From: a virus
IMG/VR virus record: IMGVR_UViG_3300042197_000731
Span: 1-64,000 of that record
DNA length: 64,000 nucleotides
Strand: one strand, 5' to 3'
Shown here: positions 1 to 64,000 of the stretch, in pieces
How positions within the stretch are numbered: the stretch's first letter is position 1
Layout: each line of letters opens with the position of its first letter
Notes under the pieces: model-generated
The model's database searches: none
Told to the model about the DNA's origin: nothing
Seen by the model: the letters and a program-made list of their open reading frames with translations, nothing else
Translations under genes and position numbers: made by a program

Positions 1-1162
1 TATGATCAGTACTAGTAAAATTTACACGACCATAATTCGTTTCACGAACTTCTTTTGATGGATCAGGAATTCCACCAAACTGAGGCAATGCTGTTGCTGA
101 ATTTGTACCTGCTCCAACGTACTCAAATGTATGAGCACTAGCACTGATTGTACTTACCTGATAACCTATTGTTGATGTTGAATTACTAATAATGTTACCA
201 GTATTTGTACTAAATCTTGAAGATATGTTTACATTCCAAACATTTCCATGTGTACCACCATAGTCAGCCGTTACATTACTGAATGTAGTAATGAAATACA
301 TATTTGTATCACCAGCGAAAAGTATTCCATTATTTGTTCTAGGTGGAGAAGATACCTGTGCTATATTACAAGTAGTAGCGCCAACTTGTATGTTACCTAA
401 TACATTTCCAGTAAATTGTTGATCTATTCCATCTGCCCATAAGCCGTAATTACCTATGCCATTATCACTGCCGTTTAGCGTTAAGAAACTACCAGATTCA
501 ACTTTTATACCTACATCGCAGCCTATAGTATATATATTAACTGCCTGACTATAAGCACGATTCTGCATGACCAAACCATAACCACCACTATTGATGCTGG
601 TTATAAATCCTAAAATAAATGCGCGAGTGCTAATAGCATTCAGTGTCTTGTTAGCATCAATCAATACAGTAGTACCAGTGGTTGTAAAACTGGTAACATT
701 CTGAATATATGGGCTTACAGTTACTGCTTCTGTTATGCCTCCGGGCGGGAAACTAAACGCTGCACCAAGATAATTTCTAACAGTAATGCCCCACACATAA
801 GAACCGCCACGCATGTAAAACATATCGTTATTACTATCACTAGGTTGTACAAATACACTTCGTAGTGTATCTCCAACGATAGCCACATTTTGAGGAATTT
901 CAAATGGCATGTCTTCAGTGTAAACACCACTGGCAACTTTAATAGCAGTGCCTGATGTAGCAACCGTACATGCGGATTTTATAGTCAATTTAGGAGTCGC
1001 CAAACTCTTACCATCATTAGCGTCATTACCATTCTTTGAAACATAAAGTGTATTTTCAAAAGTACTATTGGCAACAGTCAATACAGGACTGTTGTTAGCC
1101 AATATAGTAGTAGCATTTAGTGTGCTAATTTCTATTTCAGGATTTTTTGCCGAGCGTCCCAT
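1..1162 (-). CDS. Virion structural/tail-associated protein with pectin-lyase-like beta-helix (runs off the window start)
   Basis: Not in the ORF track. ATG at 1162 reads open to the window edge: MGRSAKNPEIE...TLYVSKNGNDANDGKSLATPKLTIKSAC...IKVASGVYTED.P...NVAIVGDTLRSVFVQP...SPYIQNVTS...SAHTFEYVGAG. These motifs are typical of beta-helix structural proteins of T4-like phages. Confidence 0.75.
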   Translation of the reverse strand, partial: MGRSAKNPEIEISTLNATTILANNSPVLTVANSTFENTLYVSKNGNDANDGKSLATPKLTIKSACTVATSGTAIKVASGVYTEDMPFEIPQNVAIVGDTLRSVFVQPSDSNNDMFYMRGGSYVWGITVRNYLGAAFSFPPGGITEAVTVSPYIQNVTSFTTTGTTVLIDANKTLNAISTRAFILGFITSINSGGYGLVMQNRAYSQAVNIYTIGCDVGIKVESGSFLTLNGSDNGIGNYGLWADGIDQQFTGNVLGNIQVGATTCNIAQVSSPPRTNNGILFAGDTNMYFITTFSNVTADYGGTHGNVWNVNISSRFSTNTGNIISNSTSTIGYQVSTISASAHTFEYVGAGTNSATALPQFGGIPDPSKEVRETNYGRVNFTSTDH

Positions 1163-1174
1163 GTTTAATTCACT

Positions 1175-1486
1175 TTATACTGTTGTATATGTTAATGTAC
1201 AAGATATCGTGTTGTTAGCATTAGCAAAACCACATAACCTGTCACCGTTTTCCAAAAATAGTCTTTCTCTGTCCATTACATACGTATCACCAGCAACAAC
1301 CAATATGTTACTATATAGCACATTTACATTGCCTGGTTCATTACCGCTTGGAACAGCCCATAAACTAAACGTCGCATTACTACTTGTCGTATAATTAGAA
1401 AAGTAGAAAGTCATTGCTGCCGTTGATGTACTACTAACATAAATGTTAGAAGTTGTTGTAGTTAAATTTGCGTTTTGTATTGACAT
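1175..1486 (-). CDS. Small virion structural protein (hypothetical)
   Basis: 103-aa Thr/Asn-rich beta-strand ORF, packed in an operon with its neighbours. Confidence 0.6.
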   Translation of the reverse strand: MSIQNANLTTTTSNIYVSSTSTAAMTFYFSNYTTSSNATFSLWAVPSGNEPGNVNVLYSNILVVAGDTYVMDRERLFLENGDRLCGFANANNTISCTLTYTTV

Positions 1487-1491
1487 ATAAT

Positions 1492-2019
1492 TTATCCAAA
1501 AATTATTCCGTATTTTCTTATCTTAGCAGTTGTCACTAGTTCATCAGATAAAACTCCAGCGTTTACGTACAAGCCGCTACCACCAGCACCAGCAACATTT
1601 CCGGTTATCACAGTATAACCAGCCTCTCCAACAGCATTGCTAGTTGTTTGATCAATTTTTACATTGTAACTAGTAAGTATAGGACCTATATTTCCAACCG
1701 AATTATTTGCTACCCACTCTCCAGAGTATGTACCAGTTTCATACCAATATAATCCTACGTTACTAACGTTACCACGATTATTTTCAAAACCATTAATTCC
1801 ATTTCTCGGAGCGTCACTAGTTGTTAAATCCGCATTTATTTGAAATATCTGCTTGGTAGTATCAAATGCTTGTATGTTAGCAGTATTCCCGACAACCTCT
1901 AGATTACCATCAATTCTCAACGTATGTGTATATACAAAAATATTGCCTTCAGGATTACCATCATACTTGAAGGTATCAATAGTATAATCACCAGTGTTGA
2001 TTCGCTTAGTTACGCTCAT
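1492..2019 (-). CDS. Virion structural protein (fibre-like, hypothetical)
   Basis: 175 aa, Gly/Asn/Thr rich, LRIDGNLEVVG fibre-like motif, late promoter at 2039-2045. Confidence 0.6.
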   Translation of the reverse strand: MSVTKRINTGDYTIDTFKYDGNPEGNIFVYTHTLRIDGNLEVVGNTANIQAFDTTKQIFQINADLTTSDAPRNGINGFENNRGNVSNVGLYWYETGTYSGEWVANNSVGNIGPILTSYNVKIDQTTSNAVGEAGYTVITGNVAGAGGSGLYVNAGVLSDELVTTAKIRKYGIIFG

Positions 2020-2038
2020 GCTATTTCTCTATTTACAG

Positions 2039-2045
2039 TATTTAT
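2039..2045 (-). promoter_or_regulatory. T4-type late promoter (ATAAATA)
   Basis: Near match to the T4 gp55 consensus TATAAATA, 20 nt upstream of the 2019 start. Confidence 0.6.
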
Positions 2046-2070
2046 TCAAACTGTGGATTATCTCCAAATG

Positions 2071-2096
2071 AAAATAGGCTGTAAAAACAGCCTATT
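2071..2096 (-). terminator. Rho-independent terminator
   Basis: aataggctg-taaaaa-cagcctatt inverted repeat with a T-rich tail on the minus strand, just after the 2117 stop. Confidence 0.65.
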
Positions 2097-2116
2097 CCTA
2101 TAAAGTCAATTCAAAA

Positions 2117-2842
2117 TTAATTGTTGTTGACTTGAACGAATACAGTATCTTGCCAACCTGGTTGACTGCTTAACGCAGTAGCAGAGTAACTAGGCGCTGA
2201 GAACCAATATCTATACTTTTCAATATTCCAGTCCCATACATACTTGTTGGTAATACGTGATGCGTTAAACTGAACACTAACGTTAATTTGTTCATCAGAA
2301 ACATCCTGCGTGGCAACTGCTACCGTTACGTTACCAGTTGAGTTTACGGCAACAACAGTAACATTACCAGTTAAACTTGTGCCATTGATCTGGTGTCCAA
2401 CACTAATGGTAGGTGTTCCAGTAACGTTGCCAGTAGCATACTGAACATAAGCATAATCCTGATTAGCAGTGAAACCTCCGCTACCAGCACCAATATTTGC
2501 TACGTTTGCTCCAACAATAGTCGCAGTGGTAACAAGAATAGTCATGGTGTCAGCAGCAGTTAATTCAGAAGATAATTTATTTACAAGAGTAGCAACGGTT
2601 GTGTTGGCATCGCTGGTATTGCTAACTTCAAACTTACGCATACCTTTTTGGAAATTGATATATCCTGTGTCAACGGCATCACCAACATCTTTTAGAAAAC
2701 TACATCTAATAGTTGGTACTGTTTGACTATTATCACCACCAGTACCACCGATATGATTTCCATTGATCAGAGTTGGGCTTACATAACTGTCAACAACAGT
2801 GCTTGTAACCGAGTTTGTTTTTTGTATCTTTAATTTTGCCAT
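2117..2842 (-). CDS. Virion structural protein (possible head decoration protein)
   Basis: 241 aa, Thr/Val/Ser rich, first gene downstream of the major capsid gene, own late promoter (2917-2923) and AAAGGA RBS. Confidence 0.55.
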   Translation of the reverse strand: MAKLKIQKTNSVTSTVVDSYVSPTLINGNHIGGTGGDNSQTVPTIRCSFLKDVGDAVDTGYINFQKGMRKFEVSNTSDANTTVATLVNKLSSELTAADTMTILVTTATIVGANVANIGAGSGGFTANQDYAYVQYATGNVTGTPTISVGHQINGTSLTGNVTVVAVNSTGNVTVAVATQDVSDEQINVSVQFNASRITNKYVWDWNIEKYRYWFSAPSYSATALSSQPGWQDTVFVQVNNN

Positions 2843-2916
2843 TTTAATTTCCTTTATGTTTTAGCGTTCTAGGCTACCCGGAGTTGGCTACTCAACGAGA
2901 TGATTAGTAACTAATG

Positions 2917-2923
2917 TATTTAT
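2917..2923 (-). promoter_or_regulatory. T4-type late promoter (ATAAATA)
   Basis: Motif 75 nt upstream of the 2842 start. Confidence 0.55.
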
Positions 2924-2932
2924 CATAATCAA

Positions 2933-2987
2933 TAAAAAGAGGGACCGTAGTCCCTCTAGTCTTCCCATCCCGATTGAGAATCTTTAC
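2933..2987 (-). ncRNA. Putative small late RNA (~55 nt)
   Basis: Late promoter ATAAATA at 2993-2999, then GAUUCUCAAUCGGGAUGGGAAGACU, then terminator AGAGGGAC-UACG-GUCCCUCU-UUUU; no meaningful ORF. Confidence 0.45.
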
Positions 2988-3009
2988 ATCTTTATTTATG
3001 CTATAAAGC

Positions 3010-3034
3010 AAAAACCCGCCGAAGCGGGTTTTTT
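3010..3034 (-). terminator. Rho-independent terminator of the capsid operon (potentially bidirectional)
   Basis: aaaaacccgc-cgaa-gcgggttttt; UUCG loop on the minus strand; 20 nt after the gp23 stop. Confidence 0.85.
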
Positions 3035-3054
3035 CTTATCAAATAAAAATTTGA

Positions 3055-4239
3055 TTACTGGAAGCTTAGGTTAGCAACAGAGATTTCTGATAGATAATCT
3101 CCGGCATTGCCTAAAGAACTAGCAGTATTGGTGAGCTCCACGTATCCGTAACGTGTCATAAATCCAACTACTGGCTCGAAGGTACTTGGATCAAGTACAA
3201 CTCCAGAACTCATTAGAGGAATATATGGGCAATAGAAAGCAGCGGCATCAGCCTCGCTTGAACCCTTATATCCAACTAGAACTGCTTGTGTATCAGCAGC
3301 ATAGCTGTCTACGTAGATACGCATAGCGCCGTTTAGGGTACCAACGAACTTGGTGTTTGTTGGAGCCTCAAAGGTACCTTCTGTGGTACGTGCGAAAGCA
3401 CTGGTGGTAGCACTCTGTAGCACTGTTAGCGCAGCAGGTGATACAACTGCCCAGTTACCAGCACCACGACGAGTACGTTGAGCAATTAGGTTAGCAGCAC
3501 GATTGATCAGAACTGCTAGGGCAGCATGTTCGTCACCAACGAATGTTGCGGTACCAGAAACAGCAGCCTGGTCATAAGCAAAATCGGTAGCGGCTAGTGA
3601 ACGTAGTGAACCTAGAACTTCTTGGTCAATTTCAACTGTGATTTCTTGAGCAAGAGCGGCCATGATTTCGGCTTCGATGTCTAGACCGTGCATACTTTGA
3701 GCATCTTGAGCGGCCTCAAATGTCCAACGTGCGCTTAGTTTACGTGTCTTGGCTTCTACAACTTGCTTCAAGATTTGTACGTTGATCTTACGACCTGGTA
3801 CACCTTCTAGTGAAGAAGTGCTAGCAGCGCGGCCAGTAGTTAAACTACCAGAGTATGCTGTAGCGATCTTGAATGGGCTTAGTGCTTCGTCACCAGCGGT
3901 TGTGCTTGTGTCGAATGGACTTGGAGCGGTAGCGGTAGCAGTCTCAGCATAACGCACACGTAGAGTGTGAATCTGTGCTACTGGGCCAGTCATTGGCTGA
4001 ACACCAACGATTTCGTTAGCGATAACGGTTGGCATTACACGACGGATAACTGGAAGAATAACACGGTTAAGTGTTGCTACGTTACCAGCACTGGTTGCGC
4101 CAGCGGTTGCGTTTTCAAGAAGATTCTTACGTGTATTTTCTAGAATAACGCCCATGGTGGTTCTACGAGAACCTTGTAGACCTTCTAACAGGGCTTCTCT
4201 AGTTTCGCCCCAGCGGCCTTCTAATAGTACTTGTGTCAT
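3055..4239 (-). CDS. gp23: Major capsid protein (T4 gp23-like)
   Basis: Motifs IRRVMPTVIANEIVGVQPMTGP, KTRKLSARWTFEAAQD, EIMAALAQEITVEID, AFYCPYIPL, FEPVVGFMTRYG. Confidence 0.95.
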   Translation of the reverse strand: MTQVLLEGRWGETREALLEGLQGSRRTTMGVILENTRKNLLENATAGATSAGNVATLNRVILPVIRRVMPTVIANEIVGVQPMTGPVAQIHTLRVRYAETATATAPSPFDTSTTAGDEALSPFKIATAYSGSLTTGRAASTSSLEGVPGRKINVQILKQVVEAKTRKLSARWTFEAAQDAQSMHGLDIEAEIMAALAQEITVEIDQEVLGSLRSLAATDFAYDQAAVSGTATFVGDEHAALAVLINRAANLIAQRTRRGAGNWAVVSPAALTVLQSATTSAFARTTEGTFEAPTNTKFVGTLNGAMRIYVDSYAADTQAVLVGYKGSSEADAAAFYCPYIPLMSSGVVLDPSTFEPVVGFMTRYGYVELTNTASSLGNAGDYLSEISVANLSFQ

Positions 4240-4263
4240 TTTTTCTTTTTTCCTTCTTAGGGT

Positions 4264-5370
4264 TTACTTAAGCCCTGCTAAACGTTTAATTTCGATGACA
4301 TTATTATCACCGGTTTCAACGCTGACCTTAGCAGATTTATCACCAGTTACTTCTGTGCGACTTTCAACTAGCATAGTAGATTTCTCTACTGTTCTTTGTT
4401 GTGAAGTAGTATTATTCAGAACGGCTGGAAGATACTTATCAAATGCTGACCTTAATTTTTCAGTCTGAACATTCTCTAATAACTGCGTCATAACGGATTG
4501 CTTTTCTTTGTTTAGTGTTTTTAGCAATTCGTTAAGAGTCTCTTTACGCTCTTGTGATTCCTTCAGAATGCGAATTTCGCGCTCTTTGGATTCAAGTAGT
4601 GATGCTTTTTGTTGCTCTGCTTTCTTTGCTTCGGCAATAATTGCTTCACGTTTTTTTACCGCTTGGTGCAACTTAGCGATTTCTTTGTTCTCATTTAGGT
4701 GAGTCACAGCGAATTCGGTTGCAAAAGCTTCAAAAAGTTTACGTCCAAAATTGTTTTCTCTAGCAATTTGGATATCTTCTTTCAATTGTGACATCTCAGC
4801 ATTTAGATGTTTGGTCACAGATTCATTCACAAGACGGGCAGAACGTTGTACAAACTCTTTTTGAATTTTTGAAAGTTTACCTTTCGCTTCTCTAACTAGT
4901 TTAACTTTTGTTTCTACCAAATCTTGCTTGTCTTTGTGGAATTCTTGAATTTCTTCAGATAGAGAGTGAATTACAAACTGTTCTAGTTTGCCAATGCTTT
5001 CTTTCTGAATAGAACGATCAGCACGTAGTTCTTTAATTTCTTCTGCTAATTTAGCAACTAAGAATTTATCAAACTTCTTAGCATTTTCAGACATAGCACG
5101 TGAGTAACGAACTCTATCTGCTGCCATTTGTGCTTTCTCTTCTGCGAATTCACGGATTTCTTCCTGGAGACCTTCTGTTACCATCTTGTCTATTGCTTCG
5201 ACCATTACACTTCTATCGTGGTCATACTTACGAGCAAACTCTTCGCGGATTTCGGCACGAAGTTGTTGGCGCGCTTCATTTAACTTAGTTTCCCAGGCCT
5301 CATTTATAGCGGTCTTGGTTTCTTCGTTAATGATACCACTGTCTATTAATGGCTTGATAGCGTCAAACAT
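4264..5370 (-). CDS. gp22: Prohead core scaffold protein (gp22-like)
   Basis: Glu/Lys-rich coiled-coil, 368 aa, located between the protease and capsid genes as in T4-like phages. Confidence 0.8.
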   Translation of the reverse strand: MFDAIKPLIDSGIINEETKTAINEAWETKLNEARQQLRAEIREEFARKYDHDRSVMVEAIDKMVTEGLQEEIREFAEEKAQMAADRVRYSRAMSENAKKFDKFLVAKLAEEIKELRADRSIQKESIGKLEQFVIHSLSEEIQEFHKDKQDLVETKVKLVREAKGKLSKIQKEFVQRSARLVNESVTKHLNAEMSQLKEDIQIARENNFGRKLFEAFATEFAVTHLNENKEIAKLHQAVKKREAIIAEAKKAEQQKASLLESKEREIRILKESQERKETLNELLKTLNKEKQSVMTQLLENVQTEKLRSAFDKYLPAVLNNTTSQQRTVEKSTMLVESRTEVTGDKSAKVSVETGDNNVIEIKRLAGLK

Positions 5371-5384
5371 GTATCATTCTCCTG

Positions 5385-6020
5385 TTAAATTTTTAAGTCC
5401 TGTATGAGGCGTCTTACTTCCTCTGCCAAATATTTTTGGACTCGCTTATTGGCATTTGCATCCTTAGTCATTTCTAAAACTCTATGACCATGTCTCATGT
5501 TCATTAGACCTTCATAAACTGGCTTAGGATATGCATTCGGTGCGCTTGGTTGGGCTACTATATCAACTGTTACAATATCAAAATCACTTACATGTCCAGT
5601 ACTTTCATTAACATTACCACTGCCTCTACTGGATACACCTAGTTTTACACCAGATTCCAGCATAGTTGTAACTAGTTGACCCATAGGTGTGTTAAGAACT
5701 TTTAACTTACCATAGCCATTTGGACCATCCATCCACATATCAGTAATAACGTGACATACGCGATCAAGATTTATTTTCAAATCATCGGGGTGATCTAACT
5801 CACCAAGAACACTATAGCCGCCCTTTATCTGCTTACCAACACTCTCGACGGCATTAGCGATTTCATCAACAGGATATACACGTTGATTGGCATTCTTGAC
5901 ACCACCTTGTACAAAAATGCCTTTCATGTATAAATTTTTTCCTTTGCCGTCTGGAGCCGATTCAGTCATCAACTCCATCCGTGCGCCGTCAAAACTTAAA
6001 TGTTCTTGTAGCAGTAACAT
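5385..6020 (-). CDS. gp21: Prohead core protease (gp21-like)
   Basis: YMKGIFVQGGVKNANQRVYP, LGELDHP, GVSSRGSG, DIVAQPSAPNAYP. Confidence 0.93.
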   Translation of the reverse strand: MLLLQEHLSFDGARMELMTESAPDGKGKNLYMKGIFVQGGVKNANQRVYPVDEIANAVESVGKQIKGGYSVLGELDHPDDLKINLDRVCHVITDMWMDGPNGYGKLKVLNTPMGQLVTTMLESGVKLGVSSRGSGNVNESTGHVSDFDIVTVDIVAQPSAPNAYPKPVYEGLMNMRHGHRVLEMTKDANANKRVQKYLAEEVRRLIQDLKI

Positions 6021-6030
6021 TGTTTATCTC

Positions 6031-7083
6031 TTAGTGTCCTAGTAAACTCTTCTTATCTACGCTCATTGAGCCAGCAGTGGTCTGACCTTCTTTATCATGA
6101 GCCTTTGAATACTCTTTGCCAGCACTGGTCTTGTAACCAGTTTTTCCAGCATTAGCACCAGGACTATTCTGTACCTTACCGATTAGATCTCCACCCTTCT
6201 TTAACAAACCACTTGGCTTGTTGCTTGGAGTTCCCTTTGGATCTGCTTCTGAACCACCGCGAGCGATATTTTGTGTAGTACCACCCATATCGTTCTTACC
6301 AGCAACGATGCTCTTCTTGTTAAGAGTTACAGAACCACCAGCGCCAACTTCGTGCGTATCAGAGTTGTTACCTGGGAAAGGTTCACCAATCTTTTCAACA
6401 TACTCACGAATCCACTCAGCCTCAGTCATTTTCTTTTTGACTTTGGCTTTTTTATCCTTGAGCATCTCCTCTTTTTTCATTTTGGATTCCATTGGCCCGC
6501 TTGGGTTCTTTGGGCTGTGATGATCCATATTCGGTACTACTTCCAAGGTCTCCGGCATCATTTCTTCGTCGCCCATGTCGGCATCCATGTCTCCGCCCAT
6601 ATCTTCGCCGCCTTGATCGCCCATTAGTTCTTCAAACTCACGCTTTAGTTCTTCAAGTGAGTCTTCTAGATCCATAACGCGATCTTCTAAACCTTCATCA
6701 CCATCGTCATCCATGTCCATGTCCATGTCCATGTCGCCTTCAGCGTCGTCCATGTCCATTTCTGCGTCATCCATATCGTCTTCAGCATCATCCATGTCGC
6801 CTTCAGCGTCGTCCATGTCCATCTCTGCGTCATCCATGTCGTCTTCGGCATCGTCCATGTCCATGTCTTCATCTTCGGCTTCTAACATTCCATCTTCATC
6901 AGCAGTGATTTCGTCAACTAAGTCTTCAACTTCGTCACCACCGATTTCAGCCAAATCTTCTTCGTCAATTAGTGACTCATAAATCTGGCGTGAACGCTCA
7001 ACAACTAGTTGGTGAAATAGTTCACGGGCTTTTTCTTCCTGCTCGTTAACAATGTATTCAATTAACTTTTCGTATTTTGACAT
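6031..7083 (-). CDS. Highly acidic prohead core/scaffold-like protein
   Basis: 350 aa with a D/E/M-rich repeat region, located between portal and protease (the gp67/gp68 position). Confidence 0.6.
   Translation of the reverse strand: MSKYEKLIEYIVNEQEEKARELFHQLVVERSRQIYESLIDEEDLAEIGGDEVEDLVDEITADEDGMLEAEDEDMDMDDAEDDMDDAEMDMDDAEGDMDDAEDDMDDAEMDMDDAEGDMDMDMDMDDDGDEGLEDRVMDLEDSLEELKREFEELMGDQGGEDMGGDMDADMGDEEMMPETLEVVPNMDHHSPKNPSGPMESKMKKEEMLKDKKAKVKKKMTEAEWIREYVEKIGEPFPGNNSDTHEVGAGGSVTLNKKSIVAGKNDMGGTTQNIARGGSEADPKGTPSNKPSGLLKKGGDLIGKVQNSPGANAGKTGYKTSAGKEYSKAHDKEGQTTAGSMSVDKKSLLGH
6728..6853. repeat. 63-bp tandem duplication plus (tccatg)n microrepeats within the acidic protein gene
   Basis: 6728-6790 and 6791-6853 are near-identical and encode DAEDDMDDAEMDMDDAEGDMD twice. 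Confidence 0.85.
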
Positions 7084-7137
7084 TTTTTATTCCTTTATAA
7101 AAATATCCAATTAAGTATAATTATTTACACCATATAG

Positions 7138-7166
7138 AAAAAAAGTGCTCATAATGAGCACTTTTT
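7138..7166 (-). terminator. Rho-independent terminator (bidirectional-type)
   Basis: aaaaagtgctca-taa-tgagcactttt, flanked by A and T runs. Confidence 0.75.
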
Positions 7167-7187
7167 GCTGTTTTTATGTATGGATAT

Positions 7188-7421
7188 TTAAATTCCGCCT
7201 AATCCACCACCAGGCGCAGCGGCGGGCTTATATTGTTTTGACAGTTTTTCTAATTTCAATTCGTGCTCAAGTTTTCTAGTGTCATTCATCTTACGAAGTT
7301 TATTGAGTCTATCCAACGATAGACGCAACTTCCTAGTATCAGAAAGTTTTATAGAAGTGTTATCTTCCTTTTCCGATCTATAACCACTAGGGGTAGGTTC
7401 TAATAATTCCATTAGTATCAT
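7188..7421 (-). CDS. Small basic hypothetical protein of the head module
   Basis: ORF directly after the portal gene; ATG at 7421 is preferred because the late promoter ATAAATA (7427-7433) overlaps the ORF-track start. Confidence 0.6.
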   Translation of the reverse strand: MILMELLEPTPSGYRSEKEDNTSIKLSDTRKLRLSLDRLNKLRKMNDTRKLEHELKLEKLSKQYKPAAAPGGGLGGI

Positions 7422-7432
7422 AATATTATTTA

Positions 7433-9160
7433 TCACATTGCTGGTGCTATTGGTCCTGGCGGTGGTAATGGAGGTACTGCTCCGCCAGCGCCGCCAGGTG
7501 CAGCACCTGCCGCTCCTTCACCTTCACCGCCCTCAGGAGGTGGCGCACCTGCAATTTCGGCAGCCTCAATTCCCATGTCTAATCCACCAGGACTAATACC
7601 AACACTTCTTAATCCAACCGCATCTGGTTTAGCAGCATCAGCATTACCCTGTTCTTGTTCCCACAACTTTTCGTTTTCAGACATTTCTTCTTCAGTCAAT
7701 CCTAGGAATCTAGACATCAAGAAACGCTTGCTTAGATATGGGAATGCTTCCAACTGAGTGAAACTAGTTATGCGAGCACTGTCTACTTCTGCTTGACGAT
7801 AACTAGCAAAATTTTGTGGCTCATTAAATTGAAGTTCAAACAGTGATCCATCAATGTTAATTCCACGCCAACGCATGAACATCTTGAACTCTTGATCTAA
7901 TTTTTCAGCAATTGAACGCTGTAATCTAATACAGTATTGATTGAAACGCCACTCTTGTATTAAGGCAGTGCCTACACGACCATCACTGAATGTGTTTGGA
8001 TTGCTTGTTCCATCATCTAAACCAGTAGGTAAATAACTGGCTGGTATTCTCAAACCACGAAATAACTTATTGGTAAAGAAGTGTAAGTCAGTTATTTCGC
8101 CTAAGTTCGTACCGCCGGCTAGAGTGTCAACCTTACTACCACGGCCATCCGCCGTTTGTGGGAAGAAGTAATCTTCATTTGTAGATAAAGGATTGTAGGT
8201 TGCGTCCATCATGTTTTGACCGCCACCAGTTTGTGTTGGTATTCTACGCTGATGTACTTCATTTTTAACACGTTCAACGAATGCCATAGCCATATGGCTC
8301 GGCATGTTACCTACGTCTATATAGAAAATTCTACGCTCTGGAGCACGCTGTACACGGTAGATAATGATGGCATCTTCTAGTAATTCTTTTTGCTTGAAAA
8401 CTTTGAATACGTTTTCAAGTACACTATTACCAAACGGCCAACTGAAATCTAAACCTTCAGTTAAACTGAGATGTACTATATGTTCAGCATTTATAGCCTG
8501 TTCGTTTTGTGCTTTACTAAATCTGCTACCACCGCTATATGGTGACTTTGGTTGTATATAGGCGCCATTTGGTCCGCCAACTTGTGGGTGATTTACACTT
8601 ACATCGCTACTGTTTAGGGCGGTGGCTGTTAAGTTTTCAAAGTTTGGAGCAAGTTCTTTGACGATGTATTGCTCTGGCTTTTTACCTTCGGCTTCGTTTA
8701 CTATTACTTTAACAACTTTACTCATTTCAACCCAGAACAACTTGAATGTTTCTGGATCTCTAATAAAAACTTGATCGCCGTACTTGATTGTGTTTCTAAA
8801 AATCTTGAATATACGTTTGTTAAGTTCGTTTAGACTTACCCACTGTGTCAATTGTTCTTTAATGATTTTTATTTCGTTGTCTGTTGGCTTTTCTTTCCAA
8901 ACAAACTGAAACGCTGAACTATTTTCTTTGTTGATTTGCGTACTGAATTCACTTAAAATATCCAGGGCGGCATTTACTTCACTGTCCATATCCATTTGTT
9001 CGTACTGATTGTAACGCTCAATACGATTTGGATGACCAATGTACACATCAGGCAGATTGCTTTGATAATTTCTATAAGTAAAGTGATTGCCGCTTGAGCC
9101 ATTTATCGGACTCACTGAACCCGATAAATTTGCTACACGAAAATATTTTTTCCAAGTCAT
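7433..9160 (-). CDS. gp20: Portal vertex protein (gp20-like)
   Basis: YEQMDMDSEVNAALD, LLEDAIIIYRVQRAPERRIFYIDVGNMP, EDYFFP, GSKVDTLAGGTNLGEITDL, LRIPASYL. Confidence 0.95.
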   Translation of the reverse strand: MTWKKYFRVANLSGSVSPINGSSGNHFTYRNYQSNLPDVYIGHPNRIERYNQYEQMDMDSEVNAALDILSEFSTQINKENSSAFQFVWKEKPTDNEIKIIKEQLTQWVSLNELNKRIFKIFRNTIKYGDQVFIRDPETFKLFWVEMSKVVKVIVNEAEGKKPEQYIVKELAPNFENLTATALNSSDVSVNHPQVGGPNGAYIQPKSPYSGGSRFSKAQNEQAINAEHIVHLSLTEGLDFSWPFGNSVLENVFKVFKQKELLEDAIIIYRVQRAPERRIFYIDVGNMPSHMAMAFVERVKNEVHQRRIPTQTGGGQNMMDATYNPLSTNEDYFFPQTADGRGSKVDTLAGGTNLGEITDLHFFTNKLFRGLRIPASYLPTGLDDGTSNPNTFSDGRVGTALIQEWRFNQYCIRLQRSIAEKLDQEFKMFMRWRGINIDGSLFELQFNEPQNFASYRQAEVDSARITSFTQLEAFPYLSKRFLMSRFLGLTEEEMSENEKLWEQEQGNADAAKPDAVGLRSVGISPGGLDMGIEAAEIAGAPPPEGGEGEGAAGAAPGGAGGAVPPLPPPGPIAPAM

Positions 9161-9178
9161 GAATAAACCTCTACTTAT

Positions 9179-11266
9179 TTATGCCATTCTATCTACTGCT
9201 CTTCTAATTTGACCACCTTGATTACCCAAGGCAGTTGCTAATTCTCGAAGAGCCACAGTTTGATTATCAAATGAAGGCTGCAACATAGCACGCAATGGTT
9301 CAAAATCTACAGGTATTGAAGAGACTACTGGTGATGTTCCGTTGCCCGAAGTGTTGCCAAGTAACATTGTTTTGTTTTGTTCTCTTAACTCTTGTTCGCG
9401 TTTTTTCCTTTTTTCTTCAGCCTCCCTGGCATCTTCTTGATCATTTATATTCTTTATTCCTTTTTCTAAATTTTCTAGACGTTGTAATCTAAGTTGTATA
9501 TTTTGATCCAAATGATTAATTTGACGTCTTATCTCATCGGGCACTGGTGTATTTTCGTCAATTTGCTGGGTAGGCTCATAATGCTGTCTCAGCAAATCAT
9601 GTCGTGCTCTTCTGATTCCTTCTATTTCTGTTTGAGTTTGAGTTATTCTTTCAGTTTGAGCGGCTATTCTTTGTTCTCGCGGTATACCATATCCACCGAT
9701 CATAGTTACAATATCGTCTAATCCATCAACCATCTTTCCCATAACTCCAGTAGTATACACTACTGCTTCTGCAAACGACGAAAGTTTTTCCCCAGAGCCT
9801 TCTGTGCCTAATACTATTCCATTGAGTTTAACTGCTAAATTCGCTTGGGCAGCATATACACTTGCTATGCTAGTAGTAAATACACCGGCATTTGCTACCA
9901 GCGCGGCAGTTTGTTCGGCGAATTTAGCACTGTCTTCACCCATTGTTTTTAATCGTCCAGAATTACTATTGATGTCGGTTATTACTTTGTTTAGGGTATC
10001 AACCAATGAAGATGACAGGCGACCTGCCTGCTGTAAGTAAAACAAATCTCCCATCTGTTCGGTCAATTTACCAGCACTAACAGTTAAATTTTTAGATTCC
10101 TGATCCATAACCCGATTGAATTCGTCTGGGCCTTTATTTGCTGCCAACGCCATTCTTCTAATAGATTCCGCTGCTTCTGGTGCTGCCGCTTGTAATTGTA
10201 GAAATTCAGTACTGACTGGTTCCATACCTCTACTAAATGCTAAGAAAGCATCCTGCAATGGTCCCTTCACTGCGTCCGGCACTTTCAACATAGCGGCATC
10301 ATATTGTTTTCTCTGGGTGTCGGACATCTTACTCAACATACCTTGTGTGGCAGCATTTCTTGATCGCTGTTCTATTTCTTGCTTTAATTGCTTACTGCTT
10401 TTACCAGTCAAAGCACTAATCTCTTTTAACTGATATAGATAGGCCTTCGTACTTTCAATGTTGTTGTCACTGAGTAAATCTTGATCTACACCTCTACGTC
10501 GTTCCATTGCCATGTAATCAACTAGTTCATCACTTAAATTAGCAAAACCACCATACAGCGTAACTAATTGTGGTCCTAAATCATTTCTTGCTGCTTTTGC
10601 TACGGTTTCTAACGCACCACTAACACCTCCACCTAACAAAGCAAGATTTTCAGCATTACTTTGAGCAACTTTGGCTAACATCTCAAGTGGCATGCCTGTA
10701 TCTCTGATAATTCTCTGCATTTCTGTTAAACTGCCACCAAAAGTAACTCCAACGCTACTCAAAGAGTTAAAGGCACCCATTACCTTTTCACCCTGCTGTA
10801 AGTATTGATTAAAAATTTCTCCCGCTAGTTTCGCTATTTCCGCAGTGACGTTGCCAAACAATTTTCCAGCCATAGTAGCTATAATACCACCTGGCACACC
10901 GCCTACTAATGTACCAACTACTCCTAATAATTCTCCTCCCGCTTTAGTCATTTCTCCTATTATTGAAGTAGTTTTTGAAATTAATGGAGAAATTTGTGTA
11001 AAAACAGTATTAGAAGAGGCCATACCATCGGCAGTATTAATAATTTGCCCAGTAAAATCCACTAATGTATCTAAGGTACTCGCCATTTGATCACCTAATG
11101 TGCGTGTTTGCTGGGTTGCTCTTGCTACTGCCGCTGCTTCGGCATTCAACGCACTGGCACTTCTATCAGCAGAATTACTGGCTGCTTGCAATGATCTGGC
11201 CAATTGATCAGCAGCCGCTCCAGTAAAGCCCATAGATTGCGCTAGTTGTTCAAAGTTAATTGCCAT
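9179..11266 (-). CDS. Probable tail tape measure protein
   Basis: 695 aa, Ala/Gly/Leu-rich helical protein with a hydrophobic Gly-rich segment; divergent from the gp26-like chaperone. Confidence 0.6.
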   Translation of the reverse strand: MAINFEQLAQSMGFTGAAADQLARSLQAASNSADRSASALNAEAAAVARATQQTRTLGDQMASTLDTLVDFTGQIINTADGMASSNTVFTQISPLISKTTSIIGEMTKAGGELLGVVGTLVGGVPGGIIATMAGKLFGNVTAEIAKLAGEIFNQYLQQGEKVMGAFNSLSSVGVTFGGSLTEMQRIIRDTGMPLEMLAKVAQSNAENLALLGGGVSGALETVAKAARNDLGPQLVTLYGGFANLSDELVDYMAMERRRGVDQDLLSDNNIESTKAYLYQLKEISALTGKSSKQLKQEIEQRSRNAATQGMLSKMSDTQRKQYDAAMLKVPDAVKGPLQDAFLAFSRGMEPVSTEFLQLQAAAPEAAESIRRMALAANKGPDEFNRVMDQESKNLTVSAGKLTEQMGDLFYLQQAGRLSSSLVDTLNKVITDINSNSGRLKTMGEDSAKFAEQTAALVANAGVFTTSIASVYAAQANLAVKLNGIVLGTEGSGEKLSSFAEAVVYTTGVMGKMVDGLDDIVTMIGGYGIPREQRIAAQTERITQTQTEIEGIRRARHDLLRQHYEPTQQIDENTPVPDEIRRQINHLDQNIQLRLQRLENLEKGIKNINDQEDAREAEEKRKKREQELREQNKTMLLGNTSGNGTSPVVSSIPVDFEPLRAMLQPSFDNQTVALRELATALGNQGGQIRRAVDRMA

Positions 11267-11319
11267 TTTTTAGTATTCGTTTTTCCACAAGATAAGTACA
11301 TATATTTAGCAGAACCATC

Positions 11320-12162
11320 ATGAATGAACAAATAGAAAATCCACTGAAAAAATACTATAGACAACCACAACTTTACATCAAATTACCCAGTCGCGGTGAA
11401 TGGTGGCCAGAAGGTAGTTTATCCAAAACAGTGACAAACGAATATCCCGTGTTCGCAATGACTGCCCGTGACGAACTGGCATTAAAAACACCAGATGCGC
11501 TACTAAACGGTCAATCAACAGTAGATGTTATTCAGAGTTGTGTTCCTAACATAAAAGACGCATGGCACACACCAATTTGCGACATAGATCACATTCTTAT
11601 CGCAATTAGATTGGCTACTTACGGCAATGCCATGGATTTCACCAGTTTATGTCCACACTGTAAACACAAGAATGAACATACTCTAGATCTTCAACTACTG
11701 CTAGACAAGTACAATACACTACCATCCTGGAACAAAACCCTACAAGTAAAAGATTTAACAATAAGTTTAAAGCCAGAATCATATAAAACATTCAACAACA
11801 AAAGTATCAAGACCTTTGAAGAGCAACGTGTCATTCAAATGATAAATCAGGAAAGTCTATCTGAAGCCGAAAAACTAGAAAAATTCAAAGAGATGTTCAA
11901 AAAACTGCTACAACTTACTGTGGAGCAAGTAGCAGGCAATATAAATTACATCAAGTTAGATGCACAAACTGTGGTAGACAATCACGCATTTATCAATGAC
12001 TTCTTCCAGAACTGTGATAGAGACATATGGAATACAGTCAATGATGCTATTGCTGAAATTAAATCCAACACACCAACGAACAAGATAGATCTACAGTGTG
12101 AATCATGTACTAAAGAATATCAAACACCCTTAGTTTTTGAGATGTCCAATTTTTTCGGCTAA
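11320..12162 (+). CDS. gp26: Baseplate hub assembly/tail chaperone protein (gp26-like)
   Basis: IKLPSRG, MTARDELALKTPDALLNG, DIDHILIAIRLATYG, two CxxC motifs, C-terminal NFFG. Confidence 0.8.
   Translation: MNEQIENPLKKYYRQPQLYIKLPSRGEWWPEGSLSKTVTNEYPVFAMTARDELALKTPDALLNGQSTVDVIQSCVPNIKDAWHTPICDIDHILIAIRLATYGNAMDFTSLCPHCKHKNEHTLDLQLLLDKYNTLPSWNKTLQVKDLTISLKPESYKTFNNKSIKTFEEQRVIQMINQESLSEAEKLEKFKEMFKKLLQLTVEQVAGNINYIKLDAQTVVDNHAFINDFFQNCDRDIWNTVNDAIAEIKSNTPTNKIDLQCESCTKEYQTPLVFEMSNFFG
12150..12156 (+). other. Putative -1 programmed frameshift slippery heptamer (T TTT TTC)
   Basis: X XXY YYZ heptamer in frame at the end of the gp26-like ORF; the -1 frame is open into the 12168-12386 ORF. Confidence 0.55.
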
Positions 12163-12167
12163 CGCTT

Positions 12168-12386
12168 TTGACTCTTTCCAATGAGGAAGTAATCAAACTA
12201 CTTAATGATTACGACCGGGAGTCAAAAGCACTACGAAAATACATATACAAACTAGTCTGGTACATGCGAGGTGGAGTCAATATAGATCAAGGCTTTGAGA
12301 TGGGACATCAAGATCGTGAGATCATCAACGACATCATCAAGGAAAACATAGAGAAAACCAACGAGACTGGTTATCTATTCATTTGA
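12168..12386 (+). CDS. gp51-like baseplate assembly protein (likely expressed as a frameshift fusion)
   Basis: 72 aa, LVWYMRGGV...DREII motif; only a TTG start and no clear RBS. Confidence 0.6.
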   Translation: MTLSNEEVIKLLNDYDRESKALRKYIYKLVWYMRGGVNIDQGFEMGHQDREIINDIIKENIEKTNETGYLFI

Positions 12387-12451
12387 TCAACTCTAGACGC
12401 CATAGTTCATTTATACAACACATTTTTTTACTAGCGTTTTATACCGTATTA

Positions 12452-12529
12452 ATATGAGGTGTGCGAAGCACACCCATATCGTCTGCGTTAATCTTCGTCG
12501 CTATTCGCTCCTGCGATTAACTTGACGAT
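12452..12529. repeat. Two adjacent inverted repeats including a GCGAAGC mini-hairpin
   Basis: atatg-a-ggtgtgc-GAA-gcacacc-catat (12452-12479), and atcgtc..gttaatc/gattaac..gacgat (12478-12529). Confidence 0.7.
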
Positions 12530-12614
12530 CTTTTCGAGAGGAACATACTAGAACCAGGATTCAACCTATTACCATTCATCTAGATTACTGCCTCCCTTTC
12601 GCCCACGCAGGGCG

Positions 12615-12641
12615 AAAAAAAATCGTAGTGATACACTACGA
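12615..12641 (-). terminator. Putative Rho-independent terminator
   Basis: Minus strand UCGUAGUG-UAU-CACUACGA followed by 8 U. Confidence 0.55.
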
Positions 12642-13050
12642 CTTCTATGGTGTTTCATCTGAGTTGACCACCACACAGCATTGGGACTACAACAACATCT
12701 GAATTTTTCAACTCAGGAAATGTAACGTAGGCGGTTGTCCGGTACCTACTCATCCAGTCTTTCTTACAACGGCGGGTTATATTGCTAATGCTGTCCTTCA
12801 ATATAACCGTGCGATATCTCTATCGCGTCTTTTTACCCATAATTCCTGTTCAAACAATCAAACCGCGGGATTAGCGATCTACGTCCTGTCAAGGATAGTG
12901 ATTGAGTTCTCGTAACAGCGACGAGGTTTCCATTCCCTGTGACCCGGCGGTCCAGTTTTAGGGCATCCGAAATTAGGCCGATGCTAGCCATTACTGTTTG
13001 AAAGTTTGCCTGTAGATTTCGCAGATGTGCGGTGCGTCGCTATTAAACCA
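12615..13050 (-). ncRNA. Putative large structured non-coding RNA (boundaries approximate)
   Basis: No ORF; GC-richer than its flanks; many stems (12775-12784/12799-12808, 12811-16/12821-26, 12727-31/12745-49, 12909-12925, 12963-12984); loop pseudoknot 12787-94 with 12675-82; ends in a hairpin plus U8. Confidence 0.6.
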
Positions 13051-13057
13051 TGATGAA

Positions 13058-13474
13058 TTAAATCTTCAATTTACGAACTTTGACCGATATCCATTCGTTG
13101 TACCAGTCATCACTGAGTAAAACACCGTAATCAAATTGATACTTCGCTTCCCAGTAGTTTAGTTCGTTCTTTGAATAACAATACCTTAATATTTGTCTAT
13201 TAAAATTTTCTGAACCTGTTGTTTTTACTTCTTCTGATAATACCGTGTTTGAGCCATAATAAGTTTGCCAGTCACTATCAATTTCATATCTTATTTTAGA
13301 TTTCTTTTTAGTGCCGTTTTTGAGCCTTGATGTTTTTAACCTGATTTTTTTAAATTTAGATAATTTTTTGCCTATATATTTTCGTCCAGTTGACCGATTG
13401 GTTATCATATATACAAAACCAACCACATCTTCTGGTAATGTTTCAATAATTTTTTCTTCAAATATCCAAGTCAC
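13058..13474 (-). CDS. Small GIY-YIG endonuclease (Endo II/DenA-like size)
   Basis: GFVYMITNRSTGRKYIGKK, YYGS, WEAKYQ, WYN motifs; GTG at 13474, just after a perfect TATAAATA. Confidence 0.8.
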   Translation of the reverse strand: MTWIFEEKIIETLPEDVVGFVYMITNRSTGRKYIGKKLSKFKKIRLKTSRLKNGTKKKSKIRYEIDSDWQTYYGSNTVLSEEVKTTGSENFNRQILRYCYSKNELNYWEAKYQFDYGVLLSDDWYNEWISVKVRKLKI

Positions 13475-13478
13475 CAAC

Positions 13479-13486
13479 TATTTATA
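13479..13486 (-). promoter_or_regulatory. T4 late promoter TATAAATA (perfect consensus)
   Basis: The plus strand reads tatttata. Confidence 0.7.
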
Positions 13487-13490
13487 CACA

Positions 13491-15281
13491 TCATATGGTA
13501 TCGGAATTTTTCACAATCTCCACATCAGAACTATATCTAGTAAAGCCACTCTCTTTAACTACGTACATTATATTATTAACTCTACTAGCCAATTCATCTT
13601 TATGGCTAATTAACCATACAGATTTACCGCCTCCTCTTGCCATTTTCTTCAAAATCTTCAGAGAATTTTCCACGCCAGAACTATCCATGCCACTATCTAC
13701 TAGTTCGTCAATGAACAGCAGATTGATAGGCTGATACAAACTTTCCCATACATCACGGAAAGCCCAACTCAGGCTTAGAATAAGACGGTTACGTTCACCA
13801 CGTGAAAGATTATCAAAATCCAACTCACGACCCAGTTCTTCAATTGAAACTGATAGATCATTATTGAACTTAACGGTGTGTGGCAGTTCAATATCGTTCA
13901 AGTAGTACGCAAGTCTGCCGTTCAGGAAGTTTAGATTCTGATCAATAATTTGCTTACGTATAAAACTATCCTTGTTAGTAAGTAACTTGAGCAAGAATTC
14001 TTGATGATCACGAACCCTGGTCAAACTGTTAATCAAATCGTATGAAACTTCTTCAATGCCATTCTTTTCCATTTCTGTAATCTGTTCAGCATATGGGTCA
14101 GTCTCTGACACCTTCTTTTCTATCTGTGAGAATAGATGATTGATACTGCTTTTGTGAGCAACCGCTTCACTTTCCGTGTCATAAAATACAACGGGAGAAA
14201 CACCTAATGAACCGATAGCATCTATCTTCTTATTAACTTCTGCCAAACTTTCTGTTATCCGTTCAAGAAGTTCAGCCGTTTTACTTAAATCTGTTTCTTT
14301 GCGTTCAAGTAGAGTAGCATGATTATCATCATGTAGGGCTTGACCGCAACTGTGACACTTATGATCTTTCAGTGACTGAACATCAGCATTCAATTGAAAT
14401 AAAGTTTTTTCCTCTCGGACAAAATCCTTCTTCAGTGACTTCTTTGTTTTTTCTAAGTCTGTTAGATTTGTTTCCTTGACTTTATATGCTGCCAACTGCT
14501 TATGTGAGGCTAACTCAATATCAATATCAAGTTTAAGTAGTTCATCGTAAGCAGCAGTTAATTCTGTTAGTTCGTCATCATGCTTCTTTTGCCACAGTTT
14601 TTGTCTACGTTTGGTAGAATCAATTTGTTCTTGAATTCTGGTATTAGCATCTTTGACTGCTTTGATACGAAATTCTTCTTGCTGGATAGCATCCTTGGTG
14701 ATGCGGATCTGTTCTTTAAGACCTTCCGCTTTCTCACTCAGTAAGGTGATACCTAGCAATTGTTCAATGATAGTTCTTTGATCGGCCGCTTTTAGGCTTA
14801 GAAAAGGTTCTGTGTACGTGTTAAGTGCCACGATATGCTTAAACATATCATGGCGCATGTTTATCAAACGTTCAATTTCCTGTTGCGTTTCTCTACTGTC
14901 ACCCTGACTATTGTCGTCAGAACTTTCCATCTCACGATCATTGACAAAGAATTTCAGGACGTTAGGTTTACGCCCACGTTCAATTCTGTAAGATGTATTA
15001 CCACATTCAAAATCAACAGTTACCAGCATATTTTTGCCGTTGGTTTTGTTGATCAGATTATCTTTTTTGATGTTAGTGAGGGCTTGCCCGTAGAACGCAT
15101 AACTTAGGGCATTGATGATAGAAGTCTTGCCCGTGCCATTACGACTACCAGCGTCATCGCCACCTAAGTCAATGTTACTGCCTAACACCAAAGTTAAATT
15201 ATCTCTATCAAAATTTACGGCCTGTGTTTGATTGCCTATTGATAGAAAATTTTTCGCGGTGATGTTCTTGATTTTTAGCAT
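13491..15281 (-). CDS. gp46: Recombination endonuclease ATPase subunit (gp46/SbcC/Rad50-like)
   Basis: KNFLSIGN, Walker A NGTGKT, zinc hook CHSC, signature LSRGE, Walker B LLFIDE, ISH. Confidence 0.93.
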   Translation of the reverse strand: MLKIKNITAKNFLSIGNQTQAVNFDRDNLTLVLGSNIDLGGDDAGSRNGTGKTSIINALSYAFYGQALTNIKKDNLINKTNGKNMLVTVDFECGNTSYRIERGRKPNVLKFFVNDREMESSDDNSQGDSRETQQEIERLINMRHDMFKHIVALNTYTEPFLSLKAADQRTIIEQLLGITLLSEKAEGLKEQIRITKDAIQQEEFRIKAVKDANTRIQEQIDSTKRRQKLWQKKHDDELTELTAAYDELLKLDIDIELASHKQLAAYKVKETNLTDLEKTKKSLKKDFVREEKTLFQLNADVQSLKDHKCHSCGQALHDDNHATLLERKETDLSKTAELLERITESLAEVNKKIDAIGSLGVSPVVFYDTESEAVAHKSSINHLFSQIEKKVSETDPYAEQITEMEKNGIEEVSYDLINSLTRVRDHQEFLLKLLTNKDSFIRKQIIDQNLNFLNGRLAYYLNDIELPHTVKFNNDLSVSIEELGRELDFDNLSRGERNRLILSLSWAFRDVWESLYQPINLLFIDELVDSGMDSSGVENSLKILKKMARGGGKSVWLISHKDELASRVNNIMYVVKESGFTRYSSDVEIVKNSDTI

Positions 15282-15288
15282 GACTTAC

Positions 15289-16305
15289 TTATAGTCCTCT
15301 GTACAGTTCCAGTAATAATGCTGGATCATACTGTTCACTGTTGATTTGATTAAGTTGATTGGTAACGATCTGATCCACGGTTTGAAAATTAATGTTACCC
15401 TTGATTTCGTGTTGATCCATGTCTGTGTTTTTGTTACGCAGAATTGATATCTCACGCAAGCCATGAGACTTGACGAACGTTTCCTTGATGAAGTTGGCTT
15501 CCTCGTATGAAATGTCAATATCAATGTTCACCCGAACATGCATCTTTGGCTTCAATACCTCATCAGTTCTATTGAGCAAATCACTCAGTGTAAGAACACG
15601 ATAGGTCGGTTGATCTGGCCAGACATGATAGGTTGGCTCTCCGCCCCAATCTAGGATCATTACTCCACGAGCATCGTCGCCAGCATCGGCGTAATTGTGT
15701 GGGAAACAATTGCCTATGTATGTAATGTTTTTGTATGTTTGACGTTTATGGAAATGACCGCTGAACACATGATCAAATTGCGAAAAATGTTCACGTTTGA
15801 TTTCACTGTGATCTGGCATTGCTACCATAGCATTCATCAAGAAGTGTGGTAGTTCAAAGTGGCCAAAAATGTATTTGCCATTCATTTTTGGAATACGTTT
15901 GTAATCATCGCCTACCATCCAGGGAGCAATGATGACATCGCCTTCCCTGTGCCAATCGTTACAAATAGTAACCTTATCAAGATGTTTGGCCCACTCTACA
16001 CTCTGAATATCACGCTTATCACGGTAATAGAGATCATGATTGCCTGGAATGAAAAATACTCTATCAAAATTGTCATTAAGATGCTCAAGAGCACGGATGC
16101 TATAGTTCAGTGTAAGAATGTTGATCGCAGCACGATTGTTATTCCAATCGCCTAGAAAAAACGCTACATCACAACCTTGTTCCTTTCCCGTTTTGGTTGC
16201 CCATTTGATGAAAGATAGACAATCATCGTTATGGAGTTGACTGTTTGACTTGAGGCCAAAATGAATGTCTGTACAGACTAGTGCTTTTTTAAATAGATTA
16301 CTCAT
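15289..16305 (-). CDS. gp47: Recombination endonuclease nuclease subunit (gp47/SbcD/Mre11-like)
   Basis: Metallophosphoesterase motifs DIHFG, GD, GNHD, GHFE, SGHFH. Confidence 0.92.
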   Translation of the reverse strand: MSNLFKKALVCTDIHFGLKSNSQLHNDDCLSFIKWATKTGKEQGCDVAFFLGDWNNNRAAINILTLNYSIRALEHLNDNFDRVFFIPGNHDLYYRDKRDIQSVEWAKHLDKVTICNDWHREGDVIIAPWMVGDDYKRIPKMNGKYIFGHFELPHFLMNAMVAMPDHSEIKREHFSQFDHVFSGHFHKRQTYKNITYIGNCFPHNYADAGDDARGVMILDWGGEPTYHVWPDQPTYRVLTLSDLLNRTDEVLKPKMHVRVNIDIDISYEEANFIKETFVKSHGLREISILRNKNTDMDQHEIKGNINFQTVDQIVTNQLNQINSEQYDPALLLELYRGL

Positions 16306-16311
16306 CTAAGA

Positions 16312-16341
16312 ATTGTACTCTTTTCTAATAGCGCAAGTCAA
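16312..16341 (-). promoter_or_regulatory. sigma70-type promoter for gp47
   Basis: TTGACT-18 nt-TACAAT, with the ATG 6 nt after the -10 box. Confidence 0.55.
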
Positions 16342-16357
16342 ACAGTGCTTTACCAAA

Positions 16358-17218
16358 TCAATCTTCGTAAAATCCACTTCCCGTGTGCATACCCTGCCTG
16401 GTATATGAAGGATTTAGGTTGTTGAGTTCCAGGATATCATCACGTAAATTTTGATTTCGTTTTTCTATGTTCAAAACTCTAGTAAACGCATTCGTGATAG
16501 CAGCCGTATAATAAGCAAATGGATTCAAACTTTTGCTTTCGTCAAACTGTAGTCCAATCTGACTTAATTGTAGTAGGGCTTGGCTACGCATTTCATCATT
16601 GTAGGTATAGCCCCGCCAGTTACTACGAGTAGCATACCGTTCACATAACTTAATGAACATGTGAGCCAACTTGTTAGTCATCTTTCCGTGATCCTTGCTG
16701 AATTGACCATCAATTAGAGAACCCTTCCAGTGACTTTTGCCGACTAGATATGGCTTATCGTTATCGCCTAATTTGTAGTGTACGAATGGTGGAAAATTAA
16801 CTTTTATGTATTTCGTGGGTTTGGTATCTTCGTCATCATATTCCGTGACGATGATGTCCTCGTCTTCTTCAACTTCTTTTGCTTTACTGATTTTTGCTAT
16901 ATCACTAGGAACATGTTCCCAGGACATGACTCTGAATACCAAATCAGTTCTTTTTATGTCTTCTTCTTTTATTTGAAAATCATCTAAACGCTTTTTCTCC
17001 CCACTTTCAGCCGCACTCAGATCATATTGTAGTTTGGTCAATCGTTCAGCACGATTTTTTATTGCTTCTACAATTTTATCTTCGATGATATCTTCAACGC
17101 TGCTTAGAATAATATCGTAATCAGCACAGGTAGCATCCATATAGCAGCAATAAGAATTCTTGCTCTTGTGTATTTCTTTTAGTATATCTTTATTGTTGAG
17201 ATAATTTGTTTTGGTCAT
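16358..17218 (-). CDS. gp55: Late transcription sigma factor (gp55-like)
   Basis: NYLNNKDIL, ERYATRSNWRGYTYNDEM, FDESKSLNPFAYYT; start taken at MTKTNY (17218). Confidence 0.85.
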   Translation of the reverse strand: MTKTNYLNNKDILKEIHKSKNSYCCYMDATCADYDIILSSVEDIIEDKIVEAIKNRAERLTKLQYDLSAAESGEKKRLDDFQIKEEDIKRTDLVFRVMSWEHVPSDIAKISKAKEVEEDEDIIVTEYDDEDTKPTKYIKVNFPPFVHYKLGDNDKPYLVGKSHWKGSLIDGQFSKDHGKMTNKLAHMFIKLCERYATRSNWRGYTYNDEMRSQALLQLSQIGLQFDESKSLNPFAYYTAAITNAFTRVLNIEKRNQNLRDDILELNNLNPSYTRQGMHTGSGFYED

Positions 17219-17834
17219 TAAAATTTTCCTTTTTATGTTTACATTGATCAAAATGCCATCGTTTCATCTGAGGCAATCCGCCTATTGTCTCGCAGTGAGG
17301 GCACTGAATTTTTGGTTTTTCTTTCCGCAATTTTTGTTTAGTTTCTTCGGTATGTTTTGGACCATTTTTTCCTATCTTTGAAACTGATATATTCTTTTTC
17401 TGATCTGTACTTCTTTTTTTACCTTTGTTCGCAATAGAAATTTTTTGCTTGGTTTCATTAGATAATGGTTCTCTCTTACGATTTTTTGCGGCAAGGGATC
17501 TCTTTTCCTTAGTTTCCTTGGACTCGTTACATTTTGCTTTTGCCATTTTTTCTCTAGTCTGGGGTGAAGGATTAGAAATCCCCTCACCCCCGTCTGTCAT
17601 ATTAATCAAAATGCCAGTGCCCAAATCTTTTCTTCCGTATTTGGAAATAAGTAATTTTTCTAGCTCTAATGCCTCAGATTCGAGAAGATTTGTTTTGACA
17701 AATCTTATTTTAGATATGTCATTTGGCATGCCTCTGTTGTGTTTAACAAACGCTCTACGCCCGCACCCTTTTCCAATGTAATAAGGACTTCCGTCATTTC
17801 TTACATACTCGTAAACATAAAAAATATTTTTCAT
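17190..17834 (-). CDS. GIY-YIG homing endonuclease with NUMOD3-like repeats
   Basis: FYVYEY..PYYIGKG, LINMTDGGEG, repeated ETKEKRS/ETKQKIS/HTEETKQKL, C-terminal CPHC..RWHFDQC; overlaps the gp55 start. Confidence 0.85.
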   Translation of the reverse strand: MKNIFYVYEYVRNDGSPYYIGKGCGRRAFVKHNRGMPNDISKIRFVKTNLLESEALELEKLLISKYGRKDLGTGILINMTDGGEGISNPSPQTREKMAKAKCNESKETKEKRSLAAKNRKREPLSNETKQKISIANKGKKRSTDQKKNISVSKIGKNGPKHTEETKQKLRKEKPKIQCPHCETIGGLPQMKRWHFDQCKHKKENFNDQNKLSQQ

Positions 17835-17894
17835 ATTATATTTATGTTTTAAGGTAATTAGTCTTTATAAAATTACTTCTCTTCGAAACAGTAC

Positions 17895-17923
17895 ATGGTA
17901 ACACATAATTAATCCCCAGTCAA
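17895..17923 (-). promoter_or_regulatory. sigma70-type promoter (extended -10)
   Basis: TTGACT-17 nt-(TG)n TACCAT. Confidence 0.5.
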
Positions 17924-17948
17924 CATAATAAACATATATTATTATGAG

Positions 17949-17955
17949 ATAAATA
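17949..17955 (+). promoter_or_regulatory. T4-type late promoter for the baseplate operon
   Basis: GATAAATA about 23 nt upstream of 17978. Confidence 0.6.
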
Positions 17956-17977
17956 GTTTTACTAACTATGGATTATT

Positions 17978-18895
17978 ATGACAGGCCTTGAAAGTGATTT
18001 TGAATCCGGCGGTGTTTCAAGAAATATTTTATCAACTTCTGGCACCTCCGTACTTGCTAATAATTTAAGCCCAGGAAATTCCAGTGGAGCGCGATTAGCA
18101 CAGGCTGGATTAATGTCTGGTGCTACGGGGTTATTAAAAGATATAGCAGGTAGTGTATTTAACATAAATTTTCAAAATTCAGATGGATCTGTTATTGCTC
18201 CTGAAAATGACTGGCGTGTACGTGTAAGTATGAGTTCACAGGTCGCTAACTTGTTCTACGACAATCCAGCAAATACATTGATGCGTCCATTAAACAGTCA
18301 AAATGGTACATCTGGTGTTGTATTCCCATATACTCCAACAGTAACTCTATCGCATACTGCTAGATACGGAACACAAGCATTAACACATTCCAACTACAAC
18401 AGTTACTTTTACGAAGGCAGCGAAATTGGAGCAATTCAAATCAATGGTGAATTTACTGTACAAAATGTTAGAGAAGGCCAATACTTGATGGCAGCCATAC
18501 AGTTTTTTAGAATATGTACAAAAATGTTCTTTGGCAGAGATGAATATGCTGGCAGTCCGCCGCCGCTTGTATTTTTAGATGGCTATGGCGATGCTTATCT
18601 ACCGCATATTCCATGTGTAGTAACGCAGTTTTCGCATACTATGCAGGGCGAAGTTGACTATGTTCAAATACCAATAGGTGTTGAAATTGGATCATCTGGA
18701 GAATTACCAGTGGGCCCACCGTCGCCTAGTGATTCATATGGTGGTATTGTTAGATTGCCTACAAGTAGTACGATAACCATAAATCTACAACCTGTATACA
18801 GTAGAAAGAATATTGCTGAAAACTTTACACTAGAAAATTACGCTCGTGGACTAACCATTCAGGGTGGAAATAGTACTAGGGGAGGATTTATTTAA
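17978..18895 (+). CDS. Baseplate/tail-tube initiator-like protein (CIS tube-like)
   Basis: GVVFPYTP, GSPPPLVFLDGYG, PCVVTQFS motifs; located just upstream of a LysM gp53-like gene. Confidence 0.6.
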   Translation: MTGLESDFESGGVSRNILSTSGTSVLANNLSPGNSSGARLAQAGLMSGATGLLKDIAGSVFNINFQNSDGSVIAPENDWRVRVSMSSQVANLFYDNPANTLMRPLNSQNGTSGVVFPYTPTVTLSHTARYGTQALTHSNYNSYFYEGSEIGAIQINGEFTVQNVREGQYLMAAIQFFRICTKMFFGRDEYAGSPPPLVFLDGYGDAYLPHIPCVVTQFSHTMQGEVDYVQIPIGVEIGSSGELPVGPPSPSDSYGGIVRLPTSSTITINLQPVYSRKNIAENFTLENYARGLTIQGGNSTRGGFI

Positions 18896-19197
18896 TGGCC
18901 GAAGTTACATACGCTAGAAATAGTCCATATGCTCGTACCAAATTTTATGGCAATTTTTTAGATGTCGCTCAATTTCCTAACATACCTAAAAATTCTGATG
19001 ATGTAGTATTTGAAATAAATCGTACATATCAATATCGTCCAGACTTGTTGGCATTTGACTTGTATGGTGATGCTAATTTGTGGTGGGTATTTGCTCTCAG
19101 AAATCCTAACACGATTAAAGATTCAATATTTGATATGCGTTCTGGCACTAAGATTTATTTGCCAAAAAAATCAACCTTAGATTCACTACTAGGATGA
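18895..19197 (+). CDS. gp53: Baseplate wedge protein gp53-like (LysM-like)
   Basis: YRPDLLAFDLYGDANLWWVFALRNP...GTKIYLP. Confidence 0.8.
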   Translation: MAEVTYARNSPYARTKFYGNFLDVAQFPNIPKNSDDVVFEINRTYQYRPDLLAFDLYGDANLWWVFALRNPNTIKDSIFDMRSGTKIYLPKKSTLDSLLG

Positions 19198-19201
19198 TTA
19201 T

Positions 19202-22045
19202 ATGAGTGTTGATGGCAGTTTAATACCTTTTGCAGTGACACCGTTGAATACTCCGTTGGGAGACAGTTTAGGTGATTTATCAGGAGATTTTGAATTAACT
19301 CCAGAAGATAGACAACGTGTTGCTGATATTCAATCAGGCGCTATTAATGTTCAAAATAATATTGTCGCTCAGAGCAATACAAATGACGAAACTTTCGCGG
19401 ACGAAGCCCTAGTCGCAGAATCAAATAGAGTATACGGTAGTTTGGGCCGTGAAGGTTTTACTGGCCCCGGAAGATATGAAGTTTCTGGATTCTTTGAACC
19501 ACAACGTCCAATTGAAAACCCTCTACATGAATATGCGTCGTATACGTATAATTTAAGTTTGCATATGCTCTCTATTGAGGGATATAACAGAATAGTTAAT
19601 AACAATTTTGAAAACACAACACCATCGCCTTATGTTCCAGAAAACGTACTAATAAGTGGCGCTGGCAGATATAACGATACTGACTTTAAGCGTAATAGAA
19701 ACTTCAAAGAAGATTTTTACTTTGAAGATTTTAAAATGCAGACAGTTATTACGCCTAATATGCGAAACAGAAACACGAACGTTATTGAGTGTTCTTTTAC
19801 TATCATTGAACCAAACGGCTTTACGTTAATTAATAGAATGATAGCCGCTGCTAATGAAGTAAATGCTAATTATGTCAGAGGACCAGGCTCATACATTCAT
19901 GTTCCTTATGTTTTACAAATAGATTTTTTCGGATACAAAGAAACTGAAGATTCAAAGCCAGAAAAGATTAAAGACTTAACCAAAATTATACCAATAAAAA
20001 TTGTTAATATAGAAACAAGCGTTCGCCAAAGTGGCGCTGAATATCGTTTTGATGCGGTTCCCTACAACCATTCTGCGTATAGTCAGATAAATGTCGCATT
20101 ACCATATACTACTAAAGTACAAGGATCTACGGTAGCAGAAATATTTAATCCATTAAGCGGTGAATCTAATAATATAAGTATATTCACTAACTTTTCAGAA
20201 AATAGAAAAAATACGGAACGAGAAATATCTCAATTGAGAGCAACTCAAACGGATTTACTTAACAGTGAAGTAGATAGCGCATCTATAACAAGCAGTCTTA
20301 ATGATGTAGACACCAGACTATCAACAGCAACTAATAATTTGAAAAAAATAAAAGATACTGTGTTAGAGGTTAATAGTATTTGTGGAGCATTTAATGATTA
20401 TTATGCTACATTAAAAGAGAAAGGTGATATAAAACATGCTCCCGTTTATATTATACAATTTGACGAAGAAATTGCCAAATCAAAATTATTTTCTGGGCCT
20501 CAACCAGTTGATGTAGCGTCAGCCGCAACTGCTAAACGTGATGCCAAAACGGATGCTCAAGTGGCAGGAGGAGCATCAAAGGGTAGTTCGTTATCTCTTA
20601 GATCTGGAGTTATTAATATACCAGCGGGTACAAGCATAGAACAATTGATTGACTTTGTAGTACGTCAAAGTGATTATGTTTTAGATCAAATTTTCTTGCC
20701 TCAGCAAGGTATTACAACTATTGATTTACAAAACAAAATTCAATCTGGTGAAAATGTAGCAAACATAGTTGATAAATTAGCAAAACCACTAAAATGGTTC
20801 AAAATTGTACCTACCGTGAAAATAGGTCAATGGGATGATACACAGGGCAGATATGTGCCAGAAATAATAATGTTTAGCGTAAAAACGTTTACGATTTCAT
20901 CAAAGTATCCATATGCTCCAAGAGGTAGAGTTCCCGGCTATGTTAAAAAATACGACTATCTGTTTACGGGAAGAAATCGAGATATCATAGATTGGAACAT
21001 AAATTTCAATACACTTTTTATGATGGCGATAACTGCTGGATTAGATAAAAACATACAAGGATCTACTGGATCAGGATTAAATCCTTCTGGGCAAGCAGCA
21101 GACCCGAATGCTCCAAAAACAACAGCGGGACAACCAGTACTGGGTGATCAAGTGGCGACGCCAGCAATTGCTCCTACTGCTGGTAACAATAAAGACACGA
21201 ATCTTGATGGTGGAAATACACAGAAAAATATTGCTTCGGCTGACTTAAAAAACTCCTTGTTTCTGGATTCAAGAGGAGATATGATTGAGTTAGATCTAAA
21301 AATCATCGGCGATCCATTATTCATAAAACAAGATGATGTGTTCTACAGTAGACCACGAGATGGCGAAAATCAAGCACTAACTCCTAACAAAAGTCTGTAC
21401 ATGGATACTGGAGAATTGTACATATTTGTTAACTTTCTTACTCCAGTAGACTATGATGAAGAAAAGGGTCTTGCTGAAGTAAAGGCAAATGATATACTAG
21501 GTCCGGAAGAAAATATTATTGAGGCAAGTAATTTAGGATACAGTAATTTCAGTGGCGTTTACAAATTGATTACAGTAGATTCAACATTTGTTAGAGGAAA
21601 GTTTGAACAGAATTTACGTATGGCAAAAGTTCTGTTTGATCAGGTTGGATTGAGTATTAGTGAACTCAGACAGAGACAAGCCGCAGAAATAGCACAGTCA
21701 GTTAATCTTGGCATTCAGAGAAGTGCTAGATTCGCTCCGTCAAATCCTTCAACTATAGGCGAATTTTTCTCTGATGTAAATAAAACAAATGCCCTGCTAT
21801 TAAACAATTTTGGACTTACAGGGAATGACATTTTAGGTCAAGGCTTAACTGTTTTGAATTCAATTCCAGAAGTTGGAAGAATAACCACGGGCATACAAAA
21901 CCTAGGATCAACGGTACAGAGAACTTTTGGTGAAATACAGGAAGGACTAAGTACAGTTAAACAAACCGTAACACAGGCATTACCAACTCCAACACCTCCT
22001 ATTAGAGAAGTTAATTGGGAATCTGTGCCGGGTAATGGAATTTAA
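19202..22045 (+). CDS. Baseplate hub-like structural protein
   Basis: 947 aa; NPLHEYASYTYNLSL, FTIIEPNG, LKIIGDP, FSGVYKLITVDSTFVRGKFEQNL; located between gp53 and the spike. Confidence 0.6.
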   Translation: MSVDGSLIPFAVTPLNTPLGDSLGDLSGDFELTPEDRQRVADIQSGAINVQNNIVAQSNTNDETFADEALVAESNRVYGSLGREGFTGPGRYEVSGFFEPQRPIENPLHEYASYTYNLSLHMLSIEGYNRIVNNNFENTTPSPYVPENVLISGAGRYNDTDFKRNRNFKEDFYFEDFKMQTVITPNMRNRNTNVIECSFTIIEPNGFTLINRMIAAANEVNANYVRGPGSYIHVPYVLQIDFFGYKETEDSKPEKIKDLTKIIPIKIVNIETSVRQSGAEYRFDAVPYNHSAYSQINVALPYTTKVQGSTVAEIFNPLSGESNNISIFTNFSENRKNTEREISQLRATQTDLLNSEVDSASITSSLNDVDTRLSTATNNLKKIKDTVLEVNSICGAFNDYYATLKEKGDIKHAPVYIIQFDEEIAKSKLFSGPQPVDVASAATAKRDAKTDAQVAGGASKGSSLSLRSGVINIPAGTSIEQLIDFVVRQSDYVLDQIFLPQQGITTIDLQNKIQSGENVANIVDKLAKPLKWFKIVPTVKIGQWDDTQGRYVPEIIMFSVKTFTISSKYPYAPRGRVPGYVKKYDYLFTGRNRDIIDWNINFNTLFMMAITAGLDKNIQGSTGSGLNPSGQAADPNAPKTTAGQPVLGDQVATPAIAPTAGNNKDTNLDGGNTQKNIASADLKNSLFLDSRGDMIELDLKIIGDPLFIKQDDVFYSRPRDGENQALTPNKSLYMDTGELYIFVNFLTPVDYDEEKGLAEVKANDILGPEENIIEASNLGYSNFSGVYKLITVDSTFVRGKFEQNLRMAKVLFDQVGLSISELRQRQAAEIAQSVNLGIQRSARFAPSNPSTIGEFFSDVNKTNALLLNNFGLTGNDILGQGLTVLNSIPEVGRITTGIQNLGSTVQRTFGEIQEGLSTVKQTVTQALPTPTPPIREVNWESVPGNGI

Positions 22046-22054
22046 GGTATAAAA

Positions 22055-24193
22055 GTGTCATCATCTTTAAGCAGACCATATTTAGGAACTAAGTTACCAA
22101 GCTATATTGATTCTGTCGGCGCAGAATTGCCAAAACAATCTGGCATATTTGTAGGTGTAGTTAAGCAAATAGACACGACTACCAGAACTGGTAGACTACA
22201 GGTATATATAAAACAATTGGGCGGGCCAGATCCTGACAATCCTTCAAATTGGAAGTTGGTATCTTATGCTAGTCCATTTTTTGGTCAGACCTCAGGCAAA
22301 AAAGGCACTGAGTTCGTTAAAGCAGGATCAGATCAAAATACATTTTTGAACACAACTCAGACTTATGGTTTCCACATGGTTTCTCCCGATATAGGTAATC
22401 AAGTTCTTTGTTGTTTCGTTGAAGGAGAAGTCGCTGGTTATTGGTTTGCTTGCATAAACAAAAGTGCCAGTATTTACATGACTCCTGGGATAGGTGCTGT
22501 TGATGTTAGGTTAATAGATCCTGTAAGCATACAAGAGTCTGGTTTAACCCTTGATTCAAATAAAAAATATCCAGTTAGTGAATGGAATGAAAACTTACCA
22601 GCGGGATATTCAAAACCAACTAAAGAGGTGCCTAAGCCTCTTCACATATACAAAACAGTTCAATTGTTAGTTGCTGGATTAGATGGTGATGAAGTTCGTG
22701 GTCCGATTACGAGTAGTAGTCAGCGTGATCCAATAAGTAGTGTTTTTGGCTTCAGTACACCTGGCCGACCTATACCACCTCAAGATCCAGCAAATGATGA
22801 AAATTTAGCAACACGATTAGCCACTGGTGATTTTAATCCAAAAGAGTTTGAAGTAACCGCTAGAGTAGGTGGACACTCATTGGTAATGGACGATGGTGAC
22901 ATCTATGGTAAAAACAATTTAGTCAGACTTAAATCTGGAAATGGCCACCAAATATTGATGCATGATACGGAAGGTATCATATACATAAGCAATGCGAATG
23001 GTAATGCGTGGGTAGAGTTGACCCGCGAGGGTGATATTCTAATTTATGGTGCCAGAGATATGTCGATTAGGACAAGTGGTAATCTGATGATGCACAGCGA
23101 TAAAAATATTAGTTTTTTTGCTAGAGAAGACATTAATATTGCTGCGGCAAAAAACTTAAATGTTGAAGCATTGGAGATTAATCAAACAGCACTAACTAAA
23201 TTGGCATTGTTGGGAAAGAAAATTCAAATGAAGAGTGGTAGTACATTTGATGTTGTTTCAAACTCAGCTATGCGCGTAAAGGCGTCGGGTAAAGTGTCTA
23301 TCAACGGAAGTAGTATTGCGTTAAACGGCAGCGGTAATAGTCCAACCATAGATGATGTAGAACGAATTAAGCAATATAAATTACCAGACGTAATACCATT
23401 TGAAAATGGCCCAGCCGTTCAATTTGTTGTTAGTGATGGAATATTGTTTACAACAAATTATAAAGTGCCAACTCATGAGCCATATTTTAGACAGGGTATA
23501 GAACAAGCAGCACAAGAATTACAGGCTCAGGCAGATACACTTAGCACTGATGTTGATGGAAATCCAATAAATCCTCAGCCAATAGTAAATCCACAAGGAC
23601 CTGCGGCAGCCGAAAATACTGATCTAGTAGGTGCCGCAACTCCAGCAACATTCATTAGTCAACCGACGCCACCAGAGGGAATTGGAGAGTTAACAACAAA
23701 TGAAGTTCGTGCTTTTATGGCACAATTAGGAGATGCTGAAAGTGGTGGTTTATATGATGCTATTCAAAACGCCGGATTTGTGGGCAAATATCAATTCAGC
23801 GTAGAGGATTTACAAAATTTGGGATACATTAAAGAAGGACTAGAAAACACAATAGATAGTCTACAAAACCCAAATAACTGGATCAGTAAAGACAGCATAA
23901 CAAACTTAGACGAGTTTTTGAAGTCTCCAGACTTACAAGAACAGGCTATGTTTGATCTAGCAAAGTCAAATTATGCTACGCTTCAGGCAACGGGCGCAAT
24001 AACAAAGAGTACTTCAAAAGAAGTCATATCTGGATTACTATCGGTGGCACATCTTGCTGGCGCGAGTGGTGCGACAACATGGTTCAAAACTGGTAAATAT
24101 AGTGTTAATGCCAATGGATATACCGCTGCTGATTACTTCAACCGTGGTAAATTTAGTTCTACTCAGACTAGTCTATATGACGATGAACAATAA
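22055..24193 (+). CDS. Baseplate spike (gp5/VgrG-like) with C-terminal lysozyme-like domain
   Basis: N-terminal OB-fold (GRLQVYI, PDIGNQVLC), GHSLVMDD/GHQILMHD, beta-repeats, PTHEP; C-terminal AESGG.Y..GFVGKYQF. Confidence 0.75.
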   Translation: MSSSLSRPYLGTKLPSYIDSVGAELPKQSGIFVGVVKQIDTTTRTGRLQVYIKQLGGPDPDNPSNWKLVSYASPFFGQTSGKKGTEFVKAGSDQNTFLNTTQTYGFHMVSPDIGNQVLCCFVEGEVAGYWFACINKSASIYMTPGIGAVDVRLIDPVSIQESGLTLDSNKKYPVSEWNENLPAGYSKPTKEVPKPLHIYKTVQLLVAGLDGDEVRGPITSSSQRDPISSVFGFSTPGRPIPPQDPANDENLATRLATGDFNPKEFEVTARVGGHSLVMDDGDIYGKNNLVRLKSGNGHQILMHDTEGIIYISNANGNAWVELTREGDILIYGARDMSIRTSGNLMMHSDKNISFFAREDINIAAAKNLNVEALEINQTALTKLALLGKKIQMKSGSTFDVVSNSAMRVKASGKVSINGSSIALNGSGNSPTIDDVERIKQYKLPDVIPFENGPAVQFVVSDGILFTTNYKVPTHEPYFRQGIEQAAQELQAQADTLSTDVDGNPINPQPIVNPQGPAAAENTDLVGAATPATFISQPTPPEGIGELTTNEVRAFMAQLGDAESGGLYDAIQNAGFVGKYQFSVEDLQNLGYIKEGLENTIDSLQNPNNWISKDSITNLDEFLKSPDLQEQAMFDLAKSNYATLQATGAITKSTSKEVISGLLSVAHLAGASGATTWFKTGKYSVNANGYTAADYFNRGKFSSTQTSLYDDEQ

Positions 24194-24201
24194 ATACATC
24201 T

Positions 24202-24573
24202 ATGTATAAAGGCTTTAGTACTAACACAGATGGTAAAAAGTTTAGTTTAACTAATTTTGATTTAGTTAAACGTGACTTACAAAATCATTTTTATATTCGT
24301 AAGGGTGAAAAGTTAATGAATCCTAACTTCGGCACCATTATATGGGATATGATATTTGAGCCATTAACCCAAGAAACAAAGAATGTTATTATTCAAGATA
24401 TAAAAAAGATTATAGCAAATGATCCAAGAATTTCCGCAAAGAATGTTATAGTAACTCAATTTGATCGTGGAATTCAAATAGAATTAGAATTGATTTATAT
24501 ATCAACTGGTCAAGTAGAAAGATTAGAACTACAATTCGAGCGGAATAGCCAAACTTCAACTACTAATCTTTAA
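24202..24573 (+). CDS. gp25: Baseplate wedge protein gp25
   Basis: RKGEKLMNPNFGTIIWDMIFEP...DPRI; late promoter at 24190-24196. Confidence 0.88.
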   Translation: MYKGFSTNTDGKKFSLTNFDLVKRDLQNHFYIRKGEKLMNPNFGTIIWDMIFEPLTQETKNVIIQDIKKIIANDPRISAKNVIVTQFDRGIQIELELIYISTGQVERLELQFERNSQTSTTNL

Positions 24574-24616
24574 TAGTAGCATATATTTTTTTGATAAATA
24601 ACAAAAAGAGAAGTTT

Positions 24617-27600
24617 ATGGCTATTACTGAACGACAAAATAACCTTATTGTTAATCAAGACTGGACAAAGATTTATCAAAGTTTTAGAAACGCTGATTTT
24701 CAGAGTTATGATTTTCAGACGTTACGAAAAACAATGATAGATTATCTAAAAATCTATTATCCAGAAAATTTTAATGACTTTATTGAGTCAAGTGAATATA
24801 TAGCACTTATAGATTTAATCGCATATTTAGGGCAGAGTCTGGCATTTAGAACAGATTTGAATGCCAGAGAAAATTTCATAGATACTGCTGAACGCAGAGA
24901 TAGTGTTCTAAAATTAGCCAGATTAATAAGTTACAATTCAAGTAGAAATCAAGCGGCAACCGGCTATCTTAAGATAGAGAGTATTCAGACAACTCAATCT
25001 CTTCGTGATATTGTTGGAAATGACATCACCAATTCCATTATAACATGGAATGATTCAACAAATCCAGAATGGTATGAACAATTTGTTATTGTATTAAATT
25101 CAGCACTATCTTCTGGGCAAAGTGTTGGTAATCCCGTAGGATCAAAAGTCATTGATGGCATAACTGTAAGCGAATACAACTTAAATTCAACCCAAGGATC
25201 ACTGCCTATTCTACCATTTTCAGTTCAAATAGATAGCACTGCACTGAATTTTGAAATAGTTAGTCCTACTATTGCTAATGAAGACTATGTATACGAGTCT
25301 TCACCATTACCAGGCAAGCCATTGAATATACTTTATCGTAGTGATAATTTAGGCAATGCCAGCAACAATACTGGATTTTTCTTGTATTTTAAACAAGGTT
25401 CGCTATCTAATACTGCTTTTGCTTTTCCAGAAAGCATACCAAACAATATAGCAAATATAAACATAAACAATATTAATAATAGTGATGTTTGGCTGTATGA
25501 ATTAAACAGTATAGGTCAAGCAATTGCTTTGTGGGAAAAAGTTCCTAGTGTCAACGGCACAAATATCATATACAACGACAATGCTGCCAGAAAGAGTTAT
25601 CAGGTAAGTACCAGAGCAGGTGATCAAATTGATTTGGTTTTCGGTGATGGAACATATGCTCAGATACCTGTTGGCTCATATAGAGCCTATTACAGAACTA
25701 GCGTTGGTTTATCTTACCGCATTACTCCAGATGAAATGAGTAATGTTGTATTCGCTATTCCGTATGTAAGCAGATTAGGTAGATTAGAAACATTAACTGT
25801 TACTGCTAGTTTAAAATATACGGTAGCAAATGCCCTGCCGCGTGAGAGTTTAGCCGAGATAAAAACAAAAGCACCACAACTATACTATACCCAAAATCGT
25901 ATGGTAACAGGTGAAGATTATAACATATTCCCATATGCTAACTACAGTTCAATAAGCAAAGTAAAAGCAGTAAACAGAACTAGCAGTGGTGTAAGTAGAT
26001 ATCTAGATGTTAGTGATACTACTGGTAGATATAGTAGTACGAATATATTCGCACAAGACGGAATATTCTATAAAGAAGATGGAGCAAGCAGCTTTACTTT
26101 TACATTCAATACAACATCTGAAATTAACAGAATAATTCAAAATCAAGTATTAGAATATGTAAGAGGTAAATCTCTACTACACTTTTATTATTATTATTTT
26201 GATAGATTTCAGATAACTAATCTTTACTGGAACAGAGTAGTAGCGGGATCTGGTTCAAGTTCTGGTTATTTTAAAAGTAGTATTACGTCCACTACACCAG
26301 TATCTGTTGGAGTAGGTCAAGTTGATGGCAGGCAATATATAACTGAAGGATCAATAATCATATTGAGTCCTGGCACTGGAAATTATTTTAACACGGCTAA
26401 TGAAATATTGCCTCTACCTAGTAATGGGGTAATACCACAGAACGGTCGTTCTTTACTATATGTATCTATTGCTAATTTAGTTGGAAATGGTAGCCAAGCC
26501 GTACTGAGTGATGGCCAAGGTCCGATTAATGTAAGTGTTAATTTGAGTTCAAATGCTCAAGTAATAGCGGTAATACCTGCATTCAGTAATCAGTTTACAA
26601 CACCATTTCTAAGTCAATTGATATCTTTAATAAACAATTATAATAATTTCGGTTTAAGATACGATCAAAGTAGTAGAACTTGGAAAATTATAAACGCTCA
26701 GGACTTAGATACTACCAATCAATTTAGCCAAGAATTTGAAGGTGATATCACTGGTCTTAATAAAGATTCCAGTTGGCTGTTAAAATTTAGTGTGAATAAT
26801 TCAATATATACCGTTGATGTTCGTGGATTAAATTACATATTTGAAAGTACGGAAGAAACTAAATTTTATTTTGATCCACAAACTAAAGTGTATGATCCAG
26901 CAACAGGTACTACAATAAATGACAATGTAAAAGTGTTGAAAGTAAATGGCAATGCCAGTACTGGATCGCCACTAACAAATGATATTGTGCTGAATATATA
27001 CAATCAGATTCCAGAATCGGATGGGTATGTTGATGCCAGTAAGATATTGGTAACCTATAGTGATGACAATGCCAATGATATACCCGATAATCCAGATATA
27101 TTCAATGTAGTTGTACAGCCGATAATTGACATTTATGAAACTACAACAGCAATATCTAGTTTGATAAACATATTTGAAATAGGTCAAATATTCTATACAA
27201 GCAGTGATGAAAAATACTATCAATTAATATTAAGTTCTGGCACTAGATCACTGCTTGAAATAACATATCCAGGAGATAAATTTATTTACTTTGAGAAGAC
27301 TTTCTCATATAACAATTTTATAACGTATGAACCACTTGACAGTAATATAGTAAACGATGATTTTGCGACAGAGAATGACATTCTTCAAAATATTAATAAT
27401 TATATTGTAGGACAAATATTTTACGCATATACCGATGATCAGTTTTATGTATTAACGTCTGAGAATGGAATTAGGACATTAGTTATAAGTGATAGTTATT
27501 TGGCTAGAATAGGTAGAAATGATTTATATTTTCAGTATAGACACAATTCACCCGGTAGCAGAAGAATAGATCCAAGTCCAAGTAACTTGATAGATATGTA

Positions 27601-28162
27601 TATTCTTACTAAAGAATATGAGACTAGTTATAGAGCATGGATTTTAGATAACACTGGTACAGTGAGTGAGCCTGAAATGCCTACTGCCACTCAATTAAAA
27701 ATATCATTCTCTGATATAGAGCAATTTAAATCAGTTAGTGATGCTATCATTTATAATTCTGCGAAGTACAAACCACTATTTGGTAACAAAGCATCTCCAG
27801 AGTTACAGGCAACATTCAAGGTAATTAAAAATCAAAATATCAATCTGTCCGATACTGAGATAAAGAGTAGAGTAATATCATTCATCAATGTATTTTTCTC
27901 TGCTGGTAATTGGGACTTTGGTGAAACTTTTTACTTTACTGAATTAGCCACCTTTATACAACAGAGTATGGCTCCAAATATTTCAAGTATTGTGATAGTT
28001 CCGAATAGTGTTGGACAAGTATATGGTTCATTACAACAAATAGGTAGTGAGCCTAATGAAATATTAATAAGTTGTGCAACGGTAGACAATGTTCAGATAA
28101 TTTCTTCTATAACAGCATCTCAATTAAATTTACAAGCATTGTCAATGGATACATTAGTTTAA
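24617..28162 (+). CDS. gp6: Baseplate wedge protein gp6-like
   Basis: DFQTLRKTMIDYL, NARENFIDTAERRDSVLKLA, VFGDG, QNRMVTGEDY; late promoter at 24594-24600. Confidence 0.82.
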   Translation: MAITERQNNLIVNQDWTKIYQSFRNADFQSYDFQTLRKTMIDYLKIYYPENFNDFIESSEYIALIDLIAYLGQSLAFRTDLNARENFIDTAERRDSVLKLARLISYNSSRNQAATGYLKIESIQTTQSLRDIVGNDITNSIITWNDSTNPEWYEQFVIVLNSALSSGQSVGNPVGSKVIDGITVSEYNLNSTQGSLPILPFSVQIDSTALNFEIVSPTIANEDYVYESSPLPGKPLNILYRSDNLGNASNNTGFFLYFKQGSLSNTAFAFPESIPNNIANININNINNSDVWLYELNSIGQAIALWEKVPSVNGTNIIYNDNAARKSYQVSTRAGDQIDLVFGDGTYAQIPVGSYRAYYRTSVGLSYRITPDEMSNVVFAIPYVSRLGRLETLTVTASLKYTVANALPRESLAEIKTKAPQLYYTQNRMVTGEDYNIFPYANYSSISKVKAVNRTSSGVSRYLDVSDTTGRYSSTNIFAQDGIFYKEDGASSFTFTFNTTSEINRIIQNQVLEYVRGKSLLHFYYYYFDRFQITNLYWNRVVAGSGSSSGYFKSSITSTTPVSVGVGQVDGRQYITEGSIIILSPGTGNYFNTANEILPLPSNGVIPQNGRSLLYVSIANLVGNGSQAVLSDGQGPINVSVNLSSNAQVIAVIPAFSNQFTTPFLSQLISLINNYNNFGLRYDQSSRTWKIINAQDLDTTNQFSQEFEGDITGLNKDSSWLLKFSVNNSIYTVDVRGLNYIFESTEETKFYFDPQTKVYDPATGTTINDNVKVLKVNGNASTGSPLTNDIVLNIYNQIPESDGYVDASKILVTYSDDNANDIPDNPDIFNVVVQPIIDIYETTTAISSLINIFEIGQIFYTSSDEKYYQLILSSGTRSLLEITYPGDKFIYFEKTFSYNNFITYEPLDSNIVNDDFATENDILQNINNYIVGQIFYAYTDDQFYVLTSENGIRTLVISDSYLARIGRNDLYFQYRHNSPGSRRIDPSPSNLIDMYILTKEYETSYRAWILDNTGTVSEPEMPTATQLKISFSDIEQFKSVSDAIIYNSAKYKPLFGNKASPELQATFKVIKNQNINLSDTEIKSRVISFINVFFSAGNWDFGETFYFTELATFIQQSMAPNISSIVIVPNSVGQVYGSLQQIGSEPNEILISCATVDNVQIISSITASQLNLQALSMDTLV

Positions 28163-28178
28163 GAGAAGATAACATATT

Positions 28179-31100
28179 ATGGCAGTAACTAAAACAACAG
28201 ATTTTTTACCTAGCGTATTTCAAACGGACGCAAATAAAAAGTTTCTTGGCGCAACACTTGATCAGTTATTAACTGAATCTAATTTGTCGCCAATTAACGG
28301 TTATGTTGGTAGAAAATTTGCTCCAGGTTATTCTGGCATAGACACCTATGTACGAGAAAATACTGCCTTCCGTGCAGATTATCAATTAGAACCTACAGTT
28401 GTCTATAAGAACACTGATAACTCTGAAGTAGAATTTGCCAAAACATACCCAGAAACACTACAAAAAATAGCATATTTTGGCGGTAACGTAACAAATCAAA
28501 ATAATCTATGGCAAAGTGATTATTATAGTTACAATCCTAGATTTAATGCCGATGCTTTTATCAACTTTAGTCAGTATTACTGGGTTCCCAATGGACCAGA
28601 TGCTGTAAACGTTTTTGCTGGTGGTATTGATCTTGAAAAGAAATTTTACATTTATCCAGATAATAATGTAAAAACATACAATGTAAGTGGATACGGCTTA
28701 ACACCTAGTCCTGATATAGTATTGGGCAGAAAAGGATCTTATGAATTTGTTATAAACCAACCAGGTAAACCTTTCTGGATACAAACAGAACCTGGCTTGA
28801 GTGGAAAAAACTCTAACACCAATCTAAACACCAGACAAATTTTGGGTGTCACAAATAATGGTATTGATGTAGGAACTATTACATTTGAAGTACCTACGAC
28901 TACGGCACAAGATTTCTATATTACAATGCCATTACTTCAAACTGTTGATTTGGTATCTACTGTAAGTTACGCCGATTTACAGGGTAAGTTACTATCTGAA
29001 ATAAAAGCCAATTATGGTGGAATAGATGGTCAAATATCAAACTTAGCAGGCAAATATTTAATATTTGGAACGTATTCAACAAATACTGCTGATTGGACCA
29101 GTAGTAGTACAGTAGTGCCAATCTCTCAACGTTATGGTATATGGCAGATACTATTAATACCCAGTGGCATTGATTTCATAATTAATTTAGTGGCATATGT
29201 GCCAATTCCAGTCAATAATAAAGTTATTGTACTTTCTGGTATTAATTACGGTAATACTGAATGGTTTTATAATGTTGATAATCGTTTAGAACAGATACCA
29301 GTAATTACTGCAACTCTTGATACCTTATATTATCAAGATGGCATAGATGTAGAGCAATACGGAATTATAAGATTAGTAGAACCAACTAATAACTACATTG
29401 ATATTGATTCTGAAATTTTAGGTAAAACTAACTATGTAAGTCCAAATGGTGTAACTTTTACTAATGGATTAAAAATAATTTTTGATTCTGCTGTTACCCC
29501 AGATTCCTATAAAAATAAAGAGTATTATGTTGAGGGTGTTGGTTCCGCTATAAAGTTGATCAGTGTTGATGATTTAGTCATTAACGCACCAGTATCAAAA
29601 AATAATTATAGACCACAGCAAAATTTTGTATTATATGCTAATGCTAGTTTAAATCAGGCAGCGGATCAACTTACTGTTTCTACCACGAATTTTCCAGATG
29701 GAGTAACTGTATTAACTGGAAATTTTCCAAATGCTAATAATCTAACACCAATAGCACAACAGGACATAAAATTTAAATATCCATATCGTGCGGGAATTAA
29801 CGAAGCTGGTGAACATCAAAGTATAAGATTTTCTGGCGAAACTATAGGCATTACACTGCCTGGAATATTGATTAATGGTGTTTCTAACGGAGTAACAGTC
29901 AGAGGCTCGAATGAAACGGTGTGGCATTATGATGTAAATCAAACACTAATAAATGGCCAAGATCAGTATGGCGGTCAAACCATAGGTGATGGAAAATATG
30001 TATATACAAATGGTAATTTTGTATCCGCTAACGCATGGGGTAACGTATCTGGCTTTTCTTCAGGGTATGTTGATTCGGCAACTGGACATAGTAAAATAAT
30101 AGGTTTCAGTGCTGATGGATATCCAATTTATGGTCCGTTTGGATTTTTGAATCCAGATGTTGAAAGTACAGACACCAGTACGGTGAGAATGAGAAGTTCT
30201 TACAGTTATGGCGATATCACAACGTCAACAAGACCTCAGCCAAGAACAGTAACAATAACATCAAATGTAATTTCTAATAATTATATTACGGTAGATAGTT
30301 CTTTTGGTATAAATCCAGGAATGAGAGTTACACTTAACACAGCAAGTATAACTTCAGGCAGTGTATGGGTTATTGACAATTCATTAAAAACCACAGAAGG
30401 ATTGCCGGAATATATAGGACCAATAAATCAAATAAAATTAAGCTCTAATGTTACAGTCTCGGCTGGACAAACAATAACTTTTGAATTTTTACCAGGAGCA
30501 TTTATTGAAGATTATGTGTATGAGCCGAATTCTGGTACTCTTGATCAGTATAATGGTAGATATGGTAGAACTCCAGACTTTCCAAATGGAACATACGCTT
30601 ATTTTATAACAGATTCTTTTGGTGGTGAAATAGCATATCCATATATAATTGGCCCACAGTTTTATGGTGACACCACGCTAGATACTAATAGCAGTTTGGA
30701 TACACCTGACTACATTATAATTAATAGAGCAAGTCAAGATCTTAATCCTTGGACTAGACGTAATCGTTGGTTTCATCAAAACATACTTGAATTAACTAGC
30801 ACATATAATGGAACTCCATTAACACTAGATTCAAACTATCGTGCTAAACGTCCAATTATAGAATTTGATCCTGATATACAGTTGTTGAATTTTGGCAAAA
30901 TAGCAAAAAGACCAGTTGATTTATTTGATACAACCACAACTGATCCATTTTTGTCTATAGAAGGCAGTCAAGGTTTCTATGTTGATGGTACAAACCTAGT
31001 AGAGGGAATGCGAGTTATATTCAGTTTAGATCAAGATCCATTAACTAGAAATAAAATATGGGTTGTTAATTTCATAGATCAAGACGCAAGTAGTTTAACT

Positions 31101-34100
31101 CCACAAATAATACATTTGGTTGAAGCAGACGATAGCGACGTTCTTGATTATGACGTTGTATCTGCGTTTAATGGTCAACTTAATTCTGGCAAAAGTTTTT
31201 GGTTGTTAAACAATATATGGCGAGAAGGGCAAAATAAAACAGACATTAATCAAACACCATATTTTGATGTGTTTGATGACGTTGAAGTTAGTTTTTCAGA
31301 TCTAACAAAATATCCATCAGTTAAAACATCAACCAAATTCATAGGAACAAAACTTTTTGGATATAGATTAGGTACGGGATCTGTTGATTCAGTATTAGGA
31401 TTTCCACTTTCTTATAAAAATTTAAATAATATTGGTGATATACAATTTACTAATTATTTTGACGTTGATACATTTCAGTATTCATTAAATAATGCTGTCG
31501 TATCTAAGAAAGTAAATTCAGGGTTCTTACATAAAAATAATTCAGACGGAACGTTTGAAAAATTAAATGTATGGACTAATACAAATACACCAACTAGGCA
31601 AATGCAAGACTTAGCCTTTGTTTATGACGGTGTAGATAATTCATTTAGATTAGATATTAAGCCTGAATCAGCATCGGTTAAACCTAATTTCTTGGTATAT
31701 ATAAACTATAAAAAGTTAGATATAGACAAATTTCAGTTATACAATATTCCAAATGATTCTCTATTGCTTACTATTAACAAAACTGAAATCAATAAAAATG
31801 ATAGAGTAGATGTATTAATATACAACGAAAATAAAACTAGTAATATAGGTTTTTATCAGATACCGGATAATCTAAATTATAACCCACAAAATAGTGTATT
31901 AGATAATCCAACATTAGGTGAAATGAGAAATCATATAGGAACTGTTGCTGAAAATAATTTATTTTTCTCAGGCAGTTATCCAGGCAGAAGTAATCTTCGT
32001 GATTTACAAATAGAAAATCAATCCGGTATAATGTTACAACATAGTGCTCCTGTAACATTTGCTAATATGTTTCTCAATAGTGATAAATTCAATGCGATAA
32101 ATGGCATTCAATATGCTCAAAGTGAATATAATAAATTCAAAAGTAAATTTTTAAATCTGGCTGGATTAATACCTATAACTGAGGCTGGAAACGTAGAAAG
32201 TGCCGTAAACTATATTCTAAAAAATATAAATCAAGTTAAAAATTCTACGTTTCCATGGTTTTATAGTGATATGGTAGCATATCAAGGAACAAGAAATGTA
32301 ATTAATTATAACATTTTTAATCCACTACAAAGATCATATGAAATAACAAATATTTTTACACTAACAGAAATAACAAATAAATCAATTCTGATTTATCTGA
32401 ATAAAGTACAATTAGTATATGGTAGAGATTATCTATTTTTGGCAGATTCAACTGGTGTACAGATAACTGATAGCGTAACATTGCAGATAGGTGATAAATT
32501 AACCATTATTGAATATGATAGCACTGATGGTTCTTATATACCAGAAACACCTACAAAATTAGGTCTATATCCTAAGTTTATACCAGAAATTTATGTTGAT
32601 CGTACATATACAACACCGCAGACTTTACTACGTGGTCACGACGGTAGTGTAATGCCAATATTTGGTGATCTACGTGATAATCTATTGCTGGAACTAGAAA
32701 AGAGAATATACAATAATCTGAAGGTAGAATACAGCGACAAGTTAGTTAATATATTTGAAACTATACCAGGTAAGTTTAGAAATACAGGATACAGATTAAC
32801 AGAATTTAATGCCGCCCTAGCAGCATCATATCTCCGCTGGACTTCTCAAAATAACCTGGACTATGTAAACAACGATACATTCCAGAATGATAACGCATTC
32901 TCGTATAATTATGCCCTGGCATACGATAAAATCAATAATGAATTGTTACCCGGTTCATGGAGAGCGTGTTATCAGTATTTTTATGATTGTCAAGATCCTA
33001 ATGTAAGTCCATGGAAAATGTTAGGTTTTACTATCAAGCCTGATTGGTGGGAAGAGGTTTATGGCCCAGCGCCGTACACTTCTGGAAACAGTATTCTTTG
33101 GACTGATTTAGAGAATGGATATATTGCTCGTGGTGATCGTGCTGGCTTTGATCCACTGTTTAAGCGTCCTGGTCTATCAGCAATAATCCCAGTTAACGAG
33201 AACGGTAAACTTATTCCGCCACTGCCGCTGTTAACTAACAAATTTGATGCTAACACATTCAATCGCTCCTGGAATATAGGTCAATTTAGCCCAACTGAAA
33301 CCGCATGGAGAAACAGTAGTGATTATCCATTTGCTCTACAGATAATAATGGCTATATTTAAACCGGCAAAGTATTTTGCTTACGGTATTAATACAAACAA
33401 ATATAGATACAATGTAGAATTGGATCAGTATTTAATTGCTGGAACCAACAATAGAATAACGCAAGATGATATTGATATTAATGGTTACGTAGAAAATGGC
33501 ATTGTTGTTCGCGCAACTGGTTATTTAAACTATATTACTGATTACTTGACTGGTTTAGGTATTTTAGATAAATCTGGATTATATAATTTTATCAGAGATT
33601 ATAGCGTTCAATTGAGTTATAGATTAGCGGGCTATAGCGATAAGAGTTTCTTAAAAATATTAGCAGAACAATATAGTCCTACCAGCACCAATGATAGTAT
33701 TCTAATACCAGATGGTGATTATGATTTAGTTATTAACAAATCTACACCAATATTAAATGTTAGATATAGCGGTGTTATAATTGAAAAAGTTGCTGCTGGA
33801 TTCAAAATATCTGGTTACGATAAAAATAGACCATATTTTAGTGTAATACCTCCAGATAGTAATGGCAAGTACATCACTATAAAAATACTAGATGCTACTT
33901 TAAACTATTACACTGAGTATACAAATATAAAAATTAATATACCATATGATACTGTTTTTACAAATACACAGCAGGTATCTAATTTCCTATCTGGCTATGG
34001 TAGATATTTACAATTACAGGGATTGTTATTTAACGATTATGATGGTAGTTTAAAACAAATAAAAAATTGGGAGTTAAGTACTAGAGAATTTTTAACATGG

Positions 34101-37100
34101 GTACAACAAGGTTGGAAAGTTAATAATTTGATAGCATTAAGTCCAGTAGGCAATGCCATTAAGTTTTTTAATCCATCCGCTATAGCAGATAAAATCCAAA
34201 ACTCTGTTTTCGGCAGCAAAGTTGTAAACAAAGATGGAAAAATTCTTAATTCTGATAGATATTCAGTTCTGCGTGACGGTAATAATTTTGAATTACGTAT
34301 TTTAAATCAAAAAGATTTGATAGGCTATCTTGAAATAGACTTAGTACAGAATGAACATAGTTTGATATTCAATAATAATACTGTTTTCAACGATGTGATT
34401 TATAACCCTATAATGGGTCAAAGACAGTACAGGTTAAAAGTTGTTGGAAAACGAACCGCTGAGTGGAATGGTTCAGTATATGCGCCAGGCTTTGTTTATA
34501 ATTCAAATATAGTTCAGCAGTGGTTACCTGGTGTTGATTACATGAAGGGCGATTTAGTTGATTTCAAAGGTTTCTATTACAGTTCCATACAGAATTTACC
34601 AGCAACATCTGAATTCAAGTTTAGTGATTGGTCACCCGTAGATAAGAACAAAATAAAAACTGGTCTATTAAGTAATTTCGCAAGAAATGCCGAAATAATA
34701 GAAACATTTTATGATGTGAATCAAGTTAATTTAGAAAGTGATTTTGATCTATATGCTCTATCATTAATAGGTTATAAAAATAGAGATTACTTAAACAACA
34801 TAGGCCTTGATGATGTTTCTCAAGTTAAATTCTATCAGGGATTTATCAAAGAGAAAGGAACAATTAATTCTATAAATGCTCTTGCGAATGTTGTTGTAAA
34901 TCAGCAACAATCCCAGGTTTCAATGTATGAAGATTGGGCATTTAGGGTTGGCACTTATGGTAGCACTGATATTAATAGATATGTTGAATTAGTATTAGAT
35001 GAGCGTTATGTTGTAAGTAATCCAGCAAGTCTTGAAGTTCTATCAAATAATCGTATATCATATGAATCTCAATTTGTTTCCGATGGTCTATACAAAACCT
35101 CAACTACAAATTGGACGTCTCCGTTTTTACTAACACGTAATAGTGATAGTGATTACGATACCGATATCAAAACAGCAGGCTTCGTAAGCATTGAAGATGT
35201 AGATTACACTGTGTTTGATATAAATGATATTAGAACACTAAACAACAATATAGAAAATATTGGCACTAATAGTATAATATGGGTAGCAAAAGATTTCAAT
35301 TTAGATTGGAATGTATATACACTTGAAGATATTAAGTGTGTAGTAACAAAAATATCAAACTCATTGAACAGTCGTGTTACTGTAACAACGGATAATTTTC
35401 ATAGATTGACAGTTAATGACGTGGTGATGTTATTCGGTGTAGATCAGTTTAATGGTTTTTACCGTGTGTTGACTGTAAGTTCATTGAATACCTTTGTTGT
35501 AGAATATGTAGGTAGATTGAGTGGATTTAACAATCAAATATACACCGGTGGTATATACAAATTAAAGAGCTTGAAAGTTGATACACCTAGTGATATTGTA
35601 ACGCTGAAAAATTCCACACAATGGAAGAACAATAATAAAGTTTGGGTAGAAAACACCACTACGACAAATATGTGGGAAGTCTACAATAAATCTGAACCAT
35701 GGGAATATACGAAAAATATTCGCATAGGTAGTATTACAGCGAACAGTAGATTTGGTAGTTCTGTTTCAGTAACAGCAGATAATAATTTTGCCGTAGTAGG
35801 TCAACCTACATCTAATAATGGTGAAGGATCTTTTACAAACTTTGTATTGAATTTTAACAACGATTTAGTAGAAGATGTAACATTAAGTTCTTTAGTAAAA
35901 AATTCTGTGGGTTTTGGATCAACTTTAGTAACAACAAACAATTATGTAGCAGTTGGGGCTCCAGAAAGTTATGGAAATATAGGTTATGTGTACATATATA
36001 AGAGAAATCTTGGAGGTGGTACTCTTACCGATACTCAAATATTGACGGCAAATGTAGTCTCATCCGCGCTATTTGGAAGTAGCATTGCGATGAGTTCAGA
36101 TAGTAGATGGCTATATGTTGGCGCACCTGATGTTGGTAATGTTTATGTATATGCGCTAAACACTACTATAGATTCTTTTGCGAATGTAGTTATTGCTGAT
36201 GGCATAGTAGATACATACACTCTGAATTTTACACCAGTAAGTGAAGAAAATATATTTGTTCGTTTTGTTTCTAACTCTGAAATATTAATGCCACATCAAG
36301 ATTACACATTAGTTGGAGATCAAATAACATTTACTTCTATGCCAGCGGCTGGAAACATAGTAGTTCAACAAATACCAGGTTATAAATTATTTGATGTCAT
36401 ACAAGGAAATGTAGAAGGAAAATTTGGTTACAGTGTAACCTGTACCACAGATGGCGAACAAATATTAATCTCATCACCATATGCTAATGTCACGTTAAAT
36501 TCAAATACATACACAACATCTGGTAATATATCAATATATAATAGATCAATTGATTCTTATATTTCTCAAAGTGATACGGTATTGTTTACTTCAACTGGAA
36601 TTGTTGATGAATATACAAGAGTATACATTGAAACTGTAGAACAAATTAGGGGAGTAGATTGGTTTAAATTTGGTCCTAATGGTGTACAATTCTTAGTACC
36701 GCCTGGAAAAGGTAAAATAGTAAGAATAGAATCAAATCAGATTCAAAAATTACAGGATCTTACACCTATATTGCCATATGAAGATCAGTTATTTGGTTAT
36801 AGTGTAGATATCTGTAGATACAATTGTAGTGTTTTTGCTGGTGCGCCATTCCAAAGCGTAACCAATACTTATAGTGGAGCAGTGTATAGATATCTAAATC
36901 AAGGTAGAGTTTATGGTGAAATAACAGGAACAGTTTTGAATCCTGTGGTAAATTCCGGAGATCAGTTAAGAATAAATAATTTCTTAGTAACTTTCTCTGA
37001 CACATCATTAAACACTGTGGTATCTACTATCAACAGTGCTAATATACCTGGAGTACGAGCCTATAATGTAAACAACTATCTAAGAATTGTTAGTGATTCT

Positions 37101-40100
37101 GCTGTAAATTCTGATAAACTTAGAATATTGCCAGGTCAAGGATCGGCAATTGCTGATCTTGGATTAGAAGTATTTAAACAAGTAGAAATAATTAATAATG
37201 CTTATGAAAAAGCGTATGATTATTTTGGAAAAATAGTTAAAGTAAATAACACAAGTGACAGTTTAATCGTCGGCAGTGATATTGCTGCTACGCTTGAAAA
37301 AACTATTTTTGATAGTGATACTACAACGTTTGATTCACTATCTACCACCTTTGTTGAGGCAATAGATAATAGCGGTGCCGTTTGGATTTATGGGTATCTT
37401 CCAAGTAACATAGATAATATTAACAATCCAGGTAATTTCTTATATATTCAACAGTTAAATTCTGTACTAGTTGGGTCATCATTAAGAACAAATGATGGAT
37501 TTGGTAGTAGTATAGCAATAAATGATTTTGAATTATACGTTGGTGCTAAAAATAATAAATCGTTGAATAATAATGCTGGAGCAGTCTATCGATTTGTAAA
37601 TGAAGACAACTTAATTGGCTGGGACTCATATAGAACGGAAGCAGCTAAAGTTGACATTGATGGTATTATAAACTGCTATACCTATAACACAGAAACTCAG
37701 AATGTTTTAGATTATCTGGACTTTATTGATCCAGTGAAGGGAAAAATTTTAGGTGTAGCAGAACAAAATATATCTTACAAGATTGATTATGATCCTGCTG
37801 TGTACAATGTCACTACAATACCAGAAGTAGCAAATGATAGTGATCTTTGCTGGGGTAGAAATAATGTAGGCAAAGTATGGTGGGATTTGAGTACTGTACG
37901 CTATGTAGAATACGAACAAGGTACTACCAGTTACAGAACAGCAAACTGGGGTAGAGTTTTCCCAGGAAGTTCTATAGACGTATACGAATGGGTTCAGAGT
38001 GACTATCCGCCAAGTCAATACGTTTCATCTGGTGGAGATGGAATTCCAAAGTATGGAAACAATCAAGCATATGTAACTGAAAGTTATATTGATCCTAATA
38101 CTAATTTTGCTGTAGTAAAGTATTACTATTGGGTTAAAGATAGATCAACTGTTAACTTAAATTATGCTAACAGAACCATGCCCACTGTATCTATAGCAAA
38201 TTACATAAGAGATCCAAAATCAAGTGGAATTAAGTACTTTGCTGCTGTAAGTCCATCCGCTATAGCAGTTTATAACGTTATAAATGATGTTATTGCTAGA
38301 CAAATAGTATTACATTTGAACTATAAAAAGATAGTCAACAGTAATGTCATTCATAATGAATACGCTCTGCTTTCAGAAGGTGGCAGTAAATCTAGAGAAA
38401 TACCAAACAACATATTTTCTAAGTTTGTAGATAGTTTGAGTGGTGTTGATCTTTTTGGAAATCAAGTGCCAGATCCTGTGTTGCCTGTACAAGATAGATA
38501 TGGCATAGATATTCGTCCTAGACAAACAATGGTTGTTGATCGTACTCAGGCATTAAAAGAAGTTATTTTATACGTAAATGATGTTCTTTCAAAATTTGTT
38601 GTTTCCAGAGGGTTTAATCTAGAAACTCTATTAGGTGGAGAACCAATACCAGTTGATGATTCTGAGACATACAATTTAATTGTAAACAACTTAGAAGAAT
38701 TGTCTTTTATTAACATTGAAATACTACCTGTAGGATACAAAATTTTAGTTAGAAATGATTCAACTGTTAATAATTTATGGACTATATATGTTAAAGATGC
38801 TGAAGTAGTTTTGTGGCAACCTAATACTACTTACAATCGCGGTCAATATATCACACGCAATGATGTAGTTTTTATAGTTACTAGCACTTTTACTAGTGGT
38901 AGTGAATTTAATTACGATAACGTAAATATATATGTAGCAACAAATACTTGGCAACTAATTAGAGTTCAAAGTTTCAGTGTTCCTGAATACTGGCAGTTTA
39001 AAGACTGGTATGCACCTGGATACAACAATACATTAACACCTAATTATATTATTGAAAACAATAGTCAGATAACTAACTTAACATTAAGATCTGGTGATAT
39101 TGTTGAAATTTTAAATAACGGACAAGGAAAATGGTATATTATACAGGTATTTCCAAATACGGTGAATACTATTGCTATACAAGATGGCACGATAGAATTC
39201 AGTGATAGTTTATATAATTTATCAGCGTATGGAATGGGATTTGATAATGATAACTTTGATAGTTTAAGATATGATCAAAATCCAAGTATAGAGATTAGAC
39301 AAATTATCAATTCATTGAAAAATGATATATTTATAAATGAATTAGACAATGAATTCTTAAAATTATACTTTGTTTTCATAAATTATATTCTCACTGAGCA
39401 AAAAAGTGTTGACTGGTTATTCAAAACAAGTTTTATTGATGTGCTTCAAAAATTCAGTGGATCAATTAAACCTCAAATATACTACAAAGAAAATCAAGAT
39501 TTTTACTTACAGTATATTCAAGAAGTTAAGCCATATAAAACTACTCTACGTGATTACATAGTTGGATACGATTATGTGGATAATTACACGGGATATGTAA
39601 CTGATTTTGATGTTCCTCCATATTATGATGAAGTATTAAAATTATCTCGCAGTCCAAGCGGTGAATTTTTAAATGATGCGATTGCTCTTCGTAGACCGGA
39701 ATATGTAGATTGGTTAACTAACTATAGTTATAGTATTGGTTCAGTTTCAATTCTTTCTGGTGGATCAGGATATACATTACCGCCAGTTGTTACTATCACA
39801 GGCAGTACTACTGGAAATAATGCTATAGTTAGAGTATTAGTTACTGGTGGTGTAGTTACCAGAGCAGTACTACTTTATGGTGGTACTAATTACATCACAG
39901 ATCCTATAATAACAATAACGGGTGGTAATGGATCTGGTCTAAAATTAAAAGTAACATTAACAAACAATTTGATCAGAAGTTTTGATACAACCATTGTATA
40001 TGATCGTATAACTTACGGCACTACCGTATTGGAATGGCAACCAAATACGGATTTTTTACAAGGATCTGTAGTAGCACACAATGGAATTGCTTATGTTGTA

Positions 40101-41753
40101 AACAGTACATTTACCACTGGTACAGTGTTCAATGAAACTAATTTAACACTATATTCAGTAAGTAATTTCCGCAATGCCAACGATAGAATTCAAGCATATT
40201 ATTCACCAGATGAACAAATGCCTAGTAAAAATTTCTCTTTATTACAAGACGGAATTGATTATCCAGGTGTTAAAGTAGTTGGCGCAAGTTTCGGTGAAAG
40301 CACTGGATTCGACGGCGTTGGATTTGATATGACTGTATTTGATCCTACAGAAATTGATAGTGATGGCACTTTCTTATTGAGTGAAAGTTTACTTGATACA
40401 AAAATTTCAAGCACTTATACTGATAGTACATTAGGTATAAAGCCAGAGGATATCATTATTGACGGCGGTCCTTATGTATACGATAGATACACCGATTGGA
40501 CAGCAAATACATCGTATGACCGTGGTGATTTAGTATATTACAACAATCGTGTGTGGTACACTGTTACGCCATTTGTATCTGGCAATGTGTTCTCGTCAAA
40601 TAACTTTACGATATATAACATTGGACCGTATGCAAGCCATGCTCCGGAAGAATTAGTGCCTGGTAGAGTCTACGATACTCTAGACATAACTGTATCCACT
40701 TTTGCTATAAATGCTACAAGTGCTGAATACAGCACCTGGGTATCAACCAACGCATTTAAACTTTCTGATGTTGTTATAGTTTCAAATGGTTTAGGATATA
40801 GTTCTGGTAGTATTTCAGTGTTAATAGATGGAGCGACTACTGGTGTACAGGCTAATGCTCAAGTAGTATTGAATGCTAATGGTTCTGCTATATCCTTTGA
40901 CGTAGTTGATGAAGGATATGGCTATACAACTACTCCTAATGTTATTATAACAGGAGCAAATATAGAGCCTATCGTAGCATCAGCGGTAATGGCACCTACA
41001 AATCCTTATGCACTAATGTCGTATAGAATATTCAAGGATATGAATGATAATTACACATTCTTGAGATTAGATACTAGCGCAACAACTACTCTTGCCGCCA
41101 ATTTAGGACTGACAGACACAGTTATAAGAGTTAGCGATGCGTATAAATTGCCAGAACCTGCCGCAGTTGGAGCAGTTCCTGGAGTTGTCTTTATAAATGG
41201 CGAAAGAATAGTGTACTATGCTAAAGATAATACCGCTAATACATTATCTCAATTACGTAGAGGAACTTCTGGAACTGGAGCAAGAACACATAGTGCTGGA
41301 GATACTGTAATTGATGGTAGTCAATCTCAGTTAATAATAGATAGTTCAGTTCGTGAGTGGTATGCTGGAAACGTAGGCACAGGCACGATAAATGTAGCAG
41401 CAAATTCTACTACGATTAACGGCACAGGAACACTATTTACCACTGAATTGACGACGGGGGGAAATATATTCTTATCTGATGGACGTTATGTAGGTATGAT
41501 AAGTAGCATTACCAGTGATACTGTAGCAATTGTTTCCGAGACACCAGTAATTAATGCGATTGATAGTACATTTGAATACTCTGCCAACGTAGTTGCGACA
41601 ACAACGTCTGGTAATTCTTACACATTCTATTCAAATACTGGTTATCTACGTAGTAATTTGTGGTACGCAAGTGGATCTGGTACAGCAACAAACGGCGGCG
41701 GACTGTTTACCAGTAATACAATTCAAGTTCAGTTCTTGAAAGAGGGTATTTGA
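28179..41753 (+). CDS. Giant baseplate wedge/receptor-binding structural protein (gp7 position; YHYH-like, FG-GAP-like and CBM-like modules)
   Basis: Uninterrupted 4524-aa ORF directly after gp6; HSKIIGFSADGYPIYGPFG, LDQYNGRYGRTPDFPNGTYAYF, FGSSIAMS/LYVGAP repeats, W.pNT.Y..G modules. Confidence 0.7.
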   Translation: MAVTKTTDFLPSVFQTDANKKFLGATLDQLLTESNLSPINGYVGRKFAPGYSGIDTYVRENTAFRADYQLEPTVVYKNTDNSEVEFAKTYPETLQKIAYFGGNVTNQNNLWQSDYYSYNPRFNADAFINFSQYYWVPNGPDAVNVFAGGIDLEKKFYIYPDNNVKTYNVSGYGLTPSPDIVLGRKGSYEFVINQPGKPFWIQTEPGLSGKNSNTNLNTRQILGVTNNGIDVGTITFEVPTTTAQDFYITMPLLQTVDLVSTVSYADLQGKLLSEIKANYGGIDGQISNLAGKYLIFGTYSTNTADWTSSSTVVPISQRYGIWQILLIPSGIDFIINLVAYVPIPVNNKVIVLSGINYGNTEWFYNVDNRLEQIPVITATLDTLYYQDGIDVEQYGIIRLVEPTNNYIDIDSEILGKTNYVSPNGVTFTNGLKIIFDSAVTPDSYKNKEYYVEGVGSAIKLISVDDLVINAPVSKNNYRPQQNFVLYANASLNQAADQLTVSTTNFPDGVTVLTGNFPNANNLTPIAQQDIKFKYPYRAGINEAGEHQSIRFSGETIGITLPGILINGVSNGVTVRGSNETVWHYDVNQTLINGQDQYGGQTIGDGKYVYTNGNFVSANAWGNVSGFSSGYVDSATGHSKIIGFSADGYPIYGPFGFLNPDVESTDTSTVRMRSSYSYGDITTSTRPQPRTVTITSNVISNNYITVDSSFGINPGMRVTLNTASITSGSVWVIDNSLKTTEGLPEYIGPINQIKLSSNVTVSAGQTITFEFLPGAFIEDYVYEPNSGTLDQYNGRYGRTPDFPNGTYAYFITDSFGGEIAYPYIIGPQFYGDTTLDTNSSLDTPDYIIINRASQDLNPWTRRNRWFHQNILELTSTYNGTPLTLDSNYRAKRPIIEFDPDIQLLNFGKIAKRPVDLFDTTTTDPFLSIEGSQGFYVDGTNLVEGMRVIFSLDQDPLTRNKIWVVNFIDQDASSLTPQIIHLVEADDSDVLDYDVVSAFNGQLNSGKSFWLLNNIWREGQNKTDINQTPYFDVFDDVEVSFSDLTKYPSVKTSTKFIGTKLFGYRLGTGSVDSVLGFPLSYKNLNNIGDIQFTNYFDVDTFQYSLNNAVVSKKVNSGFLHKNNSDGTFEKLNVWTNTNTPTRQMQDLAFVYDGVDNSFRLDIKPESASVKPNFLVYINYKKLDIDKFQLYNIPNDSLLLTINKTEINKNDRVDVLIYNENKTSNIGFYQIPDNLNYNPQNSVLDNPTLGEMRNHIGTVAENNLFFSGSYPGRSNLRDLQIENQSGIMLQHSAPVTFANMFLNSDKFNAINGIQYAQSEYNKFKSKFLNLAGLIPITEAGNVESAVNYILKNINQVKNSTFPWFYSDMVAYQGTRNVINYNIFNPLQRSYEITNIFTLTEITNKSILIYLNKVQLVYGRDYLFLADSTGVQITDSVTLQIGDKLTIIEYDSTDGSYIPETPTKLGLYPKFIPEIYVDRTYTTPQTLLRGHDGSVMPIFGDLRDNLLLELEKRIYNNLKVEYSDKLVNIFETIPGKFRNTGYRLTEFNAALAASYLRWTSQNNLDYVNNDTFQNDNAFSYNYALAYDKINNELLPGSWRACYQYFYDCQDPNVSPWKMLGFTIKPDWWEEVYGPAPYTSGNSILWTDLENGYIARGDRAGFDPLFKRPGLSAIIPVNENGKLIPPLPLLTNKFDANTFNRSWNIGQFSPTETAWRNSSDYPFALQIIMAIFKPAKYFAYGINTNKYRYNVELDQYLIAGTNNRITQDDIDINGYVENGIVVRATGYLNYITDYLTGLGILDKSGLYNFIRDYSVQLSYRLAGYSDKSFLKILAEQYSPTSTNDSILIPDGDYDLVINKSTPILNVRYSGVIIEKVAAGFKISGYDKNRPYFSVIPPDSNGKYITIKILDATLNYYTEYTNIKINIPYDTVFTNTQQVSNFLSGYGRYLQLQGLLFNDYDGSLKQIKNWELSTREFLTWVQQGWKVNNLIALSPVGNAIKFFNPSAIADKIQNSVFGSKVVNKDGKILNSDRYSVLRDGNNFELRILNQKDLIGYLEIDLVQNEHSLIFNNNTVFNDVIYNPIMGQRQYRLKVVGKRTAEWNGSVYAPGFVYNSNIVQQWLPGVDYMKGDLVDFKGFYYSSIQNLPATSEFKFSDWSPVDKNKIKTGLLSNFARNAEIIETFYDVNQVNLESDFDLYALSLIGYKNRDYLNNIGLDDVSQVKFYQGFIKEKGTINSINALANVVVNQQQSQVSMYEDWAFRVGTYGSTDINRYVELVLDERYVVSNPASLEVLSNNRISYESQFVSDGLYKTSTTNWTSPFLLTRNSDSDYDTDIKTAGFVSIEDVDYTVFDINDIRTLNNNIENIGTNSIIWVAKDFNLDWNVYTLEDIKCVVTKISNSLNSRVTVTTDNFHRLTVNDVVMLFGVDQFNGFYRVLTVSSLNTFVVEYVGRLSGFNNQIYTGGIYKLKSLKVDTPSDIVTLKNSTQWKNNNKVWVENTTTTNMWEVYNKSEPWEYTKNIRIGSITANSRFGSSVSVTADNNFAVVGQPTSNNGEGSFTNFVLNFNNDLVEDVTLSSLVKNSVGFGSTLVTTNNYVAVGAPESYGNIGYVYIYKRNLGGGTLTDTQILTANVVSSALFGSSIAMSSDSRWLYVGAPDVGNVYVYALNTTIDSFANVVIADGIVDTYTLNFTPVSEENIFVRFVSNSEILMPHQDYTLVGDQITFTSMPAAGNIVVQQIPGYKLFDVIQGNVEGKFGYSVTCTTDGEQILISSPYANVTLNSNTYTTSGNISIYNRSIDSYISQSDTVLFTSTGIVDEYTRVYIETVEQIRGVDWFKFGPNGVQFLVPPGKGKIVRIESNQIQKLQDLTPILPYEDQLFGYSVDICRYNCSVFAGAPFQSVTNTYSGAVYRYLNQGRVYGEITGTVLNPVVNSGDQLRINNFLVTFSDTSLNTVVSTINSANIPGVRAYNVNNYLRIVSDSAVNSDKLRILPGQGSAIADLGLEVFKQVEIINNAYEKAYDYFGKIVKVNNTSDSLIVGSDIAATLEKTIFDSDTTTFDSLSTTFVEAIDNSGAVWIYGYLPSNIDNINNPGNFLYIQQLNSVLVGSSLRTNDGFGSSIAINDFELYVGAKNNKSLNNNAGAVYRFVNEDNLIGWDSYRTEAAKVDIDGIINCYTYNTETQNVLDYLDFIDPVKGKILGVAEQNISYKIDYDPAVYNVTTIPEVANDSDLCWGRNNVGKVWWDLSTVRYVEYEQGTTSYRTANWGRVFPGSSIDVYEWVQSDYPPSQYVSSGGDGIPKYGNNQAYVTESYIDPNTNFAVVKYYYWVKDRSTVNLNYANRTMPTVSIANYIRDPKSSGIKYFAAVSPSAIAVYNVINDVIARQIVLHLNYKKIVNSNVIHNEYALLSEGGSKSREIPNNIFSKFVDSLSGVDLFGNQVPDPVLPVQDRYGIDIRPRQTMVVDRTQALKEVILYVNDVLSKFVVSRGFNLETLLGGEPIPVDDSETYNLIVNNLEELSFINIEILPVGYKILVRNDSTVNNLWTIYVKDAEVVLWQPNTTYNRGQYITRNDVVFIVTSTFTSGSEFNYDNVNIYVATNTWQLIRVQSFSVPEYWQFKDWYAPGYNNTLTPNYIIENNSQITNLTLRSGDIVEILNNGQGKWYIIQVFPNTVNTIAIQDGTIEFSDSLYNLSAYGMGFDNDNFDSLRYDQNPSIEIRQIINSLKNDIFINELDNEFLKLYFVFINYILTEQKSVDWLFKTSFIDVLQKFSGSIKPQIYYKENQDFYLQYIQEVKPYKTTLRDYIVGYDYVDNYTGYVTDFDVPPYYDEVLKLSRSPSGEFLNDAIALRRPEYVDWLTNYSYSIGSVSILSGGSGYTLPPVVTITGSTTGNNAIVRVLVTGGVVTRAVLLYGGTNYITDPIITITGGNGSGLKLKVTLTNNLIRSFDTTIVYDRITYGTTVLEWQPNTDFLQGSVVAHNGIAYVVNSTFTTGTVFNETNLTLYSVSNFRNANDRIQAYYSPDEQMPSKNFSLLQDGIDYPGVKVVGASFGESTGFDGVGFDMTVFDPTEIDSDGTFLLSESLLDTKISSTYTDSTLGIKPEDIIIDGGPYVYDRYTDWTANTSYDRGDLVYYNNRVWYTVTPFVSGNVFSSNNFTIYNIGPYASHAPEELVPGRVYDTLDITVSTFAINATSAEYSTWVSTNAFKLSDVVIVSNGLGYSSGSISVLIDGATTGVQANAQVVLNANGSAISFDVVDEGYGYTTTPNVIITGANIEPIVASAVMAPTNPYALMSYRIFKDMNDNYTFLRLDTSATTTLAANLGLTDTVIRVSDAYKLPEPAAVGAVPGVVFINGERIVYYAKDNTANTLSQLRRGTSGTGARTHSAGDTVIDGSQSQLIIDSSVREWYAGNVGTGTINVAANSTTINGTGTLFTTELTTGGNIFLSDGRYVGMISSITSDTVAIVSETPVINAIDSTFEYSANVVATTTSGNSYTFYSNTGYLRSNLWYASGSGTATNGGGLFTSNTIQVQFLKEGI

Positions 41754-41768
41754 AAAAGGTAGCATTTT

Positions 41769-41930
41769 ATGAACATGATAAATAATAAAGATGATCAGGA
41801 AAAAGAATTAGAGGAAGCGATTCGCAATTCACCTAAGCCAACAAATGAATCCTCTGGTATATACGTCAGAGGATTTGTAAAAATTAGTGATCCTGAATCG
41901 GGAGAAATTCTAGTTCATACTGCTGATTGA
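41769..41930 (+). CDS. Small hypothetical protein (53 aa)
   Basis: Not in the track: MNMINNKDDQ...SGIYVRGFVKISDPESGEILVHTAD; resembles the N-terminus of the next ORF. Confidence 0.55.
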   Translation: MNMINNKDDQEKELEEAIRNSPKPTNESSGIYVRGFVKISDPESGEILVHTAD

Positions 41931-41940
41931 TAGGTAAAAT

Positions 41941-42534
41941 ATGATAGATAAAAACAATACTTTTATTAAGGGATACGTCAAAATATATGATGTAGGTACT
42001 GGCGAAATCCTTCTTGATAAAACCAATGCTATTCACTATGAAAATATGAGTGAAGCATTGTCCTTAAGTTTAGCAAACAAGGGAACTGGATATATTGAAA
42101 AGATGGCATTTGGTAATGGTGCTACTGCGGTAGACAGTACTGGAGTAATTACATATTTGCCAACAAATACTTTTGGTCAAAATGCCAGTCTATATAATCA
42201 AACATATGAAAAAATCGTAGATAATACCAGCGCACTAAATTCAGATCCTTCAAAGAATTTTATTGAAGTTCGTCACACTCCTGGAGTAATTTTTACAGAT
42301 ATCTATGTTAGTTGTTTGTTGAATTATACAGAACCATCTGGTCAACAAGCATTTGATAATAGTGCAACAATGTCTGGTACATATGTATTTGATGAACTTG
42401 GTTTATTGAGTGAGTCTGGTAGATTGTTGACTCACGTAATCTTTCATCCAATTCAAAAATCACTGAATAGATTGATTCAGATTGATTATACAGTGAGAAT
42501 TCAAACGCTTACCAATTTAAGTACTAACTTGTAA
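41941..42534 (+). CDS. Baseplate/tail-fibre attachment-like structural protein
   Basis: 197 aa, MAFGNG, FDELGL, IQKSLNRLIQIDYTVRIQ. Confidence 0.55.
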   Translation: MIDKNNTFIKGYVKIYDVGTGEILLDKTNAIHYENMSEALSLSLANKGTGYIEKMAFGNGATAVDSTGVITYLPTNTFGQNASLYNQTYEKIVDNTSALNSDPSKNFIEVRHTPGVIFTDIYVSCLLNYTEPSGQQAFDNSATMSGTYVFDELGLLSESGRLLTHVIFHPIQKSLNRLIQIDYTVRIQTLTNLSTNL

Positions 42535-42563
42535 GATAAATAGTTAAAACGGATTATTAACAA

Positions 42564-44363
42564 ATGGCTTATACAATTAACCTAACAAACGGCACGATTC
42601 TAACAACAGTTGCGGACGGTACTGTAAACAGTACTTCATCCAGTTTAACGTTGATTGGTAAAAATTACGCTGGATATGGCGACTTCTTGAACGAGAATTT
42701 CGTACATATTGTAGAAAACTTTGCTGATAGCAATGCTCCTACCACACCATTAATTGGTCAACTCTGGTGGGATAGTGCGGGAAATCTGAAAGTTTATACT
42801 GGTTCAGTATTTCGTACGATAGGCACGATGACTTCAAGTAATACTGCTCCGACATCTTCGGTAACTGGTAGTTCTTGGTGGGATACTTTTAATCAACAAT
42901 TGAATGTATATAACGGATCAGCGTGGGTTCTTGTGGGTCCAGCGTTTACTAGTAGTACTGGTCAGAGTGGAACAATCGTTGGCACAATTACTGATAGTTC
43001 TGCCGCCAGTCACGTTGCGGTAAACGTTTATGTTGAAAATACACTAGTTGGAATTATTAGTAAAGATTCAGAATATACTCCGCAATCTGTAATTTCAGGA
43101 TTCACTTCCGTTAAGCCAGGTTTTAACTTATCCACTGCTGTAACAAATAACAAGTTCGTAGGTAGTGCTACTAACGCAGATGCTCTTGGCTCAGTTGCGG
43201 CAGCAAATTATGCAAGAACTGACACAGGAACAACTTTTAACAGTACAGTAAATGTAGCAAGTGGTAGTGGTTTAACCGTAGGCTCAAGTAATAACTTTAC
43301 TATATCTCATACAGGTGCATTAACTAAGTTAACAAACAATATCAACAATGCTAATATTGCTATTGAAGCAAATGTTGCTGGTGTAAAAACGGCTGCTATT
43401 ACCATTGATGGAACTTACGGTAGTACCATTATTGCTAATCTGAGCACATCTGGAGCGTTTGAAACCAGCGGTTATATTAGAACAACTCAAGGCGATGCTG
43501 CTACAAGTACTACAACTGGTGCTTTGCGAGTAGTTGGCGGCATAGGTTTGTCTGGAAATGTATTCACAAGTGCGAATGTTTACTCTGGTAATGTAATAAC
43601 TACTTCTAATGTAACGACTGCGAATGTAAACGCTTCTAATAAAATTAGAGCAACCGGAGGTGTAAATTCAACAAATGCTACAACTGGTGATATTATAGTT
43701 TCTGGCGGTATAGGTGTTGGTGGTAAAGTTTATGCTACAGGCGGATTTCAATCTGACACTTTTCTCTATGCGAACGGCGCTTCAATCATATCGACATTGA
43801 ATTTTAGTAATGCAAACGTAGCAAGTTACTTGCCAACATATACGGGAACATTTGGTGACGGTTCATCTGGTGTAATATTTAATGGTAGAACACTAACAAC
43901 GGGAGCTTCGGGAACTGCTGGTACTATTACTGGTACTTGGACTTTAAGTGGTGGATCAACTTTACAAGCAACATATGCTGACTTGGCAGAAAGATTTGAA
44001 GCTGATCAAGCATATGACTATGGTACAGTGGTTCAGTTCGGTGGAGATAAAGAAATAACTGCGGTGCGTGATGAACTTAGTACAGATGTTTTCGGAGTGG
44101 TGTCGCAATCTGCTGCGTATTTAATGAATGCTGGTGCTGGATCCAGTTCAACTCACCCTGCCGTTGCTTTAAGCGGTAGAGTGCCAGTCAAAGTACGTGG
44201 CAGAGTAAAAAAACATGATCGTTTAGTGAGCGCAGGAAATGGTACTGCTAGATCCGCTAAGCCAGAGGAAACCAATCCGTTCACTGTTATAGGCAGAGCA
44301 TTGGAAGATAAAAATAACGAAGATGTTGGCTTATTAACTGCCATGGTGTTAGTAAATAAATGA
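42564..44363 (+). CDS. Tail fibre protein with C-terminal intramolecular chaperone (Peptidase G2-like)
   Basis: GKNYAGYG..LNENF, GQLWWD, TTGALRVVGGIG repeats; YADLAERFEAD...VFGVVS...VALSGRVPVKV...VIGRALE; late promoter at 42536-42542. Confidence 0.75.
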   Translation: MAYTINLTNGTILTTVADGTVNSTSSSLTLIGKNYAGYGDFLNENFVHIVENFADSNAPTTPLIGQLWWDSAGNLKVYTGSVFRTIGTMTSSNTAPTSSVTGSSWWDTFNQQLNVYNGSAWVLVGPAFTSSTGQSGTIVGTITDSSAASHVAVNVYVENTLVGIISKDSEYTPQSVISGFTSVKPGFNLSTAVTNNKFVGSATNADALGSVAAANYARTDTGTTFNSTVNVASGSGLTVGSSNNFTISHTGALTKLTNNINNANIAIEANVAGVKTAAITIDGTYGSTIIANLSTSGAFETSGYIRTTQGDAATSTTTGALRVVGGIGLSGNVFTSANVYSGNVITTSNVTTANVNASNKIRATGGVNSTNATTGDIIVSGGIGVGGKVYATGGFQSDTFLYANGASIISTLNFSNANVASYLPTYTGTFGDGSSGVIFNGRTLTTGASGTAGTITGTWTLSGGSTLQATYADLAERFEADQAYDYGTVVQFGGDKEITAVRDELSTDVFGVVSQSAAYLMNAGAGSSSTHPAVALSGRVPVKVRGRVKKHDRLVSAGNGTARSAKPEETNPFTVIGRALEDKNNEDVGLLTAMVLVNK

Positions 44364-44371
44364 GGTAACGT

Positions 44372-45310
44372 ATGACTTACGCATCTGGTGGATTAATACA
44401 AGCAAGTGATTTTAACACTTTTAACGGTGGTAGCGTCGCAAATGTTAGTGGACAGATAAACACGGTCTGGTCAACAGGAACTGGCAATGCCGGATATGGC
44501 CAGACCGCAGGATCAAATGTTAGTGTGAGTGGCACTATAAATGCCAGCGACTGGACAACATTATTTAATAACTTAAACGCGGCTAGAAAACATCAACTTG
44601 CTGGTAGTTATTCAAATCTGACTGTTCCAGCATCTGGCGGAACAATAACTTATGACGGTTCTTTATCCACCCAGTTAACCAATGCGTATACTGATAGATT
44701 AACAGCAGCAACAACTGGCTCAACCAGCACAGGAACTAATGACACTTGGAATCCATCGGCAGGAGCAACTACTGCTCTAGATACATTTAGAGATTGTAAT
44801 ATTGTTTTTGGCAGTTCAGATCAAGCACGATATTTTTTCAATGCTGGCGGAAGAATCGCTATGATATATAGTGCAGTGGATAATTCAGGGGCAAATGCCA
44901 GAAGTGTAAACATGCGTGATATGGTAAATCAAGTAGGTGGATTTAATACCTATAGAGGTTACAGTAATTCAGGCAGAACTGGCGCAGGTGGCAGTTTTAG
45001 CGTCAATAACACAGGTGTAGGTTATTATAATACTACATCAAGTGTAGTAACTTTCATTCAAAACGATGATACCGTTGCTCCATATAATTTATCTTATGTA
45101 CGAGTTCAACATTTTTATATTGGATTAACTACTAATGGAGCAAATGGTAATCAAGTAACTTTTAGATTATATCTTTATTCTCCTGCCGATGATGTTTACG
45201 GTGGATCTATCAATATAACTGTAACATCACGCTGTGATATAACTTTTCCATCTACCACCTATTTGTCTAATTCTTGGGGAACACCTACAATAAGTTATGA
45301 TAGTGCATAA
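44372..45310 (+). CDS. Virion structural (fibre-associated) protein
   Basis: 312 aa, Gly/Ser/Thr rich, ARYFFNAGGRI motif, follows the fibre gene. Confidence 0.55.
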   Translation: MTYASGGLIQASDFNTFNGGSVANVSGQINTVWSTGTGNAGYGQTAGSNVSVSGTINASDWTTLFNNLNAARKHQLAGSYSNLTVPASGGTITYDGSLSTQLTNAYTDRLTAATTGSTSTGTNDTWNPSAGATTALDTFRDCNIVFGSSDQARYFFNAGGRIAMIYSAVDNSGANARSVNMRDMVNQVGGFNTYRGYSNSGRTGAGGSFSVNNTGVGYYNTTSSVVTFIQNDDTVAPYNLSYVRVQHFYIGLTTNGANGNQVTFRLYLYSPADDVYGGSINITVTSRCDITFPSTTYLSNSWGTPTISYDSA

Positions 45311-45602
45311 TTTAATTGAACAAATTAAAAAATCAAATGATATTACTGTAAGCAAATTAGCAGTAAAAGAAAAAAAAGATATTGAATTACAAATATTGTA
45401 TAATGATGGGTTATTTAAAATAACGCCACAATTAATATCTTTTATTTCAGTATGGCCCAAAGATACAGTATATATTGAAGATTGTTGCGAAAAACCAATC
45501 ATAATTAATAAACAAGAATTTTTAGAAATTATTGTATCTACATATGATAATGCTATGAATAAATTTCATGAAGAATATAATAAAATTATAAATGAAATCT
45601 AA
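45297..45602 (+). CDS. Hypothetical protein
   Basis: 101-aa ORF overlapping both neighbours. Confidence 0.55.
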   Translation: MIVHNLIEQIKKSNDITVSKLAVKEKKDIELQILYNDGLFKITPQLISFISVWPKDTVYIEDCCEKPIIINKQEFLEIIVSTYDNAMNKFHEEYNKIINEI

Positions 45603-46386
45603 AGGTGTTTTGCTATTTGCTTTTTCAACACAAGAAATAGATTATCTAAAAATAGCAGAAAAAAACAGTAGGTTAATTAAAAAATTTTTGAATTTGCCTG
45701 TATCGGTAGTAACCGACGTTGACTATAATTCTGATTTTTTTAATGTTATCAAAGTAGAAAAACAAGAAAAAAATAATGTTCGTATTGGCTTTAATCCATC
45801 AAAATCGTGGAAAAATTTTGACAGATGTGCCGCTTATGATTTGAGTCCATACGATACTACTTTATTATTAGATGTAGACTGTATAATTTTAGATAACTTT
45901 TTATTAAAATACTTTGATTTATGTGAAGATTATTTTATATTGAATAATCAATATTTTTTAAATGGCAAAGATGTTCATACAATGGGAATTTACGGAATTC
46001 CACATAAATGGGCTACGATAGTTATTTTTAATAAAACTAAAAAATCTCAACTAATGTTTGAATTAGTAAAAAAAATTCAAAATAATTATGAATATTACAG
46101 AAATTTATATCAAATAAGAGTAACTAATTTTAGAAACGATTTCGCATTTACGATAGCAGATTTGATAATAAATGGATATAATATACAATCAAAAAATGTA
46201 TTACAACATAAGATATTTGCCATTGATGAAAATGTGAAAGAATTAATTTTAAATGATGATATGATATATATGTTGACAGATAAATCTGGATATGTTATCC
46301 CTAAAATTACACTACATTTTATTGATAAGTATTTTTTATTTGATGAAAAATTTGATATTTTTTGTGATAGAATACTAAATGAGTGA
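45592..46386 (+). CDS. Putative glycosyltransferase (GT-A/GT8-like)
   Basis: AYDLSPYDTTLLLDVDC (DxD), RNDFAF. Confidence 0.65.
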   Translation: MKSKGVLLFAFSTQEIDYLKIAEKNSRLIKKFLNLPVSVVTDVDYNSDFFNVIKVEKQEKNNVRIGFNPSKSWKNFDRCAAYDLSPYDTTLLLDVDCIILDNFLLKYFDLCEDYFILNNQYFLNGKDVHTMGIYGIPHKWATIVIFNKTKKSQLMFELVKKIQNNYEYYRNLYQIRVTNFRNDFAFTIADLIINGYNIQSKNVLQHKIFAIDENVKELILNDDMIYMLTDKSGYVIPKITLHFIDKYFLFDEKFDIFCDRILNE

Positions 46387-47197
46387 TATCGGCTTTTTAT
46401 CTATAGCACAAAATTCTGATGTAGATTATTTTCGGTTATGCTATTTTCAATGTTTATTTTTGAAAAAATCAATGCCTCAGATTCCGTATTCTGTAATTGT
46501 TGATCGTCATACATTTAATGATATTCCAGAAAAATGTAAAAATTATTTCAATTCAATAATTTTATTAGAAAAAAATTACGCCGCCGAAGATAATTGGAAA
46601 TTAAGCAATGAACCGCAAATATATAACTTAACACCATATTATCACACTATTAAATTAGAAAGTGATTTACTTATAACTAGAGATATTACGCATTGGATTC
46701 CTGCGCTATCAACTAAAGACATAGTTTTTAGTCATGGTTGTAAAAACTTTCTACAAGAAAAATCAAATAGTAAATTTTATAGACACTTTTTAGTAGATAA
46801 TGATTTACCAGATATATACAATGGATTAATGTATTTTAAGCGATCAGAATTGTCCAGAAAGTTTTTTGATATATCTCAAACAATATTTTTGAATTGGAAA
46901 GACATTGCTCCTAACTTTAACAATTATATAAACGTACCAGCATCAACTGATTTTGTTTATGCTATTGCGGCAAAAATATTAGGTGTAGAAAATTTTATTT
47001 TACCAACACTAGAGTTTTTTAATTTTGTTCATATGAAAAGGTATATAAACAACTGGTTATTTAACAATTGGCCTGATGTTGCTATTCATGAATTTGATGA
47101 TAGTATTCTTAGAATAGCAAATATAAATCAATATTATCCAGTTCACTATTATGATAAAAATTTAATTACAGATGATTTAATAGCACGTTATGAATAA
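46379..47197 (+). CDS. Putative glycosyltransferase-like protein
   Basis: LTPYYHTIKLESD, IYNGLMYFK, STDFVYAIA, FVHMK; paralogous to the upstream ORF. Confidence 0.6.
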   Translation: MSDIGFLSIAQNSDVDYFRLCYFQCLFLKKSMPQIPYSVIVDRHTFNDIPEKCKNYFNSIILLEKNYAAEDNWKLSNEPQIYNLTPYYHTIKLESDLLITRDITHWIPALSTKDIVFSHGCKNFLQEKSNSKFYRHFLVDNDLPDIYNGLMYFKRSELSRKFFDISQTIFLNWKDIAPNFNNYINVPASTDFVYAIAAKILGVENFILPTLEFFNFVHMKRYINNWLFNNWPDVAIHEFDDSILRIANINQYYPVHYYDKNLITDDLIARYE

Positions 47198-47492
47198 AGA
47201 ATATGAATATAGAATATACTATGAAAATGAAACTGGTAGAATAAAAGGCCTTGCTCACGATAATTATCCTGACTGGGGTGAATATATAGTTGTAAATAAA
47301 CACGAATATGAAAACTATTTTAGATATTATGTTAAAAATGGTAAATTAGAGCCAGTAGTTATTGAACAAAGTTACTCTAATTTATTAAAGAAAAGCAATT
47401 CTGGATATAAAGTAGTAAAAAATAATGCAAATATATTAGTTGAAGATAACGAAGAATATTCAGATATTGAATACTATGATTACATTAAATGA
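47190..47492 (+). CDS. Hypothetical protein
   Basis: 100-aa ORF in the operon. Confidence 0.55.
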   Translation: MNKEYEYRIYYENETGRIKGLAHDNYPDWGEYIVVNKHEYENYFRYYVKNGKLEPVVIEQSYSNLLKKSNSGYKVVKNNANILVEDNEEYSDIEYYDYIK

Positions 47493-48261
47493 ATTAGATT
47501 TTGTTTTCATTTCATACGATGAACCACGTAAGGAAGAATTTTTTGAGAAAAATTCATTAATAATTCCTAAGTTAAAAAGAGTAGATGGAATTACAGGAAT
47601 AGATACAGCACACAAAGTAGCAGCAAAATTATCTAAAACTGATTGGTTTGTAGTTATTGATGGTGATAATATAGTAGAGCAATCAATATTGAATGTAAGT
47701 ATAGAAGAAAATGAAGAATATAAATGTTTTAGATACAGATCTAAAAATTCAGTTAACGGTGTGGTGTCTGGTAATGGCGGTGTAAGTTGTTGGTCAAAAA
47801 ATTTTGTGCTTGGAATGTCTACACATGAAAATAGTGATGGATCTGATTTAGTTGAATTTGGAAATAAATGTAAGCCAACACGTGGTATATACAGTACGAC
47901 TTATATAAATCAAACAGCACATCAAGCATGGCGAGCAGGATTCAGAGAAGGTATAAAATTGTGTTTGATTGATGGTGTTAAACAATCAATTAAGAATTTT
48001 AATATACCTGTATTTCAAAATAAGAAAAATTTAAGTCTTTGGCATAATGTAGGCAAAGATGTTGAAAATGGTTTCTGGAGCATTTATGGCTCCAGATTTG
48101 GAACATATACTTTAATGTTTACCGATTTTGATATAAAAAAATTAAATGATTACAAATATCTACAAAATTTGTACTATAAAAATATTGATTTTGCTGAAAA
48201 AAATTGTATTAATCTAGGTGCTATATTGAAAGATAAACTTAATTTGGATATAATAAATTGA
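47476..48261 (+). CDS. Putative glycosyltransferase (GT-A fold)
   Basis: FVFISYDEP, RVDGITGIDTAHK, FVVIDGDN (DxD), AWRAGFREGIKL; ATG at 47476 preferred. Confidence 0.6.
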   Translation: MITLNELDFVFISYDEPRKEEFFEKNSLIIPKLKRVDGITGIDTAHKVAAKLSKTDWFVVIDGDNIVEQSILNVSIEENEEYKCFRYRSKNSVNGVVSGNGGVSCWSKNFVLGMSTHENSDGSDLVEFGNKCKPTRGIYSTTYINQTAHQAWRAGFREGIKLCLIDGVKQSIKNFNIPVFQNKKNLSLWHNVGKDVENGFWSIYGSRFGTYTLMFTDFDIKKLNDYKYLQNLYYKNIDFAEKNCINLGAILKDKLNLDIIN

Positions 48262-48950
48262 TGATCTACGACAGTTTTTTTATCAGCAACGGTGAGCCAC
48301 TAGAAAATATACATTACGAACTGGCAAAGAGTACGTTTTCGGACTTAAAATGGATTCAAGGAATTAATTCCAGGGATTTGGCAATAAAAAAAGCAGCGAA
48401 AAATAGTACCACTGATTACTTCTATTGTGTGCCTGCTAAATTAAATATGTCAGAAAAATATTTAATTAATGATCCAGTAAATTCCATAGATCATAAACAT
48501 TATGTTTTTTATTGTCGTAATGTGTTAAATGATTTAGTATATGGACATCAAGGGTTAATATGTTATAATAAAAAATTAGTTTTAGAAACACTGTCCTGGG
48601 ATTTAGATTTTACGATGGCTCAGCCATTTCAAAGTATATTCAGAGTTATTGGCACTGCCGTATTTAATCAAACAGAGTTTATTACATGGAGGACTGCTTT
48701 TCGTGAAGTAATTAAATTATTACACCAACAGTCACTCAATCAGGGTGATATTAGAAATGGCAATAGATTGAATACTTGGTTAACATATACTAATGGTGGC
48801 AAATTTAGTGAGTGGTGTATACGTGGAGCAAATGATGGTAAAGAATATTACACATCTGTAGATGGTGAAATGTCCATGCTAAAGAAATCATTTAGTTGGG
48901 ATTGGCTGTATGAACATAGTAAATTATTAGGATACAATTTTAATAGGTAA
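48258..48950 (+). CDS. Glycosyltransferase-like paralog
   Basis: FFISNGEP, VYGHQG, WRTAFREVIKL; similar to the upstream ORF. Confidence 0.55.
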   Translation: MMIYDSFFISNGEPLENIHYELAKSTFSDLKWIQGINSRDLAIKKAAKNSTTDYFYCVPAKLNMSEKYLINDPVNSIDHKHYVFYCRNVLNDLVYGHQGLICYNKKLVLETLSWDLDFTMAQPFQSIFRVIGTAVFNQTEFITWRTAFREVIKLLHQQSLNQGDIRNGNRLNTWLTYTNGGKFSEWCIRGANDGKEYYTSVDGEMSMLKKSFSWDWLYEHSKLLGYNFNR

Positions 48951-48952
48951 TT

Positions 48953-49468
48953 ATGAAAGAAAAATTCGTCAAAGCATATATGAAAACTGCGAAAATATTC
49001 GCGGATTTAAGCACAGCGGAAAAACTAAAAGTAGGTGCTATTGTCGTCAAAGACAATAGAATTGTTTCTATTGGCTATAATGGCACACCCGCTGGATGGG
49101 ATAACACTTGTGAAAACAAAGAGTGGATGGGTAATGTAGGAGGTTGGCTCGCTCCTGAAGAGATGAGAGAAGGCTGGCCATACGAAGGTACATATACGGA
49201 TTCCTCTGGTAATGTTATGAGTGGACGTTATCGTCTTAAAACAAAACCCGAAGTTATTCATGCGGAGCGGAATGCTCTTGATAAATTAGCACGAGATAAT
49301 GAAGGTGGAAATGGCGCATATATGTTTATAACACATGCGCCATGTCTAGAATGCGCCAAAAGTATATTTGGCGCTGGAATAAAAGAAGTTTTCTATAGTG
49401 AAGAGTATCGTAGTGTTGATGGCATTGAATTTCTAAAAAAGTGTAACATCAACACTACGAAAGTTTAA
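48953..49468 (+). CDS. cd: dCMP deaminase
   Basis: KVGAIVVKDNRIVSIGYNGTPAG, HAERNA, THAPCLECAK. Confidence 0.92.
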   Translation: MKEKFVKAYMKTAKIFADLSTAEKLKVGAIVVKDNRIVSIGYNGTPAGWDNTCENKEWMGNVGGWLAPEEMREGWPYEGTYTDSSGNVMSGRYRLKTKPEVIHAERNALDKLARDNEGGNGAYMFITHAPCLECAKSIFGAGIKEVFYSEEYRSVDGIEFLKKCNINTTKV

Positions 49469-50388
49469 ACTGCCATCTTAGCAGTTATTGCTGGATGACA
49501 CTTATAGTTAATCAACTCTATATCAGCCATTGTGAATTTATCAATATCTTTGATAGATGAATTTAGTTTCAGAGTTGGCAACTCAAAATGTTCACGAGAT
49601 AATTGTTCTTTAACTTGATCCACGTGATTAAGATAGATATGAGAATCACCCAATACATGAACGAACTTACCAACTCGCATATCGCATACTTGTGCTATCA
49701 TGTGAGTTAGTAGGCTATAACTGGCGATGTTAAATGGAACACCTAAAAACATATCTGCTGAACGTTGATACATTTGACAACTAAGTTGTAATTCATCACC
49801 AACAGGTTCAACATAAAACTGAGCAAAACAATGACACGGTGGCAATGCCATTTGATCCAGTTCACCTACATTCCACGCAGTTAGAATGTGTCTACGGCTG
49901 AATGGGTCAACTTTTAAATCATGAATTAAATTCTTGAGTTGATCAATTTCAACTAATTGAGTAGTGGTTGTTCTACGATACACATTGCCGAAATTATCAC
50001 GATATGTACCTAGATCTCGTGGTATATGTTTACGCCACCGACGCCATTGAACGCCATAAATTCTGCCTAGATCACCGCTAAATTTACTTTTAGACTTCCA
50101 ATATTCAGCATTGGCATTAGCGGTCCAGATGGTATTTTTATCACTGTTGCGATCACCATGAAGAATTTCTTTTAGACGATTATCGTCACTGCTGCCCTCT
50201 ATAAACCACAGTAATTCACTGACTACTGACTTCCATGCTAATCTTTTAGTAGTAATTGCTGGAAAGCCGTCATTTAGATCAAAGGACATCTGTAGTCCGA
50301 ATGAACGAATGGTACCTACACCAGTTCTATCAGTTACCAACGTACCATTATCAAGTACATTTTGTAATGCGTCGTGATATGTTTTCAT
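49465..50388 (-). CDS. thyA: Thymidylate synthase
   Basis: DRTGVGT, ELLWFIEG, LGRIYGVQWR, MALPPCH, YQRSADMFLGVPFNIASY, HIYLNH; ATG at 50388. Confidence 0.95.
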   Translation of the reverse strand: MKTYHDALQNVLDNGTLVTDRTGVGTIRSFGLQMSFDLNDGFPAITTKRLAWKSVVSELLWFIEGSSDDNRLKEILHGDRNSDKNTIWTANANAEYWKSKSKFSGDLGRIYGVQWRRWRKHIPRDLGTYRDNFGNVYRRTTTTQLVEIDQLKNLIHDLKVDPFSRRHILTAWNVGELDQMALPPCHCFAQFYVEPVGDELQLSCQMYQRSADMFLGVPFNIASYSLLTHMIAQVCDMRVGKFVHVLGDSHIYLNHVDQVKEQLSREHFELPTLKLNSSIKDIDKFTMADIELINYKCHPAITAKMAV

Positions 50389-50392
50389 ACTT

Positions 50393-50896
50393 TTATCTAA
50401 AAATATCAATATTCTTGTAAGTAGTCCAGTTACAACGTCTATCAGTGCTAGGACATGCGCTATATGCTCTAAACCATCGGAGATATTTTTTCATATCTAC
50501 AGATGTATCAGCACGATATTGTCCGTAGATATGTGTGACATGTGCTTCGTCCACTAAATCTTTAGTTTCTTCTATGATTTTAGCACCACCAATGATCCAT
50601 ATAGTTTTTGATGGGTACATGCTTTCAATTTTGCGAATTTCTTCTTTCAGATCTCCGCGTATTGTTTTTACGTCTTTATATCCAGTAAGTGGTTTGGTAG
50701 TTACCACATAATTGATCCTATCTGGCAATGGCTTAGGGAATTTAGGATCATCCCATGTTTTTCTGCCCATAACAACTACATGTCCTGTAGTCATTTCTTT
50801 AAAATACTTCATGTCCTCTTTTAGATGCGGCCATGGCAAAGATCCTTTATAGCCAAGATTACCCCAGTAATCTACAGCGAAAATAGATTTAATCAT
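50393..50896 (-). CDS. folA: Dihydrofolate reductase
   Basis: GSLPWP..EDMKYFKEMTTGHVVVMGRKTWD, PLPDRINYVVT, IWIIGG. Confidence 0.93.
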   Translation of the reverse strand: MIKSIFAVDYWGNLGYKGSLPWPHLKEDMKYFKEMTTGHVVVMGRKTWDDPKFPKPLPDRINYVVTTKPLTGYKDVKTIRGDLKEEIRKIESMYPSKTIWIIGGAKIIEETKDLVDEAHVTHIYGQYRADTSVDMKKYLRWFRAYSACPSTDRRCNWTTYKNIDIFR

Positions 50897-51225
50897 AATT
50901 TTGATAAAAGTTTATCTGTTTCGGGTTGAACTGTTTTTTCAACTAGTTTTACGTCTACAAAAAAGTCTACATTAAATACGTTTTCGGCTAAATTCTCTAA
51001 ATGTTCTGTTATCTGATCTTCTATTACTTCTGGATCAATACCATCTTCAATTAGACTTTTTATTTCAATAATAATAGAAGTTCCATCATGTAGATTTATA
51101 GCCAGTTTATCAAGTACATGAATAGGAACTTCTTGCTTATCAATTCCTTTTAGTATTTCTTGCCAACGTTTTTTGTTACTTGTATTAAGTTTCTTTGACT
51201 TTGGTCTTTTTGGATTTGCTGGCAT
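50893..51225 (-). CDS. Hypothetical protein
   Basis: 110-aa ORF in the operon. Confidence 0.55.
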   Translation of the reverse strand: MPANPKRPKSKKLNTSNKKRWQEILKGIDKQEVPIHVLDKLAINLHDGTSIIIEIKSLIEDGIDPEVIEDQITEHLENLAENVFNVDFFVDVKLVEKTVQPETDKLLSKL

Positions 51226-51871
51226 TTGTTGGAGTAGACCCGTCTAATTGTGTTGCTTCAGCCTGTAGTCTTTCAGCCTCTGCTAGTAATGCCTTTGCTT
51301 CTGCCTGCATACGTTGTGCTTGAGCAAGCCTTTGTTTAGCAAGATCGGCATCACTGAGTACCTCGTTAATGGCGATTTTTGTATCAACTTCCGCTGGCTG
51401 ACTTCTACTCGCTGGAGGTACTCTTACTTCTCCTAGATCTTTTTGCTCTCTAACACGTTTTTTGCCTGACATTCCAGAATTAGCATCCAACTCTGCTAAC
51501 TCCTTTACTGCGGCCTCGCCCTGTTCCATCTTGATTAGAATGTTGTTTAGTTCATCTAGGCGTACAGTGCTCTTGGCATTTGGCGTGATGATTACCTGAT
51601 TAGTAGGTACTTTTTTAATCATACCTTCTTTGTGTAGTGTGGCTAACGCATTATTACCATCACTTAGGGTATATCTGAATAGATAATCACTGAAATCTTT
51701 GGCTTGTTGTCCAGATTCACTTTCTAATGCCTTCATGATATCATCATGAATGTGTTTTGGTAGTGTTTCTGGATATATTACTAAACACATATGATCTTCG
51801 CCTGGCACTGTTTTAAACAACACTACCACACGTTTATTGTTGTGTTTTCCAACATGTTTTATAACGTTCAT
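51185..51871 (-). CDS. Hypothetical protein with C-terminal coiled coil
   Basis: 228 aa, AAGGA RBS. Confidence 0.65.
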   Translation of the reverse strand: MNVIKHVGKHNNKRVVVLFKTVPGEDHMCLVIYPETLPKHIHDDIMKALESESGQQAKDFSDYLFRYTLSDGNNALATLHKEGMIKKVPTNQVIITPNAKSTVRLDELNNILIKMEQGEAAVKELAELDANSGMSGKKRVREQKDLGEVRVPPASRSQPAEVDTKIAINEVLSDADLAKQRLAQAQRMQAEAKALLAEAERLQAEATQLDGSTPTNASKSKKTKVKET

Positions 51872-51894
51872 ATTTGAAATCGTCCTTGAAAATA

Positions 51895-52095
51895 TTATTG
51901 ATTACTGGTATTCTTCAGAACACCGATATCAGTTAAAAAAGAAAATAGTTTTTCATATGCTGAACCTACCATGGTAAATTCTTCTGGCCTAAACGCACCA
52001 CGGCTACTGGCTAATTGAATAGCACTTATTAATGACACTAACTCCTGTGCTGGAATTTGAATTTCAACATTTTTAGATTGTTCTTGCTCAGACAT
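51895..52095 (-). CDS. Hypothetical protein
   Basis: 66 aa, GAGGG RBS, GTAAATA late-like motif upstream. Confidence 0.6.
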   Translation of the reverse strand: MSEQEQSKNVEIQIPAQELVSLISAIQLASSRGAFRPEEFTMVGSAYEKLFSFLTDIGVLKNTSNQ

Positions 52096-52145
52096 TATAT
52101 TTTCCCTCTGCTTTATTTACTCTATTGTTATGTATGTAAATATTT

Positions 52146-52418
52146 TTATTCAACTGAATACTTATTAATCATATCTAACTGTAGAGCAAATAGGGCTTTT
52201 TCAGAATGAATTTCAAAAGCAACACACTTTCTAAAATGTTTTTCATCAGTAACATCACCAATGAAAAATCTACCTTGAAGATTTTCTAATATCCAAACAA
52301 CAATATTTTTTTCTGCGGTTTTAATATCAAAATACAATCGTTCAAAATGCGGTGGGCAAAAGTCTAATCGTCGTAGACCATGAACGTTTAGCGGATTAAT
52401 AATCCCATATTTTAACAT
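52146..52418 (-). CDS. Hypothetical protein
   Basis: 90-aa ORF. Confidence 0.55.
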   Translation of the reverse strand: MLKYGIINPLNVHGLRRLDFCPPHFERLYFDIKTAEKNIVVWILENLQGRFFIGDVTDEKHFRKCVAFEIHSEKALFALQLDMINKYSVE

Positions 52419-52420
52419 AG

Positions 52421-52876
52421 TTATTTCTTTTCTTCAGACAAGGTAGCAATTAGCATAAATTGTTCATATGCTATTCTAGTGGACTCATTTTGAAGTAATT
52501 TATGTGCCTCGTGAATCATTACCTTAATGCCGGCATCTACACATTCCTGAATACTAGCGCCACGTAAAACACTTAGTTGGTCACCAGTTAATGTTCTAAA
52601 ATTTTCCCATGCTTTTATTTCTTCTTCGGTGTATGGTTTTACTGCAGGACGAAGTTCGCTGGCTTTTAGTATTGCTTTAACTATTACCTCTTCGGCAATT
52701 CTACTAGCAGCAATTAACGCGGCATAGTTAGGATCTATATTATACTTACGACTTTCTAAGCCTGGGCGACAGTATATTAAATGATGACCATGAGGTAATG
52801 CGTCAATAAAATCTGAATCATGTTCTTTTACAGGAACATATTTTTTCCCTATCTTTTCGTAAAATATCTTCTTCAT
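52421..52876 (-). CDS. Hypothetical protein
   Basis: 151-aa ORF. Confidence 0.6.
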   Translation of the reverse strand: MKKIFYEKIGKKYVPVKEHDSDFIDALPHGHHLIYCRPGLESRKYNIDPNYAALIAASRIAEEVIVKAILKASELRPAVKPYTEEEIKAWENFRTLTGDQLSVLRGASIQECVDAGIKVMIHEAHKLLQNESTRIAYEQFMLIATLSEEKK

Positions 52877-52880
52877 ACTA

Positions 52881-53420
52881 TCAATCGTCTTCTTGTAATT
52901 TCTTTGTTGAAGAAATTAGTTCAGTTAAAATATTTTCAACCAGTTGGTTTAAGGTAATATCCTGTTCATGGGCAATTGTGAAAAGTTTCATCAGAGTATC
53001 ATCATCCAAATCAACAGGAACCATGACACGAGTATCATATTCATTGCCGTTCATAATGGCATCGGCTTTAGCGATGAAATCCTCGTCAATTTCTAAAGTA
53101 ACGTACCTTACGCCATCCCATGCTTCCTCAACATCAAAGAATTCCGTGCTACGCTCACTGGATTCTTTACGATAAGCACTAGCATATTCTGGATCAATTA
53201 GGCGATATGCTCGATCATTAGTGTAATCACATACGTCAACTTCATAAACTTTTTGATTTTTGGTATCAAAAATAATGTTAGAACTGAAACCACCATCGCC
53301 ATGAATGCCGTTCCAGAAACTTAGTGAATAAGCATTATTCCCATAACAATTCCAGCCATAATCACTACCTTCTGTAATACGATAGTTTACAAGTTCCATC
53401 CAACGCTTTAGTGTAATCAT
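52881..53420 (-). CDS. Hypothetical protein with C-terminal ribbon-helix-helix-like segment
   Basis: ATG at 53420 after AGGAG; C-terminus VPVDLDDDTLMKLFTIAHEQDITLNQLVENIL. Confidence 0.6.
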   Translation of the reverse strand: MITLKRWMELVNYRITEGSDYGWNCYGNNAYSLSFWNGIHGDGGFSSNIIFDTKNQKVYEVDVCDYTNDRAYRLIDPEYASAYRKESSERSTEFFDVEEAWDGVRYVTLEIDEDFIAKADAIMNGNEYDTRVMVPVDLDDDTLMKLFTIAHEQDITLNQLVENILTELISSTKKLQEDD

Positions 53421-53437
53421 GTTTAAATCTCCTTGTA

Positions 53438-54727
53438 TTAGGCCGCTTCGGCCAAAGCACGTTCGTAAATTGCCCACACACCGAACGGTGGTTGAGCGTT
53501 TTCATTACCCTTGATGATGAATACGGTATCGCAGTAATCAGGATCTCCCCACGAAGAATAGGGCATACCGTCCGTAAACATAATGAACTTCTTGGGTTCA
53601 ATATCATTAGATTTCATATATTCCCAGTTTGCCATGAAATCAGTGCCACCGCCACCCATGGGTTGATAGGTTTCAATATCTTCAAGATTTTCACTGGAAA
53701 AAGTCTGATGATTGTAAATTTCAGTATCAAAACTCCATACTTGAATTTTGTATTCATCATATGCTTCCATGATGCCACGAATTTCACTCAAGAATGCTTT
53801 GATATCCGCTTCGCCGATACTACCAGACGTATCAATAGCAATACAAACATCAATTTGAGTTCCAGGCTTCATGCCAGGCATAACGGCGTCCATATGCCAA
53901 CTACGACGATTAGGCTTCATCCAACTAAAATCGTCCTTGATTGTGGACTGAATTTGTTGTTGAAGCAATTCACGCCAGTTTACAACAGGCTTGGTAAGAT
54001 CCTTGATCAGACGCTTTACGCCAAGAGGAATATTACCGGCGCCAGAACTTTGCGCCGCTTGAAGAACCGCCTGTCGAATTTCATCACGAAGTTCTGCCTT
54101 CTCCTGCTCAGACAACCTCAACTTACGCTTACCCTTACCACTCTCGCCATTGCCGTCTTTGTCGTCCTCGCCATCGCCTGACCCATTGGAATCATCCTCC
54201 ATATGTTCGTCAAGGAGTTTATCCATCAGGCTGCTAATGTCAATCTTCTCGGCATTCTCATACAGATCGTCATAAACTTCTTCGGCACTCCAGCCCGTAT
54301 ACTTCTTATCGTACAGGCATGGATTAATTTGCGTACCGATTCGCTGATCAATAAGATCAGCATTTACGCAATAGTCCGCAGCGCAATTAAACAGCATACG
54401 ATCACGGAAGTCGCCATTACGGCCGATGTGATCATAAACATTGTGGAGAACTTCGTGACCAAACAGGAATTGAAGTTCACCTGCTGACAGATTGTTTACG
54501 AATTCCGTATTGTAGTAGAAATTACGACCATCGGTGGCGGCGGTAGGCAGCCAATCATCGGCATTGATCAGTTTCAGCCTGGTTGCCAGATTGCCAAAGA
54601 ATGGAGCACTGATTAGTAGAGCAATACGCGCGGTAATCAGTTTTTCGCGGGCAGCGGCATCCGCCACAGGACAAACGGTGTCCTTGAGTTTGCCACCGGC
54701 ACGCTTTTTGGAAGATGTCGTTGCCAT
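53438..54727 (-). CDS. Metallopeptidase-like + VWA domain protein (DUF2201 type)
   Basis: TAATDG, HEVLH (HExxH), AIDTSGS (MIDAS), GGGTDF, FTDG. Confidence 0.85.
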   Translation of the reverse strand: MATTSSKKRAGGKLKDTVCPVADAAAREKLITARIALLISAPFFGNLATRLKLINADDWLPTAATDGRNFYYNTEFVNNLSAGELQFLFGHEVLHNVYDHIGRNGDFRDRMLFNCAADYCVNADLIDQRIGTQINPCLYDKKYTGWSAEEVYDDLYENAEKIDISSLMDKLLDEHMEDDSNGSGDGEDDKDGNGESGKGKRKLRLSEQEKAELRDEIRQAVLQAAQSSGAGNIPLGVKRLIKDLTKPVVNWRELLQQQIQSTIKDDFSWMKPNRRSWHMDAVMPGMKPGTQIDVCIAIDTSGSIGEADIKAFLSEIRGIMEAYDEYKIQVWSFDTEIYNHQTFSSENLEDIETYQPMGGGGTDFMANWEYMKSNDIEPKKFIMFTDGMPYSSWGDPDYCDTVFIIKGNENAQPPFGVWAIYERALAEAA

Positions 54728-54737
54728 AGTTTACCTC

Positions 54738-55847
54738 TTAACGAGCATTAGCGTTGGTGATGTACTTACCGAATCGCTTATAGAATTCATCAAAATTCTT
54801 CAACTTACCAGGAACAATCGGCAGACCGTAAGTAGTCAGAGCAACACGAGCGCCCATGACTGCCAGTTCGGTCGTAAAATTGTCCATAGCGTAGCGGAAG
54901 AAATAATCGCACATTTGAAACCAGTCTGCGTTCGGCTTGCCATTGAGTTTCTTGAGTTCGTCCTGCAGAGTATAGCACAGGGAAATTGTCAAGGAGTACA
55001 TAGCACTAATTTCTTTACTGTTCAGGTTAGTAACCTTGCCAGTCAAGATATCTTCTGGACGAGGCAGTTGACCGGCAATCTTACGGTGAGCCATAAACTT
55101 GATCGCAACACCTTCGCCGACCGCGCCAGCGATCAGATCCGTAAGATCGGAATCACTGATGGTTTCATCATCCAACAGGCTGGAAACGAACGACCAACTA
55201 CGTGGTGTAGCGAAACTACGGCTGGAACTACGCGGATCAAAATCATACAGATCCTGTTTGGCGAAGCCAATGTAGCCTACCACGTCCTTGTGGACACGAT
55301 TGGTAGTTGCCCAGATTTCCCAACTTGAGTGATCAACCCGCATTTCCAGGTGAATAAAACGGTTTGCCAGAGGCGCAGGCATACGATAGGTAACACCCTT
55401 ATCGCTTTCACGATTACCCGCAGCAACCACAACTACATTGTTGGGCAACTTATACTTACCGATGCGACGGTTCAGAATCAGTTGATACGCACTGGCTTGA
55501 ATGCTAGGCGCAGCGGAATTCATCTCATCAAGAAACAGAACCACGATGGGATACTGGCTGGCGAATTCCTCATCAGGCAGATCGATAGGCGGTGCCCAGT
55601 CCATCTTGCCGTTGTCCTTATTAAAGAAGGGAATACCGCGAAGATCGGTAGGCTCCATCTGAGCCAGACGCAGGTCAATAAACGCACCGCCCATTTCCTG
55701 AGAGATATCAGCGACAACCTCGCTCTTGCCAATACCAGGAGGGCCCCACAGAAACACGGGACGCTGATGCTTGAAGCAGGTCATGATAGCCCTGCGAGCG
55801 GTTTGAGTGGTAACGGTACGACTTTCGCTGATGGTTTCTTTGGACAT
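54738..55847 (-). CDS. MoxR-like AAA+ ATPase
   Basis: GPPGIGKS, DLRGIP, LFLDEMN, AAGNR, PLANRF, TPRSW. Confidence 0.88.
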   Translation of the reverse strand: MSKETISESRTVTTQTARRAIMTCFKHQRPVFLWGPPGIGKSEVVADISQEMGGAFIDLRLAQMEPTDLRGIPFFNKDNGKMDWAPPIDLPDEEFASQYPIVVLFLDEMNSAAPSIQASAYQLILNRRIGKYKLPNNVVVVAAGNRESDKGVTYRMPAPLANRFIHLEMRVDHSSWEIWATTNRVHKDVVGYIGFAKQDLYDFDPRSSSRSFATPRSWSFVSSLLDDETISDSDLTDLIAGAVGEGVAIKFMAHRKIAGQLPRPEDILTGKVTNLNSKEISAMYSLTISLCYTLQDELKKLNGKPNADWFQMCDYFFRYAMDNFTTELAVMGARVALTTYGLPIVPGKLKNFDEFYKRFGKYITNANAR

Positions 55848-55881
55848 TGTAAAACTCCTTGTGGTGTGAAAGAATGAACAG

Positions 55882-55910
55882 ATTATATACGCAAACTTAT
55901 TTACTGTCTG
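55882..55910 (-). promoter_or_regulatory. sigma70-type early promoter
   Basis: CAGACA-17 nt-TATAAT upstream of an AAGGAG RBS and the 55847 start. Confidence 0.6.
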
Positions 55911-55916
55911 TAGTTT

Positions 55917-56114
55917 TTATGCTACATCCCAACAAATTTCTTCAATAATGTCTTCTACAGGAAGAGACGGATTATCCCATGTCTGAGACACAAGCTCGCT
56001 GTGGAAACTCAGATAGGTTCCATCACTGGAACGCAGCGCATTCATCACTGGAATCCTGTGTTCTGGTTCAATACGATTGATAACATTGTTAATCCTGATA
56101 GATAGACTGTTCAT
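55917..56114 (-). CDS. Hypothetical protein
   Basis: ATG at 56114 after AAAGGA preferred; the ORF-track start lies inside the promoter. Confidence 0.55.
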   Translation of the reverse strand: MNSLSIRINNVINRIEPEHRIPVMNALRSSDGTYLSFHSELVSQTWDNPSLPVEDIIEEICWDVA

Positions 56115-56143
56115 GGGGTATCCTTTTTCGTTGACATGGGAGT

Positions 56144-56173
56144 AGTGTATCACGGATGGCTATTTACAGTCAA
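56144..56173 (-). promoter_or_regulatory. sigma70-type early promoter
   Basis: TTGACT-18 nt-(TG)n TACACT. Confidence 0.55.
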
Positions 56174-56284
56174 AACTACTACTTTAAATTTTGGAAAGTT
56201 GTGTAAATACAACAGACAAGGAGGAAATAACGCACCAAAAATAATGAATTTCAATCATTCTTCGTTGTAGAAAAAGGGGCAAGT

Positions 56285-56806
56285 ATGATTGATCCATTTA
56301 CCGCATTTTCCGTTGCTAGTGCCGCATTCAACGGAATAAAAAAGGCAGTTGAAATAGGCAGAGAGGTACAGGACGTATATTCTCAATTGAGTCAATGGGC
56401 TGGTGCGATATCTGATTTACAGGAATCTATATCACAAATTGAAAATAGAAAACCTGGACTATTTGAGAAGATAGGATTCAGTAAGAACGAAACAGCGGAG
56501 GCATTCGACACATTTATAGCCAAACAAAAAATAATAGAAATGGAAAAAGAAATACATCATATGTTTACGTATGGTGAACTACAGCATTTAGGATCAGATG
56601 GTTATAAAGAATTTATTCAAATGCGTAGAAGCATAAAGGCTAAACGAGAAAAAATGATATATGAACAAATGCGTAGAAGACAGGAATTTGCTAGAAAAGT
56701 AAAAGATTACACATTAGCATTATTGTTACTAATACCTTCTACTATTTTAATATATCATATCATCAGTATTATTTACACAGCAGGAGTAAGTGCAGGCAAA
56801 TGGTAA
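56285..56806 (+). CDS. Membrane-anchored coiled-coil protein
   Basis: MIDPFTAFSVASAAFNGIKKAV N-terminus, coiled coil, C-terminal transmembrane helix. Confidence 0.65.
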   Translation: MIDPFTAFSVASAAFNGIKKAVEIGREVQDVYSQLSQWAGAISDLQESISQIENRKPGLFEKIGFSKNETAEAFDTFIAKQKIIEMEKEIHHMFTYGELQHLGSDGYKEFIQMRRSIKAKREKMIYEQMRRRQEFARKVKDYTLALLLLIPSTILIYHIISIIYTAGVSAGKW

Positions 56807-56824
56807 TTTAAGGAGTTTTGCGAT

Positions 56825-56989
56825 ATGATTAAAATTACTAAATATATAGTGTTATTTGTAGGTGTACTTGTTTTGTCTGGATGTCAGGAGCGTTATAGAT
56901 ATCCATGTCAGGATCCAGCAAGACATCATGAATACCAATGTAAACCAGAAATTTGTGAGGAAACTAGAACATGTCCGAAGATACCATAG
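56825..56989 (+). CDS. Small Cys-rich lipoprotein (54 aa)
   Basis: Not in the track: MIKITKYIVLFVGVLVLSG-CQERYRYPCQDP...CKPEIC..TCPKIP; lipobox LSGC; AAGGAG upstream. Confidence 0.65.
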   Translation: MIKITKYIVLFVGVLVLSGCQERYRYPCQDPARHHEYQCKPEICEETRTCPKIP

Positions 56990-57282
56990 ATATTGTAGAA
57001 ACTGAAAAAACATCAAAAATACGATTAACCATCGAAGAGTTGAATGCTCGCGTGAAAGCGTCAATAGTTATATGTTTAGCATTAACATTAATGGGTATCG
57101 TATTTGTTGTACTGTACAGCATAATATTTGTAACTCAGCCATTAGATGCTATTAGTCCAATTGATGCTAAATTTTTTGAATTAATAATTCCAATTGCTAC
57201 CTTTTTAACTGGCACATTGTCTGGATATATTCTATCCGGGGGCAAAGACGATAAAAAGGATTGTAAGGGATCCAAAGATTAA
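56971..57282 (+). CDS. Two-TM membrane protein (holin-like size)
   Basis: 103 aa, two hydrophobic helices, charged C-terminus. Confidence 0.6.
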   Translation: MSEDTIDIVETEKTSKIRLTIEELNARVKASIVICLALTLMGIVFVVLYSIIFVTQPLDAISPIDAKFFELIIPIATFLTGTLSGYILSGGKDDKKDCKGSKD

Positions 57283-57638
57283 ATAGAATTTTCGTAGTTT
57301 CGCAGCAACGTTTTTATATCTCCATCCATTAATATAAGCGTTGCTGTGTACTCATCATCGAATGTATATAATTTGCCCTGGGCAGGCATCAAAAAATAGA
57401 AACTAGGATAATATCGTTCCAATTGAAGTAATAATTTATTTGTTACTAACCCATCTATATTAAAACAGAAAGATTTTAATTTACAGTCTTTTGTTAAAAA
57501 AGAAAAACCATTAAGAGTTAGCCGTAAACTATCATTATTGGAATTATTGAACCAAATAATATTTTTAAATTTTATCAGCGGCAGTCCAGATTGAGCCGCG
57601 AATATTTTATTCAATTCAGTTTGGGTATACTTTTTCAC
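57279..57638 (-). CDS. Hypothetical protein
   Basis: 119-aa ORF. Confidence 0.55.
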   Translation of the reverse strand: MKKYTQTELNKIFAAQSGLPLIKFKNIIWFNNSNNDSLRLTLNGFSFLTKDCKLKSFCFNIDGLVTNKLLLQLERYYPSFYFLMPAQGKLYTFDDEYTATLILMDGDIKTLLRNYENSI

Positions 57639-57906
57639 CTTGCTTCAACAGTATAACTTCAAACTGATTTGTCTTAAATAAGACGTTTAATTTCTTTGCT
57701 AAATTAATAGCATGACCTTTATTTGAAAAGGCAACTTTTTTGTATTTTGGACCAGGATAATTTACCAGCATATTGCTGGATTTAAGATTGAATGGTTGTC
57801 CATTATAAAACACAGCCCAAATGCCATCACTACTTAGTATCTGTTCGGTTTTATAATTACTTTTGTTTACATATTCAGTTAATATGTTGGGCTTGGGTCT
57901 ACTCAT
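57616..57906 (-). CDS. Hypothetical protein
   Basis: 96 aa, GAGGTG RBS, late promoter at 57948-57954. Confidence 0.65.
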   Translation of the reverse strand: MSRPKPNILTEYVNKSNYKTEQILSSDGIWAVFYNGQPFNLKSSNMLVNYPGPKYKKVAFSNKGHAINLAKKLNVLFKTNQFEVILLKQGEKVYPN

Positions 57907-57974
57907 TTACACACCTCTAACTTGATAAATTCAATAATATACTAATATATTTATCAAATACAGAGGTAATATCC

Positions 57975-58205
57975 CTATTTGAATCCGCCGCCCGACATTA
58001 CAACTTGAATTACTTTATTTGGATCTTCTTGATTAGTAGCAGGCTTAGACGATAATCGTGCTATCATTGATAGTAATTCAAAAATATCTGCCTGTAGACC
58101 ACGTGCTTCTTGTGCGGAAAGTGTTAAATCTCGTGAACCAGACTGGTTCATTATTTTAAGTTTATCATTAAACTTTTTGATATGTAGAGTTAAATTATGC
58201 TCCAC
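57975..58205 (-). CDS. Hypothetical protein
   Basis: 76-aa ORF. Confidence 0.5.
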   Translation of the reverse strand: MEHNLTLHIKKFNDKLKIMNQSGSRDLTLSAQEARGLQADIFELLSMIARLSSKPATNQEDPNKVIQVVMSGGGFK

Positions 58206-58659
58206 TGGATAATACCGCTTCCGCTTCTACTTTTGATTTGAATGGACCTAATGATTGATAACGATTTACCATGATAAGTTTAGGACAAAACATTATCTGC
58301 CATTCATTTTGAAATTTGATTGCGAAATACCCAGCACAATAGTGGCATTTACTGTTTTTCTTTTTAGTATATGCAGCAAACTTTTTCCTTACATTCCATA
58401 TGATATTATATGGTTTGCCGGATACTGGGTAATCGGTGATTAGATTTGAAGTGTTAGACTTTTTGCTATTTTTACGATCAAAGATGATATTATTTTCATC
58501 TCCTAACGTTGTAATACTGGCATAACGCTTTCGTTCTTGGTCTTTAACCAAAGAAAATCCACCAGCATCAATTGCTTGAATTGTGCCAATTTTTTGTCCA
58601 TTGGATTCAAGAATCCAATATTTGTTTGATAATACTGATTTTGCTATAGTTTTACTCAT
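58195..58659 (-). CDS. Hypothetical protein
   Basis: Start MSKTIAKSV at 58659 overlaps the rnh stop. Confidence 0.55.
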   Translation of the reverse strand: MSKTIAKSVLSNKYWILESNGQKIGTIQAIDAGGFSLVKDQERKRYASITTLGDENNIIFDRKNSKKSNTSNLITDYPVSGKPYNIIWNVRKKFAAYTKKKNSKCHYCAGYFAIKFQNEWQIMFCPKLIMVNRYQSLGPFKSKVEAEAVLSSGA

Positions 58660-59650
58660 TTGATGGATATGGGTTAGATAAAATATCGGCAATTGTATTA
58701 GACATCTCGCTTAGACGATTTAGTTCATACTTACCGCAAAACTTAAGAAACTCAATACCTACCATTGGTTTACTCTTGGGCACTGAGCCTGTGATAATAG
58801 TTTCTGTAATCCACTCTTTAACGTGGGCAGGTTGAGCCTTGAGATCAATTAGTGTTCGGTTGCGTTCGTAGTCATCTAGGACACGATGTTCGGTGCTATT
58901 GTGGTCAGTCCAACGCTGTAGCATTAGATTATTCCAGTTGAAGCCGCGAGTTTTACGATCTTCAAATGCTTCAATCAAACCTACTTTGTTCTTTGAGCCT
59001 TTAACACGAACGCCTGGGTAAGCACTGAATACATTATCAGAACTATCACCACGAATACACTTTTCAAAAAGTAGCCACTCTGGATCAGGAATAGTTTTTG
59101 GCTCTTTAGTCTTCTTGTCTATTACCTGCTTGTTCTTCTTATCAAAGATGCCATTAATGGTGTGTAGTTCTTCTGTAATACCATTGTACTGAGATACGTT
59201 TGACGCAAGTAGTTGATAGAAATCAGTATCACTACTAACGATGATATGTTCATCATTAGGATGATGTTGAATCCAACCACTGATTAGATCATCTGCCTCA
59301 AGATTATTGTGTTTAAGAACGGTACAATTGGTCTTTTCAATGAGAAAAGTCTTGAGTTTTTCAAAAGTTTCCCAGAAAAGTTTGTCTTCTTCTAGTTCAC
59401 TTTCTGTAAGTGCGGCTTTTGCTACGGTACGATTTTTCTTGTACGGTTCATAGAAGTCTTTACGCCAACTACGACCTTCAAGGCAAAATACAACATGTTT
59501 TGCGCCAAAATCACGGTATGCTTTATTGACGCTTGCTAGCGTTACGTGGATGGAAAATCCCAGCTTGTCCCATGTATCACTTTGCCGACTGGCGGTATGA
59601 CGAGCACGGAAAAAGGTGTTTGCGGTGTCTACGATTAGATATTTTGTCAT
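58652..59650 (-). CDS. rnh: RNase H / 5'-3' exonuclease (T4 rnh, FEN-like)
   Basis: LIVDTANTFFRA, WRKDFYEPYKKNR, LEADDLI, IVSSDTDFYQL, RGDSSDNV. Confidence 0.9.
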   Translation of the reverse strand: MTKYLIVDTANTFFRARHTASRQSDTWDKLGFSIHVTLASVNKAYRDFGAKHVVFCLEGRSWRKDFYEPYKKNRTVAKAALTESELEEDKLFWETFEKLKTFLIEKTNCTVLKHNNLEADDLISGWIQHHPNDEHIIVSSDTDFYQLLASNVSQYNGITEELHTINGIFDKKNKQVIDKKTKEPKTIPDPEWLLFEKCIRGDSSDNVFSAYPGVRVKGSKNKVGLIEAFEDRKTRGFNWNNLMLQRWTDHNSTEHRVLDDYERNRTLIDLKAQPAHVKEWITETIITGSVPKSKPMVGIEFLKFCGKYELNRLSEMSNTIADILSNPYPSNE

Positions 59651-59685
59651 TTTAAATGGATGTTTTATGTGATGGCATCAGGTAA

Positions 59686-60357
59686 TTAATTTACTAAGAT
59701 CGCCTTTTGATTTTTCGTTTTCATTTTTTTTCTTCCGGGCGTTGAATAGTCCTTAGACACATGAGTTTTGTAAGTATGGCAATTAGCACATAATGTTTGG
59801 CAATTTTCTTCTCTGTTATCGTATGGATCACCATTAATGTGATCAACCTGCAATTGAGCAGAAATTTTAATAGGATAGTTACAAATATACCCTAAGCGTC
59901 CATCAATATTTTCACAATAATTTTTTCTATGTTTTCTATATGAATGCTTTGAATTCATATAATCAATGTATGAGGCAAAGCCTGCCTCTTTCGCTCTTAA
60001 TTCATTCATTGAACTTACGCGATCAGCGTGTGAGGCAAAGCCTTCTCTTATCGCATTCGCATTCAACTGATCGGCGTATGAGGCAAAGCCTGCCTTTTTC
60101 GCCCTTACATTCAAATACTCATAGGGTGAGGCACAGCCCGCATTTTTGGCCACTACCTCTTCAATAGAATTTAGACCATGCTTTTCTGCGACTTTTTTGC
60201 CATGATGTTTAGCACATAGAGATCGAAAAAGAGGTGTACCATCTTTACGATATGTTCCCATATGTTGCCTAGCATTATTACACTCGGGGTTAACACATTT
60301 CGGACGATCACCGATGGGAATAAAAATTTTATATGTGCCTTCAGATGATTTTTTCAT
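59686..60357 (-). CDS. HNH endonuclease with internal repeats
   Basis: LQVDHINGDPYDNREENCQTLCANCH; N-terminal Cys cluster; four AG(F/C)AS repeats. Confidence 0.8.
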   Translation of the reverse strand: MKKSSEGTYKIFIPIGDRPKCVNPECNNARQHMGTYRKDGTPLFRSLCAKHHGKKVAEKHGLNSIEEVVAKNAGCASPYEYLNVRAKKAGFASYADQLNANAIREGFASHADRVSSMNELRAKEAGFASYIDYMNSKHSYRKHRKNYCENIDGRLGYICNYPIKISAQLQVDHINGDPYDNREENCQTLCANCHTYKTHVSKDYSTPGRKKMKTKNQKAILVN

Positions 60358-60393
60358 GATGCTATTACACTGATTGCTTGTTAAACACCGTGA

Positions 60394-60422
60394 ACTGTAT
60401 CATGACTTCATTTTTTTGTCAA
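60394..60422 (-). promoter_or_regulatory. sigma70-type promoter
   Basis: TTGACA-17 nt-(TG)n TACAGT. Confidence 0.6.
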
Positions 60423-60426
60423 GCGA

Positions 60427-60891
60427 TTACGAAATTTCTGTTCTGCCTGATCCTATGTCTTTTTTCTGAACACCTGACACTGGTCTAGGATTGTTGGCTT
60501 CGTATTGTTCAAATGTTTCTAGTACGACATTCCTACATACATCCTGAAACCATTGATCCACAATTTGTGAATCGTCATTGCCTTTATACCCAGCACGGAT
60601 CAATTTAGCAACAAAAAATTCGTTCCAATCTAATTCAAAAGCGCCATTACCGATATTATTAGGATCTAAATCCACATTTACAATACTAACATAAGGTTCG
60701 CCTTTTTCAGTGGCAATTTCTTTTGCGGTTTTCTTAACAATTGGTTTAGATTCCGTTGGCTTCTTAACACGTTTCTTTTTCTCTTTTACTGATTCAGAAA
60801 CAGGTTCTACAACAGTTTCAATATTAGATATCTGTTGAACACCTTGTTCTGGTTGTTTTTGAGAAAGTAAATTTTTGATTATATTGAGCAT
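60427..60891 (-). CDS. Hypothetical protein
   Basis: 154 aa, GAFELDWNEFFV..IVDQWF. Confidence 0.65.
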   Translation of the reverse strand: MLNIIKNLLSQKQPEQGVQQISNIETVVEPVSESVKEKKKRVKKPTESKPIVKKTAKEIATEKGEPYVSIVNVDLDPNNIGNGAFELDWNEFFVAKLIRAGYKGNDDSQIVDQWFQDVCRNVVLETFEQYEANNPRPVSGVQKKDIGSGRTEIS

Positions 60892-60900
60892 TTTAGTACT

Positions 60901-61146
60901 TTAATGTTTTAGTGACCATATGATAAATTCATGTTTATCAATATAAAATTTTTCAATAGTGAATGATCCAGGCGGGGAACCTGGACCAATCATTCTTGTA
61001 CCTTTGTAGCAATGTGTTAGCCACAGCCTCTTTTCTGTTAGAAAACATTTTCTTGGTAATATACAAAAATGTAAATGCCAATCTTTGACATATTTTAAAT
61101 ATGGAGTTATAAAATCAATATAATCCAAAGCGGCTGGACCTAACAT
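60901..61146 (-). CDS. Hypothetical protein
   Basis: 81-aa ORF. Confidence 0.5.
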   Translation of the reverse strand: MLGPAALDYIDFITPYLKYVKDWHLHFCILPRKCFLTEKRLWLTHCYKGTRMIGPGSPPGSFTIEKFYIDKHEFIIWSLKH

Positions 61147-61158
61147 AGACGGAAACTT

Positions 61159-61287
61159 TCATTGATTGCTTCTATTTATTTTTGAAACAATTTTGTATAA
61201 AAATTTCTGAAACCAAACTGTACTAATAATATATACAAAACTTAATATTGATAATGGAATAAATAGATATACTAAGTTATTGAACAT
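61159..61287 (-). CDS. Small membrane protein (42 aa)
   Basis: Not in the track: MFNNLVYLFIPLSILSFVYIISTVWFQKFLYK...; fills the gap between neighbours. Confidence 0.4.
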   Translation of the reverse strand: MFNNLVYLFIPLSILSFVYIISTVWFQKFLYKIVSKINRSNQ

Positions 61288-61288
61288 A

Positions 61289-61492
61289 CTAAATTGTTTT
61301 TCCCAAATCAATATAAATTAATCTGTCTAGCAAATCTTCGTAATTCTTGCCCAGTCTTCTTGCCTGCCAGATGTCTGTAAGCAATTGGATATGTTCAAAT
61401 GTTTTATCTAGGCCGCGATCTTTTACTGCTTCGATTAAAATATCATCGTCTATATCATCTACGTCAATATCTATAGTAATTTTTCTACTCAT
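61289..61492 (-). CDS. Hypothetical protein
   Basis: 67-aa ORF. Confidence 0.55.
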   Translation of the reverse strand: MSRKITIDIDVDDIDDDILIEAVKDRGLDKTFEHIQLLTDIWQARRLGKNYEDLLDRLIYIDLGKTI

Positions 61493-61524
61493 AGTGTGCC
61501 TTAGTATTAATTATATTAAAACAT

Positions 61525-61815
61525 TTATCTACCGATATTATCAATAAATATGATTTTTTCTACAGTTTTAGATACTTCTTCCTCTTCGTGAACGATATAA
61601 AGCACATTGTCGAATTCATCTATCTTTTTATTGTATCGTCTTGATGATAGAACATAACCGCCATTGGCATTGTGAACTGTAATAGTTAGTGGATATCTGG
61701 TATGTAGTGAGTTGACATCTTCTGCTACCGAAACTTCTAAGTTTCCCTTTAAGGCTCTACCAGACAACTTATTTGCCCCACTCCTACTGAACAGATTTCT
61801 TATCTTACTTAACAT
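61525..61815 (-). CDS. Hypothetical protein
   Basis: 96-aa ORF. Confidence 0.55.
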   Translation of the reverse strand: MLSKIRNLFSRSGANKLSGRALKGNLEVSVAEDVNSLHTRYPLTITVHNANGGYVLSSRRYNKKIDEFDNVLYIVHEEEEVSKTVEKIIFIDNIGR

Positions 61816-61820
61816 TGATA

Positions 61821-62000
61821 TTATCCTAGAATTCGTTGCTTTTCGAACTTTTTATATTGATCTGACTTGTATAAATCACGCTCATCAAACTTAAGCATGT
61901 TTTCTTTACAGAATTCTCTATACGCATCAAGATCATTAAAGATTCTAGTTACTTCAGGCTTCATTGTTAGATGCTTTTCGATGTACTTTGGCACTGCCAT
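61821..62000 (-). CDS. Hypothetical protein (59 aa)
   Basis: Not in the track: MAVPKYIEKHLTMKPEVTRIFNDLDAYREFC...; AAGGA RBS. Confidence 0.6.
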   Translation of the reverse strand: MAVPKYIEKHLTMKPEVTRIFNDLDAYREFCKENMLKFDERDLYKSDQYKKFEKQRILG

Positions 62001-62014
62001 GATAAATTTTCCTT

Positions 62015-62386
62015 TTAGATTTTAAGTAACATACTAGGTGTTCTCGTTTCATACTTTGCGAGAATACCCATATTTGAGTTGTTTAATTCTATCCAAATGT
62101 TTTTGTCTGGATAAAAAGTTGCTAATCTTTCATAGATATCATCCACTAATAGATGATAATTACTAGTATTTAACGACGAATCATCCTCTGGATATAAATT
62201 CATAATAGAAGGAATAACTTCATTCATATTTGTTGTTTGATTATTCCAAGTAGAACAATCAATCCACACTTTAAAAGATAGTTCTTCGCCATTGACATTT
62301 CGAACAAATTTTGCCCAGAATTTTTTGTCTGAATGTTTAATAATTCTCTGTCGTTGCTCAGAAAGCATTTGATCACGCTGTAACAT
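62015..62386 (-). CDS. Hypothetical protein, possibly a degenerate QueD-like (T-fold) protein
   Basis: FKVWI...LY...DDIYERLATFYPDKNIWIEL pattern, but no metal-binding HxH. Confidence 0.4.
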   Translation of the reverse strand: MLQRDQMLSEQRQRIIKHSDKKFWAKFVRNVNGEELSFKVWIDCSTWNNQTTNMNEVIPSIMNLYPEDDSSLNTSNYHLLVDDIYERLATFYPDKNIWIELNNSNMGILAKYETRTPSMLLKI

Positions 62387-62687
62387 ATAGTCCCTTCACT
62401 TCTTCAAGTTCTTTCATATTGTGATTAACGATATTGTCTTTGAACAATAGCAAGAACAACAATGCTGAATTTTTTTGAGAAAAATCTAAATGTAATCTCA
62501 TACCACCATTTCTTTGTTGTACCGAAACCTTGCTATTTTGAAATTGTATCGTGGTTATTTTCTTCGTGGAATCATAATTTATCTCTGCCTCCTGCATACG
62601 TGCCCACTCTATGACTTCATCAGTGAGTTTATCTATATCTATTGTTATAGGAAATAGTCTCATGAGTTTGCTTTTATATCTTGCCAT
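62373..62687 (-). CDS. Hypothetical protein
   Basis: ORF; the true start may be 62663 (MRLFP), overlapping the upstream stop. Confidence 0.5.
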   Translation of the reverse strand: MARYKSKLMRLFPITIDIDKLTDEVIEWARMQEAEINYDSTKKITTIQFQNSKVSVQQRNGGMRLHLDFSQKNSALLFLLLFKDNIVNHNMKELEEVKGLYVTA

Positions 62688-63583
62688 CCACTTTTCAGTG
62701 TTAATCCGTAGTCGTTAGTGCCCTGTATTGGCACATAATCGTCCTTGAAAAGCAATGGTATATTTTTGAAGGGATTATAATTTACTTCGTGATGAACTCT
62801 GCCAAATTTCCAGGTCAGTTTACTAACGTCTGGATGCATATCAACCTGCATTTGACTTTTAGCATTAGTGCCTTCTTTGGCGTAAAATTCAGCAGTATTA
62901 CCGCCACCTAATTTCTGAGTACGCATTTTATCTTGTAAGAAAGCATTAAACTGTACGGTTGCCCAACCTGCTTTAAGCATTCTTAAACTTATATCAGTGT
63001 CTTCATTATATCGACCACGCCATCTGAATGGAGTATCATTACGAATTAAGTTACAACTATAAATTCTGGTATTCGCAACAAAGGGTGGAATCTTGGAGTT
63101 TTGTGGAGCAAAAGCACGATATTGTGGACCCGCCATACCGATATTTTTATATCTGAGTACGAAGTCTTCCATGATCCTAAAACAAGTACCATCACCAAAT
63201 CTGATTTTCTTATTATCAGTCAATCGTAAAAATTCAGCAATGTTATCATCACTAATCCAATGCCAATCATGGCCAGTAGAAATACTATGATCCCACGCGA
63301 AGTTTCTGGCAGGGCCTGGCCCAGTTGATTTAGTCAATCCTAGATTATCAAAGCAATCATAATTGCGTTTATACGACATATCTAATTCTAATATCGTAGA
63401 AAATGACTTTTGTCCTGTATCTTTTTCCCAATTTCTTATTGACTTGTAATACAATTCACATTCTTGCGGCTCTACAACTAAGTAATGAGGTACTTTCATG
63501 AGATCCAATATTTTACTAGTCAATCTCATATTATTTTCAAATCTACCTTTTGTTGGAATATAGTATGGAAATTTTGGATTCAT
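62660..63583 (-). CDS. Glycosyltransferase, GREB1/TET-associated-like (possible DNA base modification)
   Basis: YIPTKGR, GPARNFAWDH, WISDDNI, TRIYSCNLI, WRGRYNEDTD. Confidence 0.7.
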   Translation of the reverse strand: MNPKFPYYIPTKGRFENNMRLTSKILDLMKVPHYLVVEPQECELYYKSIRNWEKDTGQKSFSTILELDMSYKRNYDCFDNLGLTKSTGPGPARNFAWDHSISTGHDWHWISDDNIAEFLRLTDNKKIRFGDGTCFRIMEDFVLRYKNIGMAGPQYRAFAPQNSKIPPFVANTRIYSCNLIRNDTPFRWRGRYNEDTDISLRMLKAGWATVQFNAFLQDKMRTQKLGGGNTAEFYAKEGTNAKSQMQVDMHPDVSKLTWKFGRVHHEVNYNPFKNIPLLFKDDYVPIQGTNDYGLTLKSGWQDIKANS

Positions 63584-64000
63584 ATTACATCTTTGTATGT
63601 TCTGTATCTTTTTATTTCACGCACGACATTAAAACTGACATTATAATCATCTGCTATTTCTTTCATCAAGCGTGAGTCATTTCTTATTGACCTTACATCA
63701 TTCTCTGACAGCGTTCGTTCTTTATATTTGTGATTACGTTTTTTATTATACATATCACGCACATTGTCTAAATGAGTTCCTAAAAATAAATGTTCTGGAT
63801 TTACACACAGTCTGTTGTCGCATTTATGACACACATAAAAATTATCAAGGATCATTCCAGACATTTCAGCGGAAAGTCTATGTGCTTTTACAGATTTTCC
63901 ATTATATGAAAAAGCACCATATCCAGTAGCATATCTTCCAGCAGTCCATTCCCAGCAACCATTAGATGTGTTTTTGTTTACTTTTTCCCAAAATCTTTGT
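63580..64000 (-). CDS. HNH homing endonuclease (5' end outside the window)
   Basis: The frame is open to the edge: RFWEKV..GCWEWT..GYG..AHR..VCHKCDNRLCVNPEHLFLGTHLDNVRDM, plus a C-terminal HTH-like segment. Confidence 0.85.
   Translation of the reverse strand, partial: QRFWEKVNKNTSNGCWEWTAGRYATGYGAFSYNGKSVKAHRLSAEMSGMILDNFYVCHKCDNRLCVNPEHLFLGTHLDNVRDMYNKKRNHKYKERTLSENDVRSIRNDSRLMKEIADDYNVSFNVVREIKRYRTYKDVI

What the first reader, a model, noticed from the sequence alone, without database searches (positions are those of the whole stretch)
12387..13486. Large ornate non-coding RNA apparently co-transcribed with a small GIY-YIG nuclease (candidate nuclease-RNA system)
Seen: the largest ORF-free gap in the window (~670 nt) is GC-richer than its flanks and full of pairings. 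These include a perfect 10-bp stem (12775-84/12799-808) whose loop (aatgctgt, 12787-94) is exactly complementary to acagcatt at 12675-82, a long-range pseudoknot. Other stems lie at 12811-26, 12727-49, 12884-95, 12909-25 and 12963-84, and 12659-67 is a 9-nt complement of 12708-16. A TTCATCT(A)GA motif repeats (~12575, ~12654), and a hairpin+U8 end sits at 12615-41. Directly upstream on the same (minus) strand is a ~138-aa GIY-YIG nuclease preceded by a perfect late promoter TATAAATA (13479-86); I see no clear terminator between gene and RNA. Known: phages carry large ornate RNAs (GOLLD, ROOL), and some nucleases work with adjacent structured RNAs (IscB with HEARO/omega RNA). Inference: a ~430-600 nt structured RNA that could form an RNP with the nuclease, act as an RNA scaffold, or prime replication. 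I cannot assign it to a known family.
Basis: partly seen in the sequence, partly recalled or inferred. Interest (0 to 1): 0.85.

Follow-up and report, generated by a model that had tools for sequence, protein, structure and literature searches.

The report
Large phage RNA with twin hexamers
This giant phage carries a real, heavily knotted RNA of about 430 bases whose first third is a known family of unknown function; it also occurs without the neighbouring nuclease on bacterial islands with phage-type promoters, and it holds two six-base words that vary freely between relatives but stay the same as each other, which suggests that it reads its own DNA.

Summary
The RNA is real. Rfam Polynucleobacter-1 (RF01718, 2010, function unknown) matches 12852-12989 at 114.8 bits, but that is only the 5' third of a ~430-nt minus-strand RNA with five pseudoknots, supported by compensatory changes in 119 relatives. 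The scan met this family before on other DNA (e1-8002962, e1-7984255).

(2) Full-length copies sit on Polynucleobacter-genus islands with no GIY-YIG gene, 13-48 nt behind the phage's TAAATA promoter (49 of 49), in a slot that other islands fill with a rolling-circle Rep.

The nuclease is a conserved, single-copy neighbour in phages (71 of 71 RNA loci; dN/dS 0.15), but not an obligate partner. Best guess (0.35): a cis-acting module that starts DNA replication or packaging by pairing its first word with the DNA template at the second. No function is shown.

The parts
13479..13486 (-). T4-type late promoter TATAAATA, 4 nt before a leaderless GTG start
   Evidence: the same TAANTA-N3-7-start layout precedes 14 ORFs of the own genome record; activity not shown
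13058..13474 (-). 138-aa stand-alone GIY-YIG protein (Pfam SegE_GIY-YIG PF19835; phrog_447, labelled 'NAD synthetase' in PHROGs) with a long basic beta-hairpin (residues ~40-66)
   Evidence: model pLDDT 88.8, best fold match I-TevI catalytic domain Z 8.2, rmsd 2.8, 82 aligned; Y22, Y33, E109, N126 invariant in 86 of 86
12570..12997 (-). The whole conserved RNA, about 430 nt (ends inferred from conservation, not mapped)
12852..12989 (-). 5' domain = Rfam Polynucleobacter-1 (RF01718), whole model
   Evidence: 114.8 bits, gathering 37, E 3.6e-24
12915..12997 (-). Two 5' pseudoknots absent from the Rfam structure line: 12997-94 with loop 12915-18, and 12988-87 with 12977-78
   Evidence: 12997-12915 AU40/GC40/GU16; 12988-12977 GC85/AU32
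12775..12808 (-).
   Evidence: 13 of 13 stem pairs and 7 of 7 pseudoknot pairs show changes on both sides
12728..12773 (-). Most conserved core (GCCGUUG ... AGGUACCGGACAACCGCC) with a 5-bp pseudoknot 12770-66/12734-38; recognisable in all subtypes seen
   Evidence: subtypes
12652..12674 (-). Repeat 1: GUGAC-like box, spacer, ACUC, then word AGAUGAA (12660-12654)
   Evidence: identity covariation with repeat 2
12615..12641 (-). Hairpin plus U8; lineage-specific insertion, not the family's terminator
12598..12616 (-). Conserved hairpin between the repeats, folding on the sense strand
   Evidence: G-U 61 against A-C 17
12573..12596 (-). Repeat 2: box, spacer, AUCU, then word AGAUGAA (12581-12575)
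12430..12570 (.). Tail of short perfect hairpins (12510-26, 12487-505, GCGAAGC at 12463-69 on +); in relatives rich in C-GNA-G DNA mini-hairpin loops on both strands
   Evidence: 8.7 and 8.0 per kb against 0.5-0.6 in flanks; 106 of 119 loci have one; G-U 37 against A-C 41 in the first hairpin
13491..15281 (-). gp46 (SbcC-like) gene upstream; context
   Evidence: phrog_77
12168..12386 (+).
   Evidence: no family hit; conserved neighbour

Best explanation
A cis-acting RNA-plus-DNA module that makes a DNA end or a primer at its own locus when the phage's TAAATA-specific polymerase transcribes it, to start replication or packaging. Shown: the fold, the strand, the promoter-like box, the twin word, the neighbours. 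Inferred: (1) the RNA is made from the TAAATA promoter, in this phage as the 3' part of the nuclease mRNA; (2) the pseudoknotted core presents word 1; (3) word 1 pairs with the template DNA strand at word 2, 54-79 nt downstream past a hairpin, since the DNA complement of the other copy is the only strand found that changes whenever the word changes; (4) a nick or a 3' end is made there, by the RNA core or by the GIY-YIG protein as helper, and the exposed single strands fold the mini-hairpin tail; (5) bacterial islands that parasitise these phages carry their own copy, in place of a rolling-circle Rep, and borrow any protein needed from the helper.
For: Twin word: any base is allowed if both copies agree. 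Position 1 changed 20 times on the tree, always jointly (GG70/AA49), like a Watson-Crick pair; no third RNA column (MI 0.98 against next 0.21) and no protein residue (0.24) follows it; no covarying complement within about 1.2-1.7 kb (44 own against 38.8 foreign matches). Replicated in island RNAs (first six letters equal in 58 of 64 rows) and in a second phage subtype (positions 1-6 equal in 59 of 59, position 7 in 53, position 8 in 36), with words as different as GGAUGA, AGCGAA, AUCAAA, ACCACA, AGUACA. Five of the six island mismatches (four distinct loci) are G in word 1 against A in word 2, a G-T wobble if word 1 reads the DNA at word 2. Islands: TAAATA 13-48 nt before the RNA in 49 of 49; same slot holds an HUH-type Rep in other islands (PF23343 at E 3-5e-4, below its cut-off; Atlas first hits 0.97, rank 2 a rolling-circle Rep cluster); Rep in 10 and RNA in 75 of 133 partly redundant loci, never both; islands carry tyrosine integrases and a homologue of the phage clamp loader. 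Tail enriched about 15-fold in DNA mini-hairpins, a motif found at phage ssDNA priming sites (PMC13037366, passages). One copy per near-complete genome.
Against: No function is shown by any test. GC skew extremes are not at the RNA in either near-complete genome (G003, G004) and skew follows the coding strand in all three records (r 0.57-0.87); mini-hairpin clusters of equal size occur elsewhere in those genomes. The island slot also holds other cargo (a small ORF plus a different RNA; repeat-rich leaders), so RNA and Rep need not be equivalent, and the Rep could be an anti-phage nickase. Island TAAATA boxes might be read by an island regulator, not by a phage sigma factor. One island mismatch (C in word 1, U in word 2) fits the opposite direction. 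A nascent RNA can pair with its own template without a second copy, so why word 1 should reach to word 2 is unexplained. T4 origins use middle, not late, promoters (own knowledge).
Confidence: 0.35

Rival explanations
1. An RNA-only assembly of the ROOL/GOLLD type. The two repeats form a pseudo-two-fold module in which equivalent bases face each other as like-with-like pairs, within one chain or between chains of a cage; the nuclease is a neighbour that lends its promoter.
For: Size, five pseudoknots and phage location match these classes (PMC12286853, abstract and passages). Pairwise coupling with no third partner is what a direct contact gives. The RNA stands alone behind its own promoter box on islands. 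Several non-Watson-Crick covariations point to tertiary contacts.
Against: Six consecutive like-with-like pairs would have to accept A, C, G and U equally; I know no such helix at neutral pH (own knowledge). It does not explain the Rep/RNA exchange or the two-stranded mini-hairpin tail.
Confidence: 0.2
2. One reading: the GIY-YIG protein binds the RNA through its basic hairpin and cuts a target elsewhere (host or rival DNA or RNA) chosen by the two identical words; islands carry the RNA to hijack or titrate the phage enzyme.
For: Adjacent in 76 of 86; stays next to the RNA's 5' end in both orientations (66 of 75); single copy, dN/dS 0.15, catalytic-type residues invariant, no DNA-binding tail, 14 K/R in the 31-residue hairpin segment.
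Against: RNA without nuclease on islands; nuclease family without RNA in 6 of 6 cultured phages examined and in other viral loci; protein alleles move between RNA lineages (L087, L158) and tree agreement protein-RNA (0.25-0.37) is below RNA-gp46/gp26/gp51 (0.43-0.58); no inverted-repeat target above controls in four genomes; six bases give little specificity.
Confidence: 0.18
3. A telomerase- or DRT2-like template: a polymerase copies from word 2 through the hairpin to word 1 and realigns the product on word 2, making tandem copies.
For: A 6-nt identity flanking a variable region 3' of pseudoknots is the layout described for telomerase and DRT2 (PMC12039810, passages).
Against: No PF00078 reverse transcriptase in 5 phage records, two of them over 90% complete; unit lengths vary (54, 57, 59, 71, 72, 79 nt) and are mostly not multiples of three; five of six island mismatches would be C-A in this direction.
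Confidence: 0.1
4. A cis-regulatory or self-processing RNA (antiterminator, ribozyme that matures the mRNA end, sponge), with the two repeats as sites for one host or phage protein.
For: The 2010 table marks the motif as probably cis-regulatory (PMC2864571). 83 of 463 columns are 97% conserved, as in ribozymes.
Against: The next gene is often convergent, so there is nothing to regulate downstream; a protein site would need the protein and both sites to change together about 20 times.
Confidence: 0.1

Closest known systems
Polynucleobacter-1 RNA motif (Rfam RF01718; Weinberg et al. 2010, PMC2864571)
   Same: The whole 141-position model matches 12852-12989 at 114.8 bits. This is a member.
   Different: The model covers a third of the RNA. 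Its five pseudoknots, the conserved core, the twin word and the island/phage distribution lie outside or are not drawn in the model. The paper's table gives no function; its descriptive supplement (S1.DOC, S3.PDF) could not be read.
ROOL and GOLLD RNAs (Kretsch et al. 2025, PMC12286853)
   Same: Large, multi-pseudoknot, phage-borne, function unknown.
   Different: No Rfam match to either; no tRNA in the window; fixed link to a nuclease gene or to an integrase island; twin word.
IscB-omegaRNA / HEARO (OMEGA systems; recalled, plus search listing)
   Same: Small nuclease gene next to a large pseudoknotted RNA.
   Different: GIY-YIG, not RuvC/HNH; single copy at a fixed phage locus, not a transposon; RNA and nuclease each occur alone; no long variable guide was found.
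Free-standing Seg-type GIY-YIG homing endonucleases of T4 (SegE; recalled)
   Same: Pfam SegE_GIY-YIG domain and I-TevI-like fold; T4-type late promoter.
   Different: Catalytic domain only (129-148 aa), purifying selection, no broken copy among 86, present at every true RNA locus: it behaves like a core gene.
DRT2 ncRNA and telomerase RNA (PMC12039810)
   Same: Short direct repeats flank a variable stretch 3' of a pseudoknot.
   Different: No reverse transcriptase found; the repeat sequence is free to vary; unit length is not fixed.
ColE1 RNA II and T4 R-loop origins (own knowledge, not read here)
   Same: A folded transcript of about 500 nt acting in cis on its own DNA to start synthesis: what I think this works like.
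   Different: Far more conserved tertiary core, late-type promoter, pairing to a second downstream site instead of plain re-annealing.

Membership tests
Polynucleobacter-1 (RF01718) | Covariance-model score above the gathering cut-off over the whole model | tested here: met
   114.8 bits against 37, positions 1-141 of 141
GOLLD, ROOL, HEARO, OLE, group I/II intron, RNase P, tmRNA | Match to the family's Rfam model, or ARAGORN call for tmRNA | tested here: not met
   No hit at gathering score in the window or at E up to 10 in 12300-13600; ARAGORN 0 genes
ROOL/GOLLD-like RNA cages (works-like) | Protein-free homo-oligomer | not testable with these tools
   needs mass photometry or cryo-EM
OMEGA (IscB/TnpB-omegaRNA) | RuvC or RuvC+HNH nuclease | tested here: not met
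   GIY-YIG domain and fold
OMEGA (IscB/TnpB-omegaRNA) | RNA strictly co-occurs with its nuclease | tested here: not met
   0 GIY-YIG genes of this family in 133 island loci, 75 of them with the RNA; nuclease family without RNA
OMEGA (IscB/TnpB-omegaRNA) | RNA-guided cleavage through a variable guide | tested here: inconclusive
   Only a 6-7-nt variable twin word; no target found in cis or as an inverted repeat; activity not testable
Seg-type homing endonuclease | GIY-YIG catalytic domain with Tyr, Tyr, Glu, Asn | tested here: met
   invariant in 86 of 86
Seg-type homing endonuclease | C-terminal DNA-binding domain | tested here: not met
   129-148 aa, single domain
Seg-type homing endonuclease | Patchy presence, empty alleles, decay | tested here: not met
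   71 of 71 RNA loci, 67 of 75 in the second subtype, median dN/dS 0.15 over 270 pairs; allele swaps within the family do occur
DRT2 / telomerase-type template RNA | Short direct repeats flanking a variable region near a pseudoknot | tested here: met
DRT2 / telomerase-type template RNA | Associated reverse transcriptase | tested here: not met
   PF00078 in 0 of 5 phage records, 2 near-complete; host genomes were not searched
RNA-primed (R-loop) origin, ColE1/T4 type | Persistent RNA-DNA hybrid that primes DNA synthesis | not testable with these tools
   needs in vitro transcription and primer mapping
RNA-primed (R-loop) origin, ColE1/T4 type | Strand-asymmetry switch at the locus | tested here: inconclusive
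   not seen in G003 or G004; skew tracks the coding strand
Phage satellite (for the islands) | Integrase, helper-type promoter, helper-related replication gene | tested here: met
   PF00589, TAAATA 49 of 49, phrog_168 clamp loader
Phage satellite (for the islands) | Induction and packaging by a helper phage | not testable with these tools
   no cultured phage with this RNA found

The most novel reading that the evidence does not exclude
A new class of self-targeting RNA: a ~430-nt ribozyme-like fold, shared by T4-like jumbo phages and their chromosomal satellites, that uses a freely variable 6-nt word to find the twin word in its own DNA and there nicks or primes it, alone or with a borrowed GIY-YIG subunit, replacing a protein Rep. 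It would be a natural RNA replication or packaging initiator, re-targetable by changing six bases.
Probability: 0.22. Interest if true: 0.93.

Novelty: new variant of a known kind. Interest (0 to 1): 0.66.

Why it matters
A motif listed since 2010 without a function turns out to be a fragment of one of the larger and more conserved bacterial-virus RNAs, with at least five subtypes in phages and islands. The twin word gives a direct experimental handle: single changes should break it and double changes should restore it, whatever the mechanism. The island copies lie in a culturable genus behind their own promoter box, so the RNA can be tested without the uncultured phage. If the cis-acting reading holds, it adds an RNA-run way to start DNA replication or packaging and points to an undescribed satellite family of T4-like jumbo phages. 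If it is a cage or an RNP, it is still a new large-RNA structure target.

Tried and rejected
Group I intron 3' half (late promoter + GIY-YIG + structure recalls the T4 td intron): rejected; no Rfam match, gp46 upstream is whole and the next gene is convergent. Antiparallel pairing of the two repeats, or a self-complementary dimer site (AUCUAGAU is a palindrome): rejected; variants GAAU and GCAU keep identity but lose complementarity, and most words of other subtypes are not palindromic. Pairing of the two spacers: own partners -1.41 against shuffled -1.26 (sd 0.11) kcal/mol, weak. A cis partner for the word, in the RNA, the gene or the flanks: none. An inverted-repeat target in four phage records: none above controls. 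Protein residue reading the word: none. Reverse transcriptase: none. GC-skew support for an origin: none. DUF6641 as a GIY-like or known fold: model pLDDT 85.6, no match above Z 5.5 or E 0.001; its link to the RNA is close only among near relatives (55 of 59 metagenome loci, counting weak 3'-only hits over 30 bits; 3 of 33 more distant genome loci). Cultured phages or plasmids with the RNA: no match; island-type core pattern in viral contigs: none. RNA-seq: four of eight listed runs were laid; all are contigs; one 418-nt and one 264-nt contig cross from the gene into the RNA and one covers both repeats without a joint, but contigs give no strand, ends or level and may be DNA, so this is not counted as evidence. 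Papers: searches for 'Polynucleobacter-1', 'RF01718' (117), 'PF19835' (36), 'DUF6641' (65), GIY-YIG with ncRNA terms, satellite terms (82) and large-RNA terms (87) found no description of the full RNA; two genome papers that list RF01718 once were seen only as listings; the Minerva preprint (10.64898/2026.09.22.753630) has no occurrence of the terms Polynucleobacter, GIY or endonuclease.

Full report
Setting. The window is part of a 123-kb virus record, 35% complete, of a T4-like large phage: portal, late sigma factor, gp47, gp46 and baseplate hub are identified by PHROGs. The gap 12387-13057 lies between a minus-strand 138-aa GIY-YIG gene and a convergent 72-aa ORF.

Observation. The minus strand folds at z -2.93, the plus strand at -1.80. 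Rfam gives one hit in the window: Polynucleobacter-1 (RF01718), 12852-12989, 114.8 bits. In the 2010 paper (PMC2864571; I saw passages of the main text, hits in supplements and the list of files) the motif is 'probably RNA, probably cis-regulatory', from Burkholderiales and fresh water, without a function. The descriptive supplements S1.DOC and S3.PDF could not be read. I recall, from no call, that the family description mentions a nearby gene resembling a cyanophage gene, so the neighbour may have been noticed then.

The RNA is three times longer than the model. Of 80 viral loci fetched through the protein, 54 match the gap with the window as a single query, mostly over gap positions 45-490. 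An RNA-first pattern scan gave 119 loci. From both sets 160 full-length copies were taken and reduced to 119 below 92% identity, mean 66%. On 60 of the 119 sequences, realigned, 93.7% of cells pair and 58 of 77 pairs change on both sides; 0 of 500 shuffles reach this and slid structures give 35-45% (the structure was derived from these sequences, so the test leans in its favour). G-U outnumbers A-C 263 to 53, which puts the RNA on the gene's strand. 83 of 463 columns are at least 97% conserved. The 12659-67/12708-16 pairing and the hairpin+U8 belong to insertions of this lineage. Divergent subtypes share the 3' core but have other 5' parts, some without an Rfam hit.

The twin word. Each repeat reads GUGAC-N5-7-A(CUC or UCU)-word, with a hairpin between them. 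Equivalent positions covary by identity: GG70/AA49, GG74/AA45, UU74/AA35/GG6 with 4 exceptions. The first position changed 20 times on a tree built without the repeats, always jointly; the fifth 7 times, always jointly. No third column and no residue of the protein follows it, and no complement tracks it in the flanks. The rule holds in two further sets. In island RNAs the first six letters agree in 58 of 64 parsed rows (2 of 66 not parsed). In a second phage subtype (120 loci) both repeats could be parsed in 59 distinct sequences, and positions 1-6 agree in 59 of 59, position 7 in 53, position 8 in 36. The words include GGAUGA, AGAUAA, AGCGAA, AGAGAA, AUCAAA, GGUGAA, ACCACA, GCCACA, AGCACA, AGUACA and ACAUGA, so all four bases occur as like-with-like. 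Inference: this is what Watson-Crick reading of one copy's complement by the other copy gives, and the only complement found is the DNA template strand, or a copy made from the RNA.

The nuclease. It is PF19835/phrog_447; the model matches the I-TevI catalytic domain (Z 8.2, rmsd 2.8, 82 residues) and has a basic beta-hairpin. For linkage: of 73 RNA-first loci with 900 nt or more upstream, 71 have the gene there, and the other two hold no RNA (profile scores 11 and 0). It is directly adjacent in 76 of 86, while gp46-GIY is adjacent in 10 of 52 and RNA-gp51 in 35 of 62; the ten exceptions examined have unrelated same-strand genes or a duplication in between. In the second subtype it is upstream on the same strand in 27, divergent in 39, elsewhere in 1 and missing in 8 of 75. 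It is single-copy in two near-complete genomes, with median dN/dS 0.15 and invariant catalytic-type residues. Against an obligate pair: tree agreement with the RNA (0.25-0.37) is lower than that of the RNA with gp46, gp26 or gp51 (0.43-0.58), and alleles move between RNA lineages; 135 records of the GenBank phage collection hold distant homologues and the six examined leave no room for the RNA.

RNA without nuclease. RF01718 is above cut-off in 13 of 121 genomes of the genus of G001, whose record title names Polynucleobacter. Of 15 loci fetched, two are phage-type, one is below cut-off, and 12 are chromosomal island copies with no GIY-YIG gene but a divergent DUF6641 gene and tyrosine integrases; where the contig allows they carry the full RNA. 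All 49 island copies scoring over 400 bits have TAAATA 13-48 nt upstream, and in many the RNA starts 7 nt after it; the phage uses the same box before its own genes. In other DUF6641 islands the same slot holds an ORF with HUH-like and YxxK motifs, matching PF23343 weakly and rolling-circle Rep clusters in the Atlas. Rep occurs in 10 and the RNA in 75 of 133 partly redundant island loci, never together, and this GIY-YIG family in none. The islands encode a homologue of the phage clamp loader. I read them as satellites of these phages; induction is untested, and the slot also takes other cargo.

The tail. After repeat 2, about 100 nt carry C-GNA-G loops at 8.7 and 8.0 per kb on the two strands, against 0.5-0.6 in flanks and 0.3-0.5 in the RNA core. 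Such mini-hairpins are far more stable as DNA than as RNA and occur at phage priming sites (PMC13037366, passages). They are not unique to this locus, and GC skew gives no sign of an origin here.

Mechanism. Best reading (0.35): a cis-acting module that, once transcribed from TAAATA, pairs word 1 with the template strand at word 2 and makes a nick or primer for replication or packaging; the GIY-YIG protein is a likely helper in the phage and could be borrowed by islands. Rivals: RNA-only cage with a symmetric contact (0.2), trans-acting nuclease RNP (0.18), template jumping (0.1; no reverse transcriptase in five records), regulation or processing (0.1). Only anatomy and distribution are shown; every mechanistic step is inferred. 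Transcription itself is not shown: the RNA-seq runs were contigs.

Verdict. A member of a known family by its 5' third, so not a new family; but the full-length RNA, the twin word and the island link were found in none of my ten paper searches, which miss most subscription journals. The scan met the family twice before on other DNA. New variant of a known kind; interest 0.66.

Noticed in passing
L355-L360; L224-L238, L240-L354: A family of small islands (DUF6641, one or two tyrosine integrases, clamp-loader-like AAA ATPase, TAAATA promoters, variable cargo) in Polynucleobacter-genus and related genomes, up to four DUF6641 copies per genome; candidate satellites of T4-like jumbo phages. Some island ORFs start with MK(L/I)xE(I/V) like several TAAATA-driven phage ORFs, possibly a head-targeting signal (my recollection, not tested).
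   Followed up: partly
L241, L242, L248, L266, L288, L314, L316, L328, L332, L338, L343, L345: A second conserved ~370-nt non-coding element behind a small basic ORF in the same island slot; it shares the 3' hairpin tail with the main RNA; no Rfam hit in the four of these loci scanned.
   Followed up: partly
L258, L262: Island RNAs whose 5' part resembles the phage subtype of L020/L088, suggesting exchange of RNA subtypes between phages and islands.
   Followed up: no
L015, L019, L025, L045, L057, L211, L217: Phage subtype with the same 3' core and twin repeats but a different 5' domain that has no Rfam hit in those scanned.
   Followed up: partly
L246, L256, L260: A ~200-nt leader of repeated inverted GTTGC/GCAAC and AGTTAC/GTAACT motifs behind TAAATA, followed by a 170-aa ORF, as another cargo of the island slot.
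   Followed up: no
window 13058-13474: phrog_447 and many GenBank homologues are labelled 'NAD synthetase' although the protein is a GIY-YIG domain.
   Followed up: yes
L013 3438-3574: The 3' end of a second GIY-YIG gene copy (codons for RVHGSH) remains between the present gene and the RNA, a trace of allele replacement.
   Followed up: no
L007, L051, L068, L076 and others: Radical-SAM and sugar-modifying-type ORFs are often inserted between gp46, the GIY-YIG gene and the RNA (labels from sequence appearance, no family scan).
   Followed up: no
window 17190-17834 (-): A second, ordinary GIY-YIG homing endonuclease with a NUMOD3 tail and its own TAAATA box, overlapping the start of the late sigma gene.
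   Followed up: no
window 6687-6982: A low-complexity acidic repeat (D/M/E-rich) inside the 350-aa ORF 6031-7083.
   Followed up: no
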